A stretch of 63,806 nt of DNA, filler included, from Octopus bimaculoides (GCF_001194135.2; 7 parts of 6 records of this genome joined end to end with filler, not necessarily neighbours in it); one strand, 5' to 3'; counted from the first letter of the whole stretch, positions 1-63,806 are shown. Translations and numbers: made by a program. Notes: generated by a model from the sequence alone, not told the origin.

Positions 1-450
1 TATATATATATATATATGGGAGAATATACAAATAATAACAACAGACGAGGACAGGTGGTGTAAATAACAAAAGTATATATTATGTTGTGTGTGCGTGTGT
101 GTGTGTGTATGTTTGTACCTCACCATCGCGGGCCAGTCGGTGTTGGTATGTATCAGTCCTCGTAATCTAGCTGTTCGGCAAAATATATGGGTAGAATGAG
201 TTCCAGGCTTCAGAAAATCATAAATACTAACGTCCATTTCCTTCGAGTAAACTCTTCAAGGCGGTTCCCCAATATAGCCGCCGCACGCCGATGATTGAAA
301 CAAGTAAACGATAAAAGAAAAGATAGCTACGCTCGCGCCTGCACAAAAGCACACACACACAATATATTTACATATATGCATACATACATGCATACAAATA
401 TACATTTATGTATGCATGCATGTATGTATGTATGTATGATTGTATGTATG

Positions 451-501
<51 letters not shown>

Positions 502-1421
502 TGTATACAAAACTAGATCATGACTAAGAATATAGCTGTATAACGAAAATAGAACAAAAGAGGAAATGGGGCTTGTGAGAAGTTTTTTCGTCTTCATTCG
601 CTCTTTTATTTCATTATTTCTTTCCTGCACGTCAGACGACCATAAGGCAATCTACTATAGAGCATAGAAGAATGACATTTTAGTTGGAAAAAGATTTCGT
701 AATAAAGAATCAAATATATATCACTGCTAAACTTTCTTGACAACGACAATTGAACAATGAAGACTGTATATTCTAAATTGTGAAAATGATAGATTACTAT
801 TTGATATAAACCTCGTAAATTGGAGAAAAAAACCAAGTAGTTCAAAGTTCATTTTGTAACAGAAAGTTTAAAAATATACATGTGCATTGTTATGAGTGAA
901 TTAATTGCTAAAGATTCTCAATTCAAAATGACAGTATGAGTTTGAGAATAAGAAGAGGATCGTTAAGATGATCGTCTATTTCATATTGTTATTTATAAAG
1001 TCTAATATCGCTTTTTATTATGCGGTATATTGCGAAGCGAAAAGCAGAATTGTTATAATATTTGAATTGAAGACCACACTTTTCATTACTATTTTTGGTG
1101 ATTACCAGTACGAGAATGAAAAGATGTATTCTCTTCGCAATTCAACCAACTTCTGTGCTGGGTCACATGGACTTTGTCATCGCACGAAATTAACCTTCGT
1201 CTTCGTTTATTATGGGTAGAAAAAAAAAAAAAAGAAAACGGTATCCTAATACATTGAATTTTATTCCTGCTACTTGTAAGTATGTGCATTGTAAATAATA
1301 TTAATTATCACATCCCGTTTGACTTGGATGCGTTGCGTTCAATGCCGTAGACTGCGGTAATAGTGCTAAGAAATCCACTCGTCTAGATGGGCTTATAGCA
1401 GTGTTAATATACGCTATAGAT

Positions 1422-1636
1422 AAGGTAGCGAGCTGACGAAATAGTTAGCACCTCGGGCAAACTGATTAGCGACATTTCGTCAGTCTCTACGTTCAGAGTT
1501 GAAACTCTGCCAAGGTCGACTTTCCTTGTCATCCATTTGGGGTTGATAAAATAAGTACTAGTAGAGCACTGGGGTCGATGTAATCGATTTACTGCTCCTC
1601 TGAAAATGTCGGCCTTGTGCCAAAATTTGGAACCAA
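1422..1636 (+). mobile_element. tRNA-derived SINE, family M (Meta/MESC-like body)
   Basis: Head AAGGTAGCGAGCTG..GTTAGC, body GGTCGACTTT..CATCC..GGGGTTGATAAAATAAGTAC, tail GGCCTTGTGCCAAAATTTG; matches the other copies in the window. Confidence 0.75.
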
Positions 1637-2994
1637 TATACGTTGTAGACGTGCTGGTTTCTTTGATAGGGTAATTAAAAATATGTGAAGCAATAGTAAA
1701 ATGTGATCACTGCATACATAGGGGATTTTGATTTAAAACTTTTTGCGTTATACATAGCTTTTAAATTGGGATGCTATATGTGTAAACTCTTATGATAATT
1801 ACTCTTGTAATTCATTATTTGATTGAAACAAGTGTAGGTGTCACTTGCTTAACTGACTTATACAATGGATTGAATGCTTTTTGTGTTCAATGAAGTAAAT
1901 ATTCCTCGTTGCCTAAATACGATGGATATTCCTTATGCAAGACTGGCTGTTTTCGACATTTTCTTTCCTTTAATATCATCGACATATATACCTTGTACAT
2001 TCTAAATAGTTTTCTTCTAAGCATCTCCGGTATGTTCGTTTTGGAATCACCTCCTTAATGCCGCGCAGTATGATTTAATAGATCTAGCAGCTATTTCAGT
2101 AGATAGAGTAATCGGAAAGAGGTCGTACCAAGGTTCATTGCCACATACACGCTTCTACGCTATATTGACGCATTTCATCGCTCTATAAGCTGCTTTCCTC
2201 ATTACCAGGTCTTGTTCACCCGCTTCCTTTCTTTCTCTTTTGCTCACGTAAACCGACTTGCATATAGCAGCGAGGGTAGACGCATAGAAAATAAATTACA
2301 AGAGTAGTCATCTTAAGAGTTCACACATATACCATCCCAATATATAGAAAAATCTAACCATTGTGTTAATGTTGTTGATTGTGTTAGTTCGTTACATATG
2401 AAGTGTTTTCATTAAATTTTGCGGTTAAGAAAGTAGACTATGGAAGTGGTTGATAACAGATGTTTTGAGTTCAAGTTTCAAGTTTTAGAGGTAGTCTGGC
2501 GTATTTTTGCCTGGAGAACGTTAGGAACTAAATATTTCCTTTCATTTATAAATGAGATTGTGTATACGTTTTAATATGTCTAAAAAGGTCATAGTGGTAT
2601 AGATTAAAGGAGATAGAAAGAGGACCGATACTATGACACTCCATCTGCAAAATCACAAATTCTGTACTTGTTCTTCATGTATAGTCCACAGACTTGGCAA
2701 TCAGAAACAAACTTTGCAGATTAACGTTTGGTGTATGACGAGCGCTTCGGTAAAACGGTCATACTTTGGCAGCAAACTATGAAATCTCTGTTCCAGTGAT
2801 GTTAACAATAGTTAACATTTTAGTTAAGGTTGTTTTGTAAAATCCATAAGGTATTTGGTATGAAGATTTGTAAGTAGTCTGGTTGATTGCAATGGTTGAG
2901 ATTGGCGTTGTCAGTTCAAAGGGATATGTGTTAATTTACTTCCTTTAACGTCTTCTGCATAAGACGTTAATGTGATTTTATGCACACATATACA

Positions 2995-3059
<65 letters not shown>

Positions 3060-3252
3060 GTGTTTGTGTGTGTGTGCGTGTGTGTTTTATCTACAGATGT
3101 TGGTTCGAGTTCGACGGGTGAGCTTCGATTTTCTTTATTCGAAAAGGATTTTCAACCCAGTACTTCCTTGTTATTGTGTATAGCATTACATAGGTTTCGT
3201 TTCATATACATAGATAGATAGATACCAACAGATATATGTAGGTGTATGTATG

Positions 3253-3286
<34 letters not shown>

Positions 3287-5840
3287 TCCATCCACACATA
3301 TACATACACATAGATACATACATACATACATACATACATACATACATACATACATGATTGTTCGTATGGCTATTCAAGCTGTTCATCAGAGTACGAGTTT
3401 TCGATATGACTCGGTATGGCTTTGGAATTCTGTTGCCATAAATTTCCTCTTCCAAATTCTGGTAACTAATATCAACAACCACAACATTTATATACTAATC
3501 TGAGAACGAAATAAAAATAGTATGTACAATGTAATTGCAAAAAAAAAAAATCAACAATTTAAACCTTAAAATAAATACCATTGAACGATAAAAATTCTTC
3601 TTTCGAATCTAAACATTCTAAGTAAAGGAAATAATTTCGTTACCAAAGGCAAACTATTTATATGTTCAGTGTCTGTCAAGCAATGACGAAAGCAATTACT
3701 TGAGCTAGAACATAACAGCTATATACATACAAGTGATAAATCAGTCATCAAGCAAAGAGAATTGGACATGATGTTTCGATACATGCAGAGTTATGTGGAA
3801 TATAAACATGTCATCGTGAAGAAGAACGTTAAAGAATGTTTTACATACTGAAGCCACCAACAAATAATAAAAAGAAAAAAAATTGTGCATATACAGAAGA
3901 TTAGTGCTAACAGAATTACGAGCAACTCTTTCAAATACGGCAACGACAGAAACAAAAACCTAACAATATATGAAATTTTATTGTCTTTATACGTAAGTAC
4001 ACGTATGTGTGTGTGTGTATTTGTGTGTATATGTGTGTGTGGAGGGGATATGTATAAATACACGCACACGCATATAGTATTATACGTCTTCTTTTGCATG
4101 TCACCACATCTAAATATTTGTGTAGAACTCAATTTTACTCCATTCTAATCCAAATAATTTAATTAAACGGTTGTGTTGCTTAATCAATCTTATATACACA
4201 GATATATATATATATATACACAGATACACAGATACACAGATACACATACGCATAGGCACACACAAATACACACACGAATATACATTCTTTTTTAGTGTAG
4301 CATTCCTTGAAACCATTTTCATTCTTGTATATTTTCGTCTCGTAGCACAGTTTACTCTTCTTCATACATGGAATAAAAGTAATTACATACTGTTCAAAAA
4401 CGTAAGGAGAAAAGATTTAATCTACTTAAAGTCAGTATGTTATATATAAAAACGATTGTTTTACTCCTACCTTCTGTATTAATCGTTATCATAGCGCTTG
4501 GAGAAAAGATTCAAATCCTATTAAGATTTAGCAATATACTATATTATCTTCTTCCTGAAGATTTTTGATATCTACATATATCAACGCTACAGAGTACCGG
4601 TCATAATCGACAACGTTTACTTGTTTACAGGATACACTAGGCAAATGCGAATTCTATGTGATTACCTACCATGCAGCTACTTTTCAATGAAAATCCACGT
4701 TATGCATTTATACACGATTTATCAGCAGAAAATCACTTGGTTTTGCTAACTTATATGCATGAGTTTCCGGGACGGAACAAAGCCCAACATATTTAAGACC
4801 TAATAGAGCGTTCTGTAATAGATGAGTTTAATGGATTTAAGTAAAATGTTAAATATAGTGGATTTAAGTAAAATGTAAATTAAAAATAAGGCATGTATTT
4901 AATGGGAGAATGAATTGAAACGATAATTTCAGAGATAGTTTCACCACCAAACTGGACAAATTCGTTTTATTAAAATGTTTTGTATCGAGGAAAATCTTTT
5001 CAATTTTAGATCTTATTTGTTTGGATGAAACCTTATATTTGCACCAAGAATACTTTCAGAGAGATAATGGGGGGGGGGACAAGAAAATAGTGGATATAAA
5101 TACACTTGGGAATCTGAAAAATAATGTTGATTTGATATCACGTAATCAGATAGTAAATATGTTTGGCTGTGATAGAATACATTTGTTTTATTATAAATAT
5201 AACAATCCCTTAACAGAGCATGAAGTAATTATTTTGCAACTGCGATAGCGTGTTTATGAATTACAACATGTTGTTTTCAGGAAATATATTTATGATGATT
5301 GATACTTAAAATTTGATACATCTTGCGGGGAGTATTTTAATACTAATGGGCAGAATGAAAACACAAATACCCACGCATATAGACATATACATAGAAATGT
5401 ATATCTACAATAATAAATTTCGTCTTTTATTTATATTATATATGTATAAATGTGTATGTATAAATGTATATGTATATATATAGGTAAGTGGTAGGTTTGC
5501 CTCGATCCTTCAGGGGTAGTCTGAAGCATCCAAGCAACCAGGGGATGTTTAAATCCTTAGGCACTCCTAGGGATCACCTGTATGGGTACCGTCTTGGGAA
5601 GAGGGCGTCCAGAGGCAGGTAATATGTTGCTTAAACCGTAGTTTATGTATTTACTTGGAGAATGGAGCAACAAATACAAGAAAAAGCATTTTCGTTGGAC
5701 TAGATAGCCGTTGTTTTATTATGTGGAGCTTGTGAAATGAGTCAGTGTGGAGGTTTAAGTTATGTAATGAGTCATTTTGTATATTATGTCTTAGTCNNNN
5801 NNNNNNNNNNNNNNNNNNNNNNNNNNNNNNNNNNNNNNNN

Positions 5841-5852
5841 TTAATTAATTAA
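5841..5852. other. Artificial six-frame-stop linker inside 100-bp gaps (also 11511, 32138, 35794, 50570, 59323)
   Basis: TTAATTAATTAA flanked by 44 N on each side, repeated identically six times. Confidence 0.9.
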
Positions 5853-5978
5853 NNNNNNNNNNNNNNNNNNNNNNNNNNNNNNNNNNNNNNNNNNNNATAC
5901 ATACATACATACATACATACATACATGTAAGCATACCCACACATACACATAAACATAAATAAATACATACATACATAT

Positions 5979-6267
5979 GTTGTTTGTTCCTTCTCGAGCC
6001 ATTTCTGGCTCATAAGGGCCAGTTTCCAAGTTTCATTGGCGTATAGGTCCCTCACCTGGACGGGACGCTGGTCTGTCACAGGTGAGCTGCTAGGTGCAAG
6101 AGTAAAGAGTGAGAGAAAGTTGTGGTGAAGGAGTCAGCAGAAGTTCACCATTTCTATCTGCCAGAGCCACGTGGAGCTTAGGTGTTTTGCTCACAAACAC
6201 ACACATTGCCTGGTCTGAGATTCGAACCCACAAGTCCGCTGCCCTAACCACTAGGCCATGTGCCTCC
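5979..6267 (-). mobile_element. tRNA-derived SINE, family O head with an alternative tail
   Basis: On the minus strand it begins GGAGGCACATGGCCTAGTGGTTAGGGCAGCGGAC..GGTTCGAATC (A and B boxes). It shares the CACCTAA(A)GCTCCACG..CTTTCTCTCACTCTT body with 36521-36828 and 63020-63316. Confidence 0.75.
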
Positions 6268-6788
6268 ACATACATACATACATACCGTCCAACCCATGCT
6301 AGCATGGAAAGCGGACGTTAAACGATGATGATGATGATGATGATGATACATACATACATACATGAATATTTATGGATGCATTCTTCCATACATAAATATA
6401 TATGTATGCATACATACATACATACATACATACATATACACATATGCACATCACATGTTTACACACACATAATAATCCTACACATGCATATACTTACACA
6501 TTCTCGCACACACACACACACATACACACACACACATGCCTTCACATCTGTTGATTTAATAAATCATTTCGAATATTAAGAGGTATTAAGATATATTCAT
6601 CCTTCGTTTCCTGTCTCCGATTGGATGTTGTGACAGTGTGATAGCAAGAGATTTCTGGGTAGTGGTGGTGGTAATGGTGGTGGCAGCGGCATAGATATAG
6701 ATTAAGTACTGGGTGTGGGAGAGAGTGGGGGGGGGGTTCAGTTGATGAAATGGTAGGGTAAGGTTTCTAGTTCATACCACAGCAATGT

Positions 6789-7232
6789 CTTTTATCTTTT
6801 ATCATCTCTTACTTGTTCCAGGTTTTGGACTGTGGCCATACTGCAGCACTGCTTTGAAGGGTTTTAAGCAAGCGAATCGACCCCTGTACTTGTTTTTTTT
6901 TTTTGTTTTTTTTTTTTCAAAACCTGGTGCTTATTCTGTCAGTCTGTTTTGCTGAACCACTAAGTTACAGGGATATAAACCAACCAACACCAGCTGTCAA
7001 TCGGTGTGTGGTGTGGAGAAGCACACGCAAACGCACACATGCACACGTATATATATATATTTTATATACACACAACGAGCTTTCATAATAGTTTCCGTCT
7101 GCCAGATCCACTCACAAGGCTTTGGTCAGTCTGGAGTTTTAGTAGAAGATACTTACTTGTTCAAGGTGCCATGCAGTGGGACTGAACCCAAGGTCACATG
7201 GTTTGGAAGCAAGCTTCTTAACCACACAGCCA
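6789..7232 (-). mobile_element. tRNA-derived CORE-type SINE, family C
   Basis: Reverse copy of the family seen at 8029-8485, with the same internal AC/AT tract and the GAACAAGTAAGAGA tail. Confidence 0.75.
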
Positions 7233-7305
7233 AATCTGTATATTTATGTGTATGAGAATAAGAATTCCATGAGTATAAGAATTTATACTCATGGATACGC
7301 GACTA

Positions 7306-7355
<50 letters not shown>

Positions 7356-8028
7356 TATTAAACTTGCCAAGCATATCCGACTTTCCCAATAATTTCAGGA
7401 TGATATCAACTGAACAATTCACATTTGTTTCTGCTCCCCCTCTCTACCTCTCTTCTCTCCCATCCCCCCACTTTGCCCGTCCCCCTCTCTCCCTCCCCAC
7501 CTGCTCTCACTCTCTCTCACCCCCCCCTCTCTCTCATTACCCATACTTTTTATATCCAAACATTGTCTCTTTGTTTCAACAATATATGTTACAGAAAGCT
7601 ACAAGTGTTCGCAGCATTCACCTCATCTTTAGGAAACGAGATAAAAATCTTCAGTATCAACCTGGTTCATCATCTCTGAAGATCAGCTTAATCCTAAAAA
7701 AAACCACACTAGAATCTTGTTATCAACGCTTTACAACATTTTACATATATAACCCTTTAGCTGCTGTATTTCTGGCTCCATGCCTGTTTTAACATGGTTT
7801 CTACAACTGGATGTCCTTCCTAACATACATACATTAGTCTTTGTTTCATGCATTCTAAGTATTATAAAACTTTCCCCAAAAAATGGGAACATGTATCATA
7901 TACAATGCACGAATGCCAGGGAGATATGACCTGTGTATCAAATATGATATACAGGATAATCAAGGATTTAATTTATCAAAGTTGCTGATGGTGAAGTTAA
8001 CTGCAGAAAGATTTCTTTGAAATAATCT

Positions 8029-8203
8029 AGTGGCTGTGTGGAGGCGCAGCAGTGGCTGTGTGGTAAGTAGCTTGCTTACCAATCACATGGTTCTGGGTTC
8101 AGTCCCACTGCGTGGCATCTTGGGCGAGTGTCTTCTACTATAGCCTCGGGCCGACCAAAGCCTTGTGAGTGGACTTGGTAGACGGAAACTGAAAGAAGCC
8201 CGT

Positions 8204-8264
<61 letters not shown>

Positions 8265-8485
8265 GTGTGTGTGTGTGTGTGTTTGTGTCTGTGTTTGTCC
8301 CCCTAGCATTGCTTGACAACCGGTGCTGATGTTGTTATGTCCCCGTCAGTTAGCGGTTCAGCAAAAGAGACCGATAGAATAAGTACTAGGCTTACAAAGA
8401 ATAAGTCCCAGAGTTGATTTGCTTGACTAAAGGCGGTGCTCTAGCATGGCCGCAGTCAAATGACTGAAACAAGTAAAAGAGTAAA
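8029..8485 (+). mobile_element. Full-length tRNA-derived CORE-type SINE, family C
   Basis: AGTGGCTGTGTGGTAAG A box, GGTTCAGTCCC B box, CORE-like CATCTTGGGCGAGTGTCTT, internal (TA)n(TG)n tract, tail GAAACAAGTAAAAGAGTAAA. Confidence 0.85.
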
Positions 8486-8521
8486 CTAGATGAGCTCCCC
8501 AAGGTGTTAGTGTTTCATCAT

Positions 8522-8735
8522 AAGGCAGGTGGTGTGGGTTGGCAGAACCAGTAAAGCATCAGAAAAAAATACCTTGTGGTATTTGTTCTTGTGCTTCATA
8601 ATCTCAGTTCAAAACCTACCAAGGTCAACTTTGCCAGTCAATAAAATAAAGTACCTCCGATGCACTGGGGTTAATGTAATCAATTCATACACCATCCTCA
8701 TCTGATAACATTACTGGCCTTGTGTCCAAAATGTG
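8522..8735 (+). mobile_element. Degenerate family M SINE
   Basis: Recognisable GGTCAACTTTGCC, AATAAAATAAAGTACC and GGCCTTGTGTCCAAAAT blocks. Confidence 0.55.
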
Positions 8736-8831
8736 TCTATTTCTTCTTAAATAGATTCTGGAACATTCGAATGTGAGTATTTCATCACTTGTTTGTTCAT
8801 CATCAGCGAACATCTCCTCCTCCCTTCAGAT

Positions 8832-9417
8832 CAGTGGTTCTCAACCAGGGTCCCTATAAGAATATTGGAAGTCCATGACACAAAACAGTAAATTGGGGAT
8901 CCACAATAATATTTTAAGGGCTCCTGAAAAAAATGTTGCTTTAGATGTATGTATTGGTATATATTTATTTCTTTACTGCCCACAGGGGACTAAACATAGA
9001 GGGGACAAACAAGGACAGAGAAAGGGATTAAGTCAATTACATCAACCCCCAGTGCGTAACTGGTACCTATTTAATCAACCCCGAAAAGATGAAAGGCAAA
9101 GTCGACCTCGGTGGAATTTGAACTTAGAACGTAACGGCAGATGAAATACCGTTAAGCATTTTGCCTGGCGTGCTAACGATTCTGCCAGTTCGCCACCCTT
9201 GCATTGGTATATATTGCATGAAACAGCTAGGTTTCTTTCTCTGACATTTTACATAGTTAAACATACACAAGTTACTGTGTGAAAAACAAGATGGGAGTTC
9301 TGAAATAAACATCTATAAAACTAGTTTTTAAACATAGAATGGCCTTGGGGATCCACTAGAATAAAATAATAATCAAAAGAGCCCATAGGTAAAAAAAAAA
9401 ATGGTTGAGAATCCCTG
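8832..9417. mobile_element. hAT (Charlie-like) MITE containing a nested SINE
   Basis: TIRs CAGTGGTTCTCAACC / GGTTGAGAATCCCTG; 8-bp TSD CTTCAGAT / CTTTAGAT. Confidence 0.8.
8966..9202 (-). mobile_element. Family M SINE inserted in the hAT MITE
   Basis: Full head, body and tail; 13-bp TSD ATTGGTATATATT at 8953-8965 and 9203-9215. Confidence 0.85.
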
Positions 9418-9877
9418 CTTTAGATGATGTGTATTCATAACATACCTGATTCACAGGTTCACCACTGTAAGGAGACTTCATAGTTTTGGCCTCATTGTAT
9501 GTCTCCTCAGTCAAAGCTACTCCACTGGACTGATGAATCTAAATGAGAGTACAGCTCTAGTTTATTGGAATCGGCAAACAAATTATATGGTGATGCATGC
9601 AGATGTCTGCCAAACAGATGATAATTCATGTGATGTATGTAGAACAACGAGAATCCATACAATAACATATATATTCATTCTGGCAGAATGTATTATCTGT
9701 TTGGCAGACAATTGCATGCATCAGCACATTGTTTGTTTGCTGGTTGTTATGAATGAGAGCAATCCGATAATCATGTATGAATCTGCCAGTGCCTGTTAAG
9801 AACGAGTGGATGCATTATCAGTTAGATTCTTGCTGTTCTGCATGCCCCCACCCCCACCTCATGGTTGCTTTTGAAGT

Positions 9878-10250
9878 GGAGGTGTGTGGCTTAGTGGTTA
9901 GGGTGTTAGACTCATGATCATAAGATTCTGGTTTTGATTCCTGGACTGGGCAATACATTGTGTTCTTGAACAAAACACTTCATTTCATGTTGCTCCAACC
10001 TGCTCAGCTGGCAAAAATGTGTAATCCTGCGATGGACCAGAGTCCCGCCAGGTGGGGAATATACAGCGATTCAAAAGTCGTCACACATATTTTTTTTTAT
10101 AAGAAACAGTTTTTTAAATTTAACCATTTCTTATAAAAATATTAATTTTTCCTATGTATGGTGACTTTTGAATCACCCTGTATATGCCATGAAACTGGGG
10201 AACCGACCCTTATGAGTCAGTATGACTCGAGAAGGCAACTTTACTTTTTA
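9878..10250 (+). mobile_element. tRNA-derived SINE with a V-like central domain, interrupted by a MITE
   Basis: Head GGAGGTGTGTGGCTTAGTGGTTAGGG; body CCTGCGATGGACCAGAGTCCCG; tail CCCTTATGAGTCAG..CTCGAGAAGG. Confidence 0.6.
10064..10180. mobile_element. Tc1/mariner-type MITE, 117 bp
   Basis: TIRs CAGCGATTCAAAAGTCG / TGACTTTTGAATCACCCTG, each flanked by TA. Confidence 0.7.
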
Positions 10251-10267
10251 CTTGCCATTGCTTTTGA

Positions 10268-10850
10268 TGTGGCACCAAAACCAGTGAGGTTTTCAAGTAG
10301 CTTGCAAGACAAGCCCCCCCCCCCCCATCAATTGAGGGAATGGAGTGTAGCATTAAGGGGAGAAGTTTTATGCCTGGTGATGAGGGGGTCAAAGCATGAT
10401 ATATAAACAGGAACAGGTGTCTTAGTGTAGAGAGATACATGGTTACTCCTTTCAGAAGAGAGAGAGAGAGAGACAGGATCGTGGTAAAAAACACATCGGG
10501 GTAGCTCCTCAGGTTGGAAAATGAATCTAAGAGAATTTAGTATGAGTAAGTAAGCTTGTAGGAGTGTGAGAAGCACATGTCAGATAGATAGGGGGAATCG
10601 CAGTGAACGAAGAACACGGGTGGCAGCACAGTTAGTGTACTGAGTGAGAGTAAAGTTATTTAATTCAGAATAACGAGGTGTAATCAAAAGAGCTGTATAA
10701 TTTCCACTGTTTTCAGTTTTATCATGAGGCGTTTTCTCGTAATACAAACAAGACCATTTGATTACTCATATTGTAGATTTGTTAAATATTTTGTTGATAT
10801 TTTCCCACCAGTTGGCCCTGCCATAGTCTTTCTCCTCTACTGGTGCCACA
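10268..10850 (+). mobile_element. Probable solo LTR
   Basis: Perfect 10-bp terminal inverted repeat TGTGGCACCA...TGGTGCCACA and an internal TATATAAA near 10401. No TSD found. Confidence 0.45.
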
Positions 10851-11014
10851 AATTCTTTGTACTGAAAACAAAACTATTTCCGATCCTTTGTGTCGTTTCT
10901 CCTGCTATCACATGGTTCTTTATACTTGAATAACAATGTACCCCACCCCACTGCTTCTCTCTCTCTCTAATTAATCTACCTATATATATCTGTATGTGTG
11001 TATGTGTGTACGTA

Positions 11015-11096
<82 letters not shown>

Positions 11097-11161
11097 AGTA
11101 TATATAGGTATATATATTTATGGATATATATGTAAGGGTATGTATCTATGTTTGTAAATAT

Positions 11162-11466
11162 ATCATCATCATCATCATCATCATCATCGTTTAACGTCCG
11201 CTTTCCATGCTAGCATGGGTTGGACGATTTGACTGAGGACTGGTGAAACCGGATGGCAACACCAGGCTCCAGTCTGATTTGGCAGAGTTTCTACAGCTGG
11301 ATGCCCTTCCTAACGCCAACCACTCAGAGAGTGTAGTGGGTGCTTTTACGTGTCACCCGCACGAAAACGGCCACGCTCGAAATGGTGTCTTTTATGTGCC
11401 ACCCGCACAAGCCAGTCCAGGGGCACTGGCAACGATCTCGCTCGAAAATCCTACAGGAGCCAGTCA
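11162..11466 (-). mobile_element. Family N SINE (Nin/Deu-like domain, (GAT)n tail)
   Basis: TGGTTGGCGTTAGGAAGGGCATCCAGCTGTAGAA motif and GGACGTTAAACGATGATG tail on the minus strand. Confidence 0.8.
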
Positions 11467-11566
11467 NNNNNNNNNNNNNNNNNNNNNNNNNNNNNNNNNN
11501 NNNNNNNNNNTTAATTAATTAANNNNNNNNNNNNNNNNNNNNNNNNNNNNNNNNNNNNNNNNNNNN

Positions 11567-11934
11567 TGTTTTATAGGAAAGTGGGTTATACATCATTAGA
11601 TGTATACCTGACTTTCCTATATAAAATTAAGAATATAACGGAACGCTGAACTCCAGACTATCAACACAAACAACATTTATTCAGGTGGTAAATATATACA
11701 TCTTTAGCTCTTGTTTGTTGTTACAGCTTCTGTGTGTGTGAGCATGGTTGTTGGGACGTTGGTATGTAGATGTAAGCGAGCTGTCTAGCGTAAGTTCGAA
11801 AGATGGAGAGAGACAGCTAAACACGTCCATGCTCAATCGCTGGCCAGCAAGAAAGAGAGAGATCAAAGCGGGAAAGCTTGGTATGTTGAATTCCACGCAT
11901 GCGTGAGACTACGCATGCGCACGGCGTTACTACA
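11567..11934 (-). mobile_element. Solo LTR, hairpin-ended family (copy 1)
   Basis: Closely similar to 21123-21517. On the minus strand it runs TGTAGTAACG...AAAACA and carries AATAAA. Confidence 0.65.
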
Positions 11935-12371
11935 GTTTCATAAACTTGCCTTCTGAATATTCTTTATTCACGCCTCTAAGAAATCACTGAAAATGGTTTC
12001 TTTCTATGAACTGTCTTTAAAAGATGCTAACTATACACATTGTTACAACTCGAACACGTTACATATAGAAGACATTCCTTCCAGCTTACTCTGTTACAAA
12101 GTCAAGCTTCTGTACTACTGTTAAATTCATCCTTTTCCTCTTTCTTTCTTTTCCTCCAGACAGCATGGTTATAGAAAATTATGATAATTCAAGCAACACA
12201 TAAAAAGGGGCAAAAACCATGGAGCAATGAGTTACACGTGTTGTTACACTGATGTAAATACAGTGACCGCCCATAGTGCACGGGACTTGCAAATTGAGTT
12301 GGCTGCTCCAGATTTTGTCCGTTGCTTCCAAAATCCGTTAAAGGGGGTCTGTAGTACCGAGGTATGAGTGT

Positions 12372-12431
<60 letters not shown>

Positions 12432-12526
12432 NNNNNNNNNNNNNNNNNNNNNNNNNNNNNNNNNNNNNNNNNNNNNNNNNNNNNNNNNNNNNNNNNNNNN
12501 NNNNNNNNNNNNNNNNNNNNNNNNNN

Positions 12527-12577
<51 letters not shown>

Positions 12578-12825
12578 ATATATATTATATCTTTCCTTAT
12601 AAAATAAGGTCAGGCTCAACAAAGGATTTTTCCTCTGTAATTAGCCTTGACACAAGTATCACTTGAAAAGGTTACAAGGTTAACTATTGATGCTCATAGA
12701 TTTCCAAGTATAAAAACTGAGAATGATAGGAAAAGAACTGGTAGCAAAATGTACGTTCGGTTTCGAATCCAGACTAAGAATCTAGGAAGCTATTCATTAC
12801 ACACGAGCACGCGCGCAACATATAC

Positions 12826-13033
12826 GTGTGTGTGTGTGTGTGTATGTTTGTCCCCAACCAGCTCTAGACAACGTGTTTACGCCCCCACGACTTAGCGGCT
12901 CAGTATAAGAGACCAATAGAATAAGTACCAAGCTTAAAACATACATTATTGGGTCGATTCGTTCGGCCCCAAAAGTTCTTCAAGATGGTGCCCCAGCATG
13001 GCCGCAGTCTAATAACTGAAACAAATAAAAGAA
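12826..13033 (+). mobile_element. 3' half of a family C SINE
   Basis: (TG)n followed by GACCAATAGAATAAGTACC..CCAGCATGGCCGCAGTC..GAAACAAATAAAAG. Confidence 0.7.
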
Positions 13034-13339
13034 TATATATAAATATAATAAATGCGAAAGCGAATGTCAATGTGTCAGTGTGTGACACTTTTTCGACACT
13101 TCTACTATTCCTCGTGCTTTACCCCTTTCTCACTGTTCAGTGACTCTTCTACTATTCTTCATTCTTGGTAGCTCTTTCTGTTTTAAGCCATAACACATGC
13201 TTTATAACTTTGAGAACTGAAAGCTCTTGGACATTTATTAAAGGCTGCACACAATTACTGAAATTTCTTCCTAAAGGTTAGTGCCATTCTACTCTCTAAA
13301 AAATGTTTATCTCTTAATCCTAACATTTTGAAAAAAAAA

Positions 13340-14240
13340 TCTGTCTCTATATATATTATAAATGAATTAAGTAATTTAACCATAACACTACTCACTAAAA
13401 AGTTTCTTTCGTAATCCTAACATTAAAAAATATATATTTCTCCAAATATAACTGTATCAAGTAATTTAACCATAACACGTGCTTCATAACTGAAATATGT
13501 ATTGAACTCACTCTCTCACACAATATTACCTCTCATAACTCTCTACCATAAAAATGTTGAAAACTTAGTATTTTTTCAGAAATTAGTAAAATTTGTCAGA
13601 CTTATTTTCATGTCGTCGGCCCTCGGAGCTATGGAAACTTAGTGCTCCCCGACTGCATGAAAATAGATTCGACTAATTTTATTATTACGCTATTGAGAAA
13701 TCTGGATCCTCCAAAGTTTTGTAATGGAACGAGGTTAATTGTCAAGAAGATGCTTCCTCATATCTTGAAAGCAAATATCCTTACTGGTCCAAGAAAGGAG
13801 GAAAGTGTTTTAATTCCAAGAATCCTCTTAATTTTTCCAGATCTTCCTTTTGAGTTCAAAAGACTTCAGTTTCCAATGAGAGTGAACTATGCAATGTCAA
13901 TCAATAAGTCCCAAGAACAATCATTGAAAGTAACTAGGCTTCATCTCATGGAACCCTGCTTTTCTCACGGCCAACTATATGTTGGTTGTTGAAGGGTAGG
14001 GAATAGAAACAAGCTATTCATACTGACCCCAAATGGGAAGACAACAAATTTTGTTTATCATGCAGCTTTGCAATAAGTTCCAAGTCGACAAATTATATCA
14101 TTGTCTTTATAAAAATTGTTCATTGCTTGAAAAATATTGCTTAAGTTTAATGAAATTTAATATGTACTCAATGCATGAAGTGTCATTGTTGGGCCCAAGG
14201 CCCAATGAAGAGCCCTCCATAGGAACTAGCTTTTAAGCTA

Positions 14241-14241
<1 letters not shown>
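13340..14241 (+). mobile_element. Internally deleted Helitron with a PIF1-helicase C-terminal remnant
   Basis: ORF 13642-13992 has CNGTRL, QFPMRVNYAMSINKSQ and FSHGQLYV motifs of Helitron PIF1 helicases. A|TC start at 13340 and CTAG|T end at 14238-14242. Confidence 0.75.
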
Positions 14242-14277
<36 letters not shown>

Positions 14278-14521
14278 NNNNNNNNNNTATATGTATAGAG
14301 AGAGAGAGAGAGAAAGGTAGAAAAAGAGCGGTATAATTTACTATAGAACATAACTATAGATTTTTAGCCAACACTAGATGTTACAACGAATGTAAGCATT
14401 TCCTTTGTATACACAATATGCTCGCAGACAAGAAAAGAATTTATTGCATATATAGGCATACTTATATTCATTGGAAAAGTTTAAGAAGCTACTAGTGATG
14501 GCTAAGAATTTATAGATGATA

Positions 14522-15371
14522 CGAGGTGGTATCAAAAAGTTCCCGGACTAGTTCTGTAGCGCACCAACAGCTGGCAGCACATGGTTGCGTGCACAGTGAG
14601 AGCTAGCAGTGACCTTCATGAGGCAGTGTGCTGAATGACATTGCTGTATTTACTTCGCAAGTTAAGAAATTTGTGTTTTGCGATCACGTGTATGCTGTAG
14701 TCTGCGATTTTGTCATGGGCAGGAAGTTGGAACAAAGAGGCAACGTGAAATTTTGTGCTAAACTTAGGAAGCCTGTTACAGAGACATTGAGCATGCTTCA
14801 GCAAGCCTACGGCCACGAGGCAATGTTTCGAATGGCGGAAGACCGTCCTTGGAAAACGATGGGCGATCTGGAAGACCTGCCACGAGCGTCACCCCCGAAA
14901 ATGTGGAGAAAATTCATCAGCTTGTGCATGTGGATCACCGGAGGACAATCAATGACATTGCTGATGTTGTTGGTCTGTCGTATGGGTCTGTGCAGGCAAT
15001 CGTAACGTCTGAATTGAACATGCGGCGTGTCTCTGCCAAGTTTGTTCCCACCACCACCAGCTGACCACTGAGCAGAAAGAACATCGCGTCGAAGTTTGTG
15101 AAGATCTCCGTCAGTGTGCTGTTGATGACCCACCCTTCATGTCGGAGATCATCACCTAGAGTGACTAGAGTTGGGTCTATTGGTACGACCCCGAGACGAA
15201 GCGGCAGCCGTCACAATGGAAGAGCCGTTCATCTCCACTACCGAAGAAGGCATGACAGAGCCGCAGTTCAATCAAGAGCGTGATACTTCGAAGATGATAT
15301 TAAAACTTAGCTAAATAAGTAATTTTTTTTATTAAACACAACTAGTCTGGGAACCTTTTGATATCACCTTT
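14522..15371 (+). mobile_element. Internally deleted mariner transposon (transposase pseudogene from 14715 to about 15278)
   Basis: About 32-bp TIRs CGAGGTGGTATCAAAAAGTTCCCGGACTAGTT and its reverse complement, TA on the left. EQRxNVKFC, RSGRP, AKFVP and YDPETK motifs are split by frameshifts; the catalytic C-terminal half is missing. Confidence 0.85.
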
Positions 15372-15412
15372 CATATGTTTTGTTGTCCACCATAATGATG
15401 AAATGAAACTCT

Positions 15413-15799
15413 TTTAGGAGAGTGGGTTATATATCTTTAGATATACACCTAACTCTCCTACATTAAATTGGAAGAGAACCGAACGCAGAAACTCCAAACT
15501 GATCAACAACAACAAATATTTATTGTTCGGTGGAAAAGGTAAACAGCTTCTAATTGTCCGGTTTTAGAGTAGCCTGAAATGTAGATGTACGGTTCTTCGT
15601 GCTGGTGTCTTTATAGAGACAACTTGGTTCAACCACACTCAAATGGGAGAGCTTGCTTAGACGTCTTGCTTGGTCGCTGTCTGCCTTGGTAAGAGACAGA
15701 ATCGAAGCGGGAACGCTTCGATGTTTAAACCCACGCATGCGTGGTTAAGGATTCAGCAATGGCGCCTATGCTTTTTGGCGCTAATATGACGTCACTACA
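15413..15799 (-). mobile_element. Solo LTR, hairpin-ended family (divergent copy 2)
   Basis: Starts TGTAGTGACG on the minus strand, has the same terminal hairpin, and a 4-bp TSD CTCT. Confidence 0.6.
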
Positions 15800-16389
15800 C
15801 TCTATTAAAAAAACAGTAACTTAATGTTTAATTAACTACCCCCACCTCAAAATGTTCAATACGCAAATCTGTCGAACCAGTTTACTTTAGCCTTTAATAT
15901 TAATGCGTTTATTAGGCGGTGAACTGGCTGAATCGTTAGCACACCGGACAAAATGCTCAGCGGCATTTCGACCGCATTTAATGGACATCGTACTTCTTAT
16001 ACAAGCCTCATACCTTGCACCTTTCACTCGGAAAGGGAATCTTTATGACGTCAGCAGAGATAGTAGCTTCTTAAACTTTTCCGCACGTTCTTACTCAGGT
16101 GACACTGCTTCAAGAATACCCTTTTCCATTGTTAATTTGGTCACCTAGGTCCTGGAAACGACTTCGAAGAAGCCCTCTGAATATTTGATACAAATTATGT
16201 TATGGATGCTCCTACTACTAATTAATAATCCTGTACACCTAATATATACGAAGCCCTTCTTTTCAGTTAGCCTGCTTGTGATCTCATGTCATCTCTTCTG
16301 TATCTATAGTTTACATTGGTTACAACATATAGACAGCCTGCACGCTCCTTTTCTATACACTGGACACTTACATGTTTCTCTTTAACTAA

Positions 16390-17273
16390 AACTTTTGTTG
16401 TTACTAGGTTTAGTTTTGGATTTCTTTATTTCAAGTTTTTCGTTCACGTTTAGAATTTCCTCACAATTGCTTCGGCAGATCCAGCATTGAGAACTAGGTC
16501 ATGCGCAGACGGAAGTTCCCAAGGAGAACCTTTATTAAAGCCTGAAGTGCAGTAATAAACAGGAGGAGCTGAGAACCGAGATCTGATGGTATTTATCTGC
16601 ATGTTAACTTCCTCGCTATACTCATTATTGACTTTCATCTTGCTGATCGCACCTCTGTACTTATCTGCTTAGGAAAAGTATATTTGTGGTATTCTGACTT
16701 AGCATAATTCCTCTTAGCAAATTTTCTTCCTAATTAGTTACGCATTAGCTTTTTCTGTTACTTTCATAACTTTGTCCATCAGTTTGCTGTTGTTGTAATT
16801 ATTTCTACTGGAGAGCATCTCCTTTGCCTTTATTGTAGCTAATGATGGTATTGCTACGTTAGTCATGTTCATTTATGCCAGCAACTAGTGCGGGTTCAAC
16901 TTCGCCGTCTCAGCTACTACTTAGTTACCGTCTCAGCAACTACTCAGCTTCAGAGTCTCAGCTACTATATCTAATTGTCCGACTACTTTTCCTGTGTTCT
17001 TATACATATAATCAATTCGTCTGATTCGTCTGTACAACAGTCAATTTTAATAGTTTGGTTCTTCTTTTGGGTCTGCTTGGAGTAATCCCTTTCTCTCTCC
17101 TATGCTTTCTTCCCCTCAGTAGCCTCTAGTAATAGCTTTTCTATGCTTTTTCTCTTCGTCGGTGAGAAGAGTGAGTTGCTATCATTACATACAAACTTCT
17201 CAGCCACGACGTTCTGATTCATACACTGCTCTGCAGTTTGCAATACCTCTGATCGTCATGTCGCAGAACTTTG

Positions 17274-17312
<39 letters not shown>

Positions 17313-17354
17313 CCCTCTCTCTCTCTCTCTCAGTCTATCTATCTCTCTTTCTCT

Positions 17355-17386
<32 letters not shown>

Positions 17387-17730
17387 CTAAGTACATCTAA
17401 ATAAATGACAAGATTTACTTTTAACTACCTTATCATTTACTTTGCTCCGTATATTCTTCCAGTCTTTCCAGGCCTATCTCTTACCTTTATTGTTCTATCT
17501 ACCGTATCATTTCATCATCATCTAGCCTTCTATTTCGCTGTAACGATGTCCTTCCTCAGTTCACGAAGGATTGTGTGAGAAGTCTTTATCTCCTTTACTT
17601 TCTCAACTTATACGCTTCTTAGCATTTACATCTGTGTGAGGGATTCATCAATTTCCGCATCTTTCTCCTGATTGTTTTGTGTTGTACTGAGTGTTGAATA
17701 CCTCAGATCGTGTATTGCTATTCGTTTCAC
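16390..17730 (-). mobile_element. Decayed RTE-clade LINE, RT region
   Basis: Minus-strand translations GSPWELPSAHDLVL (cf. PWELLYADDL), KLMDKVMKVTE and WNDTVDRTI..AWKDWKN; interrupted by a (CT)n tract. Confidence 0.7.
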
Positions 17731-19958
17731 AGGTATGTTTTAAAATTACACTCACTCACTCACACACACACACACACACATACACATACATACATAAAGA
17801 GAGTTGATGTATAAACATCAAAAATAAATCCACGGTAATTAAGAACTTGATTAACAACAGGTCGTTAAACTCCAACAAGCTAATAACATAACAGTAAATC
17901 CAGGCGGGATCGATTTGCATGTATTTACATAGTACAGGTCTGCGAAATGGGACTTTTTGAAAATTGTTTTGACAATTGTAAATTACTTTATATATTTTTG
18001 TGGTGCTATATCGTAATATGAAAAAAAGCTCTTTCCCATTATCTAAGGTTTTCTCACAATTTGACGATAAAATATACCACAATTTGTAGATAACTCTACA
18101 TATGGTAGGACAAAATGAAACCAATAAAAATGAATAAAATGGCACAAATGCAACTGAAAGGTGAGAAAATGGGGGTTTTTTCACGGCTTCTATTCATTTT
18201 TTAGGTTCAGCACCTAAAAATTTCTTTTTTACTAGGAAACTATGCCTTGAACTCTTTCGATCGTGAGCATTTGATGGGCATTCGCGATGCAACATCTGGC
18301 AGTAGTTCGCCATCATACTGACGTTCCCTCTCCCCTGATATCTTCTTTTCATCTTTTTATGTCTTGATAAAACCTGCTCCTCGCTCACAGCCCCCAGATT
18401 TTCTGGAAAGAAATCCACATGTTCATGTAGGAAATGAACATTAATGCTCATTTTACATCCTAAGGCCTCGAACTTTTCCAGCATTCTTCCCACTGTCTTT
18501 GTAGTTTGGTTCCTTGAGATTGCCAAAGAAGTTCTTCATCACATCTTTAAAACTAACCCATGCATCTTTTTCAAAATCACTGAGTTTTCAAATTTTCATC
18601 CTTGACAAGTTTCCTTATATCTGGTCCTACAAATACACCCTCTTCAACCTTGGTGTCTGATAGAGCAGGAAACTTACTATTCAAATATTTGAAGCCCTCT
18701 CCATCTTGTGGCTAAGCTTTTACGAATTGCTTCACGAGGCCAAGTTTTATGTGTAGAGGAGGTAAAAGAGCCCTTTTCAGATCAACTAAACTTTCTCAAA
18801 AGATATTCTTTGTTCCTGGTGTAAACGTAAGCCTACTTTTTTTTTTAGATCAATGGAGGTTCCTGGCTCTACTGTCCCTTTAACAGAAGAAACAAGGTAG
18901 TTTTGTGTAGCCTGACTGTTGTCCAGGCAACATTCAAATTATTTTCAAGTCGCCGCGAATCATCCAGTTGTGACCTTTGAATTTAATCTTGTGTAAGAAT
19001 GACACTAAATTTTTATATTTTTCCTTCGTGATCACTGAATGCCCAACAGGGATAGAAGCATATTCATTATCGTTATGCAGTAGAACAGCTTTTAGACGTT
19101 TCTTTGAAGAGTCAATACAGAGCCTCCATTTATAAAGGTTGTAACTTATGCCTTACTTTCCTAATAGTCTTGATGGATCAACAAGCAATCCAAATCATTT
19201 TCTTGAGCGAAATAAGGAACAAATTCTTTTTTTGCGGTTTACGATATCAATAGGATGATGTGCGACGAGCTAAAAGATTCTTCGATTTAAGTCTGGAACC
19301 TAAAAGCTGTGTTGACTCTTTTGCGAGCCCTAAGTCCCTCACTAGATTATTTAATTCACACTAATTGAATTGTAGAGGTTCTTCACCTTCACCGCTATTG
19401 AAGTCTTCCTCATTATCGTTCTTTCTGTCTTCTGACTAAGAACTCAAGTATATGTCTTCAAGGTTTCTTGTTGGTGATTGAAGTAGAACGTCTGGTCCAT
19501 GGGAAACAGGTCGCAACGCAGGTGGGGCATTTAGATAAACAATGTTTTTCTCACTATTCGAATTGTGTCCCTGCACCTTACGTGAGAAAAAGTGGCAGTC
19601 ATCACTGTGATTTTTAGGCTCTCTCCATATCATTGGGACCCGAAAACGAAAAGACTTTTTTGTACATTTTGTTCATTGTCTTAGTTCTTCAAATATTGAA
19701 TATGCCTGAGGAACCCACTTCTTATCTTGGTCTCCTAATTTCACATCAAATTAGACATAGTAAGATTTTTTGACAAGTTTGGTGATGTTTCTCTGATGTC
19801 TTGTAGTCATAAACTCGCCACAAATGTAACAAAAGTTACAAATGTAACCAAAGTTACAGCCTTGCTTCAAATGATGTGGAGGTCTGTAAGGAAAGGGGAA
19901 GGGGACATTTTTAACAGCATATATTTGATTTGCTATCTAAATATATACGTAATACCAT

Positions 19959-21114
19959 TGTAGTGTACATTCGGGTGAAATTCCTCTCTCCCCTTTATTA
20001 TATATACGTACATTCGAACGTAGCAGATAACAGCTAGCCTTTAGCCGTTATTTAGACCCCCTTGTCTTCACTACACTGATTGGCTGGTATTGGCGCAATT
20101 TGTCGCTTGCTCTGTCGTGCCGATATGCAGCGTATAACTACTCGGAGCCCCTAAATAAGATCACGTGAGACAGCCTGTTCTCAGCCCAGTTTGAGCCTAC
20201 TGTTCCTAATAAAAACTCGTCTCGAGGTCTTTGGTTCCAGACCTTTTAAGGTCTAGCCACTGACCACATAAGACACAGCCAGTTCCAGCGACCACGCCAG
20301 ACGACACATCCGTTCAACAGCAACACGCCCAGGTTTCAACACAGCACTGTTCGTGAAATAACTTCACCATGGATCAACAGCAAATATACAACCTGCGAGC
20401 TAGATGACAACACCCGTCCAACAGCATTACGGCAATATCTTTCTTCGTCGCCACCTTCTTTACGTCGTCAATATCATCTCTCTGCGGCGCCATCTTCTTA
20501 ACGTCGTCAACATCATCTCTCTACTTACACAGCAACCAGCATCACGCCCAGGTTTCAGTACTGCACTGTTTGCGAATTACTTCACCATGGATTAACAGCG
20601 AATATACAACCTGCAAGAATTTCTGTACCAAGTGACCCAGGCAGCAGCATTACAGCCACAACTTCGTTCGACATGTACCGCAACTCCGGCTCCGCATCAT
20701 CGCAGCAACTTCTTGATACATTATTTCAATTACCGTGTACAATTGACTACGAACTGGTATTTCTCATTCTTGTGTCTATGAACATTCGTCTAACTTCTCA
20801 TTATAGACTCTTTCATTGTCTCCTTCTTCATTGCTATTCTTATATGTACTTAACGCACACACATACATCCATGCCTATACACACATACACTTTGTTCTCA
20901 TGACGGCCTGTCTATTATTCGGTATACATGACGCACACATGTTAATATATCGATAAATTTTCTCTTAAACATTCTGTTCGGTTATGTCTCTCCCTTTCCC
21001 CTCTGGTACACATATATGTATTATTCCAGGTTTCTGAACAGAGTCGTTATTAGATGGTTTCACCCCGTGAGACCCCGACCATCTATACCATTAAAGAAAC
21101 ATTGAAATGTAACA
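19959..21114 (+). mobile_element. LTR-like insertion with internal duplications
   Basis: Begins TGT and ends TGTAACA, AATAAA near 20208, duplicated blocks at 20300-20640. It interrupts the Chapaev element; no TSD seen. Confidence 0.4.
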
Positions 21115-21122
21115 TATGATAC

Positions 21123-21517
21123 TATAGTAGAGAGTGGGTTATACATCTTTAGATGTATACCTGACTTTCCTACTATAAAATTAAAGAATATAACGGAACG
21201 CTGAACTCCAGACTATCAACTTAAACAACATTTATTCAGGTGGTAAATATATACATCTTTAGTTCTTGTTGTTACAGCTTCTGTTGTTGGGACGTTGTTA
21301 TGTAGGTGTGAGCGAGCTGTCGAGCGTAAGTCCGAAAGATGTAGAGAGACAGCTTAACACGTAAAGAGGCTGTCTCCAGAGTTCAAATGTTAGAGACACT
21401 CTTGACACGTCCATTGCTCTATGCTGGCCAGCAAGAAAGAGAATGAATTGAGCGGGAACGCTTGGTTGTTTAATTCTACGCATGCGTGAGACTACGCATG
21501 CGCACGGCGTTATTACA
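21123..21517 (-). mobile_element. Solo LTR, hairpin-ended family (copy 3)
   Basis: 4-bp TSD ATAC at 21119-21122 and 21518-21521; TGTAATAACG start and AATAAA on the minus strand. Confidence 0.7.
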
Positions 21518-22218
21518 ATACAATAAAATAAGGTATATAGCATATATACGTTGAAAAAAGGCATGAGGAAATAACTGACATTAAAAAAAAAGAAAGAAAC
21601 GTTTTAACAAACAACGTGACCTTGTAAAACACTTATTTTTCTCTTCATTGTTTTCGGCTGGCTGAAGCTACAGTGATGCAGACACCTCTTTGTGCGGCTG
21701 GGGCGGTCTAAGCATTGCCAGATGCTTAGTTTTCAAAATTACGCCTATTAATTATACTGCCATAGTCTAAATATCGCAATTAATAGTAATAATAAAAGGC
21801 ATTAGTCAAATTCAAACATAATGGTAAAATGCAATGACCGATTTTGTGAAGAAAATATATGTGATAGGACCGTTTATTTGGAATTTTTTTAATCAGCAGG
21901 TAAAAATTGATCAAGTTCACCCAATAAATGTGAAACAACTTTTTGGCCGCAGACCTGTGCAATCGGTCAAAACGATCTTATAAAGCAACATATTTAGAAT
22001 AAAAACAGTAAAGCATACATTTCACATGTAATTCATACTTAAGTCGTGTTCAACAGTTGTTTCATTTGGATAAACATTGATAATTTCATGATTACGTATT
22101 GCTTTATATAATTAACTAGATTAAATTAATTTAAAATATATACTTTTCTGCTTTTATACATATTATAGTTGTATTATGTTTAACATTTTGAATAATTAAT
22201 TCTTTCTGTCTAGTTTTG

Positions 22219-22433
22219 CAATTTTTGGCACAGGGCCTGCAATTTCGAAGGAAGGCAGCAAGTCGACTCCAGTATTTGACTGGTACTTTATCAATCCTGA
22301 AAGGATGAAAGGCAAAGTTAACCTCAGCGATATTTGAATTCTGAATATTTATATTCTGAGCCTTAAGCATTGTATTCTGAGCTGCTAAGCATTTTCTTCA
22401 AAGTTCTAATGATTCTGCCAGTTCGCCGCCTTA
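22219..22433 (-). mobile_element. Family M SINE
   Basis: TAAGGCGGCGAACTGGCAGAATC head and GCCTTTCATCCTTTC body on the minus strand. Confidence 0.7.
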
Positions 22434-22615
22434 ACACTATGAATAATTGGCTAGAGAAAGAATTATCTTAACAATATTTATTAACAACACTAAGCATTTT
22501 AAATATACATAATATGCAATATATTGTATGTATGTGTCAGAGGGATATGGTGTTACAAATTATCACGTAGGTCATTGAATAAAAGATATGAGATGCTGGT
22601 GGTTGGTTTTGGTTC

Positions 22616-23264
22616 TGTTGTGGTAAATAAGCACAAACGGTCGAGAACAATTTTATAGAAACTTTATTCACCGCACAAAATATTTTCCATGATGGTCTTG
22701 AATTCAAAATACAGCAACAAAGTTTACACAGTGGAAAGACAATTCGTTATTACAAAAGAGCTGGTTAAGTCGGCTCACGCTGGATTCATGACTGTAAAAC
22801 TGTAACTGTTATCTACTCGAATAAGGAGTCGTTAGAACGACTGATAAATGCTGCAAACTGAGAATGTGGTTTTCAAAGAGGCGGTTCTGATAATGTAAAA
22901 TTTGGCACCCAAAGCAAGTTTATGTATAAGCCTTGTTAGGAGACGTTCTAGAACAGTGCTCCGCAACCGATATGCCGCGGTACACTGGTGTGCTAGGTGT
23001 GTTGCAGTGTAAACTGAGTATAATTTTTTTCCCTTATACTTTTAGTTATATTTTTGGTTTAGGTGTGCTGCCGAATTTTGCAAAGAGTATAAGTGTACCG
23101 CTAGTGAAAAAGGTTGCAGAGCATTGTTCTAGAAGATTCTAGAAAGTTGTATCGTGATGTCTCGATGCTGATTGGTAAGTTAATCGGCTGATCACATGAA
23201 ATGGCTGTTACTAAGCCACGGCCTTTATTTGGCACTTTGTCGATTCGGTTTCAAATCTGCTACA
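22616..23264 (-). mobile_element. Solo LTR interrupted by a hAT MITE
   Basis: TGT...ACA ends, AATAAA on the minus strand, and a TTCTAGAA motif shared with neighbouring LTRs. Confidence 0.55.
22954..23126. mobile_element. hAT MITE, 173 bp
   Basis: TIRs CAGTGCTCCGCAACC / GGTTGCAGAGCATTG; perfect 8-bp TSD TTCTAGAA. Confidence 0.85.
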
Positions 23265-23316
23265 CATGTTATGTATGTGAGAAATAATGAAGTGTCAGAA
23301 GAGAGGAAATGTTTCA

Positions 23317-23623
23317 TGTTACAATTAACAATTACTACAGAAATAATCTCATTGAGAGAAAATTGAGAAATGAAGGTTATTTTATTAAACATGGGTCTAA
23401 ATGCACATGGTCTCCGACTGTAGTAAGAAAGGTCCTTCGGGAGAGTTGAATTCGAGGGTTTTTATAAGCCCGCCAAGGCGTTCTAGAATGTTCCATAAGA
23501 TCTTAAGAAGGCAAAAATTAAAGTTTTCGTTTTTGATTGTCACTACCATTCACCAACTGACGTCACAGATGACTATACTACTAAATTCACCAACAACGAT
23601 TATCTTTGGTCAATATTACCACA
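23317..23623 (-). mobile_element. Solo LTR, 307 bp
   Basis: TGTGGTAAT...GTAACA on the minus strand with TATAAAA; flanks TTTCA and TATCA. Homologous to 27835-28137 in the opposite orientation. Confidence 0.6.
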
Positions 23624-23627
23624 TATC

Positions 23628-23835
23628 AAGGCGGCGAGCTGGCAGACAGGCAAAATGCTAAGCAGCATTTCGTTCCGTCTTCACGTTCTGAGTTCAAATT
23701 CCACCGCGGTCGACTTTGCCTTTCATCTTTTCGGTGTCAATGAAATAAGTACCAGTTGAACACTGGGGTCAATGTAATTGACTTACCCACTCCCGCCGAA
23801 ATTGCTGGCCGTGTGCCAAAATTTGAAATCGATAA
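23628..23835 (+). mobile_element. Family M SINE
   Basis: Head, body and tail match the other copies. Confidence 0.8.
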
Positions 23836-24144
23836 TACCACATATAGTAGTACTGTTCGCCTGTGATTTTGGCTTTCAAATTTAAACATTCCAGGTTCGA
23901 ATTTGAGAAAAGCTACAGGAATCTTATCGCAGTGCATTCATTCAAGACAAATGAACGACACCAAGGAATTAGACCAAGTGTACATTCGAGTTTGTAGTGA
24001 AAGCAATGACATATAACAATAAACAAGCACTATGAATTAAATATATGAATATTAATTAGCAGTCAAGAAAAATGAAATTCTTCGTCTCAGTTCATTCAGT
24101 TAGGGATTGTTAGAAAATTGTTTTTGGAAGAAATAGTTATTTGC

Positions 24145-24290
24145 GGAGTGGTTGGTGTGAAGAAGGGCATCTAGCCGTAAAAACCTTGCCAAAACAGACA
24201 CAGTAGCCTGGTGGGGTAGTCGTCTACCTGGCTAGCTCGTGTCTAACCGTCCAGCCCATGCCTGCATGGAAGGCGGACGTTAAGCGATGG
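24145..24290 (+). mobile_element. Degenerate family N SINE, 3' part
   Basis: GAAGGGCATCTAGCCGTAAAA and GGACGTTAAGCGATG motifs. Confidence 0.6.
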
Positions 24291-24935
24291 TAAATGCACC
24301 AAAACGTAATGTTATCAAATTGTTCAGGTGTAAATTGCTTCAGTCTTCATTGACTGTTATATAAATATGTGTGAATGTTTACAGTTTTTCTAGTGTGTGT
24401 GTGTGCATCATTTAAATAAACAGTTGTATGTAACATATTTCTACATGTCTAGCAGGCCAATGCATTCTGCTACTGATTTTGGTAGTAATAGTTTTCTGTG
24501 CATCTTTGAATTGTATTTTAATAGAAATTTTGTATGTGAAGTAGCGAGTTGGCTTGCGAGTGAAGAGACCAAATCAATAAAAGCTTTTCTTAATCTGTCG
24601 GTGCTGACCGTTTCTTTTTTCCTATGCACATCAATCACAAAATATTTCGAATTAACATGCAAAACACGATAGAGTCCATTATAAGCGGTACGCTACAGCT
24701 TTGTACTATAAACATGAGACCAACCCACTAATATCAGCAGGAACGTATCTTTTAACAGTTTGTTGCCTTGCTATTGTTTTTAGCAAATTAGATTTATGCT
24801 GTCGCAAGTTACGCACATAACTGGCCTCCTCACATGTGGGAATTCCCAACCACCTCTCCAGTAGAATCAATGTGATAATTCTGCTGGATTTAAAAACCAA
24901 GACCCGCTTTAACCGATGATCTGATACCGAATAAT

Positions 24936-25142
24936 GTTGGTTTCAAATTTTGGCACAAGACCAGCAATTTGGGGTGAGGGGACAAGTCGATTACATCGAC
25001 CTCAGTACCCGACTAGTACTTTTTTTATCGACCCCAACAGGATGACGGTCAAAGTGGACCTCGACAGAACTTGAACTCAGATCGTAAATGGCGCTGAGCA
25101 TTTTGCCCGGCGCGGTAATGATTCTGCTAGCTCACTCTCTTA
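24936..25142 (-). mobile_element. Family M SINE (left member of an inverted pair)
   Basis: TSD GATACCGA(A/C)TAAT at 24923-24935 and 25143-25155. Confidence 0.8.
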
Positions 25143-25170
25143 GATACCGACTAATATTATCGGTAGATAT

Positions 25171-25387
25171 AAGGGCGGCGAGCTAGCAGAATCGTTATCG
25201 CGTAAGGCAAAATGCTTTGCGGCATTTCGTCCGTCTTCACGTTCTGAGTACAAATTCCGCCGAGGTCGACCTTGCCTTTCATCCTTTCGGAGTCAATAAA
25301 ATAAGTACCAGTTCAGCAATGGAGTCGGTGTAGTTGATTCACTACCTTTCCCGAAATTGCTGGCCTTGTGCCAAAATTTGAAATTAG
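25171..25387 (+). mobile_element. Family M SINE (right member of an inverted pair)
   Basis: TSD TATTATCGG(T/C)AGATAT at 25155-25170 and 25388-25403. Confidence 0.85.
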
Positions 25388-27376
25388 TATTATCGGCAGA
25401 TATTTCAACCATCTATCTGTGTCGTCGTACGATTAAAAAGCTATGCTGAAATTATGATGAAACCTTCAATCATTCCATCTGAGGCTAGGTGATATGTCGT
25501 CATACGAATTTTTTTTTTGTACCAGGCATATTGTGTAAGCTCAGTGAAAGGAATAGATCCAAATCGCCGACGTTCGTCTATAGATGTTGAGGTAGGAGTA
25601 TAAAACGCAAGATCCAATATAAAAAAGATTAAATGCAACTGAAATGTACCGAATAGGAATGGTTTCAGGCCTTCAAGAAAAAGATCAATGCACGTTAAGA
25701 AACAGAGGTCGTCATTTATCGGAGATAAATGTCCAGCAACGTCTATATGTACGTGTTGAAGGCAAGTATCCGGAGTGGAAGAAGTTTTAGTTTTCTGACA
25801 CGATGTGCATTTTTAACCTATTCTCGAATACTATTCTTCATTCATAGCCAAACAAATTGAGCCAAAAAAGAGTTTTTCAGAAGTAAAAACTCCAAAGTGT
25901 GAATAGTAGAAAATGCCAATGTCTGTTGTGCGAATGAGCAAAAGGCCGGCCATAAAGGGCCTTTTGTTCATTGGCACAAAAGCCACGATATCACACGATA
26001 TAAACATCGTAGAAGGAAGTAATAGAAAGAGACGAAATTCGAGAAAAAAATTATGAATTTCTGAGTTGTTGAAACTCTTCATCAGTTTCATGATTAGACG
26101 CAGTTTTTTTCAAGTCACTTGCATTATGAATGCAAAGAATCAATATATACTCGAGATAAAGCGTCTGCTGCACAGTTAACCTTCTTCATGTATCGTGATA
26201 TAAAATCTAGGTGCCGAATTCCTCTCAGAGAATGTTTGACTGATATTTGACTGTAATGCGTAAGTCAACAGTTTACGATTGGTATACATGAAGAACTGTC
26301 GTCTTTCAAGCAAATGATAAAGGTGTTTAGTAGAATGAATCAGCAGCCAATAATCCACTAACAGAAGAACCGGATTTAGTTTCAGCTGGTTTCAAACGCT
26401 TTAAGAAGAATGAAAAGGGCTGCCATGAGTTATGAATAAATTGTTGAATACTCCCTGATTCTCACTTAAAAAGCAGTCCAGTAAAAGAAATGAGGGTCCC
26501 TCTGGTTTCATATGAGCCAATAAAGTAACTTTAAATAGCCTGTCTGTAATAGCTGCAAACAATCGTTTACAACTATTTGTTTGCTGTCAGAGTAATTTTT
26601 GCATGTTTCTTTTTTTCGGTTACATAACAACTGTGTAATAAGGATATATCGTTTCAGTGTAGTGCCGAGTGAAACGTCTCTAAAAGTTAACAAGCCCTAG
26701 GAATTCTTGCAATTTCCGTAAAGATCTGGGTGGTGGAAACTGTAACATAGCTTCCACCTTATCTTGCTTGGGCTGGATTCCTTTTATCCATAACATGTCC
26801 TAAGAGTATTAGGGATGGAATACGGAAAAGACATTGAGTAGGGTTAATTACAACACCATAGTGTGACAAGTAAGTAAAAAGCTACTGTAAAAATTCTTCA
26901 TGTTCTGATGCGGAAGAATAAATGGTCAATATAAGAAATTAAAATGTAAACAACGAACAACTTCATCAATGAATCTCTGAAAAGAATTGGTTGTATTTCG
27001 GAAACCGAAAAACATCCTCAAAAATTCAAATAGCCCGACAGGTTTAGTTACAGATATTTTATGAATATTACTAGGTTAGATATGAATTTGGTTATAAGGC
27101 CGAATTAAGTCTATATTGCAGATAAGATAATAAATTGTAGATGTGTGAAATGGGATAACATATTATAATCACTTCTAAATGAAATCTACCATCAAATTAA
27201 GCAAATGGAGTAAGCGAAACAAAAGGAACAAGCGGAACAAGAGGAGACATGTAGGATAGAGAATTCGTGAAGAGGTCAGAGAATGTGTGACGGAAGAACT
27301 TTGACAAAGAAACTAAAATAATAGTAATAAAGCTGAAGTGAAGACCAAATATATAGTGCGTGTGTTTAATTGGCAA

Positions 27377-27512
27377 AATATTCTTTTCTACTCTAGGCAC
27401 AAGGCCCGAAATTTTGGGGGAGGGGTCCAGTTGATTAGATCGACCCCAGTACGCAACTGGTACTTAATTTATCGACCCCGAAAGGATGAAAATCAAAGTC
27501 GACCTCGGTGGA
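27377..27512 (-). mobile_element. 5'-truncated family M SINE
   Basis: Body and GGGCCTTGTGCCTAGAGTAGAAAAG tail only. Confidence 0.75.
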
Positions 27513-27834
27513 AAAATTAGCAAAATATTAACATCCTCAAGTATAGCAAATGACATGTTCTTTATCCGTTTAAAACCCCCGATTTGATTCAACGAGGGTT
27601 GTTATTACAGTGGTTACAGTGGCCATAGTATAATATAAATAATCTTATTCGCTGGGCTGGTCTTATTTATGAGAAACATGATGGTTAAGCTCAATTATTA
27701 TAAATTTAATGCAAAGAAATAAAGAAACACAATGACAAGATGTTAACTAGCATCTAACAAAAATAAAGTTCGCACTTCTTAGTTAATATTTTAGTTAATA
27801 TTTGATAATATGGACATTTTAGTTAATATTTGAT

Positions 27835-28137
27835 AATGTGGACTAAAGACAATTGCCGCTGGCGAATAATGATATTATATTTGGTAAAAGTCAATCAATC
27901 ATTTGTGACATCTGTTAGTGATAGGCAATAAAATTTAATTTTTACACCTGAAGACCTTATGGAACATTCTAGAACGTTTCAGCGGACATATAAAAAAAAA
28001 ACTAGATTTCAACTCTCTTGAAAGATATTTCTAACTGCAGTCGGAGACCATGTGTCTTTAGCTCCCAATTATAATGAAATAATTTTCATCCCTCAACTTT
28101 CTTACTAAGAGATTATTTCTGTTGTAACTACCAATTA
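27835..28137 (+). mobile_element. LTR homologous to 23317-23623, cut by a Chapaev insertion
   Basis: Shared CTTATGGAACATTCTAGAACG, CAGTCGGAGACCATGTG and GAGATTATTTCTGT blocks. Confidence 0.6.
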
Positions 28138-29480
28138 CACTGGTCAACAAGTATTTTTCATCAAGCATATGTCAAGGTGTAGTTTTTAATGCTGATTTCA
28201 AATATACAATTAGTTTTTTTTATATCACGTACAGTTTTCAAGATGAGAAAGTTTTTTTGTTTTAGCTCATGCATTATATAGAAATTCCAATTAATGACAT
28301 GGATGCCTGTACTTCATTTACATCATGCAAACATACCTTTAAAATGAACTACATTATTCATTGCTGCATAGTTCAGATGCAATATTTTATCACCTTAAAT
28401 TAACCAATCAAGTTTTGTCTGACGAAATAGGTATTTCAATATCTCAAATTGTCCATTCATAATTGGTCTGATGAAATATTTCATCATCTCAAATTCAATA
28501 TAAGTATAGCCGTTTGTATCTATTTCCAGTAACATCGATGGACTTTCCGGATGTTTATCACAAGATCATGATCCTACAAGGTGACGTTTGTTTATTGACT
28601 CTTCAAAACGAAGTTTAAAAGCTATACTTCTTCATAATGGTAATCTGAAGCATCCATTCCTATTGCACAACCCGTTCATCTTCATGAATCATATGAGAAT
28701 ATGGAATTTTTACTTCATGTCATTGCCTATGAAAGATACTCATGGAAAATACGTGGAGATTTAAAAGTCATTGGAATGTTAAAGGGAATGCAGTCAGGTT
28801 TCACAAAATACAGTTGCTTCTTGTGTTTATGGGATAGTCAGGCAACTGGCAGACATTATTCGGAATCAAACTGGCAGACAAGAACATCATACCAGCCAGG
28901 ACTGTCTAGCGTCAAAAATACATCTCTTGTAGATCCATGTAATGTCCTATTGATTCCTTTGCACATAAAGCTTGAACTGATGAAACAGTTTGTAAAGACA
29001 CTAGGGAAGAGAAATGCCAGAGGGTTTGAGTATATTGTAGAAAAGTTACCCAAAATCACACAGGCGAAAGTGAATATCTTTGTCGGACCCCAAATCAGAG
29101 AAGTACTCAAAGATGTCAACTTCAAGACAACACTGGATGAACTGGAATGCTTTCACTTGGATTTGTGAGAATTTCTTGGGCAACAAGAAGGCAATGGACT
29201 ACAAGGATGGCATCAAGAATCTTCTGAAATGTTACTCAGCAATGGGTTGTTACATGTCACTGGAAGTTCACTTCTTAGATCCCATCTGAATTTCTTCGCA
29301 GATAACCTTGGAGCAGTGTTTGATGAACATGGTGAGAGATTTCACCAGGTCATTAGTGCTATGGAGAAACGGTACCAAGGTTTCTAGAATGACAGTATGC
29401 TGGCTTACTACTGCTGCTGGACACTTTTACCGTGATCAACCAGATCTGGAACACCGCGGGAAATCCAAATCACAATGTTT
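28138..29480 (+). mobile_element. Second Chapaev3-type element, internally deleted (C-terminal transposase half)
   Basis: TTA|CACTGGTCAAC terminus; LFIDSSKRSLKAILLHNG, GDLKV..GMQSGFTKYSCFLCLWDS, PLHIKLELMKQF, FVGPQIR and MSLEVHF..GERFHQ motifs. Confidence 0.75.
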
Positions 29481-29601
29481 CTAACTCTGTTGTTCTTTGT
29501 TTTGTCTGACCCATTTTTTTGTGTATTCATTCTTTGTAGAATGATAGTGATGAATTTCAACTCAATAAACTCATTTACTTTCTAATAATAATATGTCCTT
29601 A

Positions 29602-29812
29602 AGGCGGTGAGTTGGCAGAAACATTAGCACGCCGGGTGAAATGCTTAGTGGTATTTCGTCTGTCTTTACGTTCCGAGTTCAAAATCTGCCGAGGTCGGCT
29701 TTGCCTTTCATCGTTTGGCAGTCGATAAATTAAGTACCAGTTGCTACTGGGGATCGATCTAATTGACTGGCCCCCTCCCCAAAAATTTCGGGCCTTGTGC
29801 CTAGAGTAAAGC
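29602..29812 (+). mobile_element. Full-length family M SINE
   Basis: Perfect 18-bp TSD AATAATAATATGTCCTTA at 29584-29601 and 29813-29830. Confidence 0.9.
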
Positions 29813-29842
29813 AATAATAATATGTCCTTATTTCAGTTCAGT

Positions 29843-30010
29843 ATTTAAAAGATGAGGAATTATGTACATTATTTATATTATTTACATTTGACGGATATTT
29901 CTCCTCACCTTGTTTGTTGTTAACGCAACGTTTCGGCTGAAACGTTTCCATCCTTCATCAGGTGTCTTGGAGAAATTTCGAACCTGGGTTCTCATTCCTA
30001 AGGTATTTTT
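29843..30010 (-). mobile_element. Penelope-type terminal repeat fragment carrying a hammerhead motif
   Basis: Contains CTGATGA...GAAACGTT on the minus strand and lies next to a GIY-YIG remnant. Confidence 0.55.
29922..29966 (-). ncRNA. Candidate minimal type I hammerhead ribozyme
   Basis: Minus strand GACAC-CUGAUGA-A-GGAUG..CAGCC-GAAA-CGUU-GCGUU: both conserved core boxes, stem II, a palindromic stem III (AACGUU) and a short stem I. Confidence 0.55.
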
Positions 30011-30029
30011 CGATGTTATGATAATGAAT

Positions 30030-30330
30030 GTCAGATAATCCTTACAGTCATGTAACACCAAACTCGTGGCTTTCAAACTCCCCCAAATTTAAATCCCAAG
30101 GACTACTGCGTTTGAAAAGAGACTAATTGATATCCTCACAATAGCATAGCTTTACGCCCAATCCAGGTGATCTCAAAAATGAATAAGAGTCAATGGTGAA
30201 TTTATATCGACGGTTCCAGTACTGCATTGAAGCAGTCATCGAAGCTGAAGATGGATTTATAGAATAATCTCATAAGAAAGTTTATCGATAAATTTTTATC
30301 AAAATACGCTTGGTTTTTTGCTTGATTAGA
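30030..30330 (+). mobile_element. Tc1/mariner transposase C-terminal fragment
   Basis: WLSNSP/NLNPKDY (cf. WPxNSPDLNPLDY) and RFQYCIEAVIEAEDGFIE*. Confidence 0.65.
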
Positions 30331-30339
30331 GTCGTTTTA

Positions 30340-31130
30340 TTAATTACCAAATAAGTCCTCAAATACCTCTCGCACCTTGTAGACACTTCGTTAAATTCCA
30401 TCACACCTAATTTAGCTGGTTATATAGCTGCTATTAACAAGAATTTAGACAAATTTTAAAATGATATAAGTGATTCTGATTAGTAGTTTGTCTGCCTCTA
30501 GCTCCTCCGTTAATAACGCATCTCAATCTAACATGAATACTACTATTGATTCTGTGCTTCTTCCTAAGATTAACTTTAATAATAATTCAACAAATAATTC
30601 TTGACTATTTAGTAAACCTGACGGCATGTGTAATTGTAAGGACAGAGATGGCTGCCCCTTGCGTGGCCAGTGCCTCCGGACGAATATAATATATAAATGT
30701 TCAGTCCATACATTCGATAAGGTTTACTGCTATATTGTTACCACAACATTAATTCAAGATGAGATGAAGCAATTACTTACATTCTTTTAAGAGCATGTAC
30801 AAATTACATAATACTTCTTTAGCAAAATAACATACTTCTTTAGCAAAATTTATTTCGGACTTAAAGAATAGAATTTTTTCTGCTGTTTTAACGGCGATAC
30901 TGCGTTCTAAATATCACTTTTTTGCCTGTATTGTTTACTCTATTTCGCTGTCACTTATACGGATAGCACTTCCGTATAAAGGTGTGCGGCAGTTGTAGTT
31001 CGTGTTGCACTGAGGCACTTTAAATTCGAAGATGTAAATTTGGGCTAATTAATGAACATAATGTGTTGTTAACCCGTCACCAATATCAGGTTAATAAAAC
31101 CTTCGTAGGGATTCTGCTTACTTATGTATT
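30340..31130 (+). pseudogene. Penelope-like element: linker and GIY-YIG endonuclease remnant
   Basis: TPNLAGYIAAINK; CNCKDRDGCPLRGQCLRTNIIYKC..YI (from 30629); FKMR..HSF..TSLAK; ALPY...CSSCCTE. Confidence 0.7.
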
Positions 31131-31359
31131 GTAACATATTGCACTTCTACTGAGTGCATTTCATTTCTCGTTGCAATTATCATTTTTCTCTGATATTAAC
31201 TGTTATCCGTAATTTTAATTATTTGTATATTATCTCGTTGCTAATTTTCTTAACTTTTCTAACAACATTTTTTCCTGTTCCTGTATAAATATTTACTGGT
31301 TCCATTTAAAGTAGTAATATTCCTTTTTTATTATGAATATTTGTTATTTTTCTACTATA

Positions 31360-31428
31360 CTATATTATATTATATTGTATTGTATTGTATTGTATTATAT
31401 TACATTATATTATATTATATTATATTAT
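31360..31428. repeat. (TATTA/TATTG)n pentanucleotide microsatellite
   Basis: Read directly from the sequence. Confidence 0.9.
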
Positions 31429-31735
31429 GATACTTGACTATTTTAACTTGCTGTTCAACTCTGTTTAATGCGAAATTATTCAAATCATTTCTGTGCTTTA
31501 TTTATATCTATCTGATTAATGAAATCGCTATCGTGTACAAAACGAAATTAGAGGAATATATTCGTACATACCGAAGTAAAGACGGATTTATATTCCAGCT
31601 GTATGTACAGTCACAAGCGTCCGACAGAATACACCACGAGTTTCAAAGCAGCACTTAGGTACGAACACTGCACCTGTTGTACGGCACTCAATAGACTCCC
31701 GATCTACGCTAATTGCAGGTTCCGAGGAAGATGAA

Positions 31736-32093
31736 GGATCTTTTTGGTTTGACGGGCAACATTTTTCATTTATGTTTTATGTAGTGTTTTTGGTACCGAA
31801 ACACTTTCAAACTTCGTATACTTGTATATTTTGTATTATAGAAAAGATAAAAATTTTTGTATTCGAAATTATTTCATGTAAAAAGTTGTCGTATTTCGGT
31901 AATTTCAACCAATCACTGACGTCTATTGAGGTGAAAATAATTAATGGCGTGGAATGTAAACAACGGTGTCATGGGATCTTTTCCCTTGAATAAAATTAGT
32001 GCCGTTGTTTGTCAACAACTACCCGTGTTACTCTTATTTATGACATCGTTCGTGCGTTTGTACTGGTTTTAGCTTTAGGGTTTTAGGGTTAGG
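31736..32093. mobile_element. One arm of a GGATC-terminated MITE-like element ending in TTAGGG-like repeats
   Basis: Homologous to 38453-38650; ends TTTAGGGTTTTAGGGTTAGG at a gap. Confidence 0.6.
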
Positions 32094-32453
32094 NNNNNNN
32101 NNNNNNNNNNNNNNNNNNNNNNNNNNNNNNNNNNNNNTTAATTAATTAANNNNNNNNNNNNNNNNNNNNNNNNNNNNNNNNNNNNNNNNNNNNGAACTCT
32201 TCTTTCTCAGACTGGAACAAACACGACACAATGAAATAGAGAAATTTGAAAAGACAACACGAAACCGGTTATTTCTCAAAATACAATGTTTATATACCAA
32301 AAAGATTTTATAACATTTTTCTAACATTTTTCCAACATTTTTCTGACATAATTTAAATATATACTTTAACCATGTAACAAGCCTTCTGTAGTTTTTTCAC
32401 TCTTATTATCTTTTATACATCCAACCACGTGCTTTCACATACCAACTTTCTCA

Positions 32454-32498
<45 letters not shown>

Positions 32499-32779
32499 AG
32501 AGAACTGAATGTAGAACTTTCAGCATTTAATTATTCTCAGAGAATGAAAAAATGAAGACTGAGATCAGAGTACCCTTCAGCTTTCTGCCCAGGAAAAGAA
32601 ATTATAACTATTTCAATTCAACAGAAATCAGAACTTATCCATAATGGTAAGCCTAGTTTACTAAACATGTGTTTATTCGTTCATTCATGTGTTTATTAAA
32701 CATGTGTTCAGGACCTGAGAATCCACTTGAGTAATGATGCAACATCCCATGTGCATATTAGCTAGATGACCATACTGTG

Positions 32780-33370
32780 CAAGCAAGTGGCTGGTTAGAT
32801 TCTGAGATCATGCAGAACCAGGGAAAAGAATACATTGCTACTCCTATAGGGAACATTTTATTCTCAGTCACCTAGATTACTGCTCCCAAGTGTGTTCGTC
32901 ACAAAGTGTCAAACTAATAGTGGAACTTGAGGTAATCCAATACCACTACACAAAGAAGATTGATTTTGTGCAACAGACAAGCTACTTGGAAGGCTAAAAG
33001 AACTGAAGCTCAACTCCCTAGAGAGAAGATATCTATGTAACATCCTGGAAGGTCTAGTTCCCAACTTTTGGATTGAAAGCTATACCAATCACCAAATTGG
33101 ATGCCACTGCATAGTACCAAAAATCCAATCCTCTCTATCTAGAGTAAGGATCCAGTGCTGTAATAGGTTAGATTTTTAAGCCCCACAACTTTTTGACATT
33201 GCCAACCAACCTCAGAGATATGTAAGGTGTAGATGTGAATACTTTCAAGGAAAATTTGAATGTGCTTTAATCTGAAGTACCAGATAAACTCACATTATAG
33301 CAAGAAACACAAAGAGGAGCAGCTCTGTCCAACTCACTAATTCACCAGAAACAATTCCAGAGAGAAGTGA
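32780..33370 (+). mobile_element. CR1/L2-type LINE 3' fragment
   Basis: SHLDYCSQ, VKLIVELE..TKKI, RLKELKLNSLERR, ILEGLVPNF..RHC motifs with frameshifts. Confidence 0.7.
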
Positions 33371-34687
33371 GGAAGTGAATGTAAAATAAAAACCAATCAC
33401 ACTAAAAGAAGTGCCCCAGAATGGCCACAGCCTCTGGCTGAAACCAGTAAAGGCAAAAGCAAGCTGTTATTCTTTTCACACACAAAAAAGATTGTCCTGA
33501 TATATTTCATAGCTCATTGGCTAGTCAACAGATACGTGGTTTCCTCTTATATGAATCCCCATATATAATCCCTAATTCAATTTCAGTGTTTCATCAACCA
33601 GGTATTTGATGATTATTAATGGTACTATGGAAATGAATTGATTTCAGCAAGGAATTAAAAATGGGACTTTGTTCCCCGGGATCTTGTCTGTTCAAGTATG
33701 ATGTACACTTTTTATGTATGAATTAAGTAGTTGGCCTAAAATTTCACTATTAAAAGTAATAGTGTCAAATTGCTCAACAGTAAATCAGTTTTGTTGACCT
33801 ACATTGTTTTCTTAGACATGAAGTCAAATTTTATTCGAGAGGAGTGTAATTTTCTGAATACTTTTAAGTATGTTGCTAAAACTTATTTTATTGATACTGG
33901 GAGTACGAAAGATGAAGTTTATTGCAAGGATATTTGAAGATAAAGGGATAAAATTAAATACTTGAAATCATCTAAGCAGGTAATGTGTTGACTTTGTCTA
34001 CTAATTTATCTAATATTTGTTATGCTGTAATATACATTAATGTAATTTGTGTTAGGTAGCATTTTTGTGTTAACAACTGCAGAACAACATCTGGGTGAAT
34101 TTTTCAAATGTTAACTATTTTTTTCTGTCAGTTACCTCTTACAACTCTTTATATTTCATTGATAATACTAATAGGAATGAAAATGAAATTTTAAATGACT
34201 GTGTGGATAGTGAGTAGGTTGTCTATTATAAATAAGCATCCCTATTATGCTTTGTAACTAAAATGTCCAAATGTCAATGAGTCAGAAATATATTTCATAA
34301 TTATTTATTTGGTTCTTTATGTTTTCTAGGTTTATATTGAGGTTTCTCTATGCCAACTGTTTTACATTCATTGCCTGTAAGTAAAGTTTTACTTTTTATT
34401 TTCTCTGAAATTGAGCATAGTAGATATCGAATTATGGAACTTGCAAACAGTCGTGCTATATGCCTTACCCATAGACATTTGTTTGTTCATTCATTAAACT
34501 TTAATTTTTCCATGATAGCGTGAGTTTGTGCTCATTTGAAACACAATTATGCAGTTAGATTCTGGTTTCTCAAAGAATTTTGTTATTCCACAGGTTTTCA
34601 AGAGGACAAAATGACCACTCATAATGTCGACCATTTCACACAAGCAAAGCTGTGGAATATCAATATTCATGCTTATTTGCACTCATA

Positions 34688-35690
34688 CAGGGGTTAGAAA
34701 CACCTAGCATCATAATTTTGAAAATATCTATAAAATTGTCAAAAGCTTGTTTATTTTTATGTTTTTGATTTATTATTAGTGTTGTTAAATATGTTTTGCT
34801 AAAATTGCTGTTTCCTTTCAGATATCAGAAAAAGGTAATTAAAATTCATTAAAATAACAGATCTATTGGACAGGTCAAATTGTTGGTGCTCGTATGGCAG
34901 GCATGAGCGTAACGTAAACAGCGAAAATGTTCAGTGTATCAAGAAGTACTGTCTCGAAAGTAATGACAGCCATTGAGAAAGAGGGAAAAACTTCTTCGTC
35001 GAAACAAAACTCCGAAGAAAACCAAAACTTTCAGATTGGGACTGTCAGACTCTTACGTGAATTGTTAGAAAGGATCACAAAAGTACAGCTCCCAAAATTA
35101 CTACAAAGCTTAATGACCACCTTGAGAACCCAGTTTCCACAAAAACTGTTTGCCAGGAGCTGCACAAATCCGAATTTCATGAGAGGGACTGCAATCAGAA
35201 AACCACTACTTTCAAAAACAAACATTGCGATGCGTTTATAGTGGAGTAAAAACGTACAGAATTAGTCCCTAGAGCAGTGGAAGAATGTTATTTTCTCAGA
35301 CAAGTCATCTTTTACCCTATTTCCGACCACCGGCTGAGTATACGTGTAGAGACAGCCAAAAAAAGCATTTGACCCAGACTGTCTTCTTCCAACTGTTAAA
35401 CACGGAGGAGGATCTGTGATGATTTGGGGGGGGGCTATATTTTGGAAATCCGCCGGCCCAATGGTTTCCCTTCATGACAGAATTAATAGTCAACACTATT
35501 TAAGCATTTTATCTGATCAACTTCATCCTATGGTTGCGAAACTGTTTCCGGAGAGAAACGCAATCTTTCAGGATGATAATGCACCAATTCACACAGCTAA
35601 AGTTGTTACTGAATTGCACGAGGAACATTCTAGTAAAGTTGAACATCTTATATGGCCACCACAGTCCCCAGATCTCAATATTATTGAACA
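34688..35690 (+). mobile_element. Tc1-family transposon, DD36E transposase pseudogene, 3'-truncated
   Basis: GQIVGARMAG..SRSTVSKVM (HTH), FSD (35299), VKHGGGSVMIWG, FQDDNAPIH...WPPQSPDLNIIE. Followed by an RTE RT fragment RQLQEKYLAKDKPLYLAFVD at 35691-35749. Confidence 0.85.
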
Positions 35691-35849
35691 GACAGTTGCA
35701 GGAGAAATACCTAGCTAAGGATAAACCTCTGTACCTGGCTTTTGTTGACNNNNNNNNNNNNNNNNNNNNNNNNNNNNNNNNNNNNNNNNNNNNTTAATTA
35801 ATTAANNNNNNNNNNNNNNNNNNNNNNNNNNNNNNNNNNNNNNNNNNNN

Positions 35850-35896
<47 letters not shown>

Positions 35897-36384
35897 CATA
35901 CTCTGTTAGTATATACAGTACGTAATATGTACTGAACATACTATATATTATATACATACTATGTTACATATGCACACGTTTTACTGATATAGAAATGAAG
36001 TTACACCGAGTGTATTATTTGTTTTAAATGCCTCCATTAATCTCTATCATAGGTACTATTATGTGCTTGTACTACTTTCATTTCATCAAACTGGTTTAGT
36101 GCAGCAACTTGGCTTGGTGGTCGTGCTGACATATGAAGAGCTAAGAAAGCGGAACTTGTGGCTTTGCCCGGGCCAAATGTATATGACTCCAGGATGCATT
36201 ATTATTTGTATGCTATATACTACATACATACTGCATACAATAAGCTATATACACGCGCATTTGACTGATATATATATATATATATATATAGTTTAAAATG
36301 AAGTTTTGCTGCGTATATATATATAGTTTGCTTATTCAAAAATGTAAATATGTCTGCATGCTCCCATCTATACTAGATTTTATA

Positions 36385-36520
36385 GGAGTGGCTGTGTGGT
36401 AAGTAGCTTGCTTACCAACCGCATGGTTCTGAGTTCAGTCCCGCTGCGTGGCACCTTGGGCAAGTGTCTTCTACTACGGCCTCGGGCCGACCAAAGCCTT
36501 GTGAGTAGATTTGGTAGACA
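36385..36520 (+). mobile_element. Family C SINE 5' part
   Basis: GGAGTGGCTGTGTGGTAAG head and CACCTTGGGCAAGTGTCTT CORE-like block. Confidence 0.8.
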
Positions 36521-36828
36521 GTTGTTGTTGGCACTCCGTCGCTTACGACGTCGAGGGTTCCAGTTGATCCGATCAATGGAACAGCTTGCTCATGAAATTA
36601 ACGTGCAAGTGGCTGAGCACTCCACAGACACGTGTACCCTTAACGTAGTTCTCGGGGGGATATTCAGCATGACACAGAGTGTGACAAGGCTGACCCTTTG
36701 AATTACAGGCACAACAGAAACAGGAAGAAAGAGTGAGATAAAGTTGTGGTGGAAGAGTACAGCAGGGGTTCGCCACCATACCCCTGCCGGAGCCTCGTGG
36801 AGCTTTTAGATGTTTTCGCTCAATAAAC
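36521..36828 (-). mobile_element. Family O SINE inserted into the family C SINE; runs into a gap
   Basis: Same sequence as 63020-63316 and 49362-49515; tail GGAGTGCC(AAC)n. Confidence 0.8.
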
Positions 36829-37442
36829 NNNNNNNNNNNNNNNNNNNNNNNNNNNNNNNNNNNNNNNNNNNNNNNNNNNNNNNNNNNNNNNNNNNNNNNN
36901 NNNNNNNNNNNNNNNNNNNNNNNNNNNNNNNNNNNNNNNNNNNNNNNNNNNNNNNNNNNNNNNNNNNNNNNNNNNNNNNNNNNNNNNNNNNNNNNNNNNN
37001 NNNNNNNNNNNNNNNNNNNNNNNNNNNNNNNNNNNNNNNNNNNNNNNNNNNNNNNNNNNNNNNNNNNNNNNNNNNNNNNNNNNNNNNNNNNNNNNNNNNN
37101 NNNNNNNNNNNNNNNNNNNNNNNNNNNNNNNNNNNNNNNNNNNNNNNNNNNNNNNNNNNNNNNNNNNNNNNNNNNNNNNNNNNNNNNNNNNNNNNNNNNN
37201 NNNNNNNNNNNNNNNNNNNNNNNNNNNNNNNNNNNNNNNNNNNNNNNNNNNNNNNNNNNNNNNNNNNNNNNNNNNNNNNNNNNNNNNNNNNNNNNNNNNN
37301 NNNNNNNNNNNNNNNNNNNNNNNNNNNNNNNNNNNNNNNNNNNNNNNNNNNNNNNNNNNNNNNNNNNNNNNNNNNNNNNNNNNNNNNNNNNNNNNNNNNN
37401 NNNNNNNNNNNNNNNNNNNNNNNNNNNNNNNNNNNNNNNNNN

Positions 37443-37833
37443 TCCCGTGTTGGTGGCACGTAAAAAGCACCATCCAAACATGGTCAATGCCAGTGCCCCA
37501 CTACTGGCTCCCGTACTTGGTGGCACATAAAAAAACACACCATCCAAACGTGGTTGATGCCAGTGGCCCCCCCCCTACTGGCTCCCATGCTGGTGGCACA
37601 TAAAAAGCACCATCTCAACGTGATCGATGCCAGAACCACCTGACTGGCCCTCATACCAGTGGCACCTAAAAACCACCCTCTACACTCTCAGAGTGGTTGG
37701 CATTAGGAAGGGCATCCAGCTGTAGAAACATTGCCAGATCACATTGGAGCCTGGTGCAGCCTCCTGGCTTGCCAGACCTCAGTCAAACCGTCCAACCCAT
37801 GCCAGCATGGAAAACGGACGTTAAACGATGATG
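37443..37833 (+). mobile_element. Family N SINE with an internal 65-70 bp tandem array
   Basis: About 3.5 units of TCCCGTG..GGTGGCACRTAAAAAGCACC..GCCAGT..ACTGGC, then the Nin/Deu-like motif and tail. Confidence 0.8.
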
Positions 37834-37840
37834 GTGAGGT

Positions 37841-38195
37841 GCAGGCATGGCTGTGGATAAGAAGTTTGCTTCCCAACCACATGATTCTGGGCTCAATCTC
37901 ACTGTGACACCTTGTACGACTGCCTTCCACTCTGGGCTCAGGTCAACCAAAGCCCTGTGAGAGGATTTGGTGCATATGTGTGTGTGTGGGGGGGGTCTCT
38001 ATGCCGCAATGCAACTGATGTTGGTTTGTTTACATCCTCATAACATTAGAAGTTCAGCAAGAGTGACTGATAAAATAAATACCAGACTTAAAGAACAAAA
38101 AGAATGTACTGTGGTCAGTTTGTTTTGACAAAAGCTCTTCGAAGTTGTGCCCCAGCATGGCTGTGGTCTAAAAACTCAAGCAAATAAAAGATAAG
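37841..38195 (+). mobile_element. Degenerate family C SINE
   Basis: Head, internal TG tract and tail are recognisable. Confidence 0.65.
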
Positions 38196-38452
38196 GACAA
38201 AAACAAAACAAAAAACACAACAAAAACTGTGTCCATGACTACCAAGAGCAGAAAGAAAAGCACTACTACCAGTTACATTATGACATGACGAACGTGGAAC
38301 GCTATAGTCAAATACCGCCACCCCCTTCGCGAGCGTGTGTGTGTGTGTGTGACTAAGACTCAAATATTTCAATTTGCGGAAATAATCCTGTTTGACAACA
38401 TTAATTAATCGAGTTAGTTCCCCATTCAGTCATTCAGTGAGTCACCTTCTAA

Positions 38453-39137
38453 GGATCTATTTTAAAACGGGGGCCACATTTTTCATTAATGTTTTACGTA
38501 GTGTTTTTGGTACGGAAAGACTTTCAAACTTCGTATACTTATCTATTTTGTGTTATAGAACAGAAAAATATTTTTGTATTCGAATTTATTTCATGTAAAA
38601 AATTGTCTTATTTCGATAATTTCAACCAATCACTGACAAGTATTCAGTTGTTTATATTTACTCCTTTGGCTGATTAAGCCATAGCTTCGTTTTATTTGCT
38701 TTTTTCATTTTCTTTTTTTTTTCTTCGTTTTATTTGCTTTTTTCGTTTTAAATTTGCTGTTTTACCCTAANNNNNNNNNNNNNNNNNNNNNNNNNNNNNN
38801 NNNNNNNNNNNNNNNNNNNNNNNNNNNNNNNNNNNNNNNNNNNNNNNNNNNNNNNNNNNNNNNNNNNNNNNNNNNNNNNNNNNNNNNNNNNNNNNNNAAT
38901 TGTTTCAGAATCGTTTGTTTATGTAGTCGGCACTTAATGTATATCGGCTGAATGGACGTCAGTGATTGGTTGAAATTACAGAAATACGACAACTTTAACA
39001 TGGAATAACTTAGGGATTTCTTTTTTTTTTAAGAAGACTAAGAGAAAAAGATGTTTTATATGACACATTCTACCAGTGTCCCAAGTTTCAAAGTGTTTCG
39101 TTAATGAAAAATGTGGCCCCCGTTTTAAAAAAGATCC
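38453..39137. mobile_element. MITE-like element with about 190-bp inverted arms and CCCTAA at the central gap
   Basis: TIR GGATCT(A/T)TTTTAAAACGGGGGCCACATTTTTCATTAA at both ends. The right end is duplicated at about 39250-39327. Confidence 0.75.
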
Positions 39138-39632
39138 AAAAAAACTTTGCTGATTCAGGTGTCGAACAAAATGCTTTGTAATCTTTGTTCCAGCTCTTTA
39201 AGTTCTAATTTTAAATCTAGCTGATTCAGGTGTGAATATCCATTGTAGTCAGGACATTCTACCAGTGTTCCAAGTTTCAAAGTGTTTCGTTAATGAAAAA
39301 TGTGGCCCCCGTTTTAAAAAAAGATCCCCTTCTTCTACTAAGACCTTGATCCGACCAAACATTTGTGGATGTGAAGTATACGTACACCCGGTGTTTAGGG
39401 TTTAGGGCTAGGCTGAGAACGGGTGGGTACTTCTTGGTTATCTCAGCCCCCACCATTAAAAAATTGGGTTATTTATCCTCCCCACTAAAATATCGATTTT
39501 ATGTGGCGACGAGATTGGATTAAAAGAGGTAGATCTTTTTGATTGAGTACTTCAACACATTTGTTGACTTTTGGCCTCCTAAATAGGCATTGCGTGAATT
39601 GTTATAAAAATGTTATTAGATATTCAATACAA

Positions 39633-39838
39633 TACTCTTTTACTCTTTTACTCTTTTACTTGTTTCAGTCATTTGACTGCGGCCATGCTGGAGCACCGCC
39701 TTTAGTCGAGCAAATCGACCCCAGGACTTATTCTTTGTAAGCCTAGTACTTATTCTATCGGTCTCTTTTGCCGAACAGTTACGGGGACGTAAACACACCA
39801 GCATCGGTTGTCAAGCGATGTTGGGGGAACAAACACAG

Positions 39839-39871
<33 letters not shown>

Positions 39872-40040
39872 CATATATATATACGACAGTCTTCTTTCAG
39901 TTTCCGTCTACCAAATCCACTCACGAGGCTTTGGTCGGCCCGAGGCTATAGTAGAAGACACTTGCCCAAGGTGCCACGCAGTGGGACTGAACCCAGAACC
40001 ATGTGGTTGGTAAGCAAGCTACTTGCCACACAGCCACTCC
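39633..40040 (-). mobile_element. Full-length family C SINE
   Basis: Near-identical to 8029-8485 in reverse; (AAAAGAGT)n tail. Confidence 0.9.
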
Positions 40041-40675
40041 TTTTTTTTTTTTTTTTTGTTTCGTTTCATTGAGGGTTAAACATTTTTTTTTTAGTTGAGG
40101 GAGGTGAGATAACTAGAAAGTACCAACTGGTGGTGTACGAATTCTTTACCTCCAGCATATATATAATCTTAAAATAAATAAATAAATAAATAAATAAGCG
40201 CAAACCTTGTAAATACAGCTACTTCGGGCTTTCCTGGTCAATATAAGTTATTCTGCTATTTATCAAGCTGTAAGTTAGGCCGCTTTCCAGTCGTTTTCTG
40301 TGTTGGTAACGTTTTAAAAAGAACCGCTTGTAAAGAAGATAAACAAGACGAAGCACAAGGGAGATAACCTACGTTACGATTCCATGTCGAACAGACACAA
40401 ACCAGACGTTAATGGTTTACTGTGTTCGGTGGTCTAGTTTTAAATTCCGATAAGACATATTTCTTGAAATGCGGATATACAGGGGAAAAAAACTTGTTCT
40501 TCGAGGAGCAAGATTTTTTTTTCTTTCTTTCTGTATATCCGCAGATCTGCATAACTGTTCACTTGCAATGGGTTAGGGTCTGTGCATGTCACCAGCTTCC
40601 CATCATCATAGGTCCTTCAGGAATCGGATGACAAACGAAGCCTACATAATGAGACATTTGTTTGCCATTGGATTA

Positions 40676-40918
40676 TGGGGATAAAAAAAATAAATAAAAA
40701 TATTCAAGGGATGTAACTGAACGTCTTACCAGTATTATCCGTTTTCTTCTAGCTGTTTATAAATAAATCACACCCTAACCCTAATCCTAACCCTAACTCT
40801 AACCCTAACGTCAATCAAATCACGTGTGTGATTTATTTATAAACAGAGATGTACGGAGAATACTGGTAAGACGTTCAGTTACTTCCCTTGAATATTTTTA
40901 TTTATTTTTTTTCCCCCC
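40676..40918. mobile_element. MITE with long TIRs and a (CCCTAA)6 core
   Basis: About 65-bp outer TIRs GGGG..AAAAAATAAATAAAAATATTCAAGGG..CGTCTTACCAGTATT and an inner IR CTGTTTATAAATAAATCACAC. Telomeric units at 40773-40808. Confidence 0.8.
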
Positions 40919-41704
40919 TAAACTTGAAGATTACCGAGATAAGTACTTCAAAATGAACGCTCTCCAAGTGTCCATAGTTAACAACCTGTGATATATGTAC
41001 ATGAGTATGTGTATGTCTGTAGATATATATATATATATATATGTGTGTCGATAGCCAGCTGGAGGAGATGTCCTCCTGGGGCTAAAAGCAACAGTAACAT
41101 CCACCCCTTGGGGTCAGCCACATTTAAGTGGCAAATATACTTCACTTTATCGTGCAGTTACTGTTAATACCTCGTTCAGAGATTTAACATTGCTTATATA
41201 TATNNNNNNNNNNNNNNNNNNNNNNNNNNNNNNNNNNNNNNNNNNNNNNNNNNNNNNNNNNNNNNNNNNNNNNNNNNNNNNNNNNNNNNNNNNNNNNNNN
41301 NNNNNNNNNNNNNNNNNNNNNNNNNNNNNNNNNNNNNNNNNNNNNNNNNNNNNNNNNNNNNNNNNNNNNNNNNNNNNNNNNNNNNNNNNNNNNNNNNNNN
41401 NNNNNNNNNNNNNNNNNNNNNNNNNNNNNNNNNNNNNNNNNNNNNNNNNNNNNNNNNNNNNNNNNNNNNNNNNNNNNNNNNNNNNNNNNNNNNNNNNNNN
41501 NNNNNNNNNNNNNNNNNNNNNNNNNNNNNNNNNNNNNNNNNNNNNNNNNNNNNNNNNNNNNNNNNNNNNNNNNNNNNNNNNNNNNNNNNNNNNNNNNNNN
41601 NNNNNNNNNNNNNNNNNNNNNNNNNNNNNNNNNNNNNNNNNNNNNNNNNNNNNNNNNNNNNNNNNNNNNNNNNNNNNNNNNNNNNNNNNNNNNNNNNNNN
41701 NNGA

Positions 41705-42080
41705 TAATAATCCTTTCTACTAAAGACACAAGGTCTGAAATTTTGGTGTGAGGGTAAATAGTTGATTACATTGACCCCCAGTGTTTCATTTGTACTTAAT
41801 TTATCGACCCCGAAAGGATGAAAGGCAAAAATCGACCCTGATGGAATTTGAACTCAGAATATTCTTTTCTACTCTAGGCACAAGGCCCGAAATTTGGGGG
41901 GAAGGGGCCAGTCGATTAGATCGACCCCAGTGTGCAACTGGTACTTACTTTATCAGCCCCGAAAGGATGAAAGGCAAAGTCGACCTTGGCAGAATTTGCA
42001 CTCAGAAAGTTAATTAACTGGGAGAACAGCCACAAAGCATTTTTTGTTCATGCACTAACAATTCTGCTGGTTCATTGCCA
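41705..42080 (-). mobile_element. Two tandem family M SINE copies
   Basis: TTATCGACCCCGAAAGGATGAAAGGCAAA block occurs twice. Confidence 0.7.
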
Positions 42081-42649
42081 TTATAATAACAAATGCACAC
42101 ATGATTTCGTTTTTACCTGTGCATTGTAGTTGAAATTTCCTGACACACCCACTCTCTGACAAAGCCTGACAAAAGTATATTCAAAGGTGTCACTCTTACT
42201 CTTACCATAATCGAGTGTGACGGTCGAGGTACAAAACAGGAAGGTGATGCAATCCACAGTCATTTATTGCTGCATAACTTTAATTTACCATTTTCTGATG
42301 ATTTCCGTTTGTACTTTGATGTGTCATTTTCCACTCGTTGTTCTACGCCCAACGAAACACAGATGGGACGGGGTTTTGCAGTGACTCGTTTTTAGGGAGT
42401 AGGTTTCCAGCTGCTCCCACCCACACGCCAAGAGATATATACATATATACATTTACTTTCATACGCCAACAGCGTGTATATGTACACAAGTTAAGTTATT
42501 CATATCTTCCATATTTTACTTGTTTCAGTCATTCGACTATGGCCATGCTGGGGCAAGTCACCTTCAAGACTTTTTTTTTTAAAGTCTGGTCAAACTGCTA
42601 AGTCTTGGGATGTAAATAAACCAACACTAGTAGTCATGCAGTGGTCCAG

Positions 42650-42870
42650 GATTCACACATGTATGTGTGTGTGTGTATATATATATATATACTTATATAT
42701 ATACACACACACACATATATATGATATATAGATTATATATACATATATACATACACATATATATACATATATATATATATGTATACACATATATACATAT
42801 ACACACACACACACATATATATAATATATATATATATATATATGTATATATATGTGTATGTATATATGTA

Positions 42871-42964
<94 letters not shown>

Positions 42965-43135
42965 ATATATATATATATATGTGTGTATGTATATATGTAT
43001 ATATACATGCATATATATATATATATATACATCCATATATATATATATATATATATTTATGTATATATATTGTTTGGGTATATATATATGAATGTGTGTG
43101 TGGGTGTGTATATATATGTGTGTGTGTGTGTGTTT
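42650..43135. repeat. Compound (TA/CA/TG)n microsatellite at the internal tract of a minus-strand family C SINE
   Basis: SINE 3' half at about 42515-42650 runs directly into the tract. Confidence 0.85.
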
Positions 43136-43160
43136 GCTATTATTTATACTACACCACTCA

Positions 43161-43560
43161 AGGCAATGAGCTGGCAGAGTCGTTAGCATGCTGGACGAAA
43201 TGCTTAGCGGTGTTTTGCCCATTGCTATGTTCAGAGTTCAAATTCCACCAAGGTCAACTTTGCCTTTTCATTCTTTCGGGGGTTGATAAATTAATTAAGT
43301 ACCAGTAANNNNNNNNNNNNNNNNNNNNNNNNNNNNNNNNNNNNNNNNNNNNNNNNNNNNNNNNNNNNNNNNNNNNNNNNNNNNNNNNNNNNNNNNNNNN
43401 NNNNNNNNNNNNNNNNNNNNNNNNNNNNNNNNNNNNNNNNNNNNNNNNNNNNNNNNNNNNNNNNNNNNNNNNNNNNNNNNNNNNNNNNNNNNNNNNNNNN
43501 NNNNNNNNNNNNNNNNNNNNNNAAAAAAAATTTCAGGCCTTGTGCCTATAGTAGAAAGGA
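43161..43560 (+). mobile_element. Family M SINE spanning a gap
   Basis: Head and body before the gap; GGCCTTGTGCCTATAGTAGAAAGG tail after it. Confidence 0.7.
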
Positions 43561-44245
43561 TTTATAACACACCACTCCTGGAACCTTCCCAGTGTTGGAT
43601 GTTGTGCCTACAGTGGACTGTACACTGCATCCTGGAGTAAACCGGAGTATATTCTTGTTTGATTTTGAATGTATTCGGTATATAATGGTCGTCCTCAACT
43701 TACAACCACAATTTGTTCCAACTGACTGGTCATAAGTCGGCCTATAGGCCTACATAGCTTTGTTTATATTTTTACATACTTAAGGTACATTCTCAGGTAG
43801 AAGTCACAATGACCCGTCTTATTTTTGCCTGTCCTTCTAATTGTTGTTTTTCTTGTCCGCCTATGCATCGTCAATCTGTCCGAATGTTTTAATGCCCTCT
43901 ATTGCGTTTTTGTTCCATTTTTATATTTATGGAACATATATATATTTTATATATATATATATACAAAATTAAGAGGAATGACCAACAAAATTGGACTCCT
44001 ATATGCTAGAAATAGATGCCAAATCACCTAACCACGAAGAGTATGTTCTCAAGAAGAAAATTTCAGCAAGACGCCAGACTGTAAAAAGGAGCAAGACAGA
44101 TGAAAATATACGAAATAATTTGGCATCTATTTTTAGCATTTAGGAGTCCACTTTTGGTGGTCATTCCTCTTATTTTTCTATGTAATATAATTTCAATCTT
44201 CGGATTTTTTTTAAATATGCTAGGCCACTGGTTTTAATTGATTAA

Positions 44246-44635
44246 TGTAGTAAGTAGCTTGCTTACCAACCGCATGGTTCCGGGTTCAACCTTAGGAAAG
44301 TGTCTTCTACTATAGCCTCGGGCCAACCAAAGCCTTGTGAGTGGATTTGGTAGATGGAAACTGTAAGAAGCCCGTCGTATATATGTATATATATATATAT
44401 ATGTATGTGTGTATATGTTGTGTATCTGTGTTTATCCCCCCAACATCGCTTGACAACCGATGCTGGTGTGTTTAGGTCCCCGTAACTTAGCGGTTCGGCA
44501 AAAAGAGACCGATAGAATAAGTACTAGGCTTACAAAGAATAAGTCCTGGGGTCGATTTGATTCGACTAAAGGCGGTGCTCCAGCATGGCTGCAGTCAAAT
44601 GACTGAAACAAGTAAAGAAAGTAAAGAAAGAAAGA
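44246..44635 (+). mobile_element. Family C SINE immediately upstream of the IL-17-like gene
   Basis: Near full-length copy with internal TA/TG tract and AAGTAAAGAAAG tail. Confidence 0.85.
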
Positions 44636-44697
44636 ATATATGCACTTCATATTTAAGGCTCTGATGAAGTTATAAGGTGTTATTCAGGCACTTAACT

Positions 44698-44730
44698 ATG
44701 AGTCCACTGCACCATGTAGCTGAAACAACT
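44698..44730 (+). CDS. Candidate first exon of the IL-17-like gene (MSPLHHVAETT)
   Basis: ATG at 44698 and exactly 11 codons before a GTAAGC donor at 44731. A 163-bp intron would join it in phase 0 to ATG 44894. TATA-like words at 44650 and 44670. Confidence 0.4.
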
Positions 44731-44893
44731 GTAAGCTAATGAACTTCATAAGATAAATCATTTATTCCTTTATGATCTCATTTTCTTATAAATCTTGAAT
44801 GTATATAATATATGTAATCAATTATTTCCTAACCCTAAATATTACCAAATAAATTTTTAAATTCTAATGTTCCTTTTTTTTTTTTTTCTTCAG

Positions 44894-45418
44894 ATGCTGG
44901 CATTATCTGCTGTGATTTTGTTCATTTCATCCACCTTCTTGGCATCTGTAGAGGCTTCACCCATACCAGGCCCTGAATGCAAAGAACCAAACATCTTACT
45001 CCACAACTCGGTCGCCTTCGGGACAGCTAGTGGTGAAGCCGCTGCAGGCAATGATGGCGACGGTGATGACGACGAAGATTACAATGACGGGCATTTATCA
45101 GTTGAAGATAGAGCCATATGCCCTTGGAAAATAGTTAAGGTTATAGATGACAGTCGCTACCCTCGCATCTTAAAGACAGTCCATTGCAGAACAAACACAT
45201 GGGACAATGGCACATGTGTTCCAGTCATACACAATTTCACAGTGCTCTATCGTACAGACAAGTGTATGAAGTTGTCTGAAACAAATGAAACTGAAGTGCT
45301 ATATGCTTACAGGCCAGACACCCTTCAACTAGCAGTTGCCTGCACATCTGTACTTAATACTTCCACTGTTGACCAGGGCAATAGTAGTGTTCACAATAAA
45401 CTAATATCCTCACCTTAA
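44894..45418 (+). CDS. IL17: IL-17-like secreted cytokine (cystine-knot family), main coding exon, 174 aa
   Basis: Intact ORF starting just after a polypyrimidine tract and CAG acceptor (AG at 44892-44893). Hydrophobic signal peptide MLALSAVILFISSTFLASVEA, then IL-17 motifs CKEP, RAICPW..DxxRYPxxL..VHC, CVPV...VLYR..C and AVACTSV. Confidence 0.88.
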   Translation: MLALSAVILFISSTFLASVEASPIPGPECKEPNILLHNSVAFGTASGEAAAGNDGDGDDDEDYNDGHLSVEDRAICPWKIVKVIDDSRYPRILKTVHCRTNTWDNGTCVPVIHNFTVLYRTDKCMKLSETNETEVLYAYRPDTLQLAVACTSVLNTSTVDQGNSSVHNKLISSP

Positions 45419-45748
45419 GAGTGATTCACCATTTCTTCTGGATCTGTGTTGGTTGAGAATGGAAATACCAGTCCGTTTTTGTGTGTGCATATGTATATTA
45501 ATCAGAGTGTGCAATATTATGTATCCATTACGGCCAATCTTACCAGTCAGTTTTGCACTAGGTGTTCAACAGAGTCTTTGATAACAGCCTGATTATGTAA
45601 CCCTGCACTCTTCAGAGATGGCAGTTACAGAATGAGATATGGGCGTATCTCATTCCGTAATATATAAAACTGTACACTTCGATTAATATATCCTCTATAT
45701 TGATAAATATACGAGTACATATTTTTTCTGACATGGATTCTTAGGTGG

Positions 45749-45789
<41 letters not shown>

Positions 45790-45810
45790 GTGTGTGTATG
45801 TGTGTGCACG

Positions 45811-45860
<50 letters not shown>

Positions 45861-46087
45861 TATGTATGTATAGAGAGATGGAGAGAGGTGTGTGTTTGTA
45901 TGTAATGTATATAAATGTATGTATAAACATTTTACAGCCCATTTCCATCATAAATATCTTGTTGAATCATACTTTTAATACTCGTAATTAAGCAATGTGT
46001 ATATATACCATAGAGAGACCACTCTCATAGAACACTATGTATGGCTATAATTAACATTTGTACATAGTATATCAAACTGCTAGTGTG

Positions 46088-46332
46088 TAAGGTTGACCAA
46101 AAGTCACCCGACAGTAAATCAAAACCCATTTAATTCCAAGATTAAAACAAAAACTTATTTTATACAAGACTTTGCTGATAAATAGACAAATGTTGAAAAA
46201 AGAAAAAAAAACCGGTGATTTTTAACTCATAACATTCAATTATTAAGCATTCATAATTGGAATGAATAAATAAAATTGAATATTTAGTATTTGAGGAATT
46301 TTGATTTACTGTTGGGTGACTTTTGGCCAACC

Positions 46333-46335
<3 letters not shown>
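46088..46335. mobile_element. Tc1/mariner-type MITE
   Basis: About 37-bp TIRs (CAG/TAA)GGTTG(G/A)CCAAAAGTCACCC(A/G)ACAGTAAATCAAAA; TA on the right. Confidence 0.75.
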
Positions 46336-46367
<32 letters not shown>

Positions 46368-46453
46368 TGTATATACATACATACAAACACTATTTACATA
46401 TAAACTTTTACAAAACACGTAACACTGTGTAGTATAAAATATACATTATATAA

Positions 46454-46730
46454 AATTATTTAAAATTATAATATAGGGTATCTAAGAGATACCGCCACGC
46501 TGAAAAATAGCAGTCAAATCTTGACTCTAAACCACTATAAATGTTCATATAGCACAAAGAGCGAAGACGAAGACAAAATAAACTAGCTAGTTTTTACTAG
46601 TTTATTTTGTCTTCGTCTTCGCTCTTTGTGCTATATGAACATTTTAATGTGGTTTAGAGTCAAGATTTGGCTGCTATTTTCAGCATAGCGGTATCTCTTA
46701 GATACCCCTATATTATAATTTTAAATAATT
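46454..46730. repeat. Long palindrome, about 133-bp arms and a 10-nt spacer
   Basis: Arms align with roughly 8-9 differences. Confidence 0.9.
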
Positions 46731-47553
46731 GTTACCTTTGATAGTTTTTATTCCCATGCTGGCCACTTGATAAAATCAATATTTTAAATATCGATCTTAT
46801 CCTTATTTATATAAATTTATATATATATATATATATATTGTGTATTTTGGTAAATTGAATTTTCAAGTCATAAATACTGTATGAAACAGTAAATAAAAAT
46901 GAAATAATCTTGTAAAAATATAATAAAATTGTCTATTATTTATTGATTTCTGTGCTTATTGATTCATTATTTGATGTTTGACTGATTGGGTTTGGGAAGA
47001 AAGAAAGCTTGAGAATTGAACCTGTGTTATTTAAGTTCTTGTAATAAGCTAGTTTCTTTGGGGTTCCATTAAAGAAACAGACATAACCACAGACATATTC
47101 TCTTACAATTGCTATGTAATGAGTTGAAAGTATTTGATTAATTGTAATTAAAATAGTAATGAACTTTTTACCATTTATACCTGTGGTTTCCAGCCAGGCT
47201 CTATACAGCCCCTAACGATCCATATAACATTCTAATACTAAATTAGTGATCCACAATAGTAGATTAAGGGCAACTATCCTGGATAAAATTTTGCATTGGA
47301 TGTATGGCATAGGTTTGGTTGGCCTGGAGCTTATAGTAGAAGACACTTACCCGAAGGTGCCATGCAGTGGGACTGAACCTGGATTCACATGGATGCAAAG
47401 TGAACTTCTTAACCACCCAGCCATGCCTGTGCTGCTAGCTATACTGATTAGGGCAGAAGAAAACATGTGATTTAGTAGTTACAAGTGCTTGGCTCCCGGT
47501 TATAAGATTGTGAATCCCAAGTTTTGCTCTAGGCAGGATATTGTATCCTTGAT

Positions 47554-48578
47554 CAAGTATTTCTTAACCAGGCTCCATGTAAGATTTTTAATAGTAAATT
47601 AGGTATCCACAATAGTATATTGAGGGCTTCTATTCTGAAAAGATTTTGCATTAGATAATTCGACGACTGGCACACATGCCACAACGTCGTCTCCTTCATT
47701 GGACACGAAACTCAGCTTGCGAAGACTTATTTGAGCAAGCGAAAGCGAAATCGTGGTGGCACCTGTGCCCAGCGTCGCCTTTCTGGCACTTGTGCCCGCG
47801 GCATGTGTAAGGACTTTCGAGCGAGATCGTTGCCAGTGCCCCTTGACTGGCTCTTGTGCGGGTGGCACATAAAATACACCATTTTGAGCGTGGCCGTTGC
47901 CAGTACCGCCTGACTGGCCTTCGTAGGACTTTCGAGCGAGATCGTTGCCAGTGCCCTTGGACTGGCCTTCGTGCGGGTGACACGTAAAAGCACCCACTAC
48001 ACTCTCGGAGTGGTTGGCGTTAGGAAGGGCATCCAGCTGTAGAANNNNNNNNNNCCCGCGGCATGTGTAAGGACTTTCGAGCGAGATCGTTGCCAGTGCC
48101 CCTTGACTGGCTCTTGTGCGGGTGGCACATAAAATACACCATTTTGAGCGTGGCCGTTGCCAGTACCGCCTGACTGGCCTTCGTAGGACTTTCGAGCGAG
48201 ATCGTTGCCAGTGCCCTTGGACTGGCCTTCGTGCGGGTGACACGTAAAAGCACCCACTACACTCTCGGAGTGGTTGGCGTTAGGAAGGGCATCCAGCTGT
48301 AGAAACTCTGCCAAATCAGATTGGAGCCTGGTGTAGCCATCTGGTTTCACCAGTCCTCAGTCAAATCGTCCAACCCATGCTAGCATGGAAAGCGGACGTT
48401 AAACGACGACGACGACGTGTGTATTGCAAGAAATAGGTTTTTTTCTCAAAAAACAAAATAAGAATTTCGAAAGAAGTTTCTATAAAACTAGTTTTAAAAA
48501 CATCTGACGGCTATGGGGGGTCCACCAGAATAAAATAGTAATCAAAGGGGTCCATAGATAAGAAATGACAGAGATCCT
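47554..48578. mobile_element. Degenerate hAT MITE (family of 8832-9417) split by a family N SINE
   Basis: Left and right halves match the 8832 element on either side of the SINE. Confidence 0.45.
47657..48417 (+). mobile_element. Long family N SINE (includes a 250-bp assembly duplication)
   Basis: Tandem GCCAGT..ACTGGC units, Nin/Deu-like motif and GGACGTTAAAC(GAC)n tail. Confidence 0.8.
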
Positions 48579-49361
48579 CCGATTTAAACTGTTCATATCT
48601 GGCCCAGCCAAATCAAACCCTTCACACAATGTCGTTAATGCTAAGAAACGATCGCATCATTGAAATGGCAACAGCTTAACTGTTTCACCCGTTTTATCTT
48701 CAAACTGGCCGGATCTGGCCTCGTAAACCTACCCTACAATGTCGTTCTAAAAATAAAACAATCACATCATCAAAATCGTGAAGCTACAAGGATAATTCCT
48801 GCCGATGTTGTTCACACATAAAATACAGAACGTGAACGTGAAAATGAAAAGGATGCATTTACGAAGAAAACAGAAAATAACAGAGAGAAAAGCAAAACCA
48901 AGTCCAAAAGTCTCTATCTTATCCGATATATGAATGAAATTTAACAGACACACATATGGATGCACACATGCTTACATAATAAGCATGCACACACATACGA
49001 GCGTGCACACACTCACATGCTCATACGGGACAATTTCAACGCTGAATCGTACATTCAAAATAAATGGAAGTGGAGAGACGGGTTACTGAGGAGATTGCAA
49101 GAGTGCAACGAAATGATCTAACAAACAAAAAAAAAAAACGGTAGAGATGGACTATATGTAATCTGAACCTTTCCCCCACTTATTTATTAATTTTTTTTAN
49201 NNNNNNNNNNNNNNNNNNNNNNNNNNNNNNNNNNNNNNNNNNNNNNNNNNNNNNNNNNNNNNNNNNNNNNNNNNNNNNNNNNNNNNNNNNNNNNNNNNNN
49301 NNNNNNNNNNNNNNNNNNNNNNNNNNNNNNNNNNNNNNNNNNNNNNNNNNNNNNNNNNNNN

Positions 49362-49515
49362 GTGTCACGCTGAATATCCCCCGAGAACTACGTTAAGGGT
49401 ACACGTGTCTGTGGAGTGCTCAGCCACTTGCACGTTAATTTCACGAGCAGGCTGTTCCGTTGATCGGATCAACTGGAACCCTCGTCGTCGTAAGCGACGG
49501 AAGTGCCAACAACAA
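49362..49515 (+). mobile_element. Family O SINE 3' part
   Basis: Matches 63020-63316; ends AGTGCCAACAACAA. Confidence 0.8.
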
Positions 49516-49930
49516 TGCTTCTCCCAAGGTTTAATAGTTTGACGAAATACATGTACGTAAATTCTGCCGCAAGACAAAACATGAGTTGCTCCCCCTTCGT
49601 ATATAATAGTTTCAACCACGTATCTCTGGAAGTAATTTAACTCATTTAAAATTTCTTTATTCATTCGACAATATCTTTTTTGTGTAGCCAATCCCTTACA
49701 ATCGTCTATTAAATGGGAACTAGCAGAAGCGGTGTGACATTAGTTGATGGTCTTAACTTTGTTTATAGGATATATATATATATATATAAAAGGGTAGCAA
49801 AATCTATACAGAGTTATATTACCAGTGGCCTAGCATGTAAAAAAGTCAATAGACAGCATATTCCATATAAAGTGTACGAGAAATTACCTATAACAGGTAA
49901 ATTCTACATGCTAGAAAACGACCGAAAACC

Positions 49931-50020
49931 ACAAAGCAAAACATTTCAAAGGGAAGAAGAAATAAAAACTTTTATGTAAACGTTTTTATTTTTTCTTCCC
50001 TTTGAAATGTTTTACTTTGT
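49931..50020. repeat. 39-bp inverted repeat with a 12-nt loop
   Basis: ACAAAG(C/T)AAAACATTTCAAAGGGAAGAA(G/A)AAATAAAAAC, 2 mismatches. Confidence 0.9.
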
Positions 50021-50667
50021 TTATAGGATAGATAGAAACTGCGGTAAATGTTTATATTAACATAAAAATACAATGAAAAAATATACTGGAAATATTAGAA
50101 ATAGAGAATATAAGCAAAGAGCACATACTGTACAGGAAAATTCATCTGTGTGTAAAATATTCCGTGAGCATTGCCGTACTTCTGATCCGTCAAAACCAGA
50201 AGTTTACACCAGCCACTAAATTCTCAAACTTCTACACGGTCGTTAATTGCAGAAATTTCATCTAGTTTAGATGATAATGCATTGTCAATGATGCCCGATG
50301 TCATCGCATTTGTCTCACAATATTAGAGGCTGGAGGCAGAAGAAAAGCACCCCCGATTCCAAATAGAAGAAGTGGGTAGGTAATTGTTGGCACTCCGTCG
50401 CTTACGACGTCGAGGGTTCCAGTTGATCCGATCAACGGAACAGCCTGCTCGTGAAATTAACGTGACCGATAGAATAAGTACTAGAACCATCCATAACTTG
50501 CAGTAAGCAACATTTATTAAAATAANNNNNNNNNNNNNNNNNNNNNNNNNNNNNNNNNNNNNNNNNNNNTTAATTAATTAANNNNNNNNNNNNNNNNNNN
50601 NNNNNNNNNNNNNNNNNNNNNNNNNAGCAAACTTATTTTTGTTTTTGGAAGCGTGGAATATTTTTCG

Positions 50668-50994
50668 TATTATACAGACAAGAAAGTAATATTTCGAACG
50701 CAGGATAGCCATGAAAACAGCAGAAAGATTGGGTATTTCACCTTTATAAGACAGAAAAAGTTTGCAATACATTGTTGCATTCCAAAGAAGCTTTGATATT
50801 TAGCATTTAACTTGACAAGCATTGTTGTCAATAGGCAGTTTGGCTTAATGGTAGAGTTCTGAGTGGTGTGGGTTCAAGTCCAGTGGCTGTTGGCTGATAA
50901 TTTTTTTCCATCTTGTAAGGGTAAAATACTCAATCTTTCTGCTGTTTTCATGGTTATACTGGTTTCGAAATATTACTTTCTTGTCTGTATAATA
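50668..50994. mobile_element. MITE with about 90-bp TIRs enclosing a tRNA-like module
   Basis: TATTATACAGACAAGAAAGTAATATTTCGAA.. at both ends; A-box and B-box-like words at 50841-50881. Confidence 0.7.
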
Positions 50995-52882
50995 TATATA
51001 TATATATAAATGTGTGTGTGTTTAGTAAAAACCTCATAATGTGCATATGTCTTTATTTGGCTACTACATGTTATCTTACAGTAGGGTATATTCCAGGGCT
51101 GGATACACATCTGGAACTCCTCCTTGCATAAGATTAATACAAGAATAATCTAACATGAGGATAGAGGATGCCAGGCTTTAAATAGTAGGTCACAACGTTT
51201 GTTTTTGCACTGCAAGGCAGCTTAAAGTTGCTGAATTATATTCATATACCATTATACAAGCTCATTCTTTATGATATAGCTGAATATTTTCTTCACTATT
51301 ATATAGTTGAATATTTTTCAGTACAATCCTGATATCCTCTATCCCCATGTTATATTATTCTTATATAATTTTACATATAAGTATAGTATAGTTTATATAA
51401 TATACATATATGTGTGTATGTGTGTGTGTACACATGCATACATATGTATGTGTGTGAGTATGCTTGTATGCATATATATTTGCATGTATTCATATTTATA
51501 TGTTTTTGTATGAGTAGGCACATGTGCTTAAGTACAAGAGCTCAAGATCGGCAACTCTCATCATTTACATATATATATATATATATANNNNNNNNNNNNN
51601 NNNNNNNNNNNNNNNNNNNNNNNNNNNNNNNNNNNNNNNNNNNNNNNNNNNNNNNNNNNNNNNNNNNNNNNNNNNNNNNNNNNNNNNNNNNNNNNNNNNN
51701 NNNNNNNNNNNNNNNNNNNNNNNNNNNNNNNNNNNNNNNNNNNNNNNNNNNNNNNNNNNNNNNNNNNNNNNNNNNNNNNNNNNNNNNNNNNNNNNNNNNN
51801 NNNNNNNNNNNNNNNNNNNNNNNNNNNNNNNNNNNNNNNNNNNNNNNNNNNNNNNNNNNNNNNNNNNNNNNNNNNNNNNNNNNNNNNNNNNNNNNNNNNN
51901 NNNNNNNNNNNNNNNNNNNNNNNNNNNNNNNNNNNNNNNNNNNNNNNNNNNNNNNNNNNNNNNNNNNNNNNNNNNNNNNNNNNNNNNNNNNNNNNNNNNN
52001 NNNNNNNNNNNNNNNNNNNNNNNNNNNNNNNNNNNNNNNNNNNNNNNNNNNNNNNNNNNNNNNNNNNNNNNNNNNNNNNNNNNNNNNNNNNNNNNNNNNN
52101 NNNNNNNNNNNNNNNNNNNNNNNNNNNNNNNNNNNNNNNNNNNNNNNNNNNNNNNNNNNNNNNNNNNNNNNNNNNNNNNNNNNNNTATACATATATATAT
52201 ATATATAATCAATCTCCTTGCTCCATTCACTTTCTTCCTAATAGATTTTCTGGGCTATTTTGCACTTTGCAACATCTTCAATTGAAGTGATTTTCTCTGA
52301 AAACGAATAATCCAAGAAAAACTTGAATGCACATAAACACAGGCATCAGTGTAATTAACAATGCTCATGGCTATCTCAATATTGCACCTGTCTTCAGGTG
52401 TAGCTTGAATAACAAAAAAACGTTACAATACTTTCAAGATTGTTTTCAAAAATACATTTCCAAACAAGAATATATAAAACAAGCCCTTAGCCTGAACAAG
52501 TTTATTTGTTGGTTGAGAACGTTTCAAAGAGTTAGTGTATTAGACTATATATGCTGCAGAAATTCCCTAATTTAAAATACAAACACACACACATAACATA
52601 TACAGCACACCTCTCCATTAATTACTTAATATTACAGATTATTATACATGGAGCGTTACAGTATTGGAAGTATTTTTGTATGTATGTGCACACATATATG
52701 TGTGGAGGAGGAGTACATTCATGCACGTATGCATATATATATATATATATATATCCATATATGTGTGTGTATGTGTGTATATTATATATATACATGTTTA
52801 TACATACACGTGTATATGTATATATTTATGTACATATGCACATATATATATATATGTGTGTATATGTACATACCTATATGTG

Positions 52883-52935
<53 letters not shown>

Positions 52936-53679
52936 NNNNNNNNNNNNNNNNNNNNNNNNNNNNNNNNNNNNNNNNNNNNNNNNNNNNNNNNNNNNNNNNN
53001 NNNNNNNNNNNNNNNNNNNNNNNNNNNNNNNNNNNNNNNNNNNNNNNNNNNNNNNNNNNNNNNNNNNNNNNNNNNNNNNNNNNNNNNNNNNNNNNNNNNN
53101 NNNNNNNNNNNNNNNNNNNNNNNNNNNNNNNNNNNNNNNNNNNNNNNNNNNNNNNNNNNNNNNNNNNNNNNNNNNNNNNNNNNNNNNNNNNNNNNNNNNN
53201 NNNNNNNNNNNNNNNNNNNNNNNNNNNNNNNNNNNNNNNNNNNNNNNNNNNNNNNNNNNNNNNNNNNNNNNNNNNNNNNNNNNNNNNNNNNNNNNNNNNN
53301 NNNNNNNNNNNNNNNNNNNNNNNNNNNNNNNNNNNNNNNNNNNNNNNNNNNNNNNNNNNNNNNNNNNNNNNNNNNNNNNNNNNNNNNNNNNNNNNNNNNN
53401 NNNNNNNNNNNNNNNNNNNNNNNNNNNNNNNNNNNNNNNNNNNNNNNNNNNNNNNNNNNNNNNNNNNNNNNNNNNNNNNNNNNNNNNNNNNNNNNNNNNN
53501 NNNNNNNNNNNNNNNNNNNNNNNNNNNNNNNNNNNNNNNNNNNNNNNNNNNNNNNNNNNNNNNNNNNNNNNNNNNNNNNNNNNNNNNNNNNNNNNNNNNN
53601 NNNNNNNNNNNNNNNNNNNNNNNNNNNNNNNNNNNNNNNNNNNNNNNNNNNNNNNNNTATATTGTCATAGTGTTTTCTC

Positions 53680-53930
53680 AGCAGAGATATTGTGGTGGTT
53701 TGCCATTGCCTTCCCCAACTGGATGGCAGTTGGCCCACAAGGAACTCATCTGTCCTTTAATAGATCTTGTTTTTAATCCTACTGGGTGTCCAAACACCCT
53801 TCTCACAAGAGTAGCAAGCTACTCAAGTAGGGGAGCTGGCTTAGTCCCCAATCACTTGACCATGGAACAGGTAGTACTGGTTTATATGGTACCAGGAGCA
53901 AGCCTCATCAGCCTGTGATGAGATCTCTGA
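53680..53930 (-). mobile_element. RTE-type 5' region or related SINE remnant
   Basis: GGGGAAGGCAATGGCAAACCACC motif (53694-53716, minus strand), typical of RTE/BovB-related repeats. Confidence 0.4.
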
Positions 53931-54249
53931 CCTGACTTAATCCTCAATTCTACTGACACCAAATGTCATTACAGCTGAATTTACTCCTGCAATGCTGCAA
54001 TGCCACCTCATGCATATGCACAACTATGCTTCTTTTGGTCTTGATGATATTATTTATCTACTTCTGAAATGCAAGAGGGTTTTTTCCACTGCACCAGATT
54101 TCACTACTTTCACCCATTCTGCCTTAATTACTGTGTTACACCATGCACAGTGGAAAATTGCCAGTGTTACTCTCTGTTCAGAAAGGGCAACAGTATATCA
54201 TCTTACTATTTTTAAATCTCACAACGTGAGATATTCAGCAACAGCACTT

Positions 54250-54508
54250 TGTAGTAAAAGTTGTTTGCCAATATAACATGTCAGCCCTGGTTTAGTATTA
54301 ATGTTGCTGTAATTTAGCCCCAGGAGACATATTCTCCAGCTTGCTACATGACACGATCTGTATCCTTCCATTTCCCTTGTTCGAAAATGTAAGGACACTG
54401 ATCATGTTGTGTAGTAAGCTGGAGAAAATGTCTCTTGGGGCTAAATTACAGCAACATTAGTCCTAAACCAGGGCTGCCATGTTATGTTGGCAAACAATCT
54501 TTACTACA
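54250..54508. repeat. Long imperfect palindrome, about 124-bp arms and an 11-nt loop
   Basis: TTGTTTGCCAA..CAGCCCTGGTTTAG..TTTAGCCCCA..CTCCAGCTT present on both arms. Confidence 0.85.
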
Positions 54509-55276
54509 GTATATTATCTGTCAGTTACTGTCCAGTCAGTCTCACTAGCTGTATGCTCAGACTTATTGGACCACAGAATAAATTACCCTCATCAGTTGTT
54601 AGCTGTCAGGACACTGCATGTTTCAAAATTTACAAACACTATTCCAAACATACCCATGCATCCTTCCTTTTTCATGGCTCCTTTACCATTTGCTTTTCTG
54701 TCTTTTAGTGTTCCTTATGTGTACTGTGCATGTACTTCTAGCTTTCATTGCTACTTTCTTTATTTTACTTATATGGCCTATCATATATATATATATANNN
54801 NNNNNNNNNNNNNNNNNNNNNNNNNNNNNNNNNNNNNNNNNNNNNNNNNNNNNNNNNNNNNNNNNNNNNNNNNNNNNNNNNNNNNNNNNNNNNNNNNNNN
54901 NNNNNNNNNNNNNNNNNNNNNNNNNNNNNNNNNNNNNNNNNNNNNNNNNNNNNNNNNNNNNNNNNNNNNNNNNNNNNNNNNNNNNNNNNNNNNNNNNNNN
55001 NNNNNNNNNNNNNNNNNNNNNNNNNNNNNNNNNNNNNNNNNNNNNNNNNNNNNNNNNNNNNNNNNNNNNNNNNNNNNNNNNNNNNNNNNNNNNNNNNNNN
55101 NNNNNNNNNNNNNNNNNNNNNNNNNNNNNNNNNNNNNNNNNNNNNNNNNNNNNNNNNNNNNNNNNNNNNNNNNNNNNNNNNNNNNNNNNNNNNNNNNNNN
55201 NNNNNNNNNNNNNNNNNNNNNNNNNNNNNNNNNNNNNNNNNNNNNNNNNNNNNNNNNNNNNNNNNNNNNNNNNNNN

Positions 55277-55321
<45 letters not shown>

Positions 55322-56106
55322 GCATATATATATTCATGCATATATGTACATATATATATATATATTCATGCATATATGTACATATATATATATGTATACA
55401 TACATACATATATACATACATACACATATATTTATATATACATACACATGCATATATGTACATACATATACATATATAATATATACATATATACATATAC
55501 ATATATAATATATACATATATACATATATATATACAAATATATACATATACATACATACATACATGTGTGTGTGTGTGTGTGTGTGCATGCACACATGCA
55601 TTTGTGTGTATCTGTGCGTATATCATGCAGAATCAATAATACCAGGAGCCACAATGAAGTGCTAATCGTAATCAATACACAAATGTACACTCACTCACAT
55701 ATATTCTCATGTACCCACTATACACCCACTTTCAGACAGATATTTCAAAAAATATATTGAAGAGTATCTAAACACAGAGAGATGAAAAACACAAGAACAT
55801 TTCAATGTGTGTTTTATGTTGGAGGCAATAACCAGAGTAAATGCTATTAATACTTGAACCAATTCCATCTTTACTCAATGATAATATATAGAAAAGTCAG
55901 TGATCTTCATATCACTAAGTGACTGTGTCTGGAAGCATTCTTGCAAAATACAATGCAAGTATGACCAGATGTTTAAGAATCTGTTTCAGACTAGTGAGGT
56001 ATTAGGTTCAAACCTATTACATGCAGCATGTTGGATTAGAGTATTATACAATAGACTTCGGTTGATAAAAGCCTTGTGATAGAAATAAGAGTAAGCTTGC
56101 ATTTTA

Positions 56107-56640
56107 ATGGTTAGGGTATTCGGCTCATGATTGTAAGGTCATGAGTTCGATTTCCAGTGGCACATTGTGTCCTTGAGCAAGACACTCTATTTTCACGTTG
56201 CTCCAGTCTACTCAACTGGCAAAAGTTAGTTGTACCTATAAATGGATAAGTCTTCTCACATTTGTTGTGTCATGTGGAACCTCAGCCACTTGTATGTTAA
56301 TTTCACAGGCAAGCTGTTCATCATCATCATCATCATCATCATCGTTTAACATCTGCTTTCCATGCTAGCATGGGTTGGACAATTTGACTGAGGACTGGTG
56401 AACCAGATGGCTACACCAGGCTCCAATCTGATTTGGCAGAGTTTCTACAGCTGGATGCCCTTCCTAACACCAACCACTCTGAGAGTGTAGTAGGTGCTTT
56501 TACATGCCACCGGCACAAAGGCCAGTCAGGTGGTACTGGCAACGGCCATGCTCAAAATGGTGTATTTTACGTGCCACCTGCACCATTAATAAAAATCAAC
56601 TGGCACGCTTGTTGTCATAACTGACTGAGTGCTCCAGCCA
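56107..56640 (+). mobile_element. Degenerate tRNA-SINE interrupted by a minus-strand family N SINE (56319-56585)
   Basis: Head GGTTAGGGTATTCGGCTC..GAGTTCGATT; family O-like tail pieces on both sides of the N copy. Confidence 0.6.
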
Positions 56641-56960
56641 GAAATGTTTGAGGGTTACTCAGCTACTTACACAATTAGGTTGTTTCCTTAATAGAATACT
56701 GAAAGAATCAATTATCATGAACAGTTTTTACGATGCTGGGGCAGTGGGTGCAACTACTGTCCATACGGTAAATTTGGTCCGATTTTGTTAAAGGAGCTTC
56801 TGATGAATGAATTGTCCAGCAGTTGTGTGTTAACATTTTTTTATACAGTTTCTTATGATTTAGGTAGAGTAATTTGAATTGATGTAGTCAATTTTATATC
56901 TGTGTGTGTAAGAGAGAGAGAATGAGAGAGGGAGAGAGAGAACGAGAGAGAGAGAGAGAG

Positions 56961-57000
<40 letters not shown>

Positions 57001-57289
57001 TTTGTGTGTGTGTGTACGTGTGTGTGTGTGTGTGTTGCCCTCCGCCACCACCACCACTACTCTCTTCTTCATCCCTCTGTCTTCCCCAGATCATGGTTAT
57101 TAATTCATCCTTCGACCATCGGCCATTTTGGCAATCTACATCCCAATGTGAAAGGCACATAGCTTAATGGCGAGTGAATTTGGCTCATGATCAAAAGGTT
57201 GTAAGTTTGATTCCTGATGGCATATTGTGTTTTATTTCTCATTGCTCCAGTCTACACAACTAGTAAAAATAACAAAATTCATCTATAAA

Positions 57290-57900
57290 ACTGGAATATG
57301 AAAGGTTGAGTATGAAAGCGAAAAGAGGGGTGTATGGGGGTGTGATTGGGGCTGAGAGAGGCAGGAAGGAGGTGACTAGATGTGTTTGAGATGAGATGTT
57401 TGTGGGTTACAGTTGGTGTGACACGGATGGACAGGATGAGGAATGAAGAGGTGCAAAGGCAAGCAGGAATGAGAGAAAAACTAACAACCAAAATGGATAG
57501 ACAAATGCTGAGGTGGTTTGGCCACATGGAGAAGATGGATGAGGAGGGTGATAAAGGCAGAAATGGTAGGCAGAAGAACCAGAGGCAGACCTCGGTTTGT
57601 GTGGATGGATGGAGTGAGGAAAGCTTTGGTGGTTAGAAGTGTTGGGGTTGAGAGAGGCAAGAGAGATTATAAATGATAGGAAAGCTTGGAGAGTGTTTGT
57701 GGATGGCTGAGTGAATTTGATGTTGCTCAAAGGGGTACGGAACCAGCACGATGCGGTGAGGGTAAATCAGCATATGCTGTCGGGCCCCGCTGTTGATATT
57801 GGGGGTTGTGTTCTATACCTTGACCCAAGCATAGAATGGGGATTGCCTCTTCGAACTGGGAAATGAATGGAATGCTTGGCGTGTGTCTTTTTTGTGGCTA
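57290..57900 (+). mobile_element. RTE-clade LINE 3' end
   Basis: FEMRCL..GVTRMDRMRNEEV..LRWFGHMEKM..RPR..W, then DRKAWRVFV. Confidence 0.75.
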
Positions 57901-59235
57901 TCCTCTCATAAAAAAATGGGGAATAGGCCTGGGTATATAAAAAAAAAAGCAATCTATGAAATTGGAATAACTGTACCCTCCATCCCTTTCTCGTAACTTA
58001 CACCTTCCAAACACATACTTCTTCATTTCTTCCCACAGCCTATACAACCATTTTCCCTGTTTAGCCACACTATACCAAATTCTCATTCACATTATTCCAT
58101 GTAACAAAGAAACAAAATGCTCCAAAACTATATAATACCAGAAAAAAATAATTAAACAGCTGTCTGATGACACCTGGTAAGTAAAGGTTTAGAAATTAAT
58201 ATGCACTCAATTAAAAAAATATTGAGTGAAACATCAGTTGAATATCAAATCCTATAAATGACCTCACATAAAAAGCATTAATACATATATACATGCATAC
58301 ATATGAATGTATGTATGTATATATTTATTATATATATATTTATTTATATACATATATACACACACACATGCACATACACACACACGCATGTATATCAAAG
58401 GGATGTGTTATAGTATTATTCTACATACACAAAAATAACCATACCAACAATCCAACATACATCCATCATCAGCTGCCCCACAGATATCATTATGGTTTCG
58501 ACACCTGGGCAGTACCATTCAATCCAGTGGTGTCAATACTAAAATAAATGTTGTTTGGGAATAAACATACCAAAGAAACTACAACTTTCAAACACGTTTA
58601 CCCTGTGTACAACAGTATCGGTAAATAAATTCAATATATATGTATATACTTGCTTTTAATCTTTTTTTAAGCCAAAACAATGCAAATTGTAAGGAATAAT
58701 ATTAGTCAATGGCTTGTACTTTCACCTTACGCTTCTTGTATTTTGGTATTTTCAATGTCAGTATCCCTTCTTCAGGAAATCTTTGTAGAAATGTTGTTGC
58801 AAATTCAGCTCATAAAACCATTTCTCTGAAGATTTCCCGAAGAAGGGGTCCCAACCACAAATACATGGTAAAAGTATAAACCATCAACTTGTATTATTTC
58901 TTATAACTTGCATTGTTTTGGTATTTAGAAAAAAACACGTGTGTGTGTGTGTGTGTGTGTGTGTGGTGCGCGTATGTGTGTGTGTATGTGTGTGTGTGTG
59001 CATACATATACATATATATAGATAGATACACATATAGATAAATAGATATGTATGTCTATATATATGGGTGTGTGCTTGATGCAACCCCAAACGACTGGTT
59101 CACCAGTCAGCATCATTAGACTGTGGCCAGCATAATGCAATAGGAGTTTTATTTGCATATTCAAAACGTTTCCTGTAAACAAATTAAAAAGATATATATG
59201 TGATGTATGTATGAATATATATATGTATATATATA

Positions 59236-59278
<43 letters not shown>

Positions 59279-59379
59279 NNNNNNNNNNNNNNNNNNNNNN
59301 NNNNNNNNNNNNNNNNNNNNNNTTAATTAATTAANNNNNNNNNNNNNNNNNNNNNNNNNNNNNNNNNNNNNNNNNNNNT

Positions 59380-59919
59380 AGTGGTGGTGGTAGTGGTGGT
59401 GGTGGCGGACGGTGCTAACGACGGTATCGAAAGGTGCTGATAGTAATGATGACGATGATGATGATGATGATGATGACGATGATGATGATGATGAAGATGA
59501 TGATGATGATGATGATGATGATGATCGTGATGGTGAAAACGAGGAAATATGAAAAAAAAAAAAAGATTATGGCATTAGAGAAGTAAGGAAATACATATTT
59601 AATACACACACACAACACACCCAAACAAAACTCCGACATCTACAACACACAACAACAACACCAACAACAACTACTACTATTGCTACTAATACTAACACTG
59701 CTATTATTCATACTACTACTACTACTACTACGACTGTTACAACGATAGCAGAGCAGCAACAAAAAGATGAGACCCAAACACGATGACAATCATGATGATG
59801 TTATCGTTGATGACGATGACGATGATGACGACGATGATGACGATGATGACGATGATGACGATGACGACGATGACGACGATGATGACGATGATGACGATGA
59901 TGACGATGATGATGATGAT

Positions 59920-59959
<40 letters not shown>

Positions 59960-59982
59960 ATGATGACGATGATGATGATGAT

Positions 59983-60013
<31 letters not shown>

Positions 60014-60119
60014 ATGATGACGATGACGACGATGATGACGATGACGACGATGATGACGATGATGACGATGATGATGATGATGACGATGATGACGATGATG
60101 GTGATGATGATGATGGTGG

Positions 60120-60152
<33 letters not shown>

Positions 60153-60460
60153 CGATGACGATGACGATGACGATGATGATGACGACGATGATGACGATGA
60201 CGACGATGATGACGATGATGACGATGATGACGACGACGATGAGGATGAAAACGTTTACATTGAATTGTAAAAAGAAAAAATGGTAGCAGTAGCAGCCGTA
60301 GCAGCAGCAGCAGTAGTAATAGTAGTAGTAGTAGTAGTGGAATAAGAAGAAAGAAAAAAAGAGAGAAAGAAAGAAAGAAAGGAAGGAAGGAAGGAAGGAA
60401 GGAAGAAAGAAAGAAGGAACGAAGGAGAAATAATGATGGCGGCGGCGGTGGTGGTGCATC
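59380..60460. repeat. Compound microsatellite cluster: (GGT), (GAT), (CAA), (CTA), long (GAC/GAT), (AGT/AGC), (AAAG/GAAG)
   Basis: Read directly; the GAC/GAT tract spans about 59809-60240. Confidence 0.9.
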
Positions 60461-60554
60461 TTAGAAAAAGAGAAAAAGAGAAAGAAGGAATTTAAGACGA
60501 AAGTCGCAGGATTCCGGTTCGAGTAATTACGAGGTAAATTTAATATTTATTGTC

Positions 60555-60609
<55 letters not shown>

Positions 60610-61000
60610 ATTGGTGTACTAGTATGTGTGGAAGTGTGAATATATATATATATATATGTATATACATAGAGAGAGATATATGTGTGTGCGTGTGTCTGTG
60701 TGTGTGGAGGCGTATATATGTGCATTTATATATATTTATATGTAAATACGTATATGTGTGTGTGTGTTTCTCTGTGTAAATATATATAAAAATATATATC
60801 TTATACACACACACACACACACACATATATACACACACACACACACACACATATATATTCATACATGCATACATGCATATATAAATATGTATATATATAT
60901 ATATACATACATATACATGCATACATACATATATATATATATAAATATGTATGTAGATAGAAACCGACAGAAAGACAGACAGATAGACAGAAAGACAGAC

Positions 61001-61032
<32 letters not shown>

Positions 61033-61522
61033 GGATAGAATTTATAGTTTTAGTAGTTCAATATATTAGTTCGATATGTACGGGTGTTTATGTCTGCAAC
61101 TGTAAGTGAATGTGATAATAATAGACAGAAGTGTTGACAATTTTTAAAGCTGCTCGTAAGAACTGAACCTGTACACAGCTGTTGACAAGTCTTCCAGCCG
61201 TGACCACAGCGTCTCGATAGAGTTTATAGATTACACAGTTCTTACCAAATTGTGATTTTCGAAAAAGTGGCAGACCAAGAGCCGTCCTATGCTTCTTGCT
61301 TCTCATTGGATCGTACGTGTATGTAGAATTAGATGCGTGTGTGACTGGGTGCATAGCTTTGAATGTACATATTTACATACATATGTACACATATATTTAC
61401 TACATCTATCTATCTATCTATCNNNNNNNNNNNNNNNNNNNNNNNNNNNNNNNNNNNNNNNNNNNNNNNNNNNNNNNNNNNNNNNNNNNNNNNNNNNNNN
61501 NNNNNNNNNNNNNNNNNNNNNN

Positions 61523-61556
<34 letters not shown>

Positions 61557-61656
61557 TGTATGCATGTATAAATAGATACAAATACATATAAGGATTCATA
61601 CACACACAGACACACATATATATATACAAACACATATACATAAAAATATAGATATA

Positions 61657-61910
61657 CATCATCATCATCGTCATCATTGTCATATAACTTCCGTGGTCCT
61701 TGCTGACATGCGTTGGACGGTTTGACTGGTGCTGGGAAGCTGGAAGGCTGCACCAGACTCCAGTCTAATTTGGCATAGATTCTACGGCCGGATGCCCTTC
61801 CTAACGCCAACCACTCCGAGAGTGTAATGGCTGCTTTCACGTGCCACCGGCACGGGCGCCATTTGCGTGACTCCTGTATCTGCCACGGCAGCGGTTTTCT
61901 TCGGCGTGAT
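61657..61910 (-). mobile_element. Family N SINE
   Basis: GGATGCCCTTCCTAACGCCAACCACTCCGAGAG and a (CAT)n tail on the + strand. Confidence 0.7.
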
Positions 61911-62165
61911 GGGTCATATATTTATATACATATATACACATACACACTCATACATATAGTGAGAGAGAGAGTTGTATATTTATATATAACTATATACACG
62001 CATGTATGCATATATATATATATACAGACACGTATATAAATATTTGTATTTATATGTATGTATACACACACACATAGATATTTACAAATATATATATAGA
62101 GAGAGATGTATGGATAGATAACTTTCTTTTATTAGCCACACAGGGCTGCACACAGAGGGGACATG

Positions 62166-62233
<68 letters not shown>

Positions 62234-62275
62234 TATGTNNNNNNNNNNNNNNNNNNNNNNNNNNNNNNNNNNNNN

Positions 62276-62334
<59 letters not shown>

Positions 62335-63019
62335 ATGTGTGTGTATATGTGTATGTGTATATATACATATATATACATGTACGTATGTATATTCTATGTA
62401 CATACATACACACATATAAAGTATATGTAAAAATATGCACATACACACACATATCGTGTAATATAATTAAGAGAACGCTGTTATATACCACGCTTAATTT
62501 AAATATATTCTGATTACATCCGGTGATATAAATATCACTGAAATAAATTTTCACATTCGCCTTACGTCCCGAAAGCCGATACTCAGAGTCTTGTACAGAA
62601 GATAGACAATCAGTTTCGGTTTTATTACGCATACACATGAAAGTTTATACAACATACATATACACGCACATACACGCACGCACACACCCACATGTACACA
62701 CGCACATGTACTTGGGTGGGTGGGTGNNNNNNNNNNNNNNNNNNNNNNNNNNNNNNNNNNNNNNNNNNNNNNNNNNNNNNNNNNNNNNNNNNNNNNNNNN
62801 NNNNNNNNNNNNNNNNNNNNNNNNNNNNNNNNNNNNNNNNNNNNNNNNNNNNNNNNNNNNNNNNNNNNNNNNNNNNNNNNNNNNNNNNNNNNNNNNNNNN
62901 NNNNNNNNNNNNNNNNNNNNNNNNNNNNNNNNNNNNNNNNNNNNNNNNNNNNNNNNNNNNNNNNNNNNNNNNNNNNNNNNNNNNNNNNNNNNNNNNNNNN
63001 NNNNNNNNNNNNNNNNNNN

Positions 63020-63316
63020 TGAGTGTTTATGGAGCGAAGACACCTAAATTTCCACGAGGCTCAGGCCGAGGGTGGTGGCGAACCTTGCTGTATTCTTTCA
63101 CCACAATTTTCTCTCACATTTTCTGCTGCACCTGTATTATGAAAGGACTAGCCTTGTCACACTCTGTGTCATGCTGAATCCCCCCGCCCCTGAGAACTAC
63201 GTTAAGGGTACACGTGTCTGTGGAGTGCTCAGCCACTTGAACGTTAATTTTACGAGCAGGCTGTTCCGCTAATCGGATCAACTGGCAACCTCGTCGTCGT
63301 GACCGAGGAAGTGCCA
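63020..63316 (+). mobile_element. Family O SINE (head lost in the gap)
   Basis: GAGAACTACGTTAAGGGTACACGTGTCTGTGGAGTGCTCAGCCACTT body; AGTGCC end. Confidence 0.8.
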
Positions 63317-63435
63317 TGTGTAATTATGTCTATGTGTGTGCTTCTGTGTGTCTCTGTGTGTGTCTGTCTATGTGTATATATATATGTACGTATGTATATA
63401 AACATAGTGGACGACCTAAGATGATAATGCTATAC

Positions 63436-63665
63436 GCGGAGAGTTGGCAGAAACGTTAGCACGCCGAGCGAAATGCTTAGCGGTATTTCGTCTGTCTTTA
63501 CGTTCTGAGTTCAAATTCCGCCGAGGTCGACTTAGCCTTTCATCCGTTCGGGGTCGATTAAATAAGTACCAGTAACGCATTGGGGTCGATATAATCGACT
63601 CAATCTCTTTGTCTGTCCTTGTTTGTCCCCTCTATGTTTAGCCCCTTGTGGGCAATAAAGAAACA
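63436..63665 (+). mobile_element. Full-length family M SINE
   Basis: Same tail type as 8966-9202 (CCTTGTTTGTCCCCTCTATGTTTAGCCCC). Confidence 0.85.
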
Positions 63666-63806
63666 AAAATACAATAAACAACAACGCGTAAATATTCGAT
63701 TAAAAATTCTTTGTATGGCAAAGGCTAATATTTGTGCGCAATTATTTATATCCTTATAATCTGCTTCGAGATCCACTATTCCAAAATTTAATTACATGTG
63801 TGTATA

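What the first reader, a model, noticed from the sequence alone, without database searches (positions are those of the whole stretch)
44894..45418. IL-17-like cytokine that has lost one whole cystine-knot disulfide
Seen: the mature protein has six Cys (CKEP, ICPW, VHC, TCVPV, DKC, ACTS). Established: in IL-17s the Cys in EAxC pairs with the first Cys of CxC, and a second Cys a few residues later pairs with the last Cys of CxC; invertebrate IL-17s add a CPW to CxPV bond. Here both partners of the second bond are absent (RTNTW has no Cys; CTC reads CTS) while the CPW/CVPV pair is kept. Inference: paired loss in an intact ORF suggests selection on an unknotted, divergent paralog. Octopus IL-17-like genes are reported as an expanded tandem cluster.
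Basis: partly seen in the sequence, partly recalled or inferred. Interest (0 to 1): 0.75.

Follow-up and report, generated by a model that had tools for sequence, protein, structure and literature searches.

The report
Octopus IL-17-like cytokine, two-disulfide type
This is a real, spliced and expressed octopus gene for a secreted IL-17-like cytokine that lacks one of the three cystine-knot disulfides, but that variant (type T1C) is already catalogued and occurs in every mollusc IL-17 set I could check, so it is an ordinary family member.

Summary
Window 44894-45418 (+) encodes a 174-aa protein with a signal peptide, an acidic N-terminal segment and a C-terminal IL-17 domain (Pfam PF06083, E=4.6e-9). 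Its AlphaFold model matches only IL-17A/F/IL-25 structures. The mature protein has six Cys. Knot positions 1, 2, 4 and 5 are kept; positions 3 and 6 are both missing.

The gene is functional. RNA contigs splice onto the exon exactly at the ATG, from two alternative non-coding first exons. The positional ortholog in Octopus vulgaris is intact, keeps all six Cys and the CTS motif, and gives dN/dS of 0.37.

The claimed novelty does not hold. Loss of disulfide 3/6 is the published "T1C" type of IL-17 knot (PNAS 2024), described as common in invertebrates. In my own classification, 6 of 47 published mollusc IL-17s are T1C, with at least one in each of mussel, limpet, oyster and pearl oyster. Both C. 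elegans IL-17s in the set are T1C too. The octopus protein's nearest relatives are full-knot (T1A) proteins, so its loss looks independent.

One thing is unexplained. The coding sequence is about three times more diverged between the two octopus species than the flanking intron and UTR.

The parts
42172..42490 (+). Alternative non-coding first exon B (5' UTR), used in runs X17 and X19
   Evidence: The same 1201-nt RNA contig of X19 lies on 42172-42490 and on 44892-45775. An X17 contig lies on 42314-42490 and continues with ATGCTGGCATTATCTG..., the start of the coding exon. There is no in-frame ATG between the last in-frame stop and the junction.
42491..44893 (+). Intron between exon B and the coding exon. 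It ends in a poly-T tract plus cag (44874-44893).
   Evidence: RNA depth over 44623-44858 is 0 in X9 and X10, under 10 for most of the stretch in X19 (one short 59-66 peak at 44727-44752), and 15 across most of it (short peaks up to 141) in X17. The exon stands at 8-723. The junction is ambiguous by 2 nt, and no placement gives GT..AG in this reference (TT..AG or GT..CA).
44894..45418 (+). Complete coding sequence (174 codons plus stop) of the IL-17-like protein. The exon begins at the ATG.
   Evidence: RNA contigs leave the genome at 44892-44894 in all four runs. Exon A carries an in-frame TAG 9 codons upstream of the ATG.
44894..44956 (+). Signal peptide, residues 1-21 (MLALSAVILFISSTFLASVEA|SP)
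   Evidence: Read from the sequence: a hydrophobic core, with V at -3 and A at -1. It is conserved in the O. vulgaris ortholog. No signal-peptide predictor was run.
44957..45109 (+). N-terminal segment of the mature protein (residues 22-72). It carries the C-x-E-P motif (Cys29, 44978-44980) and an acidic low-complexity run (GNDGDGDDDEDYNDG).
   Evidence: pLDDT is 37-53 for the first 40 mature residues, so it is predicted disordered. The CxEP motif recurs in mollusc IL-17s.
45116..45352 (+). IL-17 domain (residues 75-153). Knot Cys1 = Cys76 (45119-45121), Cys2 = Cys98 (45185-45187), Cys4 = Cys108 (45215-45217), Cys5 = Cys150 (45341-45343). The loop Cys124 is at 45263-45265.
   Evidence: Pfam PF06083, residues 75-153. 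Model core pLDDT is 84-89. The Foldseek top 50 are all IL-17A/F/IL-25.
45188..45202 (+). RTNTW segment, where knot Cys3 would lie. There is no Cys here.
   Evidence: Alignment columns for Cys3. O. vulgaris has KTRTW at the same place.
45347..45349 (+). Ser152 codon (tct) at the position of knot Cys6 (CTC reads CTS)
   Evidence: O. vulgaris has the same TCT codon.
45419..45775 (+). 3' UTR, at least this far. RNA contigs stop at the (TA)n microsatellite.
   Evidence: Contigs of X9 and X19 run uninterrupted from 44901 to 45775.

Best explanation
This is a functional gene for a secreted IL-17-family ligand of the T1C knot type.

Shown:
- The gene has a non-coding first exon, with two alternatives used in different samples, spliced to one exon that holds the whole CDS.
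- The product has a signal peptide, a disordered acidic N-terminal segment and an IL-17 domain with the IL-17 fold.
- Knot cysteines 1, 2, 4 and 5 are present, and 3 and 6 are both absent.
- The same pattern is kept in the Octopus vulgaris positional ortholog, under purifying selection.

Inferred:
- The domain is held by two disulfides, Cys76-Cys108 (1/4, the bond vertebrates lack) and Cys98-Cys150 (2/5). Together these still tie the four beta-strands. The ring of the knot is open, so nothing is threaded.
- The two extra cysteines, Cys29 (N-terminal CxEP) and Cys124 (beta3-beta4 loop), sit where IL-17A/F have their inter-chain pair. They probably link a parallel homodimer.
- The dimer would bind an IL-17R-type receptor and signal through an Act1/CIKS-like adaptor, as T1C-type IL-17s appear to do in C. 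elegans.
- By analogy with the other octopus IL-17-like genes, the likely role is in epithelial (skin or sucker) defence.
For: Family and fold:
- Pfam IL17, E=4.6e-9, 37 bits against a cut-off of 24.
- AlphaFold2 core pLDDT is 84-89. The Foldseek PDB top 50 are all IL-17A, IL-17F or IL-25, at probability 1.00.
- A profile of mollusc IL-17 domains hits IL-17A at 4e-14 and fixes the six knot columns.

Cys pattern:
- The pattern CC-CC- is T1C as defined in PMC11087794.
- The O. vulgaris ortholog (collinear flanks) has the same six Cys and the CTS motif.

Constraint:
- NG86 gives dN=0.23, dS=0.62 and dN/dS=0.37 overall, and 0.37 in the IL-17 domain.

Expression and splicing:
- Exon depth is 8-723, against 0-15 over most of the 250 nt upstream.
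- The junction falls at the ATG, with two different upstream exons.
- In-frame stops lie upstream in both isoforms.

Paired loss and signalling:
- Loss of C3 with C6 is the rule in molluscs: 6 sequences lack both, 4 lack only C3, 2 lack only C6 and 35 have both (Fisher p=4.6e-4).
- The inter-chain pair of IL-17A/F joins the N-terminal region to the beta3-beta4 loop (PMC5566378).
- C. elegans ILC-17.1 signals through ILCR-1/ILCR-2 and ACTL-1 (bioRxiv 10.1101/658617). Both C. elegans IL-17s in the PLoS One dataset classify as T1C.
Against: - No disulfide was observed. Connectivity is inferred from alignment, and I could not read coordinates from the model.
- The monomer model is only moderately confident overall (mean pLDDT 67, pTM 0.51, 9-sequence alignment). 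No dimer was modelled.
- Tissue of expression is unknown, because run metadata are coded.
- No octopus receptor was examined.
- The high synonymous divergence (dS 0.62, against about 0.09-0.11 in the flanks) means the dN/dS of 0.37 may describe a paralogous comparison if gene conversion has occurred.
- That ILC-17.1 is F25D1.3 rests on my memory, not on a tool result.
Confidence: 0.8

Rival explanations
1. A decaying paralog. The two Cys were lost because the gene is no longer under selection, and the open frame is a leftover.
For: The CDS is much more diverged from O. vulgaris (74% nt, 62% aa) than the flanks are (89-92%). The C-terminal tail differs in length between the species.
Against: The ORF is intact in both species, and all six Cys, CPW, RYPR and CVPV are conserved. 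dN/dS is 0.37, not about 1. The transcript is abundant and correctly spliced in four independent runs. The same Cys state persists in many functional-looking genes of other molluscs and nematodes.
Confidence: 0.03
2. A neofunctionalised ligand. The open-ring fold no longer activates the canonical IL-17R-Act1 pathway. It acts instead as a receptor antagonist or decoy, or on another receptor, much as the arthropod IL-17 relatives PTTH and CFSH have diverged in function.
For: The protein is very divergent from all other IL-17s. An exhaustive phmmer search of 1.84 billion representatives found only 4 other IL-17s at E<=0.001. The coding exon evolves fast. The mollusc profile also touches PTTH, 5aoq, at E=1.7e-6. 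PMC11087794 documents IL-17-like ligands with neurotrophin-type roles.
Against: There is no positive evidence for this. T1C ligands appear to be working agonists in C. elegans. All top fold matches are IL-17s proper.
Confidence: 0.12
3. Misassigned cysteines. Cys108 (GTC) would really be a displaced knot Cys3 rather than Cys4. The protein would then have a different set of bonds from the one the reader and I infer.
For: The spacing from Cys98 to Cys108 is 10 residues. The loop between Cys2 and Cys4 is short here, so alignment in it is the least certain part.
Against: Cys108 sits in the conserved C-x-P-[VI] motif, followed by the N-x-x-V-L-x-R-T strand that marks Cys4 in all mollusc sequences. 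Both MAFFT and hmmalign place it in the Cys4 column. A Cys3 would have no Cys6 partner.
Confidence: 0.05

Closest known systems
T1C-type invertebrate IL-17 ligands (classification of PMC11087794). Examples: Mytilus galloprovincialis IL17-18 and IL17-21, Crassostrea gigas EKC32654, Lottia gigantea 169526 and 159302, Pinctada fucata 72074, C. elegans NP_505700 and NP_510131.
   Same: The knot pattern is identical: Cys1, 2, 4 and 5 present, Cys3 and 6 absent (CPW ... xxxC ... CxP/E ... GC-x-nonCys). They are also secreted-type small proteins with a C-terminal IL-17 domain.
   Different: Sequence identity is only about 23-31%. The octopus protein's best matches are T1A proteins, not these, so its loss of 3/6 is probably independent. 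It also has the extra pair Cys29/Cys124 and an acidic insert that the mussel T1C isoforms lack.
Canonical full-knot (T1A) mollusc IL-17s, e.g. Haliotis cracherodii XP_071092652 (P0006/P0016), P0004, P0005, Mytilus IL17-9, CgIL-17 ABO93467
   Same: These are the closest in sequence (33-42% in the domain). They share the CxEP N-terminal motif, CPW, RYP, CxPV and the RTxC loop Cys.
   Different: They have C-x-C-x2-C after the EA motif and C-T-C at the end, giving 8 domain Cys. The octopus protein has one Cys at each place.
Vertebrate IL-17A/IL-17F (type T2; PDB 4hsa, 1jpy)
   Same: They share the fold (Foldseek probability 1.0, TM to target 0.55-0.71), the 2/5 disulfide, and an N-terminal Cys plus a beta3-beta4 loop Cys at the positions of the inter-chain bond.
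   Different: Vertebrates keep 2/5 and 3/6 and lack 1/4 (Ser in SPW and NSVP). The octopus protein keeps 1/4 and 2/5 and lacks 3/6. Identity is about 20%.
PTTH / Trunk (cystine-knot relatives of IL-17; PDB 5aoq)
   Same: They belong to the same superfamily. The mollusc IL-17 profile reaches PTTH at E=1.7e-6.
   Different: That match is far weaker than the match to IL-17A (4e-14). Pfam assigns only IL17, and the top 50 Foldseek hits contain no PTTH.

Membership tests
IL-17 family (Pfam PF06083) | Sequence match to the IL-17 domain model above the curated threshold | tested here: met
   37 bits against a cut-off of 24, E=4.6e-9, residues 75-153, covering model positions 2-80 of 81.
IL-17 family (Pfam PF06083) | IL-17 fold (two beta-hairpins, cystine-knot-like) | tested here: met
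   The AlphaFold2 model shows four long strands with core pLDDT 84-89. Its 50 best PDB matches are all IL-17A, IL-17F or IL-25.
IL-17 family (Pfam PF06083) | Secreted: N-terminal signal peptide | tested here: inconclusive
   The N-terminus is hydrophobic and has a VEA|S cleavage motif. RNA evidence shows the ATG at 44894 is the first in-frame start. No dedicated predictor or experiment was available.
IL-17 family (Pfam PF06083) | Dimeric ligand that binds an IL-17R (double FN3 plus SEFIR) receptor | not testable with these tools
   Only a monomer could be modelled, and no receptor sequence was available.
T1C structural type of IL-17 knot (PMC11087794) | Cysteines 1 and 4 present (the bond absent in vertebrates) | tested here: met
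   Cys76 lies in CPW and Cys108 in CVPV. Both fall in the Cys1 and Cys4 columns.
T1C structural type of IL-17 knot (PMC11087794) | Cysteines 2 and 5 present | tested here: met
   Cys98 aligns with EAKC of IL-17A. Cys150 aligns with the first Cys of GCTC.
T1C structural type of IL-17 knot (PMC11087794) | Cysteines 3 and 6 both absent | tested here: met
   The Cys3 column holds T and the Cys6 column holds Ser152. O. vulgaris is the same.
T1C structural type of IL-17 knot (PMC11087794) | The remaining two disulfides actually form (1/4 and 2/5) | not testable with these tools
   Model coordinates cannot be read here. This needs disulfide mapping.
Canonical cystine knot (three disulfides, one threaded through a ring) | Ring closed by disulfides 2/5 and 3/6, with 1/4 passing through it | tested here: not met
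   Neither residue of the 3/6 pair is a Cys, so the ring cannot close. The protein is IL-17-like but not a true knot. Vertebrate IL-17s are not true knots either, for the opposite reason.

The most novel reading that the evidence does not exclude
The coding exon of this cytokine gene is a hot spot of exon-confined accelerated evolution. The cysteine scaffold stays frozen while the rest of the coding sequence diverges two to four times faster than the adjacent intron, UTR and downstream DNA, at synonymous sites too. That is the pattern described for cone-snail toxin genes (from my own knowledge). It would point to diversifying selection, or to an exon-targeted mutational or gene-conversion process, acting on cephalopod mucosal cytokines.
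Probability: 0.2. Interest if true: 0.5.

Novelty: new member of a known kind. Interest (0 to 1): 0.2.

Why it matters
It matters little for the question asked. The loss of one knot disulfide does not mark a new kind of cytokine, because it is a catalogued state (T1C) that recurs often.

The result is useful in three small ways:
- It gives a checked gene model for an octopus IL-17-like gene: true start codon, two alternative non-coding first exons, one coding exon. The O. vulgaris database model carries a spurious 27-aa N-terminal extension.
- It adds a cephalopod example that seems to have reached T1C independently of bivalves and limpets. This supports the view that either ring disulfide of the IL-17 knot is dispensable.
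- It flags a coding exon that diverges faster than its flanks, which could be followed up with more octopod genomes.

Tried and rejected
- Sequence search of the PDB with the single protein gave only low-complexity hits to TFIIE. A profile was needed.
- The three word-indexed protein searches and the exhaustive phmmer search returned very few IL-17s. None was another octopus paralog, so I could not survey the 31-36 octopus IL-17-like genes. One search failed on the E-value limit.
- P0003, a 1094-aa repeat protein, is a spurious hit to the N-terminal segment (residues 16-65).
- The exact 174-aa product is not on record as a called gene.
- Laying DNA runs X1 and X4 and other-species runs X21 and X23 at 80% likeness found neither paralogs nor the locus itself, so it is uninformative.
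- Hymowitz 2001 and Albertin 2015 are not held. Their content is cited only through papers that quote them.
- The PNAS 2024 supplement is not held.
- I tested CpG decay as an explanation for the fast CDS and rejected it as sufficient. Non-CpG sites still differ at 22%, against 8-10% in the flanks.
- I considered an N-terminal extension, as in the O. vulgaris model, and rejected it. The orthologous 5' exon has an in-frame TAG here, and exon B has in-frame stops.

Full report
**1. What is in the sequence**

Window 44894-45418 (+) is an open frame of 174 codons. It is directly preceded by a poly-T tract and cag. The other ORFs of 150 aa or more in the 14.7-kb piece overlap runs of N, the TA microsatellite or the 260-bp tandem repeat.

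The product reads MLALSAVILFISSTFLASVEA|SPIPGPECKEP... Pfam assigns residues 75-153 to IL17 (PF06083) at E=4.6e-9, 37 bits against a gathering score of 24, and assigns no other family.

**2. Gene structure and expression**

Four RNA runs of the same organism hold contigs that cover 44901-45775 without a difference, at word depths of 97, 723, 69 and 8.

The 250 nt just upstream behave like an intron:
- X9 and X10 have depth 0.
- X19 stays under 10 for most of the stretch, with one short peak of 59-66 at 44727-44752.
- X17 stands at 15 across most of it, with short peaks up to 141. This is probably unspliced precursor.

Laying the contigs on 44886-45200 shows that all of them leave the genome at 44892-44894, with two different upstream sequences.

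- In X9 and X10 the upstream sequence ends ...ATCTAGCTACAAATCTGTTCACATACTAAC|ATG. This exon (A) is not in the piece. It is the counterpart of exon 1 of the O. vulgaris model (L001 10001-10084...GCTACAAATCCTTTCACACCCTAAA|gtaagt). Here it carries an in-frame TAG nine codons before the ATG.
- In X17 and X19 the upstream sequence is window 42172-42490 (X17 from 42314, preceded by adapter sequence). The same 1201-nt X19 contig spans both exons. This exon (B) has in-frame stops and no in-frame ATG before the junction, only short out-of-frame uORFs.

So the whole CDS lies in one exon and begins at that exon's first base, and the ATG at 44894 is the true start. The 27-residue N-terminal extension of the O. 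vulgaris database protein (P0002, CAI9744255) is very likely an annotation artefact.

The junction of exon B is ambiguous by two bases. No placement gives GT..AG in this reference; the options are TT..AG or GT..CA.

**3. Family and fold**

An AlphaFold2 model of the mature protein was built from a 9-sequence alignment. Mean pLDDT is 67, and 84-89 in the core. The first 40 or so residues are disordered, followed by four long strands. Its 50 best matches in the PDB are all IL-17A, IL-17F or IL-25, at Foldseek probability 1.00 and TM 0.51-0.71 normalised to the target.

**4. Which cysteines are missing**

I aligned the octopus pair with four relatives from the exhaustive search and 19 of the 23 Mytilus isoforms (alignment A2: 25 sequences; PMC8353272 Supplementary Data 2). 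I then aligned the resulting profile to PDB IL-17A (E=4e-14). The correspondence is:

| Octopus residue | IL-17A position | Knot position |
|---|---|---|
| C of CPW (Cys76) | S of SPW | Cys1 |
| VHC (Cys98) | EAKC | Cys2 |
| none, in RTNTW | LGC | Cys3 (missing) |
| C of CVPV (Cys108) | S of NSVPI | Cys4 |
| ACTS (Cys150, Ser152) | GCTC | Cys5 kept, Cys6 replaced by Ser |

PMC11087794 states that the ancestral knot has bonds 1/4, 2/5 and 3/6, and that vertebrates (type T2) have lost 1/4. PMC4517768 says the same of the 'third' invertebrate disulfide.

Without 3/6 the ring of the knot is open, so 'unknotted' is topologically right. Vertebrate IL-17s are not true knots either.

The two remaining cysteines, Cys29 in a C-x-E-P motif and Cys124 in the beta3-beta4 loop, occupy the positions of the inter-chain pair of IL-17A/F. 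That pair joins the N-terminal region to the beta3-beta4 loop, Cys129A-Cys47F in the A/F heterodimer (PMC5566378). That they form an inter-chain bond here is inference.

**5. Is the gene under selection?**

The only close relative in 5.8 billion protein clusters is an unnamed O. vulgaris protein at 62% identity. Its locus (L001, OX597843.1) is collinear with the piece over about 14 kb of intron and flank. Its coding exon also starts cag|ATG, so it is the positional ortholog.

It has the same six Cys, KTRTW in place of RTNTW, and ACTS. Nei-Gojobori estimates over 157 codons are dN=0.23, dS=0.62 and dN/dS=0.37, with 0.37 in the IL-17 domain alone. There are no frameshifts.

**6. Is the pattern unusual? 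No**

PMC11087794 already classifies IL-17 knots into T1A, T1B (lost 2/5), T1C (lost 3/6), T2 and T3. It calls T1B/C 'commonly found in invertebrates'. PMC8353272 noted that mussel isoforms 18 and 21 have only four conserved Cys.

I classified published sequences with hmmalign on the same profile. Of 47 mollusc IL-17s, 26 are T1A, 9 are T1B, 6 are T1C and 6 are other. The six T1C proteins, by species:

| Species | T1C / sequences classified | T1C members |
|---|---|---|
| Mytilus | 2 / 22 | IL17-18, IL17-21 |
| Lottia | 2 / 6 | 169526, 159302 |
| Crassostrea | 1 / 7 | EKC32654 |
| Pinctada | 1 / 12 | 72074 |

Outside molluscs, the C. briggsae protein, both C. elegans proteins and one amphioxus protein in the set are also T1C.

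Loss is paired as a rule. For C3 and C6, 6 sequences lack both, 4 lack only C3, 2 lack only C6 and 35 have both (p=4.6e-4). For C2 and C5 the counts are 9, 0, 0 and 38.

The octopus protein's nearest relatives, with or without the knot columns counted, are T1A proteins (Haliotis XP_071092652, P0004, P0005). They are not the bivalve or limpet T1C proteins. This suggests an independent loss in the cephalopod lineage, but the evidence is weak because the domains are short.

**7. Mechanism**

The best-supported reading is a secreted, probably disulfide-linked dimeric IL-17-type ligand with a two-disulfide (1/4 + 2/5) core.

T1C ligands appear able to signal. C. elegans ILC-17.1 acts through ILCR-1/ILCR-2 and ACTL-1, and both C. 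elegans IL-17s in the dataset are T1C. That ILC-17.1 is F25D1.3 comes from my memory.

Octopus IL-17-like genes are reported as an expansion of 31-36 genes, most of them expressed in suckers and skin (Albertin 2015, as quoted in PMC8353272 and PMC10055819). I could not determine tissue here because run labels are coded. No second IL-17 ORF turned up in the piece or in the 33.7-kb O. vulgaris locus.

**8. An unexplained side observation**

The coding sequence is more diverged from O. vulgaris than everything around it:

| Region | Nucleotide identity |
|---|---|
| CDS | 74% |
| Last 253 nt of the intron | 92% |
| 3' UTR | 89.5% |
| Further downstream | 85-91% |

Differences per site:

| Class of site | Differences per site |
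|---|---|
| Codon position 1 | 0.24 |
| Codon position 2 | 0.16 |
| Codon position 3 | 0.36 |
| Four-fold degenerate sites | 0.34 |
| Flanks | 0.08-0.10 |

Non-synonymous sites (72 of 362) exceed intron plus UTR (54 of 565), p=1.3e-5. Removing CpG sites does not remove the effect: 22% against 8-10%. GC3 is 0.41 here and 0.525 in O. vulgaris.

Positive selection alone cannot raise synonymous divergence. The candidates are gene conversion of the exon from a diverged paralog of the same type in one lineage, or exon-confined accelerated evolution. No close paralog was found in the protein databases, but unannotated ones cannot be excluded. If conversion occurred, the dN/dS in section 5 describes a paralogous pair. 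It would still indicate constraint.

**9. Verdict**

This is a new member of a known kind (T1C-type invertebrate IL-17), and interest is low.

Noticed in passing
window 44894-45418 versus 44641-44893 and 45419-46300 (L001 23278-23757 and its flanks): The coding sequence is 74% identical to the O. vulgaris ortholog, while the adjacent intron end (92%), 3' UTR (89.5%) and downstream DNA (85-91%) are much closer. Four-fold sites differ at 0.34 against 0.08-0.10 in the flanks. The effect persists outside CpG sites. GC3 is 0.41 here and 0.525 in O. vulgaris. Gene conversion from a paralog or exon-confined accelerated evolution would fit; it remains unexplained.
   Followed up: partly
window 42172-42490 (exon B); exon A lies outside the piece: Two alternative non-coding first exons are spliced to the same acceptor. 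Their use depends on the sample: A in runs X9 and X10, B in X17 and X19. This suggests two promoters. Exon B carries five short out-of-frame uORFs.
   Followed up: partly
window 42488-42496 and 44890-44894: The exon B to coding-exon junction cannot be placed with GT..AG ends in this reference (TT..AG or GT..CA). The cause could be a one-base assembly error or polymorphism at the donor (acaa-g-ttaagt), or a non-canonical intron.
   Followed up: no
L001 10001-10084 (O. vulgaris OX597843.1): The database protein A0AA36C1H8/CAI9744255 starts 27 residues too early. Its exon 1 ORF is not conserved (there is an in-frame TAG in the window species), and the signal peptide begins at the exon 2 ATG.
   Followed up: yes
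window about 39641-40040 (+) and about 44246-44625 (-): Two inverted copies of a repeat of about 400 nt have many copies in the O. vulgaris locus at 83-90% identity. RNA contigs pile up on it at word depths above 100,000 at 44500-44610, so it is probably an abundant SINE-like element.
   Followed up: no
window 42676-43070 and 45750-45872: Long (TA)n microsatellites. The second ends every RNA contig of the 3' UTR. The O. vulgaris locus is about 470 nt longer there.
   Followed up: no
window 47795-48304 and 37443-37633: Tandem repeats. One has two copies of a 260-nt unit at 100% identity next to short N runs, which may be an assembly artefact. The other is a 70-nt unit (2.8 copies) with a related GGTGGCACATAAAA...GCCAGTGCCCC motif. 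Minus-strand ORFs there (up to 214 aa) are translations of the repeat.
   Followed up: no
published Mytilus, Pinctada, Capitella and amphioxus IL-17s: The other ring disulfide (2/5) is also lost strictly as a pair: 9 of 47 mollusc sequences lack both residues and none lacks only one. Three mussel isoforms (8, 19, 20) and Pinctada 51394 lack Cys3 but keep Cys6, so their Cys6 must pair elsewhere.
   Followed up: partly
window 45377-45415: The C-terminal tail is 13 residues longer than in O. vulgaris (...VDQGNSSVHNKLISSP against ...VEQ). The cause is an insertion or deletion of about 18 nt around the stop codon. The tail after the last Cys appears unconstrained.
   Followed up: no
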